Assembly: GCA_900088475.1 (NCBI GenBank)
Contig: FLMG01003379.1
Location: forward strand, 1-64,000
Direction of reading: 5' to 3'
Source: Hyphochytrium catenoides
Lineage: Eukaryota > Protista > Hyphochytriomycota
DNA: 64,000 nt
The first letter of the stretch is position 1; each line of letters starts with the position of its first letter. A program made the translations under genes and the position numbers. Of this stretch, positions 1 through 64,000 are shown in pieces. The notes beneath the pieces were generated by a model. It was not told the origin of the DNA. It worked only from the letters and a program-made list of their open reading frames with translations, and searched no databases.

Positions 1-134
1 GAAATTTCAGCAATTTGCTGATAGCGTATCGTTTAGCGTACCCCGGTGGAAGTGCTCTTCAGTAGTTTTTTATAAAAATCACCTGTAGCAAAAAGAAAAT
101 ATGACCGTTACCAAACTGACAGTGTAATGGCAAG

Positions 135-1127
135 CTAGAGTATTTCAAATATGGGTAACGGCTTTCCCCACAGCTTTGGAGCTCTCATTAGAGCTCGATA
201 CCTTCTGTTTATAGGTGGTTCGAATATCGGGAATGGTGGTGGCATCGGGTCGAGGACAAAGGGTTCGATAACGAAGGTATCCTTCTTCTTCTTACTATCT
301 AACCATTCCTTTCCAGCCACAATTCCCCATATTCCCAGCCCGACCACTGCAATGCAAGCGAGGATAAGGAACACTGCCTTCATCTTGCCATATGAACCAC
401 GAAAGGGAGCCTTCATGAGCTTGAAACCAGTACCACCAACTGCAACGATGAGTATAATAGGGACGAGGATGTAAATTAGTGGTCCAATAAGTGCTGCTCC
501 GATTGCATTGATGATACCGGCTACGAAGTTGGAGTCCGCTGTGGCCTTCTGAGTGACATCCGTAGTGGCGCTATTCTTGACGCCCATAGATTCCAGGGCC
601 TTAAGGTAGTTATCAGAGACTATCTTGGAAGCGTTCTCTTGGATAATAGTACCTGTCATATTGACTTTTTTACAATAGTCGTTTACACTGATATTGGTTT
701 TCAGTTTGGCTGCAGTGATATTCTCGGTAAGCTTTTCAGTTGTGATGGTCGTGTTAATCAGATTTCTAACCCGTGCTTCTGTCTCTGCGCTCGAAGAGGT
801 CATCGGAAACCCTTTAGCTTCGGCAGTCTGATTAGTTTTGTTGATAATAATGTCGTCGTTCTGAACCTCGGCTGTAGTCTGGGCCTCCGTCTTCTGGCTG
901 GCTTGTGCTTCGCTCTTGTTACTTTGCGTGATAATCCCACTCATTTCAAAAACACTATCCTTACAGTTAGGGGGTGCGTTAAAGGATAGCTCATTTACTA
1001 GCTCTTGTGTCACCCTCAGTGATGAAGAGATCTTTCTTCCAATCTCAGTTGACATCGACGTCAGCGCATCCGTCAACGCCTTAGCCTTGGTGTCGCCATC
1101 GATGCCTAATGCTTTCATCAGCGACAT
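135..1127 (-). CDS. Virion lipid-membrane protein, L1R/F9L-like
   Basis: 330 aa, intronless. T/S/Q/N-rich ectodomain with two Cys-containing pseudo-repeats (NCKDSVFEMSGIITQSN / YCKKVNMTGTIIQEN), then two hydrophobic C-terminal helices. No Gly-2 myristoylation site; an in-frame stop at 1157-1155 rules out an upstream start. Confidence 0.55.
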   Translation of the reverse strand: MSLMKALGIDGDTKAKALTDALTSMSTEIGRKISSSLRVTQELVNELSFNAPPNCKDSVFEMSGIITQSNKSEAQASQKTEAQTTAEVQNDDIIINKTNQTAEAKGFPMTSSSAETEARVRNLINTTITTEKLTENITAAKLKTNISVNDYCKKVNMTGTIIQENASKIVSDNYLKALESMGVKNSATTDVTQKATADSNFVAGIINAIGAALIGPLIYILVPIILIVAVGGTGFKLMKAPFRGSYGKMKAVFLILACIAVVGLGIWGIVAGKEWLDSKKKKDTFVIEPFVLDPMPPPFPIFEPPINRRYRALMRAPKLWGKPLPIFEIL

Positions 1128-1249
1128 GGTTCCAGTTTTTTGTTCAGTGCGACTCTACTACCCACACCACCTAGATCAGACGTATACCTTACGAGAGAAA
1201 AAAATAAAATGTCATTTCCAGTAGCTGCACCTCTAAGTAGAGACACCGG

Positions 1250-1720
1250 TCAAGCTGCGGTGGCTAGGTTCGCGGTACCGCGTGGGACGATAGGGGTGAT
1301 CTGCTCAAGGCTGACTGCGACTGGTACTGTCTGCGCCCGAGTTGCCGAGGTTCGACTCGCCTGCTGTTGTTCAGCTATAATCCGATCTAGGTCTGACACA
1401 GGCTCAGCTTGGACAAAGAATAAGAAGATGATCGTAAGGAACGCACCGGCAAACGTACTAACAAAGATATACAGAACCGTTGCAGGTGCTTTGTCGTCTG
1501 GGTAGACCGGAATGAGAAGTGCACAAACGATTATCATCACTAAGGAAGTTATTATAAGCCATGCTAGTACGTCAATCAATGTAATGCTTTTCAATTTTTT
1601 CTTGATTGCGCTGGCTCCCCGCTGGACTCTGGCTGATCCCCTCTCAAGAGACCTTTTGATTTGGATCTTAGATCTGGCATTATCGACTAGCAGTGAAGAC
1701 GCACCTGCGCTAGAAGCTAT
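1250..1720 (-). CDS. Small two-TM membrane protein (virus-like); start codon apparently mutated ATG>ATA
   Basis: Frame is open from ATA-GCT-TCT at 1720, just after a TAA at 1726-1724, through a basic N-terminus to two TM segments. No ATG precedes the first TM. Confidence 0.5.
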   Translation of the reverse strand: MASSAGASSLLVDNARSKIQIKRSLERGSARVQRGASAIKKKLKSITLIDVLAWLIITSLVMIIVCALLIPVYPDDKAPATVLYIFVSTFAGAFLTIIFLFFVQAEPVSDLDRIIAEQQQASRTSATRAQTVPVAVSLEQITPIVPRGTANLATAA

Positions 1721-1769
1721 ATGTTATCCAGAAGATAAAAAAAAATACTTCTATAGCTAGGACATAACA

Positions 1770-2846
1770 ATGGTGCTGGTGGCGGTATTGCTCCTCCTTG
1801 TGCTGCTTATAGTGTTTGCCGTACGACGGACCGATCATTTGGAGCCAGAGACTATCTTCGTCTCGGTGGCATCGTATAGAGACCCAAGCTGCTTGAGGAC
1901 TATCAATTTCTTGTTTAGTAATGCAAAGAAGCCGGACTTGATAGTAGTAGTCGGCATCTGCCAACAGAACAAGCATGAAGATGATGGTTGTTTAGATCCG
2001 GCATGGAGGCACCGCATTCGCATGATCAGGCTGCCCCACCACGATGCCAAGGGACCGACGTGGGCGCGCTACCTGTGCAGTACGTTATGGGATGGTGAAA
2101 CCTACTTCTTACAAATCGACTCTCACACCACGTTTGCCAGGCATTGGGATGCCAAACTCATTGGTATGATTAAAGGACTAAGGGCTAAGGGAGTCCACAA
2201 GCCAGTGCTGTCCACCTATCCCAGGAACGACACAGAGTACACCAGTCCTAGAGTCAACGATCACATACCTGTGATCTGTAAGAGCTTCTTCAATGACCGG
2301 AACTTGATTTCGTTCCCTGGAGCGGAGTTTGTGGGACCGGACCGCCAGATGATCCCGACACCATACGTCTCTGGAGGGTTACTCTTTGCACCAGCGGAGA
2401 TCCTCAAAGAAGTGCCATACGACCCTTACCTTCCAAACCTAGTTGTTGGAGAAGAGATCCTGCATAGCATACGTCTCTGGACACATGGATGGGACATCTT
2501 CGCGCCCACCGAGAATGTGGTCTTCCACTGCTACGAGCGCCAAGGTGAGCCCAAGTTCTGGGAGGACAACCACTTTGCAATTGATGACAAGGATGCCGTC
2601 GACAAGGTCAGATTCCTGCTTGGCTTGAAGGATGCGCCAAGTGCATTGCCCCGAGGTGTTAGTCTCAACATAGATAAATATGGACTGGGGACCAAGAGGT
2701 CACTTCAGGACTACCTGGCCTTCGCTGGCATCAACATAGAGAGACAAGAGGTCACCCGCAACTTCTGTACTGACACTGATGTTCCTGAAGTCTATGAGAA
2801 ATACAAATACCTGCCACCATCAAGCACAGGAGTAGTCCAGACCTAG
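1770..2846 (+). CDS. GT60-family GlcNAc-transferase (Gnt1/Gnt2-like) with N-terminal signal anchor
   Basis: Motifs TIFVSVASYRD, AKGPTWAR, YFLQIDSH, KPVLSTYP, VPYDP, GEE..HSIRLWTHGWD, YGLGTKRSL. Intronless, with a hydrophobic N-terminus. Confidence 0.85.
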   Translation: MVLVAVLLLLVLLIVFAVRRTDHLEPETIFVSVASYRDPSCLRTINFLFSNAKKPDLIVVVGICQQNKHEDDGCLDPAWRHRIRMIRLPHHDAKGPTWARYLCSTLWDGETYFLQIDSHTTFARHWDAKLIGMIKGLRAKGVHKPVLSTYPRNDTEYTSPRVNDHIPVICKSFFNDRNLISFPGAEFVGPDRQMIPTPYVSGGLLFAPAEILKEVPYDPYLPNLVVGEEILHSIRLWTHGWDIFAPTENVVFHCYERQGEPKFWEDNHFAIDDKDAVDKVRFLLGLKDAPSALPRGVSLNIDKYGLGTKRSLQDYLAFAGINIERQEVTRNFCTDTDVPEVYEKYKYLPPSSTGVVQT

Positions 2847-3021
2847 TCATGGGCGCAAACCGTAGACTAGCGTTAGCTTCTGGATTCGAACAAAACTGTA
2901 GCCGAGCGCTCAGATGTTTGTGTAGCCCTTAGATCCAAGCAGCTGGCACGAAAGCAGAATGAACCAATTGAAAAAAAAAAGAAGACGTGCTTACTTATGC
3001 GTATATAGCCTAGGACTCTAT

Positions 3022-3473
3022 TTACACTAGCGGACTCGCTAGCAGGTTAAACACGTTTTCCGCAGAAGCCTCTTGAATCTTGGAATTGTCGATTTTGAAC
3101 GAAGCAGAACGCACGCGCGGATCTGTCCACAGCGCACGCACTACGTCCATGTGCTGCTTCTCGGCCGCCCAAAGGAGCGCGCTATAATTCAAGCAAGTAG
3201 TAGGATCAACACGAGGATCCTCTAACAATGCCTTCACAACGTCGACATGCCCGTTCTGGTGGGCAGCAAACCAGAGCGCGACGCTGTCGCACGCAGACGG
3301 ATCCACACGACGAGAGTCCGCCATCAAACTCGAACCAAATCAGTATAACCTTTAGAAGCAGCTGCCATGATCGGCCCATTGTTGTCCGCAGCCGGATCAA
3401 CGTCCGGACTTTTCAATAGAGCACGAGCCGCATCTGAATTGCCAACCTTCACCACCTGCTTGAAAACCTCCAT
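3022..3473 (-). pseudogene. Ankyrin-repeat protein (DPRVDP type), single frameshift
   Basis: MEVFKQVVKVGNSDAARALLKSPDVDPAADNNGPIMAAASKGYTDLVRV, then an apparent 1-nt loss near 3327 (GTTTGATG versus expected GTT TTG ATG). Continues as LMADSRRVDPS..AAHQNGHVDVVKALLEDPRVDP. Confidence 0.8.
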
Positions 3474-3655
3474 CTTCACTATACACTATGACAACAACTC
3501 TTTTATAAAATGTTATCTTGAAAACTGTGATGGGACAACATCGTAGCATACTCGTTAGCGGCTAGTGCTGCCCACCCTTATCCGTTAGGAGCTACACAAG
3601 AACGAATGTGTAGACTGGAACCATTAGCTGCTGAAGGCGGACCATGATGGCTACG

Positions 3656-3997
3656 CCTGCTTGGCGGGCCAAGTGCATTGCCCCCCAGCGTTAGTCTAAA
3701 TATAGATAAATATGGACTGGGGACCCAGAGGTCACTACAGGACTACCTGAGCTTTGCTGGTATCAACACAGTACTGTGGGACTGTGGGTCAGCTTCCAGG
3801 TGCTGTTGCAGGAGGTCTTCTGTAGTAGTAGTAGACAGAAGTGGTAAGTCTATGTTACCTGCATAAAGTCTACCAGTAGTTCAAGTACTCCAATTATTAG
3901 GCTTCCCCACCTAGTATTGACACGGACGTTATGAGAATTACAAATACAGACAAAGCACTGGACAGACGTTAGCGGCTACCCTGGGGGCAAACCCTAG
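3656..3997 (+). pseudogene. Eroded second copy of the GT60 gene 3' end and its downstream spacer
   Basis: 3656-3771 aligns with ~2614-2739 (VSLNIDKYGLGT[K/Q]RSLQDYL[A/S]FAGIN). ~3913-3997 aligns with ~2768-2868. ~140 bp of unrelated sequence lies between. Confidence 0.85.
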
Positions 3998-4170
3998 CCT
4001 GCCGCTAACGGATATGACGGAGTAAGTTGTACTTGTAGCCATCTAGTCTGGAAGGCAAAGCTGTAGCTCTTGTCGCTAACGGATATGACGGAGCAAGTCT
4101 CGTAGCCTTGCAGCTAACACCTAGCCTGGAAAGCAAAGTTGTAGCCTTGCGGTTAGCACCTAGCGTGGGG
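3967..4170. repeat. Hairpin plus imperfect direct repeats (GTAGC/GCTAAC-rich)
   Basis: CGTTAGCGGC (3967-3976) pairs with GCCGCTAACG (4001-4010). CGCTAACGGATATGACGGAG occurs at ~4003 and ~4074. GTAGCCTTGC..ACCTAGC occurs at ~4102 and ~4141. Confidence 0.7.
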
Positions 4171-4419
4171 AGGACAGTGTTAAGCACTTTGAGACCGGAG
4201 CATCCATCAAACATGTTCGCCCCCATACGTACTAGGTCTGTACGCTAGCGTTAGCCGCTCTGTCACGGCGTCAAGCTTCCATCTGCACAAGTCAAACCTG
4301 TTGTACAAACAGCATCAGGGCAAACTGAGCGATCCAAGAGCACTATGTACCCCGCAAATTAGTGAGAAGTAAGCTAAGACAGATTGACCATGTTGTCGAG
4401 GGTAGTGTGCAAAATCTAG

Positions 4420-4824
4420 ATGGAGGACTTCTTGTTACAGCTGCGTCCTCGTCATAGTTTTGCGGAGTGTATAGTCTTGCTAAGGGCCGGTAAACTTGAC
4501 ATTCTCTTGGACGAGGCGTCTCAAGAGGAGTATGAGCATTCCTGTATAAAGCTGGTGGGGTATCTTGTGATAACCTTTTACCGCAACAATCGTCTTCTAG
4601 AGAAAACCTTTACTGGCTACTACATCCAATGTCTTCAGGACGACTTCCCGCACCTGAGTAAAACTAAGTTCAAAGTACACCTAGACCGCTATTATGCACG
4701 AGAACAAAGGAATGTCCGTAAACACTGTTTAAAGGTAAGACGTTTTACAAGGACTCTCATGCACCTCAATCTGCCTATAGACGTCATCAGGATTATCTAC
4801 CGTTTCCTCGTGGTCAAGTACTAG
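4420..4824 (+). CDS. Virus-like hypothetical protein with C-terminal F-box-like motif
   Basis: 134 aa, intronless, ending LNLPIDVIRIIYRFL. An in-frame upstream ATG at 4390 is cut off by TAG at 4417-4419. Confidence 0.5.
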   Translation: MEDFLLQLRPRHSFAECIVLLRAGKLDILLDEASQEEYEHSCIKLVGYLVITFYRNNRLLEKTFTGYYIQCLQDDFPHLSKTKFKVHLDRYYAREQRNVRKHCLKVRRFTRTLMHLNLPIDVIRIIYRFLVVKY

Positions 4825-5399
4825 TGCAAGTTAATTGCAGCGGCCACCACGAAGAACGACATAGATTCACGCATAGTAGATTACTTATTTTTTTCCTATA
4901 GTAGAATAATAACAACAAAACAAAGAGAAGGATGGTTGTGGGTCTGGCGCTTACGGCATTGGTAGGTTACGGCTGTTCAAGCATCATGGCAAGCCCCCAC
5001 CAAAGCGGGAAGTTTGGCAACCACTAGCGGAGCCCGCGCCAAACTACGATGAGAGTGACCCCTATGACACTCCCTATGACTCTGACTAGCACCGTTATCC
5101 ACTACGACCATGGCTCTATGAGTACTTCCTAGCCAGATAATCGAACCAATCGTCCTCCTTGCCCTGTCTCCACGCCTTCCTTGCCTTAATTTCTTGTTCC
5201 ATCTCAATGAGAGTAGACTCAGAGGCCCTCGGTTCCGCTTCTCCACCTGCAACCTCTTCTGCTTCCGACTCCATTGATTGTTCCGAGCCAGCTAGATCCT
5301 CACTAATAGTCTCTTGTGAGTCCGCGTCCTCTGTTCCTTCCAGGTCTGCCGCAAGCTCCTTGTTATCTTATCTTCACCAGTAGTACTATCAGAGTCACT

Positions 5400-7462
5400 A
5401 CTATCAGATATCACAATGACATATGACACTGGTCTTTGAAGTGGTTGTGGTGGCGCTGGCTTCTGCTCAGAAGATGGATAGAGCTCTCGTCTCCCTCTGG
5501 ATGGATCACAGGTCCTCTGTTGATTAACCTTGATGATGGGACTAATGGTCTCATCAACTGCCTGGTGAGATGACATCAGACTCAAGAGGGACCGGGTGGT
5601 GCCGGAGGCTGCTTGAAGGTCTGGTCTGGATGGGAAGTTTGAAAGTGACATTGTGAGGCCGACTCACAGGCATTAGCTCACTTTTCAATTTTCCATCTAC
5701 CGAACAAACCCAAGCTCCCTCCCAAGAGCAAGGTAGCCGCCTGTCCCGCCAACCGCAACCGCGTGCTACAGCCCACACATCGTCTATGGCAACGCGGTCA
5801 TCAAGATGCTCCCAAAGATGAAGATCTTTTCAGTTTGACAGAGACCATCAATGCCCTGGATGGAGAAGGTGTCTTGGAGTCCTGTCTACTGACGGCGTTC
5901 CCTGTTAACCTTCGCTGGCTACTGGATGCCTGACCTGCTTCCGAAGACCGAAGAATCCAGTGCCCCTGCTTATCATACATGGCGAGAGGCGGCGCGTCAC
6001 CTCTTATGTTGAGCCATGGAAGGACAGCCGGGGTCGCAACACATCTCGCTACATCTGTGAGCCTGCCGAGGTCGACGACAGCCAAGATCAGGACGACGAC
6101 TCTCGTTGGATTGCGACGCGTGTCCCCGACACTGTGACCTTGCTCCGTTGCCAAGCCCTCGATGAAGCCTATGAGCCCACACTGGGTGTCATGCATCCCA
6201 AGCTATCCCTTCTGTTCACCAGAGCACCTAGCCCCGGTGTCCAGGTAGTAGTCTCCAGTGCCAACCTAGTGCCCCAAGTCTCTGTCGACATGTCATGGAC
6301 ACAATGGTTTGCCGCACTGGGGTCGGCCACACCACGAGACCCGCTTGGAAGTATCCCCGAGGACTTTGGTGTCTACCTGGAAGACTTTCTGTACAAGCTT
6401 CATCAATCTATTCTTAGTCTATATAATGATGCTGGGCTGATCCTATGGTTAGAGAAGTATGGCCTAGGGCTGGATGGGCTGGCAACCTACTACGACTTCC
6501 AAGCTGCAGCTGCTGCCCTTGTCACCAGCGTCCCAGGAACTCATCGCTACCTCCTCCGGTTACCTCGGAAGAATAGCCAACACAGCTACAAGGCAAAGAC
6601 AGGAAACGAGTCTAACCTACACTATGGCCAACGTCGGGTCGCCGAGATCCTCGCAGCTATAGGCCCAGAGCTTCCACGGCCACTAACTCCCGACGATCCC
6701 TTGGTCCTCCAGCCTAAGAGTATAGGCAAGTCTATGCACCCAACGAACATGCACCTGCTCTGTGAGTCGTTTGGTAGCGACAAGTGCGATATCATCTGGC
6801 CATCCAATCACTTTATACAGAATTGCAAAGATCTGAGTTGGAAAGGTGAAAGCGGCAGGGTCTTCTTGTCAATGAAGAACTTCCTGACCATGGGACCCGA
6901 CGCCTATGAACAGTTTATCGAGTACAAGACCAGCCACCCGCAGTGGGATGGCATCGTCCCGCATCTCAAGCTCTACTCTCGACTCTACCATCAGCCGTCT
7001 ACCGACGAGGATCCTACCTTGGCATGGCTGCTCCTTACTAGTGCCTGTGTGTCTACTGGAGCACAAGGCCAATGGGCTTTCAAGACCAACATCCAACAGC
7101 CTTGGCTAACTTTACGTAACTTTGAGATTGGTGTTATGCTATGGAGCTCTAAGAGGCGGCATCTGGCTGCGAGTACGAAGCCAAGTGTAACCACTGCCGG
7201 AACTACCAAGAAGTTCTGCATGATGGCCATAATACCCTACTACCAGATTACCTCCTCACGATCAAGGCTTTGTGAGACCCAGACCCGACCGTTCCTACAT
7301 GATAGCGCCGAGGAACGTCTACACTTCTGTGTCTGGGACCAAGCAGCTACAAGCCCGCCACCAACTACAAGAACCAAACCATGTGCGTGTGCCGATGAAG
7401 AGACCGCTCAATGCCTCAGGGCCGCCGCACAAGAAGTCGAGACCCTTGCCTCTGACACCTGA
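5400..7462 (+). pseudogene. TDP1: Tyrosyl-DNA phosphodiesterase 1-like (PLD superfamily); catalytic part open (5960-7462), 5' part frameshifted
   Basis: Two HxK motifs: GVMHPKL..VVVSSANL and PHLKLY..LAWLLLTSACVS..LRNFEIGV. The upstream TDP1-type segment LESCLLTAFPVNLRWLLDA lies in another frame, ends at TGA (~5931), and has no GT donor. Further stops and shifts lie upstream. Confidence 0.7.
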
Positions 7463-7653
7463 CCTCGCTCCCAACTGTGAGGTTACTCGAGAGAGCTTGA
7501 AGGCATTTATTCTCAAGCGCTTATGTAGAAACTGTAAGAGGTTCGACCTCTCATGGACTCATAGATGTAAATCTTTGTAATCTAACATATAGTTTCGTTT
7601 TCTTCTTGAACGTCTTGAATCTTCATTGCGTGTGCTTATCTTCTTTAGTCTCG

Positions 7654-8214
7654 TTTGGCGGGAGGAACTGGATTTGAATCCTCACAGTCAATCTTCCTTA
7701 ATCACGCTTCGGCCATAAACTCCCTCTGTACACTAGGGCAAATCCTTCAAAGAAGAAGAAAAGTGGCGTTTATGAATGAGTGTAATGGGGGTACGCCAGA
7801 CATCTTAAACGCAGGCATGACGGCGAGTCTGGCCGGAAGCAACGTGGGTTTGTTTGGCCATTGCCTATTATACTATGGAGATCAAAGGTAAACCCAGCTT
7901 GACCTTTACACACGTGCCTCTTACAGATTTGAAGGAGTGGAAGGCGCGCAAAGTTACCTTTACGCCCTCCCGCGTTCCTCGTATTGGCTCCTCTGTCTTT
8001 GACAACCAGAGATTGGCATCTCTATTATCCTCTGTCTCTTCATCTTTGCCCTATTGCACTGACCTGACACCACGTTCTCGGCTATCTAGAGATCACTCTG
8101 TCTGTCAGTATCTGCCCTCTGTTTCGCTTGGTAATTGTCTGTCATTTTCTTTGTGTCTCCAACAGTCCACACGCGCCTGGCGGGAAAGAGAATCTTCAGA
8201 CACTTCCATTCAAA
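7654..8214 (+). promoter_or_regulatory. E2F-like, CCAAT and CHR-like motifs upstream of RNR small subunit
   Basis: TTTGGCGG 7654, TTTGAA 7673, ATTGG 7983 and 8012, GGCGGGAAA 8179-8187, TTCAAA 8209. Confidence 0.5.
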
Positions 8215-8393
8215 CATCAGAGGACACAGCCGAGGCTTGAACTCTCACTCTTGCATCTTCTCTCGTCTTCTTGGGAGCGCTACGCTTTCTCTCCCTTTGA
8301 GCCGAAGCTGAGACTTCACCAGTCCAAGTTTTCCCTTCCCTACAGAGTCTCGCTTCGCCCGCGTCCTCCGTAAAACAAACCAAAGCTTCCACA

Positions 8394-9570
8394 ATGCCTG
8401 CGCTTGAGTCGACCACCGCGCCTATTGAGCCTCTTGACTTTGCCATGACTTCCTCCAATGCTTCTATTTCAGATTTCAAGAGGAAAGAGCTCAATGGCGA
8501 GCTTGCTCCTGAGCCATATCTCTCAGAGAATCCAAACAGATTTGTTATCTTCCCAATCAAAGAGAACGATGTGTGGAAGATGTACAAGCAGGCAGAAGCT
8601 AGCTTTTGGACCGCTGAGGAGCTGGACCTTGTCCATGATCTTAAGGACTGGACGAAGCTTAACGATAACGAGAGACACTTCATTAAGACTGTCCTCGCCT
8701 TCTTTGCTGCTAGGTATTGCTTATAACCCGATCCGCAATTTGCCTATGTCGATCAGTACTAACGACCCCGTTGCTTTGATTGATGTTTCTCTCTCTCTTA
8801 TCCTTTGCAGTGATGGTATTGTGAATGAAAACCTTGCTATGAACTTTAGCAATGAGGTTCAAGTGCCAGAGGCGCGGTGCTTCTACGGCTTCCAAATTGC
8901 CATTGAAAACATCCATTCCGAGGTGTACTCGCTTTTGATCGACACCTACATTAAGGATCCTGTAGAGAAGGATAACACTTTTAGGGCCATTGAGACTACG
9001 GAGTGCGTGCAGAAGAAGGCTAGATGGGCACTTCAATGGTGCAACGCCAAAAATGCCGCTTATGCTGAAAGGCTTGTAGCCTTTGCTGCAGTTGAGGGCA
9101 TCTTTTTCTCTGGATCCTTTTGCTCCATCTTCTGGCTCAAGAAGCGTGGTCTCATGCCAGGACTCTGCTTTTCCAACGAGCTTATCAGCCGGGATGAGGG
9201 CCTTCACTGTGACTTCGCCTGTTTGATGTATAAGAAGCTAGTCAACAAGCTGCCCAATGACAGAATTCAGACTATTATTGCAGACGCCGTCGCCATCGAA
9301 AAAGAGTTCGTCAAGGATGCTTTGCCTGTTGAGCTCATTGGCATGAACTCTGACCTGATGTGCCAGTACATTGAGTTCGTCGCTGACAGGCTGCTCGGTG
9401 CTCTGGGCTGCCCTAAACTCTACCAGGCAAGCAACCCTTTCGACTGGATGGACATGATTTCTCTTCAAGGCAAGACCAACTTCTTTGAGAAGAGAGTAGG
9501 GGAGTACGCCAAGGCAGGTGTTGGAGTGGATAGAGAAGAGCAAGTTTTCACTCTAGACGCTGACTTTTAA
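8394..9570 (+). CDS. RRM2: Ribonucleoside-diphosphate reductase small subunit (2 exons: 8394-8713, 8811-9570)
   Basis: [53 protein letters not shown]-terminal FTLDADF. GT-AG intron with a TACTAAC branch point. Confidence 0.97.
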
Positions 9571-10039
9571 GCTATTGAGAGAAGCGATCCCTGCTCCTCT
9601 TTAGCCCCTTTCTCCGCCGCCACTCTCCACGATCTCACTCTGTACGCCTAGATTGTTATGTATTGAGTCCGGGCCCCTTCCTCACAGAGGACTCGCGCGC
9701 CTAGACCTGACAATGTAATCATTCCAAAAAAAGATCACACCGTTGATGCAAGATTGAAGTATCTGTCTCTCCTCTCCCTGGCAGACATCCTTGCTTTCTA
9801 TGTATTCTCTGTGGGCAAATCTATACAAACTCGTCAGCGAGAGATAGTCGCTCTGATCTTAAAGTTTTTCTTTTGCCCATGTGCTATGACAAACCACGAG
9901 GGGTAACGTTTGGGTGACATCTGCCGAGTAATTTGCTGGTATAGCGGCCAAGAGACCTGGTTATCTTACAGACGAAGTGAACATGAGAAGGACGAGGGAG
10001 AGAGACAGGAGGGAAAGACGGTGCACACGTCTGTCTCCT

Positions 10040-11878
10040 TTAAGGCTGGCTTGAGAGGAGATCAAAAAAGTACTGAACCTCTGAGACTGCGTCCTCCTCC
10101 AGATCTGTGCAGTGGATGCCCGGTCTGGCCCTATCCGCTCCAAACTTGGCCCTGATGGTGTGAGGCCGCAGCTCCTTAGCCATCTCAACGTCCCAAGGAC
10201 CGGCAACCTCTCTGAAGCTAGTAACCGGGTCGTTGGACCGTACCTCCAGGGCAATGCAAGGACCGCTACAGAGCTGTAAGATAGAACCTTAATGCGGGCA
10301 AGGACCCCACAAGAATAGACTAGCCAGGAGGTCATCCTAGCAATAAAAGCAATTGATAACGAAGAGGGGAGAAGAGGAACGGTTGAAAGCGACAGGGGGT
10401 AGGCCAAGGTGGTAGGAGCTGTTGGACAGGAGCTATTGGAAAAGTTGAACAGAGCTAAGACGGACCTATAAAACTATAGTGCTGGCTGTCAATGCAGAGT
10501 GGAGGAGAGCGCGCTTACCTGTGTAACAATCTCTGCAAAGTGAGGAATTACACCTTGATATACCTCCAGAAACTCCTCTGCCTGGGCCTTTGTAAGGTTG
10601 AAGAGGCCCAACGCGCTAATTTCAAAGCTCTGCTGCTGGATCATGTCTAACACCTGCCCGGCTTTCCCCTCCTTAACGACATGAGGGAGGATAACGCAGC
10701 AGCTGCCACTCTCATAGGCAGCTGTGGGTGTGTGCTTGCGACCAAAGAAGAAGTTCTGCCACTCTGGAAATGGGAGCATGAATGTGCAGAGTAAGTTATG
10801 AGGGACTGACGCGGTAAGTCGTGGACTGCGACTAAAAGAAACGAAGCTTCAAGACCACTTAATAAGAGTTTCCCAGTAGCTACGGGGTGAAATAAAGAGA
10901 GAGACAGAAAGAGAGAGAGACAGACAGACAGACAAATGGTGCGTAAGGAAGAAGAGAAGGGAAACGCAGCGATACGCTCAAAGTAGGAGAAGCAGGGCTT
11001 CATTACAGAAGAAGGCCGGAACGAGTCGGGGGTGGACCACAACTTGACAACTGTCTCACCTTCAACCTCTGCGGGGCTGCTCGCTCCTTCCACCGCTGTA
11101 TCCAAGTTTCCAGCACTGTACCGAGCTCTGAGAGCTGAAAGGAGGTTCTGGAACTTTTTAATGCTGTCTTCCGCAACCAGTTCCAGAGCCACCACCGGGC
11201 CGCTGCTCATGTGGGAGACGAGATTGTCAAAGAAAGCCGTTCCCTGCTGCTTTGTATGAAGCTCTTGGGCTTCTTCTCTGCTCAAAAGGAACATCTTTAG
11301 CTTAGAGACACTGAAGCCGTTCCGACAGATTGCATCGACAATCTTCCCCATATTATTGAAGGCATCTGGAGTGATGATGGCCATGGTTCTCTGTCGTTGG
11401 CTCTCTAAGATGGTCTTGGTTGATGGGTCTAGGTACTCAACAAGCTCCAGGCTACGACCGTGTATGAGGATTTGAGCTCCAAGATAGAAGTCTTTTGGTC
11501 CCAATGAGGGAGGAGCAGACGAGCGTTTGAGGAATAGTTTCCTAGTCTTATCGTCCATCATCTCGATCTCATGGTTCTCGGTATAATAGCGGAGCTGGTA
11601 GCGCCGGCTCATCCTGGTGCAGGTGCAATGGAGCTTGTTGGTAGGTAGCTTACAGCTCTAGAAGCGCAACGGATGGAAGCAGCAGAGCAAACGAACTTGA
11701 CAATAACCCCAAGGAAGAGAAGCAAAACTAGAACGAAAGCTGGAGGAAGTGCTAGCAAGCAGAAATCTGTGCGAGGAAAGAGACAGGATCGGCGTGATGG
11801 TAGCGCTTACTGTGCTTGATTGTCATAGTACTCCGCAATGAAACCATAGACAACATCCTCCTTCTTAGGGGTCTGCAT
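10040..11878 (-). CDS. NME7: Nucleoside diphosphate kinase 7 (DM10 + two NDK domains); exons 11878-11811, 11613-11060, 10765-10519, 10273-10040
   Basis: DM10 (FIAEYYDNQAQ..RRYQLRYY..FLKR), HMSSGPVVALEL, AEEFLEVY, IRAKFG..GIHCTDLEED. All introns are GT-AG and in phase. Confidence 0.92.
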
Positions 11879-13495
11879 TGTGCTTAACCGGGTCCAGGGT
11901 CAGCTCTGCAGCTTTGGCGTTGCGCTTTTACACTCTTGACTATTAAACAAGGGGTTCCTCTGAACTGCTATTGCACTTCCTTCTTCTGAAGAAAAGCAGC
12001 AAGCTATAGTTGGTTCGCACAGTGAGGCGTCGTCGCCCAGCCTAACTATTCCTCCGTTCTAGCGAACAACCAGTGACCACGATCACTGCACCGCGTTTGA
12101 CAGTCTATCAGTTTGCCCAGCTCTACGCAACAGACCAGCCGCTCGATATCAGGCAGAGAGGACTCACCACTATACAAAGAAACGAGTCCCCACGGCTCAA
12201 TGCGGAGAGTCCTGGCAGCAATCTTCCGGATGCCTGACTGTCCGCTGGATGACTGCACTGCGTGACTACGGATCCCAGTCCAGCAGCGCGGCGGCCACTT
12301 CGAAGGAATGTACGAGTCAGCCAAAAAAGCGTTTCAAAGTGCCTGTAGTGTGTAAAGAGGTCAACACGATGATAGCGAGACCGTATTTACGATGCAATAA
12401 TATGTTATTCGGAAAATATGATTATCTCGTGATTGACATTCAGGTTAATGAAGTATTGGCCATCCTTTCTGTCTATACGGGTCAGAGATGGGTTATTGGG
12501 AGTTCGAAACCACGTGGACATTTGTTTCGGAGCTTCAATGAAGATTTTGCAGACGAGCTGCAGGCGCTCGCTGTGTGGGAAGCCTGTCTCTTACGTTAGC
12601 TTATTCAGCTCGAGATCCAGATGGAGACTGAGCTGAGTGGGAGGGTGCGATATGTAGGTCGGAAGCCCAGTAGGAGGAGGGCAAGAGTAAGGGCAGTGGG
12701 GTCAAACATACTGGCGAAAATTGTCATCAAGAGACAAAGCATATGCCTTGCGGATCACTAAGGATTGAAGGCAATACGAAGCAGGAAGTGCAGTAAGGTA
12801 TCTGACGCGATATGGGTACCTTCAGGAGATTGACGTAGGTTAGGGAGCTTGAAAAAGTTTGAGGGGTGTCTAAACCAGACGACTATCGCTTGGCGATGGC
12901 AAAACGCTAGTTCATATGGGTATCCGATGCGCCAGCAGCCCACAATGGTCACAAGCACCCAATCCATGCTGCGGATTCTATTCTCCAGCCCTGCACTCTA
13001 ATCCTTCTCACTAGAGAGGGCTTTCTCGGACGCATGGCTCGCACATGTCTCTTGTTGATTCGGCCCCAATGCACTCGTCAATGCCCTAGTCGAACTATCT
13101 AGCTTCTCCAGTGAGCAGCGTGATAGTCCCGTAGACCCATAGACTTATGCAGTTTGGTTCACTGGCCAGCCATTGCCATGTCCCTAGTCGGCATACTGAC
13201 TTCATCAGTGACGAACCTGACAGCTGTGCGTCGCACTGCTGCCTCGTTAAGCAGAGCAAAGGACCAAAGAGCAAGTGCTTCCAATGAGGAAAAGGGTTCG
13301 ACAAGAAGGTATAGAAGGTCTCTCTGTAGGAAGATATATCTCCTATAACGCATATTACTCGAAATGAAGGAGCTACTATCTGACCTTCACACTGACATCA
13401 CTGTCGACACACGGCCAATGGCCACATAGAAACGACTTGAGCACGAAGACATCAAGAGCAGGAGGATGATAGGGAAGTCACATCTAGAGAGGTCC

Positions 13496-15097
13496 TTATG
13501 AGGACTCTGGGCCCCACAAGTCGGAAAACGCATCACATAGAGAAAAGAAGCCCATTACTGCTGACTCTTCCATGCCCAACTCCACGCAGTTCCCCATCCG
13601 AAAGAGCTCACGTCGGATGCTCAGCCTAGCAACCTCTCGTGCGCAACTTCGATACTTCTCCACATTGAGTCTCTTCCGAGCCTCCTGCAGCCTCTCGTGC
13701 AGGGCCAGGCAAATTCTATTAGATTTGCCTTTTCTTTCTACCCAGCGTTTAATCGCTCTCGCACTTTCCATTCGCTTCGCTGCCCTTGGTACGCCCACAA
13801 CTACCGTTTGGCGGTAACTGATTCTCCACCGTAGATAGCCCTTGTACCTGTCAAAAGCTTGGCCTAGACTTTCCAATTGCTTCTTCATCCTCTTCTCTTT
13901 CGCCTCTGCCAAGAGACCTCCATAGTTGATGTACGCACCGCAAAAGCACTCTAGCGACCCACAGCCATCACCCTTCACAAAAGCCACCCCGCATTCCGGA
14001 CAGTGAAGCACCAAGTCCTCGGCCTCCACACCATAGCTCTGAGCATTCTGCCTGTCCAAATCCTGGGTGAACTCACTGCACGTCTGCCCATCATGATGGC
14101 TTGACGCCTGGCAGGAGTAGCACACAGGCCTTTTGCAGCAGAATGTAAACATCTTGGGCCAGCGCCTATAGTACCAGTGCAAAAACACCGCGATCCGCTC
14201 AGGGTCACCCATCGCTATCGCAAACGACTCAATAAACTCTACGTCCACTTCAACCTTGACAGCCTCCTTTAGGGCTTGATAAAGCTCTGCCGGACTAGTG
14301 CGGCAGTTCATATAGCGCCGGTAGCAGGTGTAAAAACTCTGGAGCTTGCTCTTCTTTGCCATGGTGGAGCTTATTCTCTCTCTATTTGTCGTGATCATCT
14401 CCTGCAGAGACCTCTCGCTAGCAGTCTCATCATAGCTTGCGGCTTGGAACGGTCTAAGCACTCCTGACCGATTCTCACAGCCATAGCAACGTACCGACGT
14501 CGCTGCGAAAAGTCTGCTGATGAGCTTGTGTCTTAGGTTAGCGACTGGTTTGCTGCTGAAATGTCTCAAAGGAGTCTGCACGAAGCAGATCGGACACTTG
14601 AGCCGCAGCAGCAGCCCATGAGGAACTCGCTCTGCTTCTATGTCTACGTATCTTTCTATGCAGACAGTGCACACCCCATGCACGAGGTAACTGGCTCGTG
14701 GTTGGCAGTTCCTGGTACAGAATGACTTTTGAAGATCCTCAGAATTGAACTCCTCACAGCAGAGATCACAAGGAACAAGCTTGGTGTCCTCTTTGCAGGG
14801 AGAGTCTGCTGGGTCGCCTTCTGTCTCAGGCTCAGCATCTATCTCAGCTTCTGGCTCCGCTTTTATAGCAAGCTTTTGCTCTGCTGCCCCACCTATGGCC
14901 CCTGAAACTATAGAGTTGTCTTCTACGGAGGTTGGCGAGGAGAGCAATGGCCTTGAAATCGCTGGCGCTGGAGCGCTGACTGTCCTCCGTAACAAGAGAG
15001 AGGAGGACGGAAGTCCATCTGTCTCGCTCTCAGCAGCCAGCACTGGATTGCTGATGAGGCTGGGCCAGCCAGCTAAAGTCCTCATCACCTCTGCCAT
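13496..15097 (-). CDS. RBR (RING-IBR-RING2)-like E3 ubiquitin ligase, intronless
   Basis: CDLC..C..HGVCTVC..CPIC; CCKRPVCYSC..HHDGQTC; CPECGVAFVKGDGCGSLECFCG. First ATG is at 15097. Confidence 0.75.
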   Translation of the reverse strand: MAEVMRTLAGWPSLISNPVLAAESETDGLPSSSLLLRRTVSAPAPAISRPLLSSPTSVEDNSIVSGAIGGAAEQKLAIKAEPEAEIDAEPETEGDPADSPCKEDTKLVPCDLCCEEFNSEDLQKSFCTRNCQPRASYLVHGVCTVCIERYVDIEAERVPHGLLLRLKCPICFVQTPLRHFSSKPVANLRHKLISRLFAATSVRCYGCENRSGVLRPFQAASYDETASERSLQEMITTNRERISSTMAKKSKLQSFYTCYRRYMNCRTSPAELYQALKEAVKVEVDVEFIESFAIAMGDPERIAVFLHWYYRRWPKMFTFCCKRPVCYSCQASSHHDGQTCSEFTQDLDRQNAQSYGVEAEDLVLHCPECGVAFVKGDGCGSLECFCGAYINYGGLLAEAKEKRMKKQLESLGQAFDRYKGYLRWRISYRQTVVVGVPRAAKRMESARAIKRWVERKGKSNRICLALHERLQEARKRLNVEKYRSCAREVARLSIRRELFRMGNCVELGMEESAVMGFFSLCDAFSDLWGPESS

Positions 15098-15654
15098 CAG
15101 TCCTGACCTTCCAGTCTTCGAAATGCCCTTCAAATGTATAGGCTGCGCTCTGGTCTGCTGAGGGAAAGTTTGAAACTGAGAAGCATTGGAGCTCCAGGAC
15201 TATTGGCCTTCATAGCAGGTGTCTGGGCCTTCCTGCTTGGGCGAAGATTGTCAATGGATCTCGTTGTGGGAGAGAAAGGCGGAGAAGTGCTGGGAATGGA
15301 AGGAGCGTAATGTTCTTCATTCTCTCTCTCTTCGAATGATTCTGTTCCTCTCTTTCTGTGTGTCTCTTTCCTCTGTCTTTCTCTTCCTCGCCTTCTCTCT
15401 CTATTCTGCTAATCTGTCTCCTTCTTTCTCTTGGTCTCTTTCTCCCTCTGTCTCTTGGCACCTCAGTCACTATGTCTCTTCCCCGAGAATGGACCAACAC
15501 TCTGTCCTCTACTGACCATCATTCCTCCCGCGCAGAAAGTGGAGTAGTAATAACAAAGGTTAAAGCCATTAGTATTCTTATTCTCTTAATAATACACCCA
15601 GCTGAGATGGAGGGAAGAAATTTCTGAGTGGAAGATGAAAAGTTTAGAGAGTAT

Positions 15655-15747
15655 TGCTCCTCTTCTCTCTCCTCTTCTCTCTCTCTCTCTCTCTCTCTCC
15701 TCCTCTCTCTCTCTCTCTCTTACTCTCTCTCGCTCTCTTTCTCTCTC

Positions 15748-15786
<39 letters not shown>

Positions 15787-15880
15787 ACATCTCTCTCTCG
15801 CTCTCGCTCTCGCTCTCTCTCTCCCTCTCTCGCTCTCCCTCTTGCTCTCTCGCTCTCTCTTCTTCTCTCCTCAGTCTCTG
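15655..15880. repeat. (CT)n/(CTCG) microsatellite
   Basis: Long CT dinucleotide run. The SL-rich ORFs overlapping it are artefacts. Confidence 0.95.
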
Positions 15881-16579
15881 TCCCTTGCCCTGTTCTCTTT
15901 CTGTTTCTCAGTGGTCTCTCTCTAGCCTCTGTGTCTCATCTCTCTCAACGTCACTCTCTCACTCGTTGCCTCCACTCTATCTCTCCCTTCTGTCTCCCTA
16001 CTGCGCAGAACGTGCAACTCTCTCTTATCTCTCCTGACCGCTGACATACATTCCTCATCCCACCAGTCTGTCAATGGGGAAGACATTGTCTTCCCTTCCA
16101 TCGATCCATCCATTGGCCTAACAGCCGCGGCGCTGGGAGGCTACCGTCTCTGCGCGGTGGCTTGTATCTTCTGTCTCTGAAAGCCTAATATGACTTCCCT
16201 AGGAGATCTTCCACTCAAGAGATGTATTATTGTTGTCCAAGATGACAGAGGCGGAAAGCAGCCGCTGAGGTATATGTGTGTGTGTCAGAGAGAGAGAGAC
16301 AAAGAGTGACAGAGAGAGAGACACACACAGGGAGAGAGAGAGAGGGTGGTAAAGACATATCAGTTATTGGATGAGGAAGCTGCTCAATGAGTTGGCAGAG
16401 AACGGCAGAGAGCCTCTCACTTCTAGAAGGACACTTCATACTCTTCTTATGTCCAAATCTTGTTAGGCTTCGGCTTGGTCATGGAAATCGCCTTGCACAG
16501 GATGAGGCAAGATGCTAAGACAATACGATGTGGAAGAAGGGAGCAACACGGGCAGAGAGGACCTGTGTGTGTCTGTGCA

Positions 16580-16650
16580 ATCAACTGGCCTTTCTGAGTA
16601 ACAGGAGAGGGTCATCAACTGGCCTTTCTGAGTAACAGGAGAGGGTCATC
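16580..16650. repeat. Perfect 34-bp tandem duplication
   Basis: ATCAACTGGCCTTTCTGAGTAACAGGAGAGGGTC x2. Confidence 0.95.
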
Positions 16651-16959
16651 CGTGAGCTGTCCATGTGAGCCCAAAGCGGCACGTCAGCGACCGATGCGTG
16701 CCCAAGAGCTATCCCTAGAGTCTCAGTTGGCACCACTCAGAAGAGACAAGTATTTTCTAGTCAAAGAAGAGTCCCTAATATACCTTAGCACATGGTTGCC
16801 TCATACACAGATACAACCTCGTCAGACAATAGGACAGACTCACATAGCCATTAACTCCGCTTCTAGCGCCCTCAACAGCTAAAGCACGGCCACAACGGTG
16901 CCTTAGACAAGCTCCCACCTATCCAAAGATAGGGCAGGGCGTTCACATGGGCGGCAATT

Positions 16960-17930
16960 CCGCCACTGCAGACTCTTCCCTACCTCAAATTGTGCGCTGC
17001 CCAGCTCCAAATAGCTCAAGACGGGCACAGGGCCTAGCTGCCACTCCCGCCAAGCTGCGGAACTTCACAAGGACTCCGTTCTAGTTTTGTCGAAGAACAA
17101 CAGGAACAAGGCTTGAGTCCTCATTCCTTGTCATTTAGAGCCTAGTTACTATCCTTACCCGCCAGGCTAATGTCTGAACTGTGAAGCACCAGATCCTCAG
17201 CTTCTACTCCAAAGCTTCGCAGATCCTGCTCATCCATCTGCTGTGTGAATTCGGTACTGGTCTGTCCCTCGTAATGACCTGACGTCTGAAGGAGTAACCC
17301 GTCACCGCGATGATAGTATGGTGCAGTAGGGCAGTCTCCCACTAGGGTAGAAGGCCACACTGTCCTTCAAAGATCGTCTCCCAAGCTGCCATAGATATTT
17401 TATGTGGCGGACTAAGGGATTCAGAGTGTGGATGAGTCCCTCTCAGCTAAGTGTCCAGAACCAATTTTTATGAGCGAGGATATATTACTCATTTCTATTG
17501 GGTCAGTGGGGTCTCTGGCAAGGAGTCTGGGCCAGTACTTCACCTGCTGCTCTTCATTTATTGGATGACATATCGCTTAGAGCTCACTTTCGCTTTTGAT
17601 GGTGGTAGCCGGTGCGAAAGACTTAGCTGACATCATCTCCGTCGTCGTCGTTCTATTGCTGACGGGTTTTTCTCGAAGAGCCGACCAGTGTCTAAAGACA
17701 CTTATAAGCAGAGGATAGTACTTGATCAACAGGGTCGATTGGAATGAGTTCTTCTGGAAAGACTCATGGCATCCTTGCGAGCTTTCAATGTCTGGTCACT
17801 CAATCAGACAATCACCATTAAAAAGTAATACGTAGTTTATCCTGGAGAAAGAGGTGCGATCTGAAGGCTGAACTGCTACGAGTCTGCGCTATTGCCTTTG
17901 TTTCCCTTAAGAATGCACTGAGCAGCATTA
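16960..17930 (-). pseudogene. Degenerate paralog of the RBR-like gene at 13496-15097
   Basis: GHYEGQTSTEFTQQMDEQDLRSFGVEAEDLVLH matches SHHDGQTCSEFTQDLDRQNAQSYGVEAEDLVLH. Weaker DNA similarity to the LHWYYRR and ARL..RELF segments. Many stops and frameshifts. Outer ends approximate. Confidence 0.75.
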
Positions 17931-17970
17931 TATTCCTTGCGTCCCCAAGAGTCGTGTCACAGCCCCATCC

Positions 17971-20900
17971 CTACTGTACTTCGAAGAGCGGTGCCATTAT
18001 CTCCTAGGGAATAGCACAGGATGAGAAGTTCGCCATGCATCGGTGCGAAAATGAGCACGAAGGTGAAAGAGCAAAAGCAAGACGTCTCAAACACATTGCA
18101 AAAGATAGAAGATTGATTTGACTTGATGAAAGGAGGTTGGTGCACTTACTGCTAAGAGCTTCTCCACGCGAATGGACCCCGTCACCAAAGTAGGAGTCTC
18201 CAGACACAGCTCCATGAACTTTGCCTGGAAGTGCGGAAGGTGGGGAAAATGGAGAGAGGGAGTTGATTGAGTGAGCGGCAGAACAAGCAAACGGAGGAGA
18301 ACGGTAAGACTTAGCAAACAGCGAGAGATAAAATGAAGGAAGACATGATCCTTGCCGTCTTACCTGACTAATCATATCATCCGCCCGAGGCTCCATGAGT
18401 GTATTGATGAGCTAGAAGACAGAAAGATCTAAGTGGTCGTACGGATCCTATTATCTTTCTTCGCCTCACCTGCTTCGGTGGCTCTCTCATGTTCTTCAGC
18501 AAGCTCTGGAAAGCTCCCTATGGCTGGGTGTGAGTATGGCTGCTGGGGCTTTCCTTCCTGTTCTCACTTCCTATTGGCTGCTCCGTAAATGCCATCTCTC
18601 CACGCCTTACCCTATGCCTAAGCTTCTCCTAGAAGTAGCAATAATATTGGCCTACGTCGACATACTAGTGGCTTACCATAGACAGAAGGCCTTGCTCATT
18701 TATATCTAGAGCCGCGAAGGCAAACTCCTCTCGATGGCCCTTGGGGTGGGGTGACCTGGACATGGCGATTAATAAACCATTCACCGGAAATACTAGTTAG
18801 AAGAGCGACTATCTCTAAGGGAGAGAGCCGCAGAGACCAACAACGCAACTGGACTCGCAAGATCTTAAAAGGAAGATCAAAATAGATACACAGTTTGAAG
18901 AGCAATGTGGCCCATAGGACTGTCCACAAACTTACACTAGACGGCCAGTACTAAGTACCCAGCAGCGAAAGTTCAGCTTGGGCCCATAGTCCTACAGAGA
19001 ATGGTGCGGAGAGGCAACAAAAAAGAATATGTTAGAAACAGCTCGGCGCTCCTGAAGGCTAACACTCTAGAAAGAAATAAAGTAAGAGCGCAGAACCCGC
19101 GACACCAGGACCCCATAAATGGTCCTAACCTTCGATAGGAAGTCATACAGCCTTCTGGCCTTCTTGGATGTTGCAGCAGAAAAGCCGCAGGCAGACGCAA
19201 AATCTTCAAAGGTAATTAGCCCTTTCCTATCAGATTTATACCACCAGAAGTTAACGGACGTGAAGACTAGTAACGAAGTACAGTCAGCGGAAAGCAGCTC
19301 TTTAGAAGCTCAAAGTCACTGGGAAGAAGCTAGGTCATACTCCGGTAAAGATGCCACAAGTGAGAATGTAAGGGACCAAGATTTAGCCGGCCCAACAATG
19401 GAGGGAGGGTGGGAGACAGACCTTGAAGTGTCAATTCTAGCAAAAGCTGTGAGGGCGGCCTTGCAGAAGTTGATTCCGCAGCCTTTGCCATACCGCGCCC
19501 TCGCCTCGTAGACCGCAAAATCTCCGATATTCACCCGCAACCTCTTTGCAGCCTTCAGCAGGCGCTCATCATCAAAATTGTGCTCTGTCACCTTTGCCTA
19601 TAATAAAAAGGGATGAAGATGAGGGGTGATAAAGGTCAAACGGGAAGGAGAGAGGAGGATCACATGTTTGACACTATCGACCGCAATGAAAGGTGCCCGT
19701 GACACTCGTGAGACAAAAAGGTATGGCACGGTAAACAACGAAAGGCGTTAAGGTAGAGGAGCTGCACGGGTGAGAGGAGTACTTTAAAAGCCAACTTCTC
19801 TCTATTCGAGTACCTTCATTGCCACCCCCATGTACTTCCTAACATTTTCTGCAAAAAGGATGGGATTGCGTCTTTCCTCCTCTGAAGGGTGATAGTCCGG
19901 CAACCACTCCACTGTCAGAGTCTGGTTGATCTGAGACAGACAATACCAGAGGAACTTCAAGGAGTTCTACATGGGCAAGCGGTGAGGATATCAATAGGAT
20001 GGGGATCATTGCTGTGGCCCGGCCTCCAGCAGAGTTGAACCGAGGATGGGAGAGGTTAGATCGCTCTAGCGGGAGGAATCAGTAGGTGAGCTCTATATGA
20101 TAGCAGCAGCTTACCCCGTTAGTGGTGAAGGAGGGATCGAATCGCTGGTAGTCGTACTTAAGGATAACGGGAGAGACTGGAATCCCAGGAAGAAAAGCTC
20201 CCGGCTTAAATTGTGTCAGATAACGCGCATTCGCTGTGGTTCCCTAGGTAAGACAAGGCAAAGTAAGCGTGTCTTGATTGAGCTGGTGCTTGGAATACTA
20301 GATGGGACGGGAAGCGCCAAGGAAAAGTGAAGTACATAAGGGAAGGAATCTCTTTCTTGAGGCCGAAGAGCTGAATATTGAGAATTGAAGGCAGATTGAG
20401 AGGCGAAGCATAACGCTATCTCTGGACAATACCTGCGGGAACATAACAATTGGAGGGAAGCAGCCTGACTTTGCCTTCTCAATAATAGCTCTCTTGGCCT
20501 TCTCTCTGCCATCAGGTGTATCTACGTAAGCATAAACGTATATACCAGACAATGAAGTTAGAAAACCATCAAAGAGAAGTACAGCTCAGCAAGAAGAGCC
20601 GGTAGGAAGAGCAGACTCCATGTTATGACGCTCTTACCTCTCTCCACCAGTATAACACGGTGAGCCCTAGCTATGGTGTTAAATAATGGGACCTTAACGA
20701 TACTCTTCTTCCCCATCGCTGCAGGAAGGGACAACCATACATGGACGATTATGTCCCAGATCGTCACATCTGCATTCAAAGGGAAAAAAGATCATGAGCA
20801 AGCAGACGAGGCGATGCACAGAGCCGAGAAGCACCTCTTTTTTTAGGTAGCACAGACAAGGTAAAGCGGTCAGGAAAGCAGGATAAGAGTTGTAAGGGAC

Positions 20901-21859
20901 GGTCACATATTCACGCAAATGGGTCTCAGGTTTGTTGGCCGGTAGCTTACGGTTAGAGACAATGATCGGCGCATTCCCTCTTTTGCCCTTGACCTTAATA
21001 TAGTTGTATCCGAAGGCCCAAAGCATAGTTCTAGTTAAACCGTCAGTTAGCACAGCTGCCATATCGTGACAGGAGACAAAGCAGGTAGATAACCACAAGA
21101 TTCATTGGGAGAAAAGAGAAAGAGAGCAAGAGATAAGGACTTGGCAGAGGTTGCTGTTTCTAACGTCACCTCGCTAAGAGCTTGGTAGGGTAAATGAGGC
21201 ATCGTCGCCGCGGAGGTAGGGGATCATCGCTTCCTCCCTTCCACATGAAGGTTGCGAGAAATGAAAGCCACCAGAACTGAGGGGTGATCGGTGTTAGCTG
21301 TCTGATCTGTCTAGCATAACTCTCTGTAACCTCTTTCTCCCTCTATGTGGTCCCTTCCCACTTCCCAGCCTGTACTGCTACCTTCCCACTAATCCAGTCT
21401 TCTGGCTCCATCTCTCCCTTCTGCCAGCCTTGGACTCTTCCAATGTCTTCTCCCTATTTAGCCAGATGGTCCATAGAGGTACAAAATCCTTACCCCAAAA
21501 AGACAGCTGATGACGACAATCAGCCGGAAGAGCGGGACAAACAGCGCAGACATACCCAAGAGCTTCATACTCTCTCGCAGTCCCTTCTTGTAGCTCCAGT
21601 AGAAAGGATGATCCTCAATTTTTCCTCTGTCCCTCCTGTTCAGGAGCTTGCGATGTTCGGCATCAAGCATGTCCATTGCCTGAGGGTTGCTGCTAATCTC
21701 CAGCTCCTCTTGATCGAACTTATCCTCTGCCCAGCTCTCTCTTCCCATTGCTTCTGAGTCAGCCAAATCAAGAAGCCTTTGACCCTCTTGAGCTGTATGG
21801 CTTGTTTCAATAGAGGGCCGACAAGCGAGCTCCGAATCATCCTCCTGGGACATCATCAT
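17971..21859 (-). CDS. Lysophospholipid acyltransferase (LPCAT/LPEAT-like) with C-terminal EF-hand-like loops, ~15 exons
   Basis: Spliced motifs IIVSN|HVTIWD (NHx4D), VMFPQ|GTT, FKPGAFLPGIPVSP, FAENVRKYM. EF-like loops DTSR|KGLITFEDF and DINEQGLLSM. Inferred last exon EIMAPLFEVQ*. Confidence 0.85.
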
Positions 21860-22855
21860 ATTCTGCAGAACTTCTCTTGAGCGCCGCAGCTTCGAATAGA
21901 CTAGCTTCGCTGCAAAACAGCCGAGCCTTAGCCCAAGCCGCTGATAACCCGCAGAGTGACAGCCGAGAGGAGGAGAGAGAAAGCGTGGACAAACTTAGCT
22001 TTCCTGGATACCCTTGCAGCGACGTTGTACCATCCCTATCCCTATCAGGCCACCTCAGCCCATCGAACTCAACGATTAGACTCCTTCTAAGCTGTACCGT
22101 ATGATAGTACAGCACAAAGTCTCAGTTTATCGTCTTCTCTTCAGATGCTCACGGGATGAAGAATCTTCCTAAAGCTTCAGAATGCACTCATCGCGGACAT
22201 TTGGGAGAGCTCCAAAAACTGAACTTCGGACGTGTGTATGTCCCACTTCTGAACGTGAAATATTTCTCTTCCTTCATAGTTGCACTGGTGTCCATATAGG
22301 GCTATTATGAGGGACTGAATTGAAACTATTCACAGAGCAATTATAGTAGAAAGGAAATAATGGCTGCTAACGGTATTTTTGTTATTTTTCGTAATTTCGA
22401 CAGGAGGCGAAACCGTCGGGTTGGGTTTGAAGATGCGGCGGTGAGAGCGGCGGATCCCCGCAATAAATCTTAGGCTTCGCGGCACTTCCTACTACTGTAG
22501 TTCTGATGCCTGTCTAAAGTTCTCGTTACAAATCAGTTGTTGCCGCTCTCATGCTTCTAAGTTGGGCTCCGCGCTCCATGGACCTCTGCATAAGGGATGA
22601 ATTACTGCCAGAGACAGAGTGAGGTGAGCCACTGTGGATCCGCAAAGCTGTTTACGTGGCCTATGGCAAACGGAGAACTTTCGGAGACAATGACAGAGCG
22701 ACAGTGCCTTTCTGTTACCCTACAGAGTCCCATTAGCATCTCAGCCAACATTCTCTTTCCCCTGGAAAGTGAGAAGGATAAACGAAGAGCAAAGGAAGAA
22801 ATTTATATGGTTAAGTAAACAACTGTCTCTCACAGACTCACTAAGTAGTGGTTGT

Positions 22856-25800
22856 CTACTGTGCCGACGCATATTGAGCATAATATGTGGTGGCAGGGAC
22901 CTGTGACGCCGCTGTGGCTGGATAGCCTGTCGATGGGGTCGTCACATTGCCTGTCGCTGCGTAGGCTGCTCCGCTGTAGGCTGTGGGCGCCACAGCCGCT
23001 GTGCCACTTGCTGTGGCAGTTTGGCTGTATCCTGCCGCTGAATATCCAGGATAACTTTGGGCGTAAGCCGCAGGATCGTAGCCCTATCGGCCCGCATGGA
23101 ATAGAGTGTAAGAAAGGTTATCATGGACCACTAAAAGGGAGGAAAGCTTGCTAACCTGATATGCAGCCATTTGAGTTGCATCATAGCTTTGGTAAGAGGC
23201 ATAATCAGCTCCAGTACCAGCCGCAGCTCCATAATATCCATCGCCATATCTCGCTTGCTTGTTCTAAACAAAAATCGTTCATATAACATTGATGAGCATA
23301 CAGTATCCTCAAACCTTTATAGCGGCGAGCTACCTCCTGCGCTTACCGGATTGCTATCCTCCATAGCGATTGATCCCCGCTTCCTAGAGCCTGTCTTGAT
23401 ATTGGGAGCAGCTTTCTGATATCCAGACTTCAGTTCTCTTAGTCCTTTCATGTCTGGCCCAAAATCCTCCAGAAAGTCAAGATGTGACTGCATAAGCTCC
23501 GCTCTATCGCCAGCAGCCAGCTGATTCCCTTCCGCCACAGCTTCTTTATACAGCGCATCCACTGAGGAAAAAAAATCTCTCTGCGGGTGTGACGTCTCGA
23601 AGGCAATCCTGGCCATCCATAGATATTTGTTGTTCCTGATTGACTTTAAGGCATTGCCTAATGCCTCCCTTGCCGCTTTGACATTACCTAAGACCTAGCG
23701 ACAACAAAGAGGCGTTAGAAACGACAAACATATAAGGGCGTAGAAATATCTAGTTTCTCCCTAGCATCTTAGACACATTTCTCCTCTTTTGCAAGCCGAA
23801 TAATAGTTTCGGCTAAAGGCAAGTTGACGTTGCTAAGACTTACCTTCTCTTGGTATCGGGACAGTTGGATGTATAGATAAGCCTGCGCCTCAGCGCCAGA
23901 TGCCTCCGCTAAGGCGTCACTTAAAATACTGACGGCGGCCTCTCTGCTACCCTGTCTTCTTTCAAAGTTGGCATACTTCACAGCAGCCTCCACTAACCCT
24001 TTCCCTATGTTACTAGGTTGACAGAAATGCGGATTAACTTTGGCGTACATGCCACTGACAACACCATTACAAAGTCACGGGCAGATCGCCGAGCAGAAGA
24101 AGAGGACCAAGGGCGCGAGCGCGCAGTCTCAATCGCACGGACATGCCAAAATGGTATACAACGAATAGGTGAGATATTTACATAGCAACTGGCATCAAAG
24201 TAGAAGGGTTTACAGCGTAGTGGAAAGGCCACCGCAATGTAAGGTTGGAAAGACGACTACGTACTCTAAAATATGCCTGTATATCGCTCTGGCTTGCTCA
24301 ACTTGGCCCCTAGCTTCCATAAAGTCCGCGAATGCCAGGTGCACATCTGATCGGTACTTCACAAACGTGGAGGTTGCCCTCCCGTACACAGCGTGTGCAC
24401 TTTCCACTCCATCCCTAGCCTCCTGCATCAACAAGAAACTTCAGTACTTTTGGGCCTGTCCGTCTAAGCTCGTCCATATCTTCCCTTGCGAGCACTTCTC
24501 TTCTTCACTGCCATATCTACTGAAGTTCAACCTTTGTTTCAAGTTCATTTTCCTTCTCACGGACCTTATAGTCTGCATAGCGAATCCAGAATTCGGAATA
24601 GTTTGCACAAGCGATTAGGCACCGTTCGTAGAGATGCTCAATGCGTCGGGAGTCGTTCTCTCCCTCTTCAAAGTCTAAATAGGTTCGCCAGTTTCGCAGT
24701 TGATCCTCCTCAAGAGGCTTCACGTGGTAGTAAGGCCGACGAATGCCTTGTTCGAAACTGCTTCGTCGAGCATACTCCGCTATATTGGCCTGTTCGGCGG
24801 TGAGGATTACAGAGTATGATGTCAGGCAAAGCGAAAGGGACCGAAGATGTAGTCGGACAACATATGAAACAAGGGCGAGTAACCCATTAGATGGACGTTT
24901 GATGACGATGCGAACAACGAAAGAAATGCGTACACCAAGGCTAGAAGAGAACTTTGACTATCCTCAATGGCTTACGTCCTTGACCGCTTCGTACTTCCGT
25001 ATCATGGCGATCTTCACGGCCTCCTGTGACGTCGTCTGGTTCTCTTCCGCCAATTGCTGGAGGATGAGGACAATGAGTTTGGAAGTCATACACTACAGAG
25101 TTCTATATTTTGAGATAATCGGCGCCTGGCCACTTTTATAGACGAAGTTACTGCTATTACTATGCACAATAAGAGGTGATACAAGTACAATGCCTAATTT
25201 TCAGGTGAGCAGAGTAAGAATAATTGGGAGCTAACCTTGTACTCTGTCTCCGGGACCAAGACGCTGACGGGATGATGGTCGCAAAGACTTAAAAATTGCT
25301 TCCAAATTGTGTCTAAGTTGCTGAGAGGCACGTAGAAGCATCGCTTGTATACAGCCACCACTCGACCAAAGTCATTCTAGGAGAACAACACCATAACCAG
25401 GTTAAAACATCCCGAGTAGGAACAAGGACAAAAGATGGAAATGAAGCGTGTCATAAGATGTATCCCTTGCAAGCACGAGACGAAGAGTAATGAGGCTCAA
25501 GCACGAGACGAAGAGTAATGAGGCTCAAGACGCCAACAACAACAAAAGGTAATTCTTGGATGGGGGATCATGCGGCACTATTGCGCGTACGATAGTGGAA
25601 GGTAACCCACCTGACCCCCTTCGAAGGCGATGTATCGCTCCCAGAGGTTGCCGCTTGTGGGATCCGCACCGACTACTTCGATTGCGCGCTCAAACACGCT
25701 GCAAGCGTCAGCGATGTCAGAGAAAGACCGATCGATAAAGCAAAAACAATAAGGGAGTGCTCGGTACATCGGTTAAGCAATTGATTGATAAGAGAGAGAC

Positions 25801-26741
25801 GGTCCCCATCTCTCCTCTTCTCTTCTGGACTCGCTCCAAGGCAGTGTCATGGCTATCAGCCAGCGGACGGACCATACCACGGGGCCTCGCCCAGTGGACC
25901 TCAAGCAGAGACAGAACCAAACCCTCAAACCTATTTCTACATGGGCTTTTCAGCACTCAGAGAACGTATGGAGGCCAACCCAAAAGCCAAAGAACGCAGC
26001 AGTTCTCGGCAAAGTGCGTGTACCTGCGGAGCTCATTTGGCTCTATGGTATTCCCTTGGGCGGTCAAAAATTTTATGTAGTTCAGCCACATATCCTACGT
26101 CAGAGGTTGGCACAACCATGTGGTCAATGACTAGAGGGTGAAGACAAACAGTGCATGGTACCAGAACCTACCACGCTGTACTTCACTGCTTGTACTCCTC
26201 TTTCAAAAACGCCTTTCACCACTGCATTGATGGCCGCTGACGTTAAACCTGTCATGAGTCCATACTTCTTCTCTAGTTCCGCGTACTGCAGTCACAATCC
26301 AAGGTCAGTAGCAGTCGATGAGTGGAGTCTCCCTACGTCAAATGCGTATGGTACCTTATTCCAATATCCATAGCACAGGGGAAACTCCTTTAGAAAGTGG
26401 TCGAATGTTCGTCTCACGAGGTCTATATCAATAGGAGTCTACCCCACACGTTGAGTCAGCTGCACAGAGCCAGCAGGAGAAAAGGTAACGCATACCTGCT
26501 TCTCGATAAGGGCAATGAGATCCTTCCACGAGTTAAAATCTAGCGGATTTTGCTGTACAGCATCCTGATACATCTGTAGAGGGCTAGGAGCTGCAACAGG
26601 AAGTCAGCCTAAATGACTGTTAAGAATCACGCTCAGCAATTCGTATGGTCAGGTACCTTGAATTGTGTCACTAGAAGCGCCCTCATGTACTCCATTGGAA
26701 GTTCCGGCGTCTGTGGCCATCGCTTGCGTGCTTCCCTCCAT
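22856..26741 (-). CDS. PRP39: Pre-mRNA processing factor 39 (U1 snRNP HAT-repeat protein), multi-exon
   Basis: NPLDFNSW, FLKEFPLCYGYWNK|YA, IRRPYYHVKPLEEDQLRNWRTYLDFEE, LYERCLIACANYSEFWIRY, DFLEDFG. Y/G/A-rich tail ends at TAG 22858-22856. Confidence 0.9.
25470..25529. repeat. Perfect 28-bp tandem duplication inside a PRP39 intron
   Basis: CAAGCACGAGACGAAGAGTAATGAGGCT x2. Confidence 0.95.
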
Positions 26742-27309
26742 GGTGGGCGACCACCTCAGTAGCCCTTTCGCGCCAACCGACGAGAATACCTCCGCAGTAA
26801 GACCAAACAAGCCTTGCCGGCTACTTAGAGTGTGGTCTCACGCCAGCTGACCTTGGACTAGGTTCTTGAAGGGCAGATTTGAAGATAGCAACCGATCTAC
26901 AAATGAGCTCTAAAAAAGAGTTACGGAGTAATAAAGAAGCTCAAACCGAACCAGAATTGCGCGGCTTCCATTTACGTGGTCTTTCGATGCGAAGGCCCAG
27001 ATGGGAATGAAGCAAGAGAAAATGGAAAGGATGCAGAAAGAATCTGCGGCCATCTCTGCCAGAGAATCAAAGTCGCCCTTGATTGACCTCTATGTCATGG
27101 CCACATTGGAATAGTCCTATGAGTGCTAAAGTATATCTCAGCATGCATTGCTCCTCAGGTTATGGTCTTTTAGCGAGCAAAGAAGATCAATCCACATAAT
27201 GCTACAAGATCTCTTGACGATAACCAATATCTGATATTCTTGATACAATAGCAACTGACATCATGAACGTACATTGTTCATATCCTGGATACGTAGCACT
27301 GTGCTTTAA

Positions 27310-27420
27310 TTCAAAAAGATTGAAAACCATAGGTTTTGAATGGCTGGTTGAGGATCTACATAAAGTACCAATCTAACCGTTAGATTGCGCGGGAAAATAT
27401 GAATTTGTGGCCGTTAGCTG
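27310..27420 (+). promoter_or_regulatory. Cell-cycle cis-element cluster (CHR-like, MYB/MSA-like, E2F) upstream of CDC20
   Basis: TTCAAA 27310, TTTGAA 27335, palindrome AATCTAAC-C-GTTAGATT 27370-27386 containing CCGTTA, GCGCGGGAAAA 27387-27397, second CCGTTAG 27411. Confidence 0.6.
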
Positions 27421-27850
27421 CAGATCAGGGTCCTGGCAACGACAGGGAGAGGGAGTAGGAGAGAAGCTTCACCAAAGTCCCACCATCATGGCCAGTGCGC
27501 TAATGTTCCTACAAGTAGTGGATTTGTTTGCTTGAGACCCAAGAGTCAAACACAGAGATCCAGCGTATGCGCTAGGTGTTATTACAGGGACAACTGACAA
27601 GCACAGCTTTCTTCAAGGGCTGGCTGGCTAGGAAGTGCTCCTTTCTCTTGCCTCTCTTCTCCTCTCCTTCCCTCTGGCGCGCCTATCATCTCTGACGTTC
27701 AGTCTTCGACTTTCCAAACCCCACAAACATCTATCCAGCTAAAAAAGCTCGCCCTCGTGGCCCTCAAGACTTACTGTCCGTACCGGGCAAACCCCATACC
27801 CCTAACGTTTTACTCTATCCGTTTTACTTCTCTCTTCACACACAGGCATA

Positions 27851-29383
27851 ATGTCATCGGAAGTGGTCGAGATGGAGACCCTCCTGGATCTCAACACACC
27901 CGTGCACAGTAATGTGCTGCCAAGATGGCAGCGGAAGGCGCTCATGGCCCACACTCCTAGTAAGGCGACCGGTACACCGAAGCGCAAGACACCCGGAAGA
28001 AACACGAAGACACCTTCGAAGGTAAACCTCCGACTTGAATGGCTTTCAGACGGCCCAGACTGACGAGGGCCCTATTTGTCACAGAGCGACCGGTTCATTC
28101 CCAACCGGGCGGCCATGGATATGGACATCTCGCACTATCACCTTACAAAGGGCAACGAGAACGCCTATCCCGACAATCAGAGCGAGAATTCAACCCAAGC
28201 AGAGTTCAAGAAGACACTTGCCGCAAGTTTGTTCAACGGCAACACAGCGGCTGAAGGAGGCAAAGAACATCGCGTCTTAGCATTCCGAAACAAGGCACCC
28301 GCACCTAAGGAAGGGTACTCCAATACTCTGAAGGTCCTCTATTCCCAGAACAAAACTGCTGGCGTTTCTACCAAAGTCACGAGACACATTCCATCAGCGC
28401 CAACTCGCATTCTTGACGCTCCTGAGCTTATTGATGACTACTACCTCAACCTTATTTCTTGGGGCGCAAGGAACATTCTAGCTGTGGCTCTGGGACAGTC
28501 AGTCTACCTTTGGAATGCCGAGACTGGCTCAATTGAAGAACTGATGCAGTGCTCAGAGCCAGATGATTACGTGACCTCCGTGTCCTGGATCAAGGAAGGA
28601 GGAAATCATTTGGCAATTGGCACGAATTATGCTGATGTCCAGATTTGGGACGCGTCTGCTGTCAAGCAGGTGCGCTCCATGTCGGGTCATGAGGCTAGAG
28701 TAAGCAGTCTGGCTTGGAACTCGCACATCCTGTCTTCTGGCTCAAGAGATTCCACCATCATCAACCATGACGTCAGAATAGCCCAGCATCACGTTGCTAC
28801 TCTTGCTGGACATCAGCAAGAGGTATGCGGTCTCACCTGGTCTCCAGATGGCACAACACTTGCTTCCGGGGGCAACGACAACCTTCTATGTCTCTGGGAT
28901 GCTGCCTTCAGCGGTGGGACCCATCAGCCAAGGTTTACTCTGAGCCACCACCAGGCCGCCGTCAAGGCTCTGGCATGGTGCCCATGGGAGAGAAATTTGC
29001 TTGCCTCTGGAGGAGGAACTGCTGACCGCACCATCAAGTTCTGGAACTCTACAAACGGGGCTTTGCTGAACTCCATCGATACAGGCTCTCAAGTCTGTTC
29101 TCTCCTATGGTCACCTACGGAGAAGGAGATCCTCTCATCTCATGGGTTCTCACAGAATCAGCTCTGCCTCTGGAAGTACCCTTCCATGGCCAAGATTAAG
29201 GAGTTGACAGGCCATACTGCGCGTGTGCTCCATATGGCAGCCTCACCCGACAACTCATGCGTTGTCTCTGCGGCAGCGGACGAGACTCTTCGTTTTTGGA
29301 ATGTGTTCGCGAGCTCCAAGAGCGCCAAGAAGGCGGAAGACATCTCAAGGAGTCAGCTCATGAGCACCATGAGAATCAGGTAA
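27851..29383 (+). CDS. CDC20: APC/C activator CDC20/Fizzy (exons 27851-28021, 28085-29383)
   Basis: C-box DRFIPNR, MIM-like HRVLAF, LDAPELIDDYYLNL, WD40 repeats, C-terminal IR tail. 63-nt GT-AG intron, plus a probable 5'UTR intron ending at 27845. Confidence 0.96.
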
Positions 29384-30740
29384 GGAGCAGGTAAGAGGTC
29401 GTTCACTAGAGAGACAAGCAAGAGTTGCCTTCGCTGCACTTACCTAGTTATTTATTCTTATTTATTTTGTTACTCGATGAACATCAAAGAGGCAGAGAGA
29501 GAGAACTTGACAGGGCAAAGCAGCAAAGCGTATTTATTTGCTTGAGTCCTTTTATATATCGGGAGTTTGCTATGAGGTTGTACTCTTCTCTCTCTGTTGG
29601 GCTTGCATGTCTGTGTGATCTTATGGAGTTTGGATGCTCGGCCACTGACCTGCTGACCCTAGTGCTTCCCTTCCTACATTAGCGTGGCTCCCGTGTTTGT
29701 CAACACGTCCACGGCACACATTGAGGAGAAAATTTGATCGTTTGGCTCATACGTCGCCGATGCTGTTCTTTGTTATGTTTAGGGTCTTTGGCTAGCTGAT
29801 TATAGAGAAGAGTGTAGCGTAGCGGTGAAGAGAGTTGAGATGATTTTGGGAGGTTGAGCTCGACATACCTGTTCCTCTGGCTAAGGCCAAGAGGCGCAAC
29901 AGAGAATTCAGTTTCTAGCGTGGAGAAACAAAAGGGAGACGGAGGAAGAGGTTGCTTCAAGGCAAGGAGCTATGGCAATCTGACGCACAGCGAGTGATCG
30001 GAGAACACGGCTGCAATGCAAGGCAGTAGCAGAAACACTTTTTTCTACTTTCGAGCTGAATTTGGTAGAGTAACAAGCACTTCACTAGTTTGACCTCGAG
30101 AAATGGCTCCTAAAGCATTTGGTCAGCCTCCATGATCAAGGCCACACTCCTATCCTCTTCTGGTGTCTCTCACTCGCGCTGTACCCGGCGGAAGATTACA
30201 GGCTCTCTCTCCTGTCTGCCCTCCACGACGTCCGCTCCCTGTTAGCTTTTCTCTGTAGGCTGAGTGAAGAGAGCGTAGCCTTAGCGCGATGTAGATAAGT
30301 CAGTTCAAGGAGTTCCTAAGCTCCTAGTAGTAAATCCAGCACCGTCTCACACCATTATCCTCCCCAGATGGAGATCAGTGCACATGAGAAGGATCCTGTT
30401 CTCTTTATTCCTCCTCGCTCTTGAGACCATTACTATGCATTAGAGTTCTCTTGTAGGCGCTCAGCGCCCGGTTCATAGTGTCATTTGCTACTGCCACTTG
30501 ATGAGCAGTTCTATGCCCGTCCACTGGCTCACTGGTAAGCGTTAGGCCCTTCTAAACACCTCGTACTGAGGCTGGCTAAGAGCCATCGTTCAGTTTGGTC
30601 AATCAGTAGCACTCCTCGTTCCTATGAATAGTTCAAATGACTGGGGACCGGACAACGACAACGTCAGTCACTGAAACCACAGTCTCCTTCTTTGCCCAAA
30701 GACCCGGCCTCTGTGCTACTACTCGTTCCTGCCTCATAAT

Positions 30741-30842
30741 GCTGCTGCTGCGACTGAACAGGATCTGAGCTGCTGCTGCGAGGACTGAACAGGATCTGAG
30801 CTGCTGCTGCTGCGACTGAACAGGATCTGAGCTGCTGCTGCT
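30741..30842. repeat. Three-copy ~28-31 bp minisatellite
   Basis: (GCT)n-GCG(AGG)ACTGAACAGGATCTGA x3. Confidence 0.9.
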
Positions 30843-31176
30843 AAACAGTCTGGTGCTGCTCCTCTCTCGCTCGCTGTGAAGCAGATAGGAAGGAATGCAG
30901 AATCTAGCGGGTAACGGCCGCTCCGTCAGATGAGCTTGCCTCCTCCTTCCCTCCTGTACCGAAGACCTTTGCTTATCTTATTAGACCTGATCCTGAGTGC
31001 TTGAGCCTGAAGCAAGTCGCGCCTGGGCTCAGTCGTGGCAAGAGCTCTGTCTGCCGACTACTAGCACGTGTACTCTTTCCACGGCACGCTTGGAAGTGCC
31101 CTTCTTCTGCTGGGCAACATCTCCATCACTCCGAAGTTCCTCTTATTACTGGCACCGCGGCGGAGGGACGAGAAAA

Positions 31177-32608
31177 ATGATGTTCCATGATGTTGAAGAG
31201 GTCAAAGCCGAGAGGGTGCCACTGCTGCCTCCGCAGCCCTCCACCCAGGGTGTAGATGAAGTGCTGACCGAGGACCGTGACTCCATAGGTCAGCCACCTC
31301 CTTCGACCTCGTGTTCGACCTACGTTCCCCTCCTCAGCTTCCCTTTCTTAATAGATGCTTCACGACGTTAAGTCATACCGTTATAATCTAGCACGTTGTG
31401 ACCACCCCAGTGCTGCTCTCCGCCGTGGCAAACGACTCTTGCTAACCTAGACGGCAGAACTCTATCCTCCTCTCAGCAGGATTCGTCCTATCAACTCGAC
31501 GCTAAAGAACTGCTTCCGTTCCAGCAGAATTGGCAGGCTTTTTCATATCCCAGGGTTTGGCTTTCTCTCGTTCCTCATCGGCGTACTTCTGACCCTTTGT
31601 CTCGGCGCGCTGAGAGAGAGGGGATACCTTGAAAGGGAAAGTTGGTGGCTTCTGTTCTCACCTGTGTGGCTGGGCACCTTCCTACTTCTCTTCTCCTACG
31701 CAGTGAGCGTCTATGGTACACTTCGCTTGGGACTGGAAATAGCAGAAGGTGCAAGCGCGGCTGCAGCGGGGGTCCATCAAGGGGTAGGAAATAGTAGACC
31801 ACTCATTATGCACGCATGTGTTCCCTGTCACTGCGTTGCTGCCTTCTCCCTGGCGGTGCCTCAATAAGGCTGCTCGCACTCCTTGCGCTGAATCTTCTCC
31901 TTGTCCGCCAGTTTCCATGGCCAAGTCCCTAATCTTCCTTGACTGAGCCAAATCTCATAACAGTGCTTCGCCTTCAGCTTCGTCTACATAGCTCTCTATA
32001 TCCATCTTTCTCTTATTTCTTGGTATATTGTTACATTTCCAGTGCGCCAAAGCGAACTGGCCGTGATTTGCTCATCCTCCCTTTCTTCGTCACTCTCTCT
32101 TCTGCTCGCTTCTGTCTAAGCAGGAGGGTTGGCACGAGCTGCAGGGACCACTTCTGCTTCCAGTCTTTAGAGAGCTCATTTCGGTCCTCCTGGGTATCCT
32201 CCCAAGGATCCTGTTGGTTATATGGCTAGTTGTTGCGCTCTGTGCTTGGCTATCTTCTCCTTCGCATGTGGACCCCGTGTATTGGTTCCTACCAGTGCTT
32301 GTCTTTCAGCTGTTAGCCATCGCGCGTGGAATAATGGTTAACGAAAGTGGATGGCTGGCGGTAAGCCTTTGCTGTCTTTCTCTAGGTCTTTCCTGCTTGT
32401 AAAACACTTGTCTCGTCTCTCCAGTTTTTCTTGATCTCTGTCAACAGCGTGGACTACGGTTGGTCTGCTGCCTATTTAAGTCCTCTGTCTGGCAGGTCTT
32501 GTGGCGTAAAGCAAAGTATTCCCTCTCTTTACGTCTCTCTGTTTTTAAATATGTGTCTCTTTCTCTCTCTCTCTCTCTTTTCTCTCTCTCTCTCTCTCTT
32601 TCTTTCCC

Positions 32609-32654
<46 letters not shown>

Positions 32655-33507
32655 TGGTATCACCCGGCACCACCGCTTCGAGTTTTCATGGTCACACCTT
32701 GCCGCCTTCAGGTTGGACTGGGCATAGCCTTCTTCGTTAGCACTTTAGAGGTCATGAACCGAGTCCGCCACTTGTTTCTGGAAGGTCTACCGCTAGTGAT
32801 GACATGGGAGCTGTGCTTGCTCACCGGCCTTCCTCTGCTGGCACTCTTCCTTTCCTTCCTCCTCTTGCTGCTGAGAGTACGCATCATGGCATATCGGGAG
32901 CTGCTGTCTCTGTCTCGGGTGCAGAGCTTATGTACAACATGCCATATTGTAGGCACAGTGGCAGCAATAGGAGCTCTGTTTTTGGTTGAGGCCGGCCTAT
33001 ACAAGGTGAAGGAAACGCCTTCTCTGCGTCTCAACTCTTGGCTGAATATGCATCCGCCCTTCTAAGTTCTTTGCTAAGACTTAGGCTTTCACTCGCTGAT
33101 AGCTGGTGCAAATAATTACGCAGCGCAGTCCGCAGACGTCCCACCTTTCTAATTTGCGAGTGCCGCCCCTTAACTCTGTGTCTCCTTTTCTGTCGCTCCT
33201 TGCTCTCCGTCCCGCTTCAAACCAAGTAATCATATATACTCTTCACTGAACTTTGCTCTGGAACGTCGTTTCGTAGGAAATGTCAAGTCCGCTTCAGTAT
33301 GGCATCTTGCTGGCCATTTTCAGTATGGCCGCAGAAACCGCAGCTCTACTGTTAGCTTGGCTGCACTACGCCTACCAAGTACAGGTACCGGACCCGAGTC
33401 TTTCATTTGCTTCTGGACTTTGCGCGCTCATTCTAGCTGCAACTGATAGTCAGACTATGACTGTGCACCCCTCCCTCTCTTTTCTTTTGTGCTAGGAGAC
33501 TCTTTAA
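31177..33507 (+). CDS. Uncharacterised multi-pass membrane protein, multi-exon
   Basis: MMFHDVEEVKAERVPLLP start, several hydrophobic exons bounded by GT/AG, inferred last exon ETL*. No family recognised. Confidence 0.55.
32555..32652. repeat. (CT)n microsatellite in an intron
   Basis: CT dinucleotide run. Confidence 0.95.
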
Positions 33508-33905
33508 CACTCTCTTAATCCGCCGCCACCGTTGCCTGTCTCTCAATCCTCTTTCTCGCTATCTCTCTACATTTCCACCCTCCCATTGATTCTCTGTTTT
33601 CTCAATGCTTATCCAGAGAAGGAGAGGGGACTGCCTTCCGCAAATACTTGTGAAGACCTCTCAGGGCTGGTTGCCGGTCTGTTCTCCCACAGAGAGCCTT
33701 CCTTTAGTTGGTGAGATCCTGCTCTCCCGAATGGCAATTATAAACAAGGCACGGAGAATAGCTGGGCTAGGTTAAATAAATAGGAAGGGTTCTATCAGGC
33801 GCCGCCATGACATCCTGGGAGAGCAGGGTGGAGGGCTTTAGAGAGGAAGCCTCACCTCACATTCTAGGCGCCGTGGCTCTCAACAGTGCTACCTTCTACG
33901 CTCAA

Positions 33906-36900
33906 CTATGCTACCTCTGCACTGATGGCACTCTGAGTGTCGTTCTCTGAGCTTGGTTCATCTTCTTGAGCTTCCGATGAGCGGGAAAGGTTAAGGAGAG
34001 CTTTTCTTTTCCACCTCCAAGCCTCTCCTTTCACCACTCCTAGCTCATAATGGAGTGAGAGGAGCTCCTTTCTTAAGGCTTTAACCTCTTTAGGAAGCTT
34101 CCGCTCTGCTTCTCCTTCACAGCTCATGTCTCCTAAGGTGCATTGCTGCCAAATCTTAAACCGTTTCCATAGCGCAGTTTTCTATAAACAAGTAGGAGAG
34201 GTTATAAGTCAGTACAGCCACTTAACGCTGTGGTTAAGCTCTAGAGGAGCCCTACCAATATAAGTCCTTACCGCCAAATGCCCCTCTCTCTCTCTTCATT
34301 TACTCGAATCTGCCGACTACCGAAGAATCTTCCTTGCCTCTTACCTGCACGCGTCGAGTGACATATAATAGCTTCTGTATGCCGCTGCTCTGGTCCATGA
34401 GCTTGTACCCAAGCTGCTGTGCAGCAGCGGCCCGCCGCCCCGCTGTCTCCATTCGCCAGTGACTCCAAGCCGCCCATTGACGCCGTCGCCAATAAGACCG
34501 GAGGCAGAGTCGCAGTAAAAGTCCTGGGAAGGAGGAAAAAAATTTTGTCACGACGCGGTGGGAAATGTCCTCTTTCTTCATCAAAGCCTCCTGTTGTGGG
34601 GCCTGGAACTGCTCTTGCCCTCATATGATACTTTTCCGCTGTCTCCCATGACTTTAGAGTCGATAGCAGTGTCTCTACCTGAGGACAATCTCTCAGCGTG
34701 GTTCCAAGCCACGGACATCACCTTGTCTGCGCGCGCCATGGCAGTAGCTTGAGTCCACGTTGACAGCGCCAGCAACAGTTTACGACGTTGGGCCTGTCTG
34801 TGAAAACCGATGAGCATGAAGCAAAAGAAGAGCCAGTGAGCTTGAGCGAAAAGAGAACCAAAGATGACATAGAGAGCGATCGTCAAGATGTGTTGTCGGT
34901 TAGCCGAACCACTAAAAGGAATCTTCAGCTCTATGGACAAGGGTGAAGGATATTGTTAGGTAGGAGAAGATCAGAAGGTACCCGGAGAGAGGCAGCATGG
35001 AAGCTCTTAGAAAGAGAAAAGCATACTTGGCGAGGGAGAGAAGAAGGCGGGCCCCTGTCTGCTGTCTCCAAAAGTTATAGGCAATCTCGTGCCTGCGGTT
35101 GCTGTCAACCAATGCCTCTTGCAGCTCCTCCGTGGTTGAGAACGAGAGATCCGTGGGTCCACAGCTCTCTTTTTTGCCTTGGGAACCCTCTCTCTGAAAA
35201 GCATCCGGTATCTCCCTCTCTAGTCCGTCTATTTCTTCCTTATGTAGCACTATCTCCTCCCGGTCCACCTCCGTGCTTCCATCCATATGGGTGCGAGAAA
35301 TATGAACAAGACCTTTCTTTGCTCTCTTCTGCTGCTCTAGGAGTCTCCTCGCGAGATTCGTGGCTCTCTCTTCCGCCAGTCGAACTCGCTCTTCAGCCTC
35401 TCTCCTCATCCTCTCCATCTCCTCCATGCTCTCTCGAGCCCACAATCTTCGAAGCTCAGCAAAGCGCGTTCTCATTACCCTCGCGGTCTTCTTCACCAGC
35501 TCCTCTTTTTCTCTCTTCTCGGTAGGAGAGATCATAGAGACGTCTTTCCCATGGTCGCCCTCGTCTTTCGCACTCTCCTCTTTTTCTATTACATCCAGAT
35601 CTATTGCTGGCAGGTCGATTGAGACGCTGGAGGGGCTATCCACGCCGTCTTGAGTTCCGTATATTTCCTGGAGCTCTAGGATCCTAAGCTCGCTTTCTCT
35701 TAGTTTCTTCGTTACCTCCATCCTCTCTTTCTTTTCCTGGGAAAGGAGCTCATCTCTCTCTCGCACCTTCTCTAAGAGGGCCTGCCATTCCGCTTCAGCT
35801 GCCTCAGCTCTGGAGCGTAACGAGTTAATGTGGGAAGTCCAGGCAGTGATCTTTATCGCGAGCTTTCTTTCAGCTATCAAATACTTCTCCTTGACCTAAG
35901 ATAATGATCAGGCCAATGTAAGATGATGAGAAGAGAGACAAGAACAAGGGAAGAAGTGGAATGAACGGACCATGAGATAGGAACCCGAAGGGATCCATCA
36001 AGACCGACTGTCAAAGGAGGCCATGGAAAGAGGTCGAAAGAGACTATCAAGTGTTTAGAGAATGGCCTACAAAGATAGCGAGGAGAGAGACGACTAAGAA
36101 CTGAGAGAAGAAATTATGGAGAGAATCGAGAATAGTGAAGAGGAGATAGTGAACAGCGTAGGCAGGTGCCTAGTCAACATGAAAGAGAGAAAAAGGAACA
36201 GAGCGCCGTACCAGCAGAAGCGTTTTTTGCAAGGTTTCACTCTTCTTCTCAGCATCTTCGACGCTTCTTTCTAGCACAAATCGCTCCTTTTCCTTCCTCC
36301 TGAGCTTCTCAAGCTCCCCCTGCAGCTCCCTTCTCTGCACCTCTAGCTCTCTGAGAGACCTTTCCATCATCCTCACAGTGAGCTCTTGATATTGAGCCCT
36401 CTCTAACAGAGAATTCCTCGCCCTTAGCTCCTCCCTTTCGCTGCTCAAGTTTCTATTCTCTTCTTCTAGCTCTCTGCACCGTAGCTCTAAGGACGTGAGA
36501 GCTGTGGATTGCCTGAGAAAAACAGACGACGATTGTTCAAGAAGCGAGTCTCTCTCTCGCACGACGGTCTCATGCTGCCCCGAAAGCCTCTCTAATGTGT
36601 GGTAGAGAGAGGCCTTCTGTCTCTCTTCTGCCTCCCTTGACGTAAGAAGAGCTGCAATCTGCTTACTCAACTCCTCTCGTGAAAGGAGAAGTGCGCTCCT
36701 CTCTTTCTCCCCTTCATCCAGCTCAGCGAAGGTGTCTCTGAGAGTTACTTGCAAGATCTCTATTCTCTTCAAAAGGGAAAGGCGATCTTCATAGTCTGAA
36801 GGCGGGGACATCAACCTTGAGTAGCGCTCGGAGTATCGACTCATTGCATTTTTTTTCTCTTCTCCAGTGGACTCTTTACCTCTCCTCGTCCTAAGGCTAT

Positions 36901-38547
36901 TGTGCACGCCATTTTGAGAGAAAGAGAAACCCCTTAGCCATGAACTAGGAGAGAGAGGATTCAGCTCATCCTCATACAGATATGGTGACTCCTGTCCCTC
37001 ATCCTCTCCCGTTTCCCGTTTCTCATTCACAACTAGTTGAACAGCGTCTCTAATTATCTCTTCTTGACCTCCGCTAAGTTTGCTTTGAGATTCAGGAGAA
37101 GCGGTGTCGCTTCCCGTCTCTACCGTAGACGACAAAGTTGCCCTAGACCTCTCCTTCACTTGATCCAAGAATACTCCGTAGGCAGACTCTGGGTCGGGAG
37201 CAGAAACAGAGGAGGAAGATGTCACCAGGTGAGAAACGGACGAAAGCTTTTCTAGAGATCGCGCGACGATAATTGTAGGAGACAGAGGACCTGAAGCTAA
37301 AGAAGAGTGAGGAGCAGAAGATCCGGTAGCTTGTAGGCCATCAGATGGAGGACGTGGCGCTGAGATGTCCAGCACGGCGATTGAGGAGTTCTTTTCTTCC
37401 CCTTTGGAGACGGGAGCTTCCTTCCCTTTCTGCTGCTCTATTTCCAAGATCTCCTCCAGTGGGGTGGCAATTGACGGAGGGCGCCCATCTCCACTCTTCT
37501 GCTTTGAAGTTTCCAGTACCTGGACAGCATCATCGGTGTCTCCACCCGTCTTATTCCTCTCCAGAGAAGTGCTATCCTTCTCCTTACCATCGCTGCATCT
37601 GGAAAGTACGATGGAGGTTTGACTGGGGTCTTGCCTGGCTTCAATGCTTCCCCTTCTCTCCTCCGCTTTCGCCTTCCGCTCACACTTTGGCTTTCCTGCA
37701 ACGCTTACATGCTTCACTTTTGCCCTCCTAAAGACTGATACCTTCGGACTTGAAGCTATCCCAGCTGCCTTCTGTTCTCCCTCAGCTTTGGATATACTCC
37801 TCCGCCGTAGGAGGGGAGACGGGCTCCTCCGGCGGAGAGGGGACGGGCTTCGTCGCCCCCTCGCTCGCCTTGGACTAACGCGGGCAGATTTTCGCGGCCC
37901 CTTAGCTTGAGAGCGGACTGATGCTTTACCCTTGGCACTATCCTCCTTCTTCTGTGTAGGAGACATCTTACGAGGAGATCGACTCTCAGTGTCCTTTCTT
38001 GTCACGCTTATGAGAGTTGGAATGGAGCTTTGTCGTCGTTGTCTGGGTCCCTTATTGCCCAAGGGAAGGGCTTCTGAGAGCTTGACGGTATCATTCGACG
38101 AGACCGAGGGTTTCATGTCTTCTGCAGCAGACGAGAGGGACAGAGGGGCCAGATGATCCACAGGGCGTGCCATAGGCCCACCCTGTGCGTGGAGAGGTAA
38201 GTTAGGGCAGATAGCCTCTAACTCCCCGTTTCGAACTGTCCTACTCCTTTCGCCATTGCTCTTTTGTTCGTCCACTGCTCTTCAGATTGTTCTTCCTGCA
38301 GTCCCATACCTCCTGTCACTGTAACCAAAAGAATCACCTACACACAGCAGTGAGAAGTGACCGCCATTTCCCAAATGTCCAATGCACCAGTCATAGAGGC
38401 TTCCTAGAGAGCTACATAGACGTAAATGGTGGACCATAAGCTCGTCAAGAACGAGCCCAAGCCATGAAGGTGATGGCTCCATGAGCTAACCGCATTCACA
38501 GGCTCCATGAGCTAACCGCATTCAGAGGACAAGTCGACCATCGACAT
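33906..38547 (-). CDS. Large low-complexity/coiled-coil protein of unknown function, multi-exon
   Basis: Main exons 38274-36212 and 35895-~35027 are E/R/L heptad-rich, with RRSPSP repeats at the N-terminus. Inferred short first exon MSMVDLSSEC (38547-38517). Confidence 0.7.
38475..38526. repeat. 26-bp tandem duplication spanning a putative splice donor
   Basis: GGCTCCATGAGCTAACCGCATTCA(C/G)A x2. Confidence 0.9.
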
Positions 38548-39144
38548 GTACAGTGTTGATGATAGGACTGGCAGGACAGCACGCATCGCGCAGAAAAGCA
38601 GCCAGGAGAGCTGAAACATGGGCTAGAGAGGGGGAGAACGGCACTGATTCACGTGCCATGGCAAGAAGTGCAGGCAAGGCCTGAGCCAGAGGTAGAATGA
38701 ACGGACAGAGGCGAGGGTAACACCTCCCACAACCCCAAGGCCGTTATTCATCCCCCTCAGTAATCATATCCTGATTACCAGGCCAGGCTATCCGTTAGCG
38801 GTCAAGAACAAGAAGCAAGGGAATGTCAGTGTTTTTGAGGTTTCATGATAAGCTTTCTGCAGATTTTGCAGATTCTTTCTGATCTCTGCGCCAAAGAGAA
38901 CGTCAGTTTAGCTGAGGAGTATAGCTGATACAGAAGCGTCATTCTCCTATCCCTTGACGCGAAAGAGAAGAGGCATGAAGGTAAATAAGTTTTTGTGCCT
39001 CCTGTAAGGTTGGTTCAATGGGTCCGTGAAAGCTCACAAACGATGGTCGGGAGAAAGATGTCAACTGCGTAAGGGGAGCTGCTTTGGGTGGATGTAAAGA
39101 GAGGGTTCAGGGTCCACAAAGTGAAAGCGGACCCGCATTGCGCC

Positions 39145-40062
39145 ATGGATCTCATGGAAGCAGCCTTGCCAGTAGGGCTCGAACTCACCGAGCAGGATGT
39201 GTGGGAAAGGATTGCCTCCGGTGAGCCGCCAGCATCGGCTGAGGAATACCTAATGCGGGTGAGGCTAGAGGCCCAAGCCTTGCCTGAGATTGTGACAGCG
39301 AAAGTTGACGCCAAACAGCTCAATGCCACTAACCAGGTATGCCTTTCAAGCAGGTCTGGCGGTTCATAGGGTAAATGCTGTCTAGATGGAAATAGACTAT
39401 GAGCTTCCAAGTCTTACAGTTCTTTACCCATATGACAGACCATATTCGTCCCGAAGGAGCAGGCTCCCACAGTTTGTGCAAAGGAAGTTCTTCCCACTGA
39501 GCATTGGGAAGAAGAGCTCCTCGCAGACTTTGCAGAGCTTCGCCAGACACTGACTTATTGGGATACAGTTAGCCCAGTTGAGAGAGAAGACAGGGAGGAG
39601 GTGCCTGGCATGAGGGATGAAGAGTCCTGGCACAAATTCTTCTTTGGCTACTCTATTCGTCAAGCTCGAGAAGACGAGGCGCCGCAGTCCAACGCTACTT
39701 CTTCAACTAGGGCGGGTGAACAAGAGGTCCACCCAGAGTGTGAAAGACGCGGCGTTCCGCCACGCCTGAAGCTTTTATTGCAGTTTGACCAGATCTTAAC
39801 GCGCTCGCTGCTAACGTATCACGTGGAATGGCTACAAGAACTTCAATTTCTGTCGACGGCTAGAGCTGTTTGGATATACAGCTTATTGGCGAGAGTAGAC
39901 CGCCCCCTGATTCCAGACACGGCTGCCTGTCTACGAAAGGGGCTGAGAAAGTGTCTGGCATTGAGGGCGGTAATAATCGACCCGGAAAGCACTCAGCTAG
40001 CCGCCCTCAATGTATTGATCTCTATTATAGGCAGGTACTTTAGGCAGGGAGATGACTTCTAA
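39145..40062 (+). CDS. GEMIN2: Gem-associated protein 2 (SMN complex); exons 39145-39336, 39439-40062
   Basis: PPASAEEYLMRVRLEA..PEIV, WEEELLADFAELRQ, WIYSLLARVDRPL, LNVLISIIGRYFRQGD. Confidence 0.9.
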
Positions 40063-40466
40063 TCGGCATTCGGTTGTCAGGCGGAACTGACTGGTGTAAC
40101 GAGAGACAAGGAGCCCCCAAACATGCTGCCCCGCTTGCATTATCCCTCTCAGGCGGACATGCATGCTGCTATGATGCCGCTGTCACCATACCCGAGAAGC
40201 AATAGCAAGGAGTGGTCCTGACAGTACAATGAAAGGGATAAACCTCCGAAGCTGCCAAAAGCTTGTAATGGGTTGGTTGAGCCCACTCGCAGTGGCGATC
40301 CTCAAGAGCAACGGAGAAGGCAAGGGCATCGTGGGTCCTGGACTCGGCAGATGTACGATAAAGGGGACGAATCGACAAAAAGGGGAAGACATGGGAGGGC
40401 CAGTGGGAGAGTGTTGCCTTCAATAGAGTAATAAATAAAGTAAATCATCGCGCTGCTCCATTGCAG

Positions 40467-41240
40467 CTACGCTATCTCCTCTTCCAGCTCAAGCTCCTCT
40501 TCTACCTCCCGCTCTATCCGTCTCTCTATGCTCGCTTTCTGTCTTTCGGTGTCACGTTCGTATTCTACCTCCTCTTGTGCCTCTTCTTCTATGAAAATAG
40601 CTTGCATCCCTTCGTTCTCTCGCCCCTGGTCCTCCGAAAGCTCCTTACTTTCTTCCTTCCTCCTGAGGTGCTCTACCTCTTCCCAAAGTTCTACAACCTG
40701 GGCATTGTTTCTTGACCTTTGTGACAAGGACATGTCGGCCATTGCCATAGAGAGTCCATCTTCATAGTCTGCTGCCGTTGCTTGGGGCGGCAGGGATACT
40801 GATAGCGACCCAAATACTAAGCCACAGTCGGTACACACCACTTCGCCGTCAATGTAAGTCAGTTTGTCTTCGACATGGAGACAATTAAGATCTCTACAGA
40901 GCGGATTGAGTATCTCCTGTCCTTCGGTGTTGTTGCTAGCTCGGGCATAGTCCATTGCTGTCTTCTTCTTCCAGTTCTTCAGGCTTATGTCGCTCCCCAG
41001 CTTCAGTAAAACCTTCAGTTCATCCGTCCTCGTTGGGTACCGCGCAGCCGCCATCAGGGGTGTGGCCCCATCTGCCTTCCTCTGTACATTGACATTCTCC
41101 ATTCCAACATTCTCCCATAGGAGACGAAAATCATCGCGCATCATAGCGTTCCAAATCGCTTCATCCATAGTATCATCCGCCACCTGGGGCTTGGACGCCT
41201 CATCGTCCTGCTCCTCTAACCTCTTTCGCTGCCGCATCAT
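40467..41240 (-). CDS. Ankyrin-repeat + TFIIB-type Zn-ribbon + acidic coiled-coil protein (5' end uncertain)
   Basis: DGATPLMAAA..LLKLGSDISLKNWKKKTAMDYA, then CRDLNC..DGEVVCTDCGLVFG, then an E-rich tail. Confidence 0.65.
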   Translation of the reverse strand: MMRQRKRLEEQDDEASKPQVADDTMDEAIWNAMMRDDFRLLWENVGMENVNVQRKADGATPLMAAARYPTRTDELKVLLKLGSDISLKNWKKKTAMDYARASNNTEGQEILNPLCRDLNCLHVEDKLTYIDGEVVCTDCGLVFGSLSVSLPPQATAADYEDGLSMAMADMSLSQRSRNNAQVVELWEEVEHLRRKEESKELSEDQGRENEGMQAIFIEEEAQEEVEYERDTERQKASIERRIEREVEEELELEEEIA

Positions 41241-41705
41241 CTCCCCTGTCAACAGCGATTGGTTGTGACAGCCAGATAGACCCACAGGAACTCCTCTTAG
41301 AGTCCACTGCTGCCCTGCTCCTTCTGCGCCTCAACTGGAAGATGTTACAGTCTCGCAGTTAAGCTCTAATAAGAGCTCCAAATATCCTCTTTATCTTCGT
41401 CGTTGCCATCGTCCATCGTCCATGCTTCCCATCATCCTGGGCGGGAGGTCCAGACTCAGACTTCCGATCTGGCCTATCGACCCGCGTTGCCCTCAGGAAT
41501 AAAGCAAACATAAATAGATGTTATTCGGTAATAAGGCTATTTCGGTGGGGGATACATTGAAGAACGAAGTTCTCGTGGTGGAATTAGCAATTCTTGTAAC
41601 TGCATAACCCGTGAAGTTCGTCAGCACATTTTCCTGTCAAGTCGCATCGTCGGCTTCGTCGGACGTGAGACCTGCTCTCCAATACCGACCTTGCGGCACA
41701 GCTAG

Positions 41706-44700
41706 ATGGTTATCGCATCCGAGAAGCTCCATGAAGATCTGCAGCAGCAGGTAGGAGAAGCCGAGGCCACTGGTCAGCTTTTGTCAGTGTAGAGCTCCGG
41801 CAGGTACTCCATTACATATTATTGAGTCGTCGGCGGAGGACTTCCCTGTCACGTGAAAATTGGCGTGGGATGCAGAACATCAACGTCCCAAGCGAGCTGG
41901 TAAGACTGGCCAGGGCATTTCTTGCAATGCGCTGCACTGAAAGCGTGTTATGACAAACCTCTGCTTGTCTGCTGAACAGCCTTTGCTTCCAATAAAGGGA
42001 AGGGTCCTCTTCCCTGGGGGTCTGATCAGACTCTCAATAGGTGGGTTCGGGGACAGTTTGCTCCAATCTCCGTTTCATGACTGATTCCGCCTTGCAGGCC
42101 GATCGAAGTCAGTAAAGCTTGTGGAATCATCTATATGGGAAAACTATCAGCGAAGGAAAGTATCATTAGTAGGTAAGGAAACCTAATGCAGCAGCCAGAT
42201 ACACTCTCTCTTGGGTGGATGCTGAAAAGAAACCTGTGAAACAGCAATCTTCACTAAGAGGGAGGATTCGCATGAGCAGAATGATGGCTCTCAGCTTAAT
42301 ATACCAAAGCCAGCGACCGTTACGATTGACAGTGGCACCACAGCAGTCTATGCGGTCGGTACTGCAGGCCGCGTAGTCCAGGTAATTGACAACTAGACAT
42401 CGAAGCAACAGAAGGTAGTAGATGTCGGAAGGCAAGGGTGTGTTCGGCATAAGAGGTACAAAGCTATCAAGAGGAGCTAGGGTAAGCGGAACCAGGGGCA
42501 GATAATCTCCAGCACAGGACTTGTTTGAGGGCAGGCGTTCTTCACGCACCATATCATGTTATATGGACTTTCTCATTGGTCTTTCTCTGCTGCCTTTATG
42601 TCTTATAGCTTTCTCGGACATCGGGGGACCAAGGTTTCCACTTCTCAATATTGGTAGAGGGTATCAGCCGTATCAAGCTCCTCAGTACCGTCCAGCAAGA
42701 GCCGTACCACATTGTTAAGGTGTCTAGGATCAAGGATACACTGCCCTCCAACTCTGTTCACATCAAAGCCCTAACGCTTAGTCTTCGGGACAGTGTGAAA
42801 TCTTTGCTGGACGCAGCCAAGGTCTGTTAGTCTTCTTCTCACCTTAGGGTCCAACTTCACTAAGTTTAGCGTCCTCCTGCACATCGAAAGTTGGCCTCAT
42901 ATATATATCCCCATTAGCGCTACCGTGGCTAGACTTCATTGCCCTTCTTAGCACTCACCAATTATCGGCGGCATGCATCCGCGCCTTCTATTGTCTCATT
43001 TAATGTGTCCCCCATCTCCCCCTGCAGACCAAGAATACTCAGATTGTCAGCCGCACCAAGGATATTCTTGATGCGATTGGCAAATCTTCACCAGGGGAGC
43101 TGACAGACCTGCTCGTTTCCAACCTGGACCTGTCAGTGGAGGAGAAGCAGGCAGTTCTGGAGTCGTCAGATCTCGGAAAGAAGATTGAACTTGCTCTAAG
43201 GTTGATCCAGGCGCAAATTGAAGTTCTTAGTGTGTCCAACAAGATCCAGACTCAGATCCAGGGTCAGATAAATGACACCAGAAAGGAATACTTCTTGAGA
43301 CAACAGCTGAAGGTAAATCAAGGAGATGGAGGAATATGAAAAGGGAGAAGAAGAGAGAATGGATCTGAGCACTAGGGTTCGTAAGTGGACTATACGTTTA
43401 TCACAGCGAGGTAGGAAGTGCTCTCAGGCTCTCTATGTCCGGTTAGGCCATCAAAGAAGAGCTGGGAGAAGGAGCGGTTGAGAATGAGGACGACGACGTA
43501 TCAAGGCTGGAAGAGAAGCTAGAGCGCTGTGGCCTGCCTAGTGATGTCAACAAAGTCACAACCAAGGAGCTACGTAGATTGCGCTCTATGCAGGTAAAAT
43601 CCAGCTTGGAAGAGGAGCCTTGTTTCTATGCGTCCCGACCCTCTCATTGTCGCGTTATCGTTCGCTTAGCCAGCACAGCCAGAGTACAATGTAATTCGCA
43701 CATACTTGGAGTGGATCTCCGATTTGCCATGGAGTTGCGAAAGTAGAGACCTGCTAGACATGGAGCGCGTACAGAGCCAGCTCGACCACGATCACTACGG
43801 TCTAGAGAAGGTAACAATTCGAACCCCTAGAGGGCAAGACGCGAGACGACTCCCAGTTTAGGGAATCGTGGTCTACGTGGAGGATGCGGTGCCATACCTA
43901 TTTGGGTGGAACAGGATGGCATAGTGATCCTCCAATCGTCATATCGCTTTGACACTCGTTTCACAATTCTCCTTCTTCTTACCAAAAGGTAAAGCAGCGG
44001 ATCGTCGAGTACATCGCGGTTCGCCGCCTAACGGCATCAATGAAAGGCCCGATCCTCTGCCTGGTGGGACCACCAGGTGTGGGAAAGACCTCGTTAGGAA
44101 AGTCTATTGCCACAGCTATCGGGAGGAATTTTCAGGTACAGTTCAAACTTGATCTCAATCTAGGCACGTTCTCTTCTTCCGCACTATCATGCTATTGGAG
44201 GACTCTCGTCTTTTGTCTTTTACACTATGGTACTTGAAAATGATCAGAGAACGTTGAGACTTGGTTTGTGTCACTAGAGGACTCCTTTCTCCTTATTATG
44301 TACTTGTACGTACGCCTGCAAAAACTAGACATCTGCTGAATGAGCTTTGTTGTAGAGGATCTCGCTGGGAGGAGTGCACGATGAATCAGAGATCAGAGGC
44401 CATCGACGGACTTATGTCGGCGCGCTGCCCGGAAAGATTCTTCACGCGTTGAAGCGTGCTGGAAGCAAGAACCCTGTCTTGCTCCTAGATGAAGTAGGCC
44501 TCCTGCCCTCTGACTTTGACCTTTATGCAGGGTAGTGACGTCGTCCCGGCATGGCCTCCAACACGATCAATATTCTCATACTCAGTAGCCCACTTCCGTC
44601 CCTAGAAGTCCCATTAATCTTCAGCTGAACTGTGGGTCCTAATGTACCTGTTTCATATGGCAGATTGACAAGGTCTCGTCCGGTGGTCGGGGTGATCCTT

Positions 44701-47292
44701 CGTCTGCTCTACTGGAGGTGCTTGACCCATCACAGAACGACACCTTCTCGGATCACTACCTAGCCCTTCCATTCGACCTCTCACGCGTGATGTTTATAGC
44801 CACGGCAAATACTCTGGACACTATACATCCCGCGCTGTTGGATAGGTGAGAATGCGTTTAGATCCGATTTTGATGTCATGACGGACTCAGCCGTCTTTCG
44901 GATGGCTCATCGGTATATTGCTATGGATGACTTTAGAACGTTTAGATGGTCTGGGTTCCTGCTTTTGGTGATCAAGTCTAGTAATCTTCTCTTGCCATTG
45001 CGGACCACTTGTCTCTTCTCTCTTTACCCTTAGATATCGTCATGAGGGTCCTCCGCCTGCGTCGGACGCTATCTGCTTGGCGTGGACTTCCTCTCCTCTG
45101 CTAACCTTCCTCTTGGCTTTATAAACAGAATGGAAGTGATAAATATTCCAGGCTACACAATGGACGAGAAGGTCAACATTGCCCGGAAATATCTTCTGCC
45201 AAGACAGGTCAAGCTAAATGGGCTTAGGGAAGAGGAGTTGGAGATGGATGATAACTGCATCCGCCTCCTCATCTCAAGGTGGTCATTAACCTCAAGCAGT
45301 CCTGAGTTCAACTTGTTGTTACATTCTCATTTAGCCGTAAAGGTCTGAGAGTTCTTGGACTTAAAAAGTGTGCAAGGGTTGACGACACTTGTTTGCTCTT
45401 ACGGCCCGTCCGCCTAGTTACACGCGAGAGGCTGGAGTTAGAAATCTTGAAAGGGAAATAGCTGCCATATGCCGATATGCAGCGGTTAAAGTGGTAGAGA
45501 AGCTTCCGCAGCCCTTCTCGGCCGAACCAGGTAACCAGTACCACCTCTGAGCTTTGGTTCCTAGGTTTAGCCTATCTGTAGCCGGCCTTTGGATTTTCCC
45601 AAAGCTCTGGCATCTGCTGGTATCCTCCTCTGGTCTCAATTCTAGATGGCTAAGGCACTGAGCAGGTGTTGTTGAGGCCAAAGCCACCGAAAGTAAAGTG
45701 CCAGAGGAGATCGAGACCAAGGACAAATGCAGGTAGGGATCAAGAAGATGAAGGGGGAAGAGGACGTATTATTGAATGAAAAGGGAGGTAGAGTTTGAGG
45801 AAGCGCTCAGGCACGGGCCCTAGTCAAAGAGAGAGATGTGTCCAATCAATGAGAGTTTAACTAACTTCCACCAACTACACTATAGCCCTCATCCGGCTCA
45901 GGATAGAGAATTTCAGTTCCGCACGGTAGTAGACAAGGCACTCATGGAGGAGATTCTAGGCTCGGAGAGATATACAGGAGAAGTGGCGCTCAGGGTGGCC
46001 ACTCCAGGGGTAAGATTTACTTTACGAGTAATGGGCAGAGATAAACAAGAATAGCAGGAAGGGGCTTGAGAAGGGCTGTGAAGAGGTCGCGGAGCAAGGG
46101 AATTGCGTCTTCTTGCACGGATGAATGGGAGGTTTTGGCGGTAGGATGCAGTGTCATCAGGTGTCTCTGAGAGCGTAACGAGGTTGCGAACGACCTGTTA
46201 GTGAGTGATAGGTGTTTCAGATGAATAATGAGAGGCTAACTGCCGGATAGAGGCCTAGAGGTTCAAGACTGAACGTTTTCGAATAGGTTGCTACAGGTCT
46301 AGCATGGACCCCTACCGGGGGAGAGATCCTCTTCGTTGAAGCTACCCGAATGGCAGGCAGCGGCCAGTTGAAGTTAACAGGGAAGCTGGGCGAGGTGATG
46401 AAGGAGTCCGCAAATCTGGTGCTGAGTTGGATCAGGTAGGCATTGTTAAGGTACCTGATTGCCTCGTGTTAGCCTTATCCTAAAGTACTCTTCTTGCTTG
46501 TATAGGAGCAATCCCAAATTGATAGCTCTTGCAATGGGGCTGGAGAGCGACGATGTGAATCCTTTTGACTACGACTCGCACTTTGACCTTCACCTACATT
46601 TTCCAGCGGGGGCAGTCCCTAAAGATGGGCCGAGTGCAGGATTGGCCATTGTGATGGCACTTCTTTCGCTGCTCTCTTCCATCTCGGTGCCAGGAGATGT
46701 CGCTATGACAGGAGAAGTATCACTTCGAGGCCTAGTATTACCCGTTGGAGGTGAGTTGGCCTTTAACACCTCCATTTATGACTAGACCACTGAATGCCAG
46801 TGCAAGTCCAGAAGCACCTATCCTGGTGCTGCTCTTTTTGCCTGTTGACTACTATTTGCTCATAGTGTCTTTCTCCCACAGGTATCAAAGAAAAAGTTTT
46901 GGGTGCGCATAGGGCAGGGATCAAGCGGGTGGTGCTCCCTAGAAGGAATAACCGAGATGTGACGGATTTGCCGAAAGAGATAAGGAAAGATATCGAGTTT
47001 GTCCTCGTGTCCAATGTAAGCAAACTAAAAGAGTTTATGACACCTCTATAGAGGCCGCCGGAGGTTGGATAACAAATGGACTTAGGGGTACTGAACTCTT
47101 GCAATGCGTTCAATGGATTTACGTACACGTCTGTCACACTTTGTTTCCCATCTGCTGGGCAGTCGCATTGCCTCAGTCCTGATGTTTTATTTTGCTTCAA
47201 CGCTTAATATAGGTCTTCGAGGCCATAAGCGCAGTCTTTGCGGGAAAGACTGTTGTACCTGAGTTTCCTTCAAATCCAAAGGATGGACCAGG
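41706..47292 (+). CDS. LONP2: Lon protease (LonA type, LONP2/peroxisomal-like), many exons; final exon unresolved
   Basis: [30 protein letters not shown], Walker [10 protein letters not shown], Walker B LLDE|IDK, catalytic PKDGPSAG and GG|IKEK. Short N-terminus with no obvious mitochondrial presequence. Confidence 0.88.
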
Positions 47293-47789
47293 GTAAGGCT
47301 TCTTCTTTCGACACCTTAGCAGTGCTGAGCTGACGTTATATCTCGTCGTATGTCTCGTGGTGTCGCATCCAGTGCTGTAAATAACCAGGAGTCGTCACGA
47401 CTCAATTGCCAAAAAAGCGAAGACCAAGTGGGTCCCATCCTTATCAGCTTTCTTTGAGAGCTGTGCCACTACGAACTGTCCTATCCACTTCTCTTGCCTT
47501 ATCTCTCTCAGTGACAACTGTAAGCTCCGTTAAAAGGACACCATTACCGGCGGCACAAGCACATGTCCACTTTTAGCTAAAAAATATGTATATATACAAG
47601 CCTTGTGCTGGAATTCAGGGAAGAACAGTGCTTGTCTTCTAATTGTATATGTTTGGAAGTTGTCCCCTTCTGTCCTTGGCGTCCTTCCTTGCACTGTAAG
47701 CGTCCTCTGTCTATGCGCCAGGAGTGGTAGTAGAATTGGGACAAAGGAAAAAACAGACGCCTCCCTGCCTCTGCTGGTCATCTCTCCTG

Positions 47790-50700
47790 TTAACTCTGTC
47801 TTTGCTGCATCTTTAACTTGAGTTGTTGAGCAGCGCTAGTTTGTCCCTTGTTTGCTTCACCTCTTCCTCCTCCTCTGCCATAGCCAGCACCTCCCTGAGC
47901 CCTCCCAGCGTTAGCATTCCGAGCGAACTTGTTCGCTCCATTTGCCTTGTTGACAGTGACAGGCCCAGCACTAGCTCCCGGCCTCATCGCTATCATTCCT
48001 TTAGAATTGGTGATCACAGATGCCGCCTTTGCCTGCTCTCTCTGCTTTAAAATAGCCGTAGAGTTCAATGTTGAAGGGGTGGATGGGAGGGGGGATGGCG
48101 TAGTTGAAAGCTGACCTCCAATCGATGAAGAGCGAAGTGGTGAGGGCGCGGCGATGGGTTGCAAGGCTCGAAGGCGTGCCTCCTCTCTTCTTCTCCTATT
48201 GGCTACTTCTGCAATGTCCGAAGGCAAGGCCACGACGGCTTCGCGTTGTCTTAAATTCATTTGCTGAGATAGGTTGCCCACCGTGTTGCCCTTTCAAAGA
48301 ACAGAGCCGGCCAAAGTAAAAAAGGAGAGCACGTTAGAAAATCACTTGGCAGGACCTCGATCTCAGGCGGTAAGCGGCAAGGGATACAACCCAAGATAGT
48401 GGCCAAAGGAACAAACCCTGGGGCCACAGACATCTTTCAGCCACAACGGACCTAAGACGTAAACAAAGAGTGTGCAAGAATTGAGTGCCCTAAGCAAGGG
48501 GTAGGAGGGGAACCGAAAGCTATGGCGTTCAAGGTCGCTTTAATCCCTACCGCTTTATGTGGAATATTCTGTTGAGGGATCACCCTGATGGTGCTCGCTT
48601 GCTTCACAGCATTAAACTTGGCACAGAAGGCCAAAGCAGCCTTCCAGAAGGCGATGCTGAAAGAGACACACGGAAGTAATGAACGACGTCAGAGGAGCTA
48701 TGGGGCTAACGGTAAGACACCTTGATTGGGGCGAGTAACGAAAGAAAATAAAGAACAGAAGGCGGAAGGACGTCCAGTCCGCCAGGTACAGCTGATCGGA
48801 AGCTGTCGTCACAGCTACGGCAAAGCGGGATTGAAGTTACTTACCTCAGCTTTGAGACTAAGCGATTGTTAAGCACAGTTGTCTGGGTGACCGTCTCAAT
48901 GTTCTCCCTGCCTGACACATCAGGGACACCTGATGGAGTTGGTTGGGCGTCTAGGGTCTGGAGAATAGCAGCGAATTGACTTGCGCCGAGCAAATCGGGT
49001 GGCTCTTCTGTCAACAAACTGTTGAGGACATCTAGAAAAACAACGAGGAGGAGTGGTAAGGTCAGCAATGTTCGTCTCAAACAGAGTGACTTTCTATGCC
49101 CGCCCTTCCCAGTGTAAATTGAGCCAGAGGGTTACCTACCATAGCTTCTAAGTGGATCAGCCACAGCTAAAGCGTCAGCGGTGTTATCAGAGGTGGAGGC
49201 CGGCAGACCGAGAGAGAGGCTTTCCAAAATGGCCGTTGTGGCCGGGTCTTCCTTGGCTTCGCCAACCGCTCCCGCGGGAGATAGAAGACTTGAAGACACC
49301 ACTTGAGCGAGAGAGCCGTCAGGAAAAGCACTGTTCAGGAGCTGCGTTACTGGGTCAAAATCGCTCTCTGTATCTCCATGACGAGGCCCCTCCTTGCCAT
49401 TGAGACCTTTAGAAGCAACTGCTGGTGGTGTCTTTGCAGCATTAGAATACTTCGGGTTCTGAAGAGGAGACCTTGCTCCTTTTGGAGCTGATGCAGTGGG
49501 CGTGGATTGAGCCCTTTCTGCAAGGATTGGTGTCTTGGTACCTGCAGGTAGAATGAACACGAGAGATTTTCGAGTTTTAGTAAACACTCAGGTTATGGGG
49601 CGTAAACCAGATAGATCGCTGCCATCGCCACAGACGAAGTGTAGATGCCGCGGTGAGGAGAAAAGCGACATTCACCAAAGGCTTTCGACAACGGGGACAG
49701 CAGTAGGACAGAACTCAAAAGAACAGAGGGAAAAGAAATGTGTTTAGCTGTCGGACCTTTAGCGCTAAGCTTGGCTGCCTTTTTAGCCTGCTCTGCCAAT
49801 GCAGCCCGAGCGGCTGCTGGTGATAGTCCTTGCTTACCCGACACAGGAACAGATGCCTTCCCAGTCTCCTCTTCCATAGATTGCCCTCGTCCTTTTTTCC
49901 TCGCTCCTGCATTAGGTACGGAAGGTACAGCAGCCTGAGCCTGTTGAGTAGCTGCAGCTGCTCTAGTTAAGATAGCCGACATAGGAGATTCATGGCTCCT
50001 ATATCGGCTTAAAGTGTTTGCTAGGGCAAACTTGCTCTGGAGCTTGTTACAGTTGATCACTGTGGTGGCGACAAACACTTCAGGATTTGGATCCAAGCAC
50101 AAGTCTTCCGCCTGATATAGGGCACGCAAGAGCTTCTCTTCCGCTAACGGGAGGACCGTAGATAGATCAATTTCCTTAGACTTAGGGTCAGCTTGTCTCT
50201 GATGCACAGCTAGATTAAGAGATCGAGCAAAGGATTCGTTGGTCGGTTGGAGGAGAACGCGACGAACTATTGCTCCTTCTTCATGGGCGCTTCCTGAGCC
50301 TGCCACAGCAGGGGTGTGACGTAGGTCCTGGAGCTCAACAATAACGTTCCCATCATAGAAGACGCAGGGTGCCTTATAACACCCAGCGCAAACACGTGAC
50401 AAGAGAGAAAGTTAGGCCAATGGCGCTTCCTCTCAGATGCATGCCAGGCTTGACCAAAAAATAGACAGGACTCCCGGGAAAAAAACAGGCACACGCTTAA
50501 GGGTAATGACAGAAACGATCAGATGCGGACAAGAGACATCCTAAGTGGGCTGTCCCAATGTAACAGAAGCAATTAAGTGTATTTGCAGAGTCTTCGAAGG
50601 CGTCACTGACCAGCTCCAGTAGTTCGTAAGGAATCAGACCAAGGTCAATCATACGTAAGAACTCCCTGAACACAAGTTGGACATTAGACTGGCGAAGGGG

Positions 50701-52073
50701 ACTAGGGTGGCTCTCAGAGTTACGCGTGTCCTGCGCCAGAAACTTATAATCCACCAAACGTGAGCCATCTATAGAGGGACCAGTACTGACAAGGAGCGGA
50801 TGGGATGGGACGAGACGACATTCTCGTCCCTGGAAAACCCATACAATGCCAATAGACAAACCCTGAAGCACTTCTAGCCAGACCCCCGATGCCCTAGCGG
50901 GCCCGTACCTAGTTGTTCTGTCATAGATTCTGGCTGACCCCTCATGATAATTGTTTGCGAGACTTCGAACAACGAAAGCGTCTCGATAAAGTAGAATTGT
51001 AAGGGACGGTTTGAGCCCTACCATCCGATCTAGGACGGGAGTACTTTTAGGGTTATCACCAGCGTCCTACCATACCAGATAGGGAAAGAAGGCAGCAGGG
51101 AGAGGTTAGCGTCAATGGCTTGTGATGATAGGCTTTCGGGATCTAACTAACGAAAGGCGGAAAGAGCAATAGAATTAGCGAGAAAGCCGTGGGTAAGGTC
51201 TATTAGAGGCACACCAACTAGCCATTTTTGTGAGTCCACTCGTAGCGGACTAGAGGGAAGGGGAAGCCAGGCAGGCTGAGAGGGCAGTAGGACAGGGAAA
51301 GAGAGCGGAAAAGAGCGACTTCTGAGGAACATCTCTTTGAGGTTTAGGAAGCTGAAAGGTAATGCATGGCCTACCTCTTCTATCAGCACTCTAGCAATAT
51401 TCTCATCCAGACTTCTTGGCAGACTAGAGGCGAGTTTCGCATAGGGATGGAGCCCTTCCATCTCTACTCTGAGTATCTCTCCTATGCCACGATTGGAGTC
51501 TGAATGACGGGAACGCGGATTAAGTGCTTGTACCGCCCTCTCCTGTCCCGCTCTTACTATTCGAAGGAGCTCAGCATCTTCATGGGTTCGCAGGAGCTTA
51601 GCATCTAAATCTTCTGTCTTTTCCCCGTTGTCCTCCTCCTTCTTGTTTTCAAGTTGAGCAGACTGAAGGACGCGCCATTCCGGACGCGCAATTGTCTCCT
51701 CCCTGCTCGTCGAGTGGCTCTTCAATTTCTTTATCACAGGCCCTGGTTGTAGAGTTCGGGGCCTTTGAGGGTGCAATCTCCGCTTCTTCGTCAATATCTT
51801 TGAGATGCTAAAAGCTAACTTCTCCGCATCCTGGTAAAGAAGGTATTAGTCTTCAGGTCAGATTGGGTCTGCATAAGTAATTCCTCTTTCTATTGGCCTA
51901 GCGCTATTTCCCCCTTCAGGTTATGTCATTGGACAAGCTAGTCCCATCGTAAACCACTTAACGCTTGTACTTACGGGTTTTGCTAGATGACCCAACCGTT
52001 CTTCCTTTCCTTCCCTTGCTTGGGATACGGGGACCCAGGCACTCCGCGGCGCCGCGGTGTCGCTTGAGGTCAT
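47790..52073 (-). CDS. SPT20: SAGA subunit Spt20 family protein, multi-exon
   Basis: FLRMIDLGLIPYELLEL, FYDGNVIVELQDLR, RRVLLQPTNES, EEKLL..LCLDPNPEV, low-complexity C-terminus. Start at 52073 is inferred. Confidence 0.75.
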
Positions 52074-54716
52074 GCTTGCCGAGTTTCTGTCAGTAAACCT
52101 CCTCTGGTGTGAGCTCTTCCTCTACAATTCACGTTAAAGTAGCCTTCTAAACTCCCGTTGGCAGAGATGCAGCCAATCGCCCAGGGCCCGAAGGCTGGCA
52201 TCTTAACCTCGCTCAATGTTTCGTTGATCGGTCGACAAATATTTTTGTGCTTCTAATCTCTAGGCAGGCACTGAGAAAAGCATCAGGTGGAGGTGTCACC
52301 TCATCTCGAGATCTCTAATAAAGCTTGCTCCACTCCGCGCGATGTCAAGCTTGCAAGTCATGGACTCTAGTCAATGCTTCTGGGTCAGTCGCTACCCCTG
52401 AAACAAAGAGCTAAGTCTGCTCTTGCCCTGCAGACCAGCCCCACAACTCGGACAACTATTCCTTTGGTCAAAGCTTGTATGGACTTGTTGTCCGTGCTGC
52501 TGCTGCTTGTGATGATGCGCGGAAGAAGTGATTGCGATCAGCAGCTACAGCAGCATTTCGAGTTCTGGTTATCGCAACTGCTTCACCAAAGAATCAATTG
52601 TATGATAAACTGAAGCTGTTCAATAACCTCCCAAAAGGGGTAACCCTCCCAGTCACGCGCCGCCTCACCAAACTTTGATGGACGCTGATATCTATGGATA
52701 AGTTCACGGTGAGTACCTCCTCATCACTATACACCCGGCCTCAGACTGTGTATCTCCTAGGAGACGCGAGTTAAGCTGATCTGTGCTTCTCTTCAGAACA
52801 CCGGAAACTCTTCATCATCAGGCAACAAAGTATAAAGGGAATGTAAAGACACTACTTTCTAACTACTCCGTAGATAATAACAGCTCTCTGTCACTGCTGT
52901 TCTGCTCTGTGACATCATATCCATGACGATCCAGATTTTTGAGGAGATAGTGCCCTGTTCCGCATACGATATCACGGTGATACTGCTCAATACTACGCGC
53001 TATCGCGAGACGGGGGACGGAGGCTGGATGTTCCACCCGATGGGACGAAAGCAGTTTAGCAAATATGCGTTGAAGCTCCATACTTTGTGTAGGCCTCGTC
53101 GAATCTCTGGAGCTAACTAACTGAGCTCTATACCGTTAACTGAGTACAACTGATGGTCAGAACATACTACTATAGAATAGACAGCACCGCCAAAGAGATA
53201 GGAAGTAGTGCTTCACGGAGTTGAGCCACAGGTGTCCATATTGTACCTCATTTTGTTGCTACTAGTGGCGTCACGGAAACATTGACGTGCTGGACTCCGT
53301 CAGTGCAGCCTGCTGCGCGAGCCCATGCTATCCTAATCTTCTTCTGGCACCCTTGGAAAGGGCTTCCAATCATGTGAGTTCCGCGTCGGCGCTTTCCAGA
53401 CCGAAGAAAAGCGTTATTCTGGAGAGGTGTCTGAACGACAGGCTCAATTATTGTCATAAGTAAAGCACCCCACCACTACCAGAATCATTCTTCTTCTTCT
53501 TTTCTTATCTGGTAGAGTTATCGAAGCAACCGTGAGAGATAAAGCAAACTTTTCAAGTCATGAGTCATGAGCATTAGCGGTCTGCTGCCCGTGTTGGCAT
53601 CAAGCCCTGTGTCACCCTCGAATATTTCTAGTTGATGGTCTGTTTTGAGAAGTAGTCTCCGTACTGCCTGTTACGGGTTTATGATCTACGACTAGCAAAA
53701 GGAGGAAGGCTCCTCTTACCTCCTCAACTCATGAGTAGAGGATTTCTTGTCCCTAGCAGCATGCGTTCCGCTCGGGAAAGTAACTCCATTATCAAGAGTA
53801 GCCAATAGAGCATGAGTGGCCTTCTGAAAAGTGAATGACCTGGTTTCTGCTTGAAAGCAAACAGCGTCGATCTACTGGGTTGGCTGGTATTGACATGAGG
53901 TAGATGAATTTCAGAATGAGGCCCATAGCGAACCAGGTTTCCGTCGTTAGCCATAGAAAGGGACTGGAAGAATCAAATGAAACTGGTAGCCGGGCAGACA
54001 TCAGGAGACAACGACGAACAATGCGTGCGTGGTCTGCGATGTGACTCCTCCCCGTTTGATGCAAGATTCTGCAAATCAATAAGCCTTGCCTTCTACTTGA
54101 CAGGGCAAAGAAATACTTCTTTGCTGCTCTTACCTGCTGCTCATCACATCAGGAGAAGTAGAGAGATTGTCAAGCGTCAGGTTAAGCAAGTTCAGTCGCT
54201 GATGATGCCTTTCAGTTGTCTTTGATGATTGAGCTTGGCAAAGCGAGGTGAGTGTGAGTGTGGAAGAGTGATGGAAGGTTTACGAGATGATAGCTGTACG
54301 AGGCAATGATGAACATCCTCTGAGCGTTAGCGGCTCTCCAAGAGTCGTAGTAAGACAGCTGAGATTTGCTCGTCTTTGTTATCTTTCCCCGGATTCTGAT
54401 CTGAGAGCGTAATACGCCCGCCTGGCAAGAGCTGCAATAGCTCCTTCAACGCTCAAAACATCAACCAAAGACGATGAACTTTCTAGCCTTCGCCTGATTC
54501 CCATCCAGAGCACGCAGAACGAAGGTGGATGGCAGCATTCTGCCCGTCATAGTCGAACTGCGGAAGGCGACATCCATAGTGGACCGTGTGGAAGGCTGGG
54601 ATATCGGTGACTTCAGCGACATGGCGTGGGGGTAGTCAGCCAGATCCAGAAGTCTGTTAGTGTGGAGTGGACATCGCTGCGAGGTTAGGGCTGATAGTCC
54701 ACGACGTATTAGCACC

Positions 54717-57700
54717 ATGGCGTCAGAGGACGATTTTGAGGCCAAATTTCCATGCACAAAGTCGACATGGAAGGGAAAGTATGGACGTAGTGCTGTGCAG
54801 CGTCTCTCTGCCCTTTCTAACGCTCCCCCTAATCATCACGTAGGTACTTTCGGCTCTTCGCGATGAGTCGAAACGCTTTTGCCACAATCAAGCCCGAGGA
54901 CTTCAATATTACCCATGACTGGAAGTGGTCCCAGCTTCTAGATGTGCAAATTGAACCCCGAGATCCTGAGGTAAGACAAGACGAAGGTCTCTACAATCGC
55001 CTCTCACCTCAGGCTCACCGTCTTCCTGGCTGCATAGGAGTTTACCTTAACCATCTATGACGCATCCAAGGTCACAAAGGAGAAGTTCAGGTCCAAGTAT
55101 AGATCCTATCTTCTGCCTGAGCTCTTCCGTCTTCGCCGTCTGAGTGGCCCAACTCAAGGTGCCTTGCCGCCAAACATCCATCCAGCCGTAGTCCCACCCA
55201 CACTCAACTTCGAGTGCTCCAAGAAAAATCGAGCAGGCCAGTTGACCCACCTGACCTTGCAGGTACCTAGAGACAAGCGCACCGAACATGTTATGCTCTA
55301 CTTTCAAACAGGGCTTCAGATCTCATTCCTTCTCCCTCTCTGTGATGCTGTCCTACATAACCGTAACATCGTGTAGGTTTCTTTGGAGGCGGTATATGTT
55401 ATACGGGAAGGCGCAACTCCCAAGCCCTTGCACTACAATTTCATACAGCGCATCAGATTGCTGAATGACAAGCAGGATGGCATTGTCCTTGACTATTGTG
55501 GCCGCGCCCGGCTCATCTATTCTCCACAGCGCCAGGAGCTGGTGGCGGCGGTAAAAACGTACGCTCAGAGCTCAGGTATCGAGGTCAACTTTGGAGGCGA
55601 GATCAGTGAAGCAGCTATCGATGAGGAAATCTACCTTTATCACTCACTTATCTCATATGAACATACATACGGTATGCCACCCCAGTCAATCACACTTCTA
55701 TTTCCGAATCTGGCAATGTCCTTTCGCGTCTGCTTTCCCATCCTATGTGACGCATGGTCAAGGGGAAGCCAGTTGCCTCTATACATCTACTGTTCCCACT
55801 GTTTCAGCCTTCTAGGCACATTGTCTTAGGGTTCTGCTACTTTCACTAATGGCTGAGATCGGACCCATCCCGCCGCTTGCTGTCGTCTCTCTTTATTTTC
55901 GCCTTGGTGAAATAACCCTCTTCTTCCTGTGCAGCTACGTTCTTGGTGAATAAAAGGACGGAACGCCATCAGGAAGGTGTAGCTCGCAATCTACTGTTCA
56001 CGTCCAGCCACCTCCTAGAGCGGGAAACCACCGCAAGAGAGGACGACTTATCCATTCTAACCGCGAGGCCGTACAAAGCGATATATCTTATCGTACGACA
56101 CCCAAACGACCCGAACAGGGTGGATATAGAATATATGGATGGCTCTCTTTCTACCTTCATATCTCCTGACTGCAGTCAAATTGTCACGCTTTTACTTGGT
56201 ACGCACTCCTTCGAAGTAGCTCGGCTCTAGCTTATGGTTGTTGTTGTATACGAAGGACGGGGTCGGCTGTTCAGAATAAGTGATAGAGGCAAGGAGTATA
56301 TCGGTATCGCACATTGGTGGGACTATGGAGCCAACTCTCTATAACCTGTTGCTATCATGTGATGCACAAAGTAGCTACGATCGCTCATTTTCCCTTCCTA
56401 CTCTTTCATAGACCTTTGCCAGCTGCTGGGCCTGCGCGACGTTGCGGTGACCTATGATGGAGAGGTAGCTGGAGATCGGGTTCTGCCCCGAGGAGTGCCT
56501 GAGGACCACGCGGAGGCGATGCAGAGTGGGGCGGACACAAGCATTGGCGCATTTTACTTGCGCCGCATTGTATCAGCATCCAAATGGGCAGGAGGAGGTG
56601 CAGGGGCTGGGGCAAGCAGAGGCGTGCTACAGATGATTGATGAGTTCAACGCCAACGTTCCCGCGAGTGGGATTCCTGTGCCTATTACGAGGCGAGAACT
56701 CTTGCTTTGCTCATATCTTCAGTTGCCTATGTCGCTTCAGCAGAGTTGCTGCTTTTTATGGCCCTTTCTGTCCTCCGGCAGTTGTGCCAAATTCTTCTTT
56801 TACCTTTTACTTCATGCCAGCCCCGACTGTCCCAGAGTTTTAGCTTTCTCTCGCCAAGGATCTCTACCCCCTTTTACCCATCTTGATAGGGACCGCCGGA
56901 CTAAGTAGTCTCCCTCGCTAACGCTACGTTGTCTCCTCTGCCTAGCAGACAACTTCTGAGTGACGCCATCAAACCTCTAGTCGGAAACCTTCATCGCATG
57001 TGCCAGACCGACAACCCGCCCCCTAAGGCGACGATCACACTTCTGCAATGCCTCTACCGCCTCTCGGAAACGCCGGGAGGAGGGAAGGAGATGCTCTCCC
57101 CTCCATTGTATAGGTTGATGGTTGAGTCGTTCTGTCGAATCTTTCGCAGTGTCAAGCAAGACGAGCTAGTTACGCACTGGACTTGCCAGTTATTCCGGAG
57201 TTTGTTAAACACTTCAGAAGAAGCGGGAGGGCCTGACATGGCCACGAAGAGAGCAGTGCTACAGGTAAGGCAGTCCTCAAGCTACTTTGTCATCGTTTCA
57301 GATCTTCGTCGTCTTTGATCCCACAGCCGCATTTTACCATCTCCTTTGCGTACACTACTTCTCTGTTTAAGTCATTTATTATCGGACAGGATGGTTCTAT
57401 CGCGGCTTCCCTTGCCAAAACAATGACTGACAATGGAGAGGATGGAAGAAAGTTCCTAGAAAAGCCTTCTCTCTTGATCAGTGGGCTGCTGCACACTGTC
57501 GAGATCCCTCTATGCCTCAACCGCTTCAATGTAGGAGGTGGTCCAGATAGAGACATCCAGCGAATGTTCCTTACTATTCCTGGTGCAATATACTCGTCAC
57601 TGCTCTCTCTCGTCCTTAATGCCGTGTGTCCTTCTATCATCGAGTCGTCCACAATGCTTCTCAAGACTTTCGTTGAAGAAGGGGATATAGAAGCAGTGAA

Positions 57701-60700
57701 CTCCATTAGAGACTCAGCCCTATCCGAGGCTGTGGTGCTGAAGCAGTTGTACAGAGCTATCTTTGATGAAACTCACGACGGAAGGTTAGAAGCCGCTAGA
57801 TCTTCGTGGCTTTATGGCCATTGTTGCATTCGACTCTTCTCCTCGGACTTAACTCTTGTTGTGTTTGGAGTCCCAATAGCCAATTCAGGCCCATATGATC
57901 GTGAGGTTTAAGGGTTTGTCTGCATCCTGATATGACTAGTAGTCACTTAGTGGTTGCTTCCTCTACTCTTTAATTTGTTGCAGATTTGTCAACCGCTTCC
58001 TGTGCTCGCTTTGGATGTCACACCACCCACCATCCAAAGCGCTTCTTCGAAGGATTTTCCCAAGTGGCCTCCTTGACGCGCTTTCTAGCCCTCCTCTCTC
58101 TCTTGAAGAGATGGCAGCCATGGACACTGAAGAGACCAATGGCATGGGGCCTCAACATCAGCACTTGGGCGCCGGAGGTTTGTTGTCATAAATGCTAGCC
58201 GTCGGGGCCCTTGCCTTTTCCCTAGGTCCAATGCAGCTTGAGTCTCTCGTCTCAAATCTTGCTTGTCTGCTCATCAACTGAACTTATTTCTAGTAGCAAA
58301 ATGAGTTGCGTCAATTTCTCCACATGGGTTAGCCCCTGCTACCGTAAGATGTCCCTATTAGGACTCATTGTTGGGGCTCATCTTGGTTTAGGCGAGGACA
58401 ACTATAACGTTGGGAACGGTAGGAGCCATGGACAAAGCTTGCTACCTCAGCCCTCTACGGACAGCAGAGCTTCTTTCCGCCGTTCCTCGGTAGCATCTTT
58501 GCTCAAAATGCGGCTAGAGTCGTCGCACTCTATAAGAAGCATCAGTTCCATCAATCTGGTTGGTGGGTCCAGTATTGATTCTGCGCGGACAACAGGTAAG
58601 ACCTCGGTTAGTGAGAGTGGTTGAAGTATCAGTAGAGGATTCGTTTGAAGACGATACTATTCCGGCCTCCAAAGTTCAAGCTAAAGAGGCCGAATGGCCT
58701 TTCTTTTAGTGGTCGGCACTCTTGAAGAGGGTTCACATAGCAAGAAGGGGAGGGTGCTTAGCCATGGTCATTTTCTTTCAACTCGACTAACTCCAATGTC
58801 CGTCCGAATGCAGCGTCTTCTTCCAGTTCCGGACGACCGGCAGTCGGTACTGATAAGCAGAATGACCATCAAGCCTTCGTCTCAGCGGTTCACACCTCCA
58901 ACTCATCGTCACGGCATGAAAACTTTTTTAAATTTTTCCACATGATTGAGAAGGTTACACATTGAAATCCCTCCTGAAATACTCCCCATGTTTGATAGGC
59001 ATCTCGAAACCTCTGTCCCGTCTGGACTGTCATGGACTACAATATGAAGAAGACCTCCATCGACTTCTGTGCCGACTTTGTCTTGGCTTTCATATGTGTT
59101 GGCTTACACCTGTACGTCTACTACCCAACACGCTCCTATCCCGATTCACAGGACCACCACGAGCCCACTCTAGTATGGAATAGCAAGACACGGGCCAACC
59201 TGCTGCACGCATTTGAATCGGAGCTCTTCGAAGTAGAAAAGGCCCAGAGGGAGGTAGAGGGAGGAATCGCCTGGAACCATGAAGAATTCAGAGTGGAGTA
59301 TCGATGCCTTGACGAGTATATCAAGGTAAATACGTCTTCTTTACGGCAATTTGCCGTGACAACCGCTCCCTAAAAAAATTTCCCGTCCAAGTGGATCCGT
59401 GATCTCTTGTGTAGTCTCCTTCCATTTCTAAGGTTGCCTCGTGCTTCTCACTGCAGGTCGGAAATATTTATCCTGAAGTACTTCTGCTGCTATTGGAAGG
59501 AGAGCGGGAGACAGCCAGGGACAAAATCTTGCAGATTGTGCGGGATCCGGGAGGCTTTATGCTCCAGCTATATCAGCACTTCCTTGAAGGTAAACTATCA
59601 AGCAGCAGCCCTACTTGAAATTAGCTGAGACATCGGAGTGTCTCGCACATTTCTTGACTATTTTCCTTGTTTGCCCTCAAGGAGTTATATATTTTCTGGT
59701 GTCCCACCAGTAGTATTCCTGAGCGTGCTTGGATGATGTAGCATACGACTTTAGAGCCCTCCTCTCTCCTTCGCTCCCCGAGCTCATTACTCTTGCCTTT
59801 AACAGGCTATGCGAAAGCGGAAGTCGATGGTGTCATCTCGACAACCGTTCTTTGCCTTCGATGTTTAAAAGAAGTGTACACTCTTTGTCATGAAAGGGTT
59901 GGGGTGTTCCCAGCAACACCAAAGCTTGTTAGGGTCCTTAAAGAGACCTGGCAGGTTCCAATTTTTCGGACGGTGCTAGATCTGATCTGCGTTCTAGTTG
60001 CCAAGAACAGAGAGAATGCTGAGAGCTTACTTTCAAGGTAAAGACGCAGTGCTGAAGAGTGGAAGACAGAGGTCCAAGTATAGTGGAGCAGAAGCAATCT
60101 TGCTCCTCCTTTTCCTTCGCTTGCTGCATTAAGGTTCATTTTTTCCTCAGGTCGACTCTTGAGTTCCTGGTCTCTCTCCTAAACAACGTCCACGCTGCGA
60201 AAATTGAGGACGCGTGCTTCGGTATAGGTCCTGACCAACGGTAAGGAATGACTAGAGCTCCTAAGTGACGGTCAGGAGTGCGATTGGAAGACAGTTTTGG
60301 AGCAGGGTAGTGCAGACGACGGCGGTTATTGACTCCAATGATGAGTCAGGACGGAATGAAGTAAGGGCGACGGATCTTCAAGCCTAACTAACCCTTGTAT
60401 AGGTTTAAGGCGGCTTCCCTTACCCCTCGTTTGGCCGACCATTTAGGGGAATGGTTCTACAAGCTGCCGTTGGCAGACGGCACGTACAACGGCGATACCG
60501 GTAGGTACTCGGCCACTTGCTGTCCTACTCCTCTGGAGGCATGGGCCTGCTATGAGGATAGCCTATATTCTTTTTGTTGTTTCGAAAGTTCCTCAGGGCA
60601 GCTCTAATAGACTTTGTTCCTCCACACAGCTGAGGGGCCTGTCACAGTTGAGGAGCTCAAACAGCTACTAGAACAAGGAGTCATTGGCACGTCGAGTCCC

Positions 60701-63700
60701 GTTCGACCTGCTTCTACCTCTTCATCTTCATCTTCAGTCTCTCCAATGGCATCGTGGCTTCCACTTCGTGAATGTCCGCACCTGCGATGGCGTCTTCTTC
60801 TCATGAACGGAGAGCTAGACCACATCCGAGTAGGCCATTCATGTTTGGCCATTCTGCGCACGTTACTAGGACTGCATGGGAGCCTGCTGCGCAATGGTCG
60901 ACCAGTGCGACCTCTCCCCTTGGCCCAACGAACCTTGTCTAGACCGGACTTGTTGAAGTCAATAGCCAGGGTGAGCCTCGCAATGTTCCACGGCTAACCT
61001 GTCACAGTCGGCTATCCCATTCTGCTTCTCTGTGGTTGCCTATTGATATAATTTTCGATCGTGTGATGAAACATCCTAATGTGGGCCTCCATCTGACTGT
61101 AGAGATTGGGCAATACCTCATATCTCCCTACCCGTGTACCTGCATATTCTCAAGCGCTCTGATCTACGTTGTCCCACCCTCCTTTCTGCCCGTTACCGAT
61201 TGACTCCCTGCGGTTGTTTGGTTTTAGGCTTTACTTTGCATTGACGATGAAGTAGTGGAGCAGACAGCAGAGCTTCTAGTCAGCCTTTTAGATGAGAACG
61301 AGAGCGCGATATACCGTTTCTACGAGACTGGCGCTCTTTATTTCCTGCTACTCTACACCGGAAAGAACTTCTTACCACTAGCTCGTCTGCTGGAGAAGAC
61401 TCATCTCAAGCAAAAGAGCCTGGGCAATGTAATTGCCTATGATACAGACAACGGAGCCGTAGATCTGGGGAGCTTAGCCCATAACGGTAAAAGTCAGAAG
61501 GCGTGCCTTTGTACTAGTATGCTAAGTCGTTTGCTTCCTACGGGTATAGATGGTCTTCCTAGTGAAGCGAAGCAAATATGGAGGCAGAGCGCTTTGTCGA
61601 AAATGTTGCCTGAAGCCTTGGTGATTGGTAAGCTACACGATATCGAAGTTGCGCTTCCCGGGCAGGAACCCTTTGCACCAGATCACTTCTCAGCTTTGGT
61701 TCCTCTTTGTCTTCACAACTTTGGCTTCACATACGCTACTCCTTCAACCTTGACGTGTGTTCCTTGCGGTCATACTTCTACTGATCGTTATAATCTTACG
61801 CCGCGTAGCACTGATAACCCGAGGACCGGAGCATTTTACTCAGCTCTTTATCTCGGAGGTCAACAGCCCTGAAGTAATATGGCTACGAAGCATGAGAGAG
61901 ACCCTTATCGCCATGCTGATGGAACATTTGGGAGACTTTCCAGCGAGGATCAGACAGAACACGGAGCTACAATACGATTTCGTGCCCATTGCGCCGATTG
62001 TCTACGAGGTATAGTCGTCGTTTGGCCCCTGTTCCCCTCATCTTGTTCTTGGTTGGTCCATATGTCGCGATTAACGCTCTACATCTTGGCTGTATGCTTT
62101 TTAAATCCCCCATGCGCTACGGTCCGCGTTTTATCTTTGGTGCGGCAGGAGTTGCGCGAGGAGTTCTACTGCTGCAACTACTACCTTAAGAACCTCTGCA
62201 ATGATTCGCTATTTCCGGACTGGACTATTGAGGACCCCTTGAAGTTGATGAGATCGCTATACTTGGCTTGGAGGTTTGAGGAGGACAAGGTGGAAGTCGA
62301 GGTAAGCAATAATAACCTCTTTGTTAGCGCCAAACATCTCCGTCGGCCGATGTGGATCCTCTGCGGATGGACGTATTCGTTATCAACCCTGGCCATAACA
62401 TTCTTTAATCGTCTAGTCAACTACTCATCACCTCACGTGCTTTACAGATTAACGTGGATGACGCAATCCAAACTCTGGCGCTGCCGTCGAAGAAAGACCT
62501 CACGCCCGAGGCTGTTCGGACTGCATATCGAAGGCTTGCACGAATGTACTTAATTTACCCTTTGCTTGGCCTTTGTCTTTGGCTAATTAGTTGAAAGTTT
62601 GGATTCCCGTCATCCTCATGCATCTTATCCTGATCCGTTCCCCTTCCCCGTTTGCTGCTCTCTAGACTGCATCTGGTCTTACTCTGTCCTTGCTCCTCCT
62701 CGATCGGCAGCTGCTATTCCATGCCAGAAGTCGAGCAAAAATCTCTCACTTTCCGGCGCATTGATAGCGCCTACCAAGCTCTGGCGCTGGCGAGAAACAA
62801 ACTGAAGACAAGCGGCACGGATCCAGTGCACATATCTCTTATCCTAAAAGCGCAGATATTGGTGTGCAAGAGACATAGCCAGGATCTGAAGATGCTAAGA
62901 TACGACGGCTTTTCTCTTCTAATGCCGCTCATTACAGTTCGGGTATGCAGTAGCTAAGATTATCACCTTGGAAGGGACCAATTAGGGGAGGCGGTATGAG
63001 AACGGCATGGCGAGATCTCTCCCGCCGATAACACCTCGCAAACATTCTTATTATTGTTGACTGGACTCAGCTAGGACCAGTCAGCGGAATTACCCTTATC
63101 AGCAAACAGTGCTTACGAGCCTTGCATTTTGCAGGATGAAGAGAAAGAGACGGGTGTCATACCACCAATGCGCCTCGAACAGTTCTGTCTGGGTGCGGAC
63201 TTGGCGTACAGTATCTGTGTGGCGTCAGTCAGCAATGCTATAGAACTACTCAGAGTGAATGGTATGTCATCAGCTGCATTACTGTGCATCCTTACATCTC
63301 CAGCTTTGTGGGCATTATATAGTATTGTTAAATTGAGGCCCCAACCGTTGCAGGCAATGGGGGAGAAGGGCGAAATCCTCTCTTATATGTATTTAACTAT
63401 CTCTCGTCTCTATCGGATTGCTATTTTGAATTGAACGACCAAATGCAGGTGTTCAGGCCTTGGACGGCTTGTTAAGCTTCTGCTTAAAGCTGATGAAGCC
63501 TGCTTATGACCCACTTTTGAGGGACAGAGGCCCGCCACCCACCCCTCCTTCCCATCCAATCATGAAAGCAGCCATCAATGTAATGCATACAATATCGGGT
63601 CTAGCAGCCTTGCAAGAAGGCCGAAGGACAATGCAATTGGTGAGTCTAACCTCGATTAACACACCCTCTGAGCCCCCCATCGCAAATGCTAGATCAGCAA

Positions 63701-64000
63701 TCCTTTTTTTAGTTCTTAGCATAATTGATACTTAAGTGACTTCGTGCTCGCTCATTCGTTGTCACCCCTATGGTGCAAGCATCGTCTCTGTTCGCTATTT
63801 TTTAAATTCTGAACAGCCCCTTCTCGTTATGTCACCGGCAGGAGACGGACCTAGCTATGGATGTGTGCAACGCTCTTCTTTTTTATCAGAGTGCGGAGCT
63901 TATGCAATATGTATTGGATGCCATTAGTCGCATGGCGCAGAGTGAGGAGCTCCAGGATGCCCTTCTGAGGGCTGGTGTGATGTGGTACCTGGTGTGGCTC
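54717..64000 (+). CDS. DNAJC13: RME-8/DNAJC13 (GRV2) family endosomal protein, many exons, 3' end beyond window
   Basis: N-terminal CTKSTWKGK|YFRLF. IWN-type repeats (PTLVWNSKTR, PEVIWLRSMRETL), IAWNHEEFRVEY, a GYF-2-like segment (EWFYK..EGPVTVEELK), EFYCCNYYLKNLC, and a J-like domain. Confidence 0.9.

Follow-up and report, generated by a model that had tools for sequence, protein, structure and literature searches.

The left end of contig FLMG01003379.1 of Hyphochytrium catenoides raises the question of whether a giant virus has left part of its genome in a chromosome of this stramenopile and, if so, which virus it was. The window analysed here comprises the whole stretch of 64,000 nucleotides, and the original prediction described its first 4,900 nucleotides as the edge of a decaying endogenous giant-virus insertion. 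Our analysis agrees with the core of this description. With a probability of about 0.82, the block is Nucleocytoviricota (Megaviricetes) DNA that was captured and has since been decaying, and that is likely present on one haplotype and likely non-functional. The viral origin is supported by a VP88 profile match, by the occurrence of GT60 genes in GVMAG loci and by the relatives of a DPRVDP-type ankyrin gene; many of the top protein matches are unnamed and may therefore, as far as names go, include eukaryote copies.

Intronless genes of the Nucleocytoviricota type occupy positions 135-4824. As predicted, they form five packed ORFs: 135-1127 (-), 1250-1537 (-), 1770-2846 (+), 3022-3473 (-, in two frames) and 4420-4824 (+). 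The coding share is 90% in 135-3473, which holds the first four ORFs, and 75% in the whole span 135-4824. The spacers are indeed rich in A/T tracts, as runs of at least 6 number 8 in 1-4900 (1.63 per kb) versus 27 in 7701-64000 (0.48 per kb). The palindrome TTTTATAAAA was found across the 64 kb at positions 68 and 3501 only (0.03 copies expected; 2 copies reached in 0 of 100 shuffles). Its first copy is contained in a T6-A-T-A5 palindrome (66..78) located 57 nt beyond the ORF1 stop, which is predicted to function as a 3'-end hairpin; the second (3501..3510) precedes the start of the ankyrin gene by 28 nt. Block and host are not separated by a GC step (48% versus 49.5-50%), and both GC and GC3 of the block match the host values. 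In Pfam scans, none of the core markers polB, MCP, A32 and VLTF3, on which the strict GEVE criterion rests, was detected in the block or in the 113 longer host-side frames of the window. No Pfam match to an integrase was present in the window and no attachment site is in view.

ORF1 (135..1127, minus strand; 330 amino acids, frame intact) encodes a VP88/53R (L1R/E248R-like) inner-membrane anchor protein with two C-terminal hydrophobic helices in the hydropathy profile. Among 1.84 billion proteins 10 homologues were found, the best sharing 35% identity in an alignment that begins at residue 1 (E 2e-28). An ORF1 profile matched iridovirus VP88 (PDB 8hif_y4) with E-values of 2.5e-14 and 1.8e-14, the sole significant match among 177,635 PDB sequences, and aligned with it over 200 positions starting at the N-terminus; the homology is transitive, as it was built through 10-22 homologues. 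VP88 is described as an inner-membrane anchor protein in PMC10090177. The L1R/F9L identity proposed originally is supported through the profile match only and was not recovered by the Pfam L1R_F9L model (PF02442), which missed ORF1 as well as its 10 homologues. ORF1 shares the C-terminal membrane helices with SGIV VP88 and FV3 53R (PDB 8HIF), but it has 330 instead of 506 amino acids. It also lacks the N-terminal MGxxxS myristoylation motif: ORF1 starts with MSLMKA, its N-terminus aligns with homologue P0136 from residue 1, and in contrast to VP88/53R its nearest relatives (P0136, P0137, P0144, P0162) likewise start with MSL, MAS, MSG or MSS, without an N-terminal MG. Judged from these sequences, the subfamily appears to have a non-myristoylated type of start, MSL instead of MG. 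MG-type membrane proteins of two unclassified, GT60-bearing metagenome loci (L169 and L127), which serve as the Imitervirales comparison, scored 33 and 29 bits with the ORF1 profile, below the 57 bits of iridovirus VP88.

Structure-based and other searches with ORF1 contributed little. Both AlphaFold models are of low confidence (pLDDT 46 and 40). In a BFVD fold search, five of the first 12 rows were named for the protein class of ORF1 (one as pE248R, one as a myristylated membrane protein, and three as lipid membrane proteins of pithoviruses and orpheovirus), none of them at E<=0.001, and neither BFVD nor PDB fold searches gave any match at that threshold. A search of the ESM Atlas returned no matches, a word-based search found ORF1 in 0 of 3870 candidates, and pattern scans of viral and metagenome contigs gave no match for ORF1, P0144 or P0137. 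Viral bins and records searched with ORF1, alignment A4 and PF02442 gave no match either; as the PF02442 control was silent everywhere, these blank searches are uninformative for ORF1.

The product of the second ORF (1250..1717, minus strand) is a small membrane protein for which two helices are predicted; counted from the first ATG at 1537, it has 95 amino acids. The open frame continues to 1717 without a start codon, and an upstream start has likely been lost. No homologues of ORF2 were found. ORF3 (1770..2846, plus strand; 358 amino acids) is a GT60 GlcNAc transferase (PF11397, Pfam E 1.7e-83) with an N-terminal membrane anchor and an open frame, and is at most 52% identical to proteins of IMG/VR giant-virus records. 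GT60 genes were found in 80 IMG/VR loci, 31 of which are named GVMAG; 21 were looked up and 11 proved to be classified (five PM_01, five Imitervirales, one Algavirales). ORF3 is drifting at conserved sites: it deviates at 10 of 108 near-invariant columns, compared to 0-5 in 29 relatives. Of a further GT60 copy, a 3' piece is present (3648..3771, plus strand). It shares 88% identity with 2636-2739, and third codon positions account for 7 of the 13 differences.

The fourth gene (3022..3473, minus strand) is a DPRVDP-type ankyrin gene recognized by Pfam Ank, with a frameshift and stop near 3325. When read with an X at the break, it shows 49% identity over 124 amino acids to a GVMAG ankyrin. The DPRVDP motif occurs in 71 viral loci, for which nine bins were looked up and six are classified (Pimascovirales 4, Mimiviridae 2). 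The single viral match from another search with the ankyrin gene (L101) is a phage gene covering 24 amino acids only and was dropped as spurious. ORF5 (4420..4824, plus strand; 134 amino acids) carries the C-terminal motif LPIDVIRII; the original prediction had pointed to C-terminal F-box-like motifs, but no F-box Pfam match was obtained. A PM_01 bin holds an ORF that matches ORF5 weakly over 36 amino acids, with an E-value of 2e-4 among 6076 ORFs, versus 0.021 for the best of 15 shuffles. Broken frames, as reported before, were recovered in the ankyrin gene near 3325 and in the second GT60 3' fragment (3668-3771), and with the TDP1 frameshift described below and the drift of ORF3 they account for the picture of decay.

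The block is bordered and interrupted by repeats. Its left border is a 52-nt tandem repeat unit (1..58, about 20 copies), of which variants elsewhere carry arms that are palindromic and, on the right, A-rich flanks of several different kinds. The joint 50->1 has a depth of 4246 compared to 204 for the block in X1 and of 455 compared to 17.8 in X2, and the loose ends behind 58-59 vary among contigs. A dispersed repeat with a (TAG)n tract (3785..3916) has about 10 times the block depth and several different flanks, and short degenerate direct repeats with spacings of 39, 71 and 78 nt lie at 4000..4178. For segments 1-100, 3785-3916 and 3990-4139, predicted folding did not exceed that of shuffled sequence (z -1.19, 0.20 and 1.78), so a palindromic repeat of the pithovirus type is unsupported.

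Whether the block is integrated was addressed with contigs from sequencing runs (X1 and X2); the three runs represent at most two samples of one study, possibly the window's own source, and their depths are contig depths and not copy numbers. In X1, contigs with 0 differences to the window cover 56-3599 at depth 204, 3880-6769 at depth 222 and 6746-7864 at depth 220, while host contigs have a depth of 411.5 where difference-free (11255-11630) and 175-188 where haplotype-specific. X2 repeats this pattern (13-18 versus 21-29). The block depth thus amounts to 0.49-0.54 of the difference-free host contig in X1, based on contig depths of a single study, and to 1.1-1.2 of the haplotype-specific contigs in X1 and X2. 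A mixed culture would likewise halve depth. The overlapping exact contigs across 3880-7864, which include ORF5 and the TDP1-like gene, are continuous into the diploid host region. Because half depth coincides with exact contigs that run into diploid host DNA, the block is likely integrated on one haplotype. Contig continuity and depth together also rule out a free contaminating virus for 3880-7864, and the joining to host DNA, at the depth of one haplotype, supports the view that the element is endogenised. No contig found bridges the 66 nt between 3814 and 3880 inside the multi-copy repeat, and the connection of the part from ORF1 to the ankyrin gene with the host side therefore depends on the original assembly together with the equal depth at either side of this repeat (204 and 222 in X1, 17.8 and 15.9 in X2).

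The boundary at about 4900 proposed earlier has to be moved, as half depth without SNPs extends to about 7700-7800, a stretch that takes in a TDP1-like gene free of introns (5760..7462, plus strand, start approximate; PF06087 E 4.8e-23) with a frameshift near 5935. This gene may be host or viral in origin. A paralogue about 82% identical to it lies in a different single-depth context, on contigs of 11,998 and 11,255 nt with a depth of about 230; TDP1 had no match in viral contigs or PDB, and no mention of it was found in the limited library of literature searched. The second haplotype joins at 7670..7864, where depth rises to the diploid level (the left limit is deduced from bin depth): the X1 contig 6746-7864 is exact at depth 220 and a second contig of depth 188 carries indels at 7785-7819. 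The first clear host gene encodes the ribonucleotide reductase small subunit (8394..9570, plus strand) with a 97-nt GT..AG intron at 8714-8810, and is followed by NME7, PRP39, CDC20, Gemin2, Lon, SPT20 and RME-8, in agreement with the predicted transition to intron-rich host DNA.

Three other explanations were weighed against an integrated and decaying fragment. The gap in contig coverage leaves room for a misjoin, in which 56-3785 would be a separate single-copy viral piece, either another insertion or a low-copy episome, attached through the repeat at 3785-3916. Its roughly tenfold depth and several flanks, and the lack of any contig found to cross 3814-3880, fit such an arrangement. However, depth is nearly equal at both sides, only 66 nt are unbridged, the host-linked ORF5 is itself virus-like and a broken ankyrin gene would be unfit for an active virus, which makes a misjoin improbable. 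It is even harder to regard the genes as host genes, or as domesticated viral genes in host use. Eukaryotes possess both GT60 and TDP1 families, ORF1, GT60 and ORF5 are open, and GC and GC3 equal those of the host; yet single-haplotype depth, the absence of introns and the broken neighbours speak against it, as do the drift of GT60 at conserved sites and the fact that the only solved relative of ORF1 is a capsid-anchor protein. We consider this reading highly unlikely.

The remaining explanation concerns the size of the element and is compatible with the integrated fragment: the block may form the right-hand terminus of a large provirus, perhaps almost complete, that continues beyond the array at 1-58. 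The several other A-rich flanks of that repeat and the two long single-depth contigs with the TDP1 paralogue point in this direction, since they mean that the genome holds more single-haplotype DNA of related make-up. Set against this, the visible part is already fragmented, the window starts at the array and the long contigs are known only by their TDP1 match. A large provirus is a real possibility, somewhat short of an even chance.

As the block contains no core marker gene, the donor is assigned to an order by probability only. The Pimascovirales lineage of the original prediction stands in part: ORF1, the ankyrin gene and ORF5 lean there, GT60 does not, and the relatives are split with Imitervirales. 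We give Pimascovirales about an even chance. The relatives in that order point more to PM_01 and Marseilleviridae than to the pithovirus and orpheovirus relatives originally favoured, and PM_07 (Pithoviridae) accounts for only one of 17 classified bins. A phaeovirus, which had been disfavoured before, remains so by bin classes and Pfam, given 0 of 17 bins in Pandoravirales and no integrase. PM_01 bins carry GT60 (5 bins) and a DPRVDP ankyrin (1 bin), and PM_01 is the source of the only ORF5 match (genus g85, 46% GC, on the same contig as its GT60). However, the window's GT60 does not cluster with the PM_01 copies, and an insensitive search of six PM_01 bins found no ORF1 homologue. A PM_01-like donor within Pimascovirales is rather doubtful. 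In Imitervirales (IM_01, IM_02, IM_12, IM_16 and IM_18), GT60 occurs in five bins and a DPRVDP ankyrin in two, and among classified copies it is the GT60 of IM_02 that lies closest in tree distance (1.43, versus 1.70-1.97 for PM_01). The only locus with gene context in the window's GT60 clade (L102) holds PhoH, dNK, exonuclease III and alginate lyase, a set which we take to be Imitervirales-like. This order is a plausible donor, at less than even odds, and another or mixed donor is unlikely. In a more specific picture, a PM_01-like virus with a non-myristoylated variant of the VP88 anchor would have inserted recently into one haplotype of a stramenopile, and the block would be the end of that insertion that is in view. 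This picture is tentative and on balance improbable.

Under the preferred reading, an integrated and decaying viral fragment, viral DNA would have been captured during infection by end-joining or ectopic repair of the host, in a region that is rich in repeats and variable between haplotypes. Later it would have been trimmed, repeats of the host genome would have become mixed in along with another copy of GT60 and one of TDP1, and the whole would now be decaying free of selection. While still part of the virus, ORF1 would have tied the capsid to the inner membrane, like VP88, and GT60 would have glycosylated virion or host proteins. The single-haplotype depth suggests that the insertion is young enough to be dated against the empty allele.

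Direct evidence of which eukaryotes giant viruses infect is scarce, and integrated fragments are one source of it. Cultured Pimascovirales have animals and amoebozoans as hosts (PMC11840718), and PMC13691094 describes PM_01 as a group of unknown host range; a limited literature search found no report of a Pimascovirales element in a stramenopile genome. If the donor belongs to PM_01, this family, abundant but uncultured, would gain its first link to a host from genomic data, and Pimascovirales would gain a host other than the amoebozoans and animals on record for the order. Core genes beyond the array that put the donor in PM_01 would make the sequenced host usable for isolating such a virus, and if the donor belongs to Imitervirales the block would be a further case of the ordinary EVEs of algae and protists. 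Endogenous giant-virus fragments of this sort are already known: a brown alga carries small phaeovirus fragments (PMC11890097), and GEVEs have been surveyed (PMC13524828). Compared to algal GEVEs, the H. catenoides block is about 5-8 kb in its visible part, is without a core marker, has single-haplotype depth and has none of its 17 classified relatives in Pandoravirales. Like the algal GEVEs and NCV EVEs, it is a giant-virus fragment in a eukaryote chromosome, intronless, degenerating and mixed with repeats.

The left end of the window, up to a junction with host DNA, carries virus-type genes and is here called the block. The five ORFs of the original prediction were borne out by frame reading: ORF1 (135-1127, minus strand), ORF2 (1250-1537, minus strand), ORF3 (1770-2846, plus strand), an ankyrin gene split over two frames (3022-3473, minus strand) and ORF5 (4420-4824, plus strand). 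All are intronless; of 135-3473, 90% lies within the first four. The predicted TTTTATAAAA palindromes occur at 68 and 3501 only (0.03 expected), and the predicted richness in A/T tracts was also found, with eight runs of at least 6 in 1-4900 and 27 in 7701-64000 (~3x density). Comparison of GC content between block and host gave no difference; CpG depletion is weaker in 60-3600, where observed/expected is 0.84, than in the host, with values of 0.62-0.72.

The block further contains an intronless TDP1-like gene, with a frameshift near 5935 relative to a ~82% identical paralogue. This paralogue (matching 5816-7154) lies in a different context in contigs of 11,998 and 11,255 nt at single-haplotype depth (~230). 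Neither contig extends into the RNR gene, and both may represent additional foreign or haplotype-specific sequence. Two repeats are present. Positions 1-58 belong to a 52-nt tandem repeat at ~20x block depth, with variant units carrying inverted arms; elsewhere in the genome it is followed by several different A-rich flanks. A subtelomeric satellite and an intergenic repeat of a virus are both conceivable identities for it. The second (3785-3916) is dispersed, has a (TAG)n tract and is at ~tenfold depth. Its other copies share a common alternative left flank with a short open frame stopping at the (TAG)n tract, which seems to resemble a retroelement 3' end.

Broken frames had been predicted, and the ankyrin gene indeed has a frameshift near 3325; the upstream start of ORF2 appears to be lost. 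A second GT60 3' fragment (3648-3771, plus strand) differs from the 3' end of ORF3 at 13 sites. Seven of these are third positions, suggesting that the fragment had already diverged under selection when it was captured and did not arise by duplication in place. ORF3 is open and deviates at 10 of 108 near-invariant columns versus 0-5 in 29 relatives, a contrast inflated by relatives that resemble one another more than they resemble ORF3.

Intron-bearing host DNA adjoins the block as predicted: eukaryote genes start at 8394, and a GT..AG intron (8714-8810) interrupts the first of them. The host may be a stramenopile, judging by the similarity of RNR and CDC20. The host CDC20 gene (28064-29383) is a single open frame without introns amid an intron-rich region, and in a host-side ORF (40467-41330) a TFIIB-type zinc ribbon is fused with an ankyrin repeat that differs from the DPRVDP type. 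Depth was taken from contigs of three runs, which represent no more than two samples from a single study and may be the source of the window itself. In the first contig set, 56-3599, 3880-6769 and 6746-7864 show zero differences to the window at depths of 204, 222 and 220, compared to 411.5 for difference-free and 175-188 for haplotype-specific host contigs; contig depth is not strict copy number, and a two-strain culture would give an identical picture. The second set showed the same pattern. Because of this half depth and the onset of a second haplotype at ~7670-7785 (indels 7785-7819), the block is likely confined to one haplotype, and its right edge lies near 7700-7800 instead of at the proposed 4900. 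Haplotype differences are numerous in 7800-12000; one contig of 1021 nt, for example, has 12, and indels occur as well. This reflects either heterozygosity in a diploid or a culture of two strains.

The predicted endogenised giant-virus origin agrees with what was observed directly, namely virus-type genes, breaks, half depth and the linkage of 3880-7864 to host DNA. We infer, with a probability of about 80%, that viral DNA would have been taken up through host repair in a region rich in repeats and variable between haplotypes, would later have been fragmented and would finally have become non-functional. That the left part was misjoined at the repeat would fit the finding that 3814-3880, inside the ~tenfold-depth repeat, is crossed by none of the listed contigs; we consider it improbable. 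Domestication of the block genes by the host is very improbable. Separate from the origin by host-repair capture is the question of a larger provirus extending leftward, which is possible but less likely than not.

Pfam identifies ORF3 as a GT60 GlcNAc transferase. Its relatives among the 120 matches listed share 46-58% identity and mostly lack names, and 31 of 80 related IMG/VR loci carry names of giant-virus bins (metagenome-assembled genomes). Checking 21 of these 31, mainly high-scoring loci, against the supplement of PMC8575486 retrieved 11: five of the uncultured Pimascovirales family PM_01, five Imitervirales and one Algavirales. With 64 PM_01 genomes in the reference set versus 655 of the Imitervirales family IM_01, PM_01 is over-represented (5/11), in a lookup favouring high-scoring loci. 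In the tree ORF3 falls inside a clade of unclassified proteins, the closest classified copy being from IM_02 (Imitervirales). The only clade member with gene context is a locus with PhoH, dNK, exonuclease III and alginate lyase. This locus (JACCDP010873299.1, 1-19836; GC-rich at 54%), whose GT60 is the closest to ORF3 among those with context, is giant-virus-like and also encodes an S74 chaperone domain and glycosyltransferases. The K-x-L-L-x-DPRVDP motif of the ankyrin gene is present in 71 viral loci; six of nine named bins are classified (Marseilleviridae 2, Pithoviridae 1, PM_01 1, Mimiviridae 2), and the top match (49%) belongs to an unclassified bin. ORF5 matched no family in a Pfam scan; it matches a 36-aa stretch of an ORF from a PM_01 g85 bin (E 2e-4 with 6076 ORFs compared; lowest E in 15 shuffles 0.021). 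A homologue search for ORF2 found none.

ORF1 had been assigned to L1R/F9L. The Pfam L1R_F9L family is not matched, but profiles of its homologues (10 among 1.84 billion proteins, all scanned; best 35% identity, starting at residue 1) have iridovirus VP88 as sole significant PDB match (E 2.5e-14 and 1.8e-14). PMC10090177 describes VP88 as a homologue of 53R that serves the capsid as its inner-membrane anchor. Five of the first 12 BFVD rows for a low-confidence ORF1 model, none significant, are of this protein class (pE248R, iridovirus myristylated membrane protein, and pithovirus and orpheovirus lipid membrane proteins). ORF1 groups with P0136, P0144, P0162 and P0163 (support 0.83), followed by P0137 (0.77). 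An anchor role of the VP88/L1R type is therefore likely. In contrast to such anchors, ORF1 lacks two marks of membership, the Pfam score and the N-terminal MG motif, the latter absent from its group relatives too. P0136, P0137, P0144 and P0162 form a VP88-like subfamily without this motif, nameless in the sources and beyond the reach of Pfam.

On the proposed Pimascovirales affiliation the genes are split: ORF1, the ankyrin gene and ORF5 lean that way and GT60 does not, and core markers that would fix the viral order are absent from the window. Kinship with pithoviruses or orpheoviruses is disfavoured (1 of 17 classified bins), and the exclusion of a phaeovirus is in line with the count of zero phaeovirus relatives among classified bins. 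PM_01 as the donor is possible but rather unlikely. Pimascovirales are known to infect animals and amoebozoans (PMC11840718), and PM_01 hosts are termed unknown, with co-occurrence ties to several algae and protists (PMC13691094). The literature searched did not describe any Pimascovirales element from a stramenopile; the supplementary tables of PMC13524828 may bear on this. Since giant-virus fragments are well known from algal and protist genomes, as PMC11890097, PMC12993054 and PMC13524828 indicate, the block is of a familiar type and one more example of such fragments.
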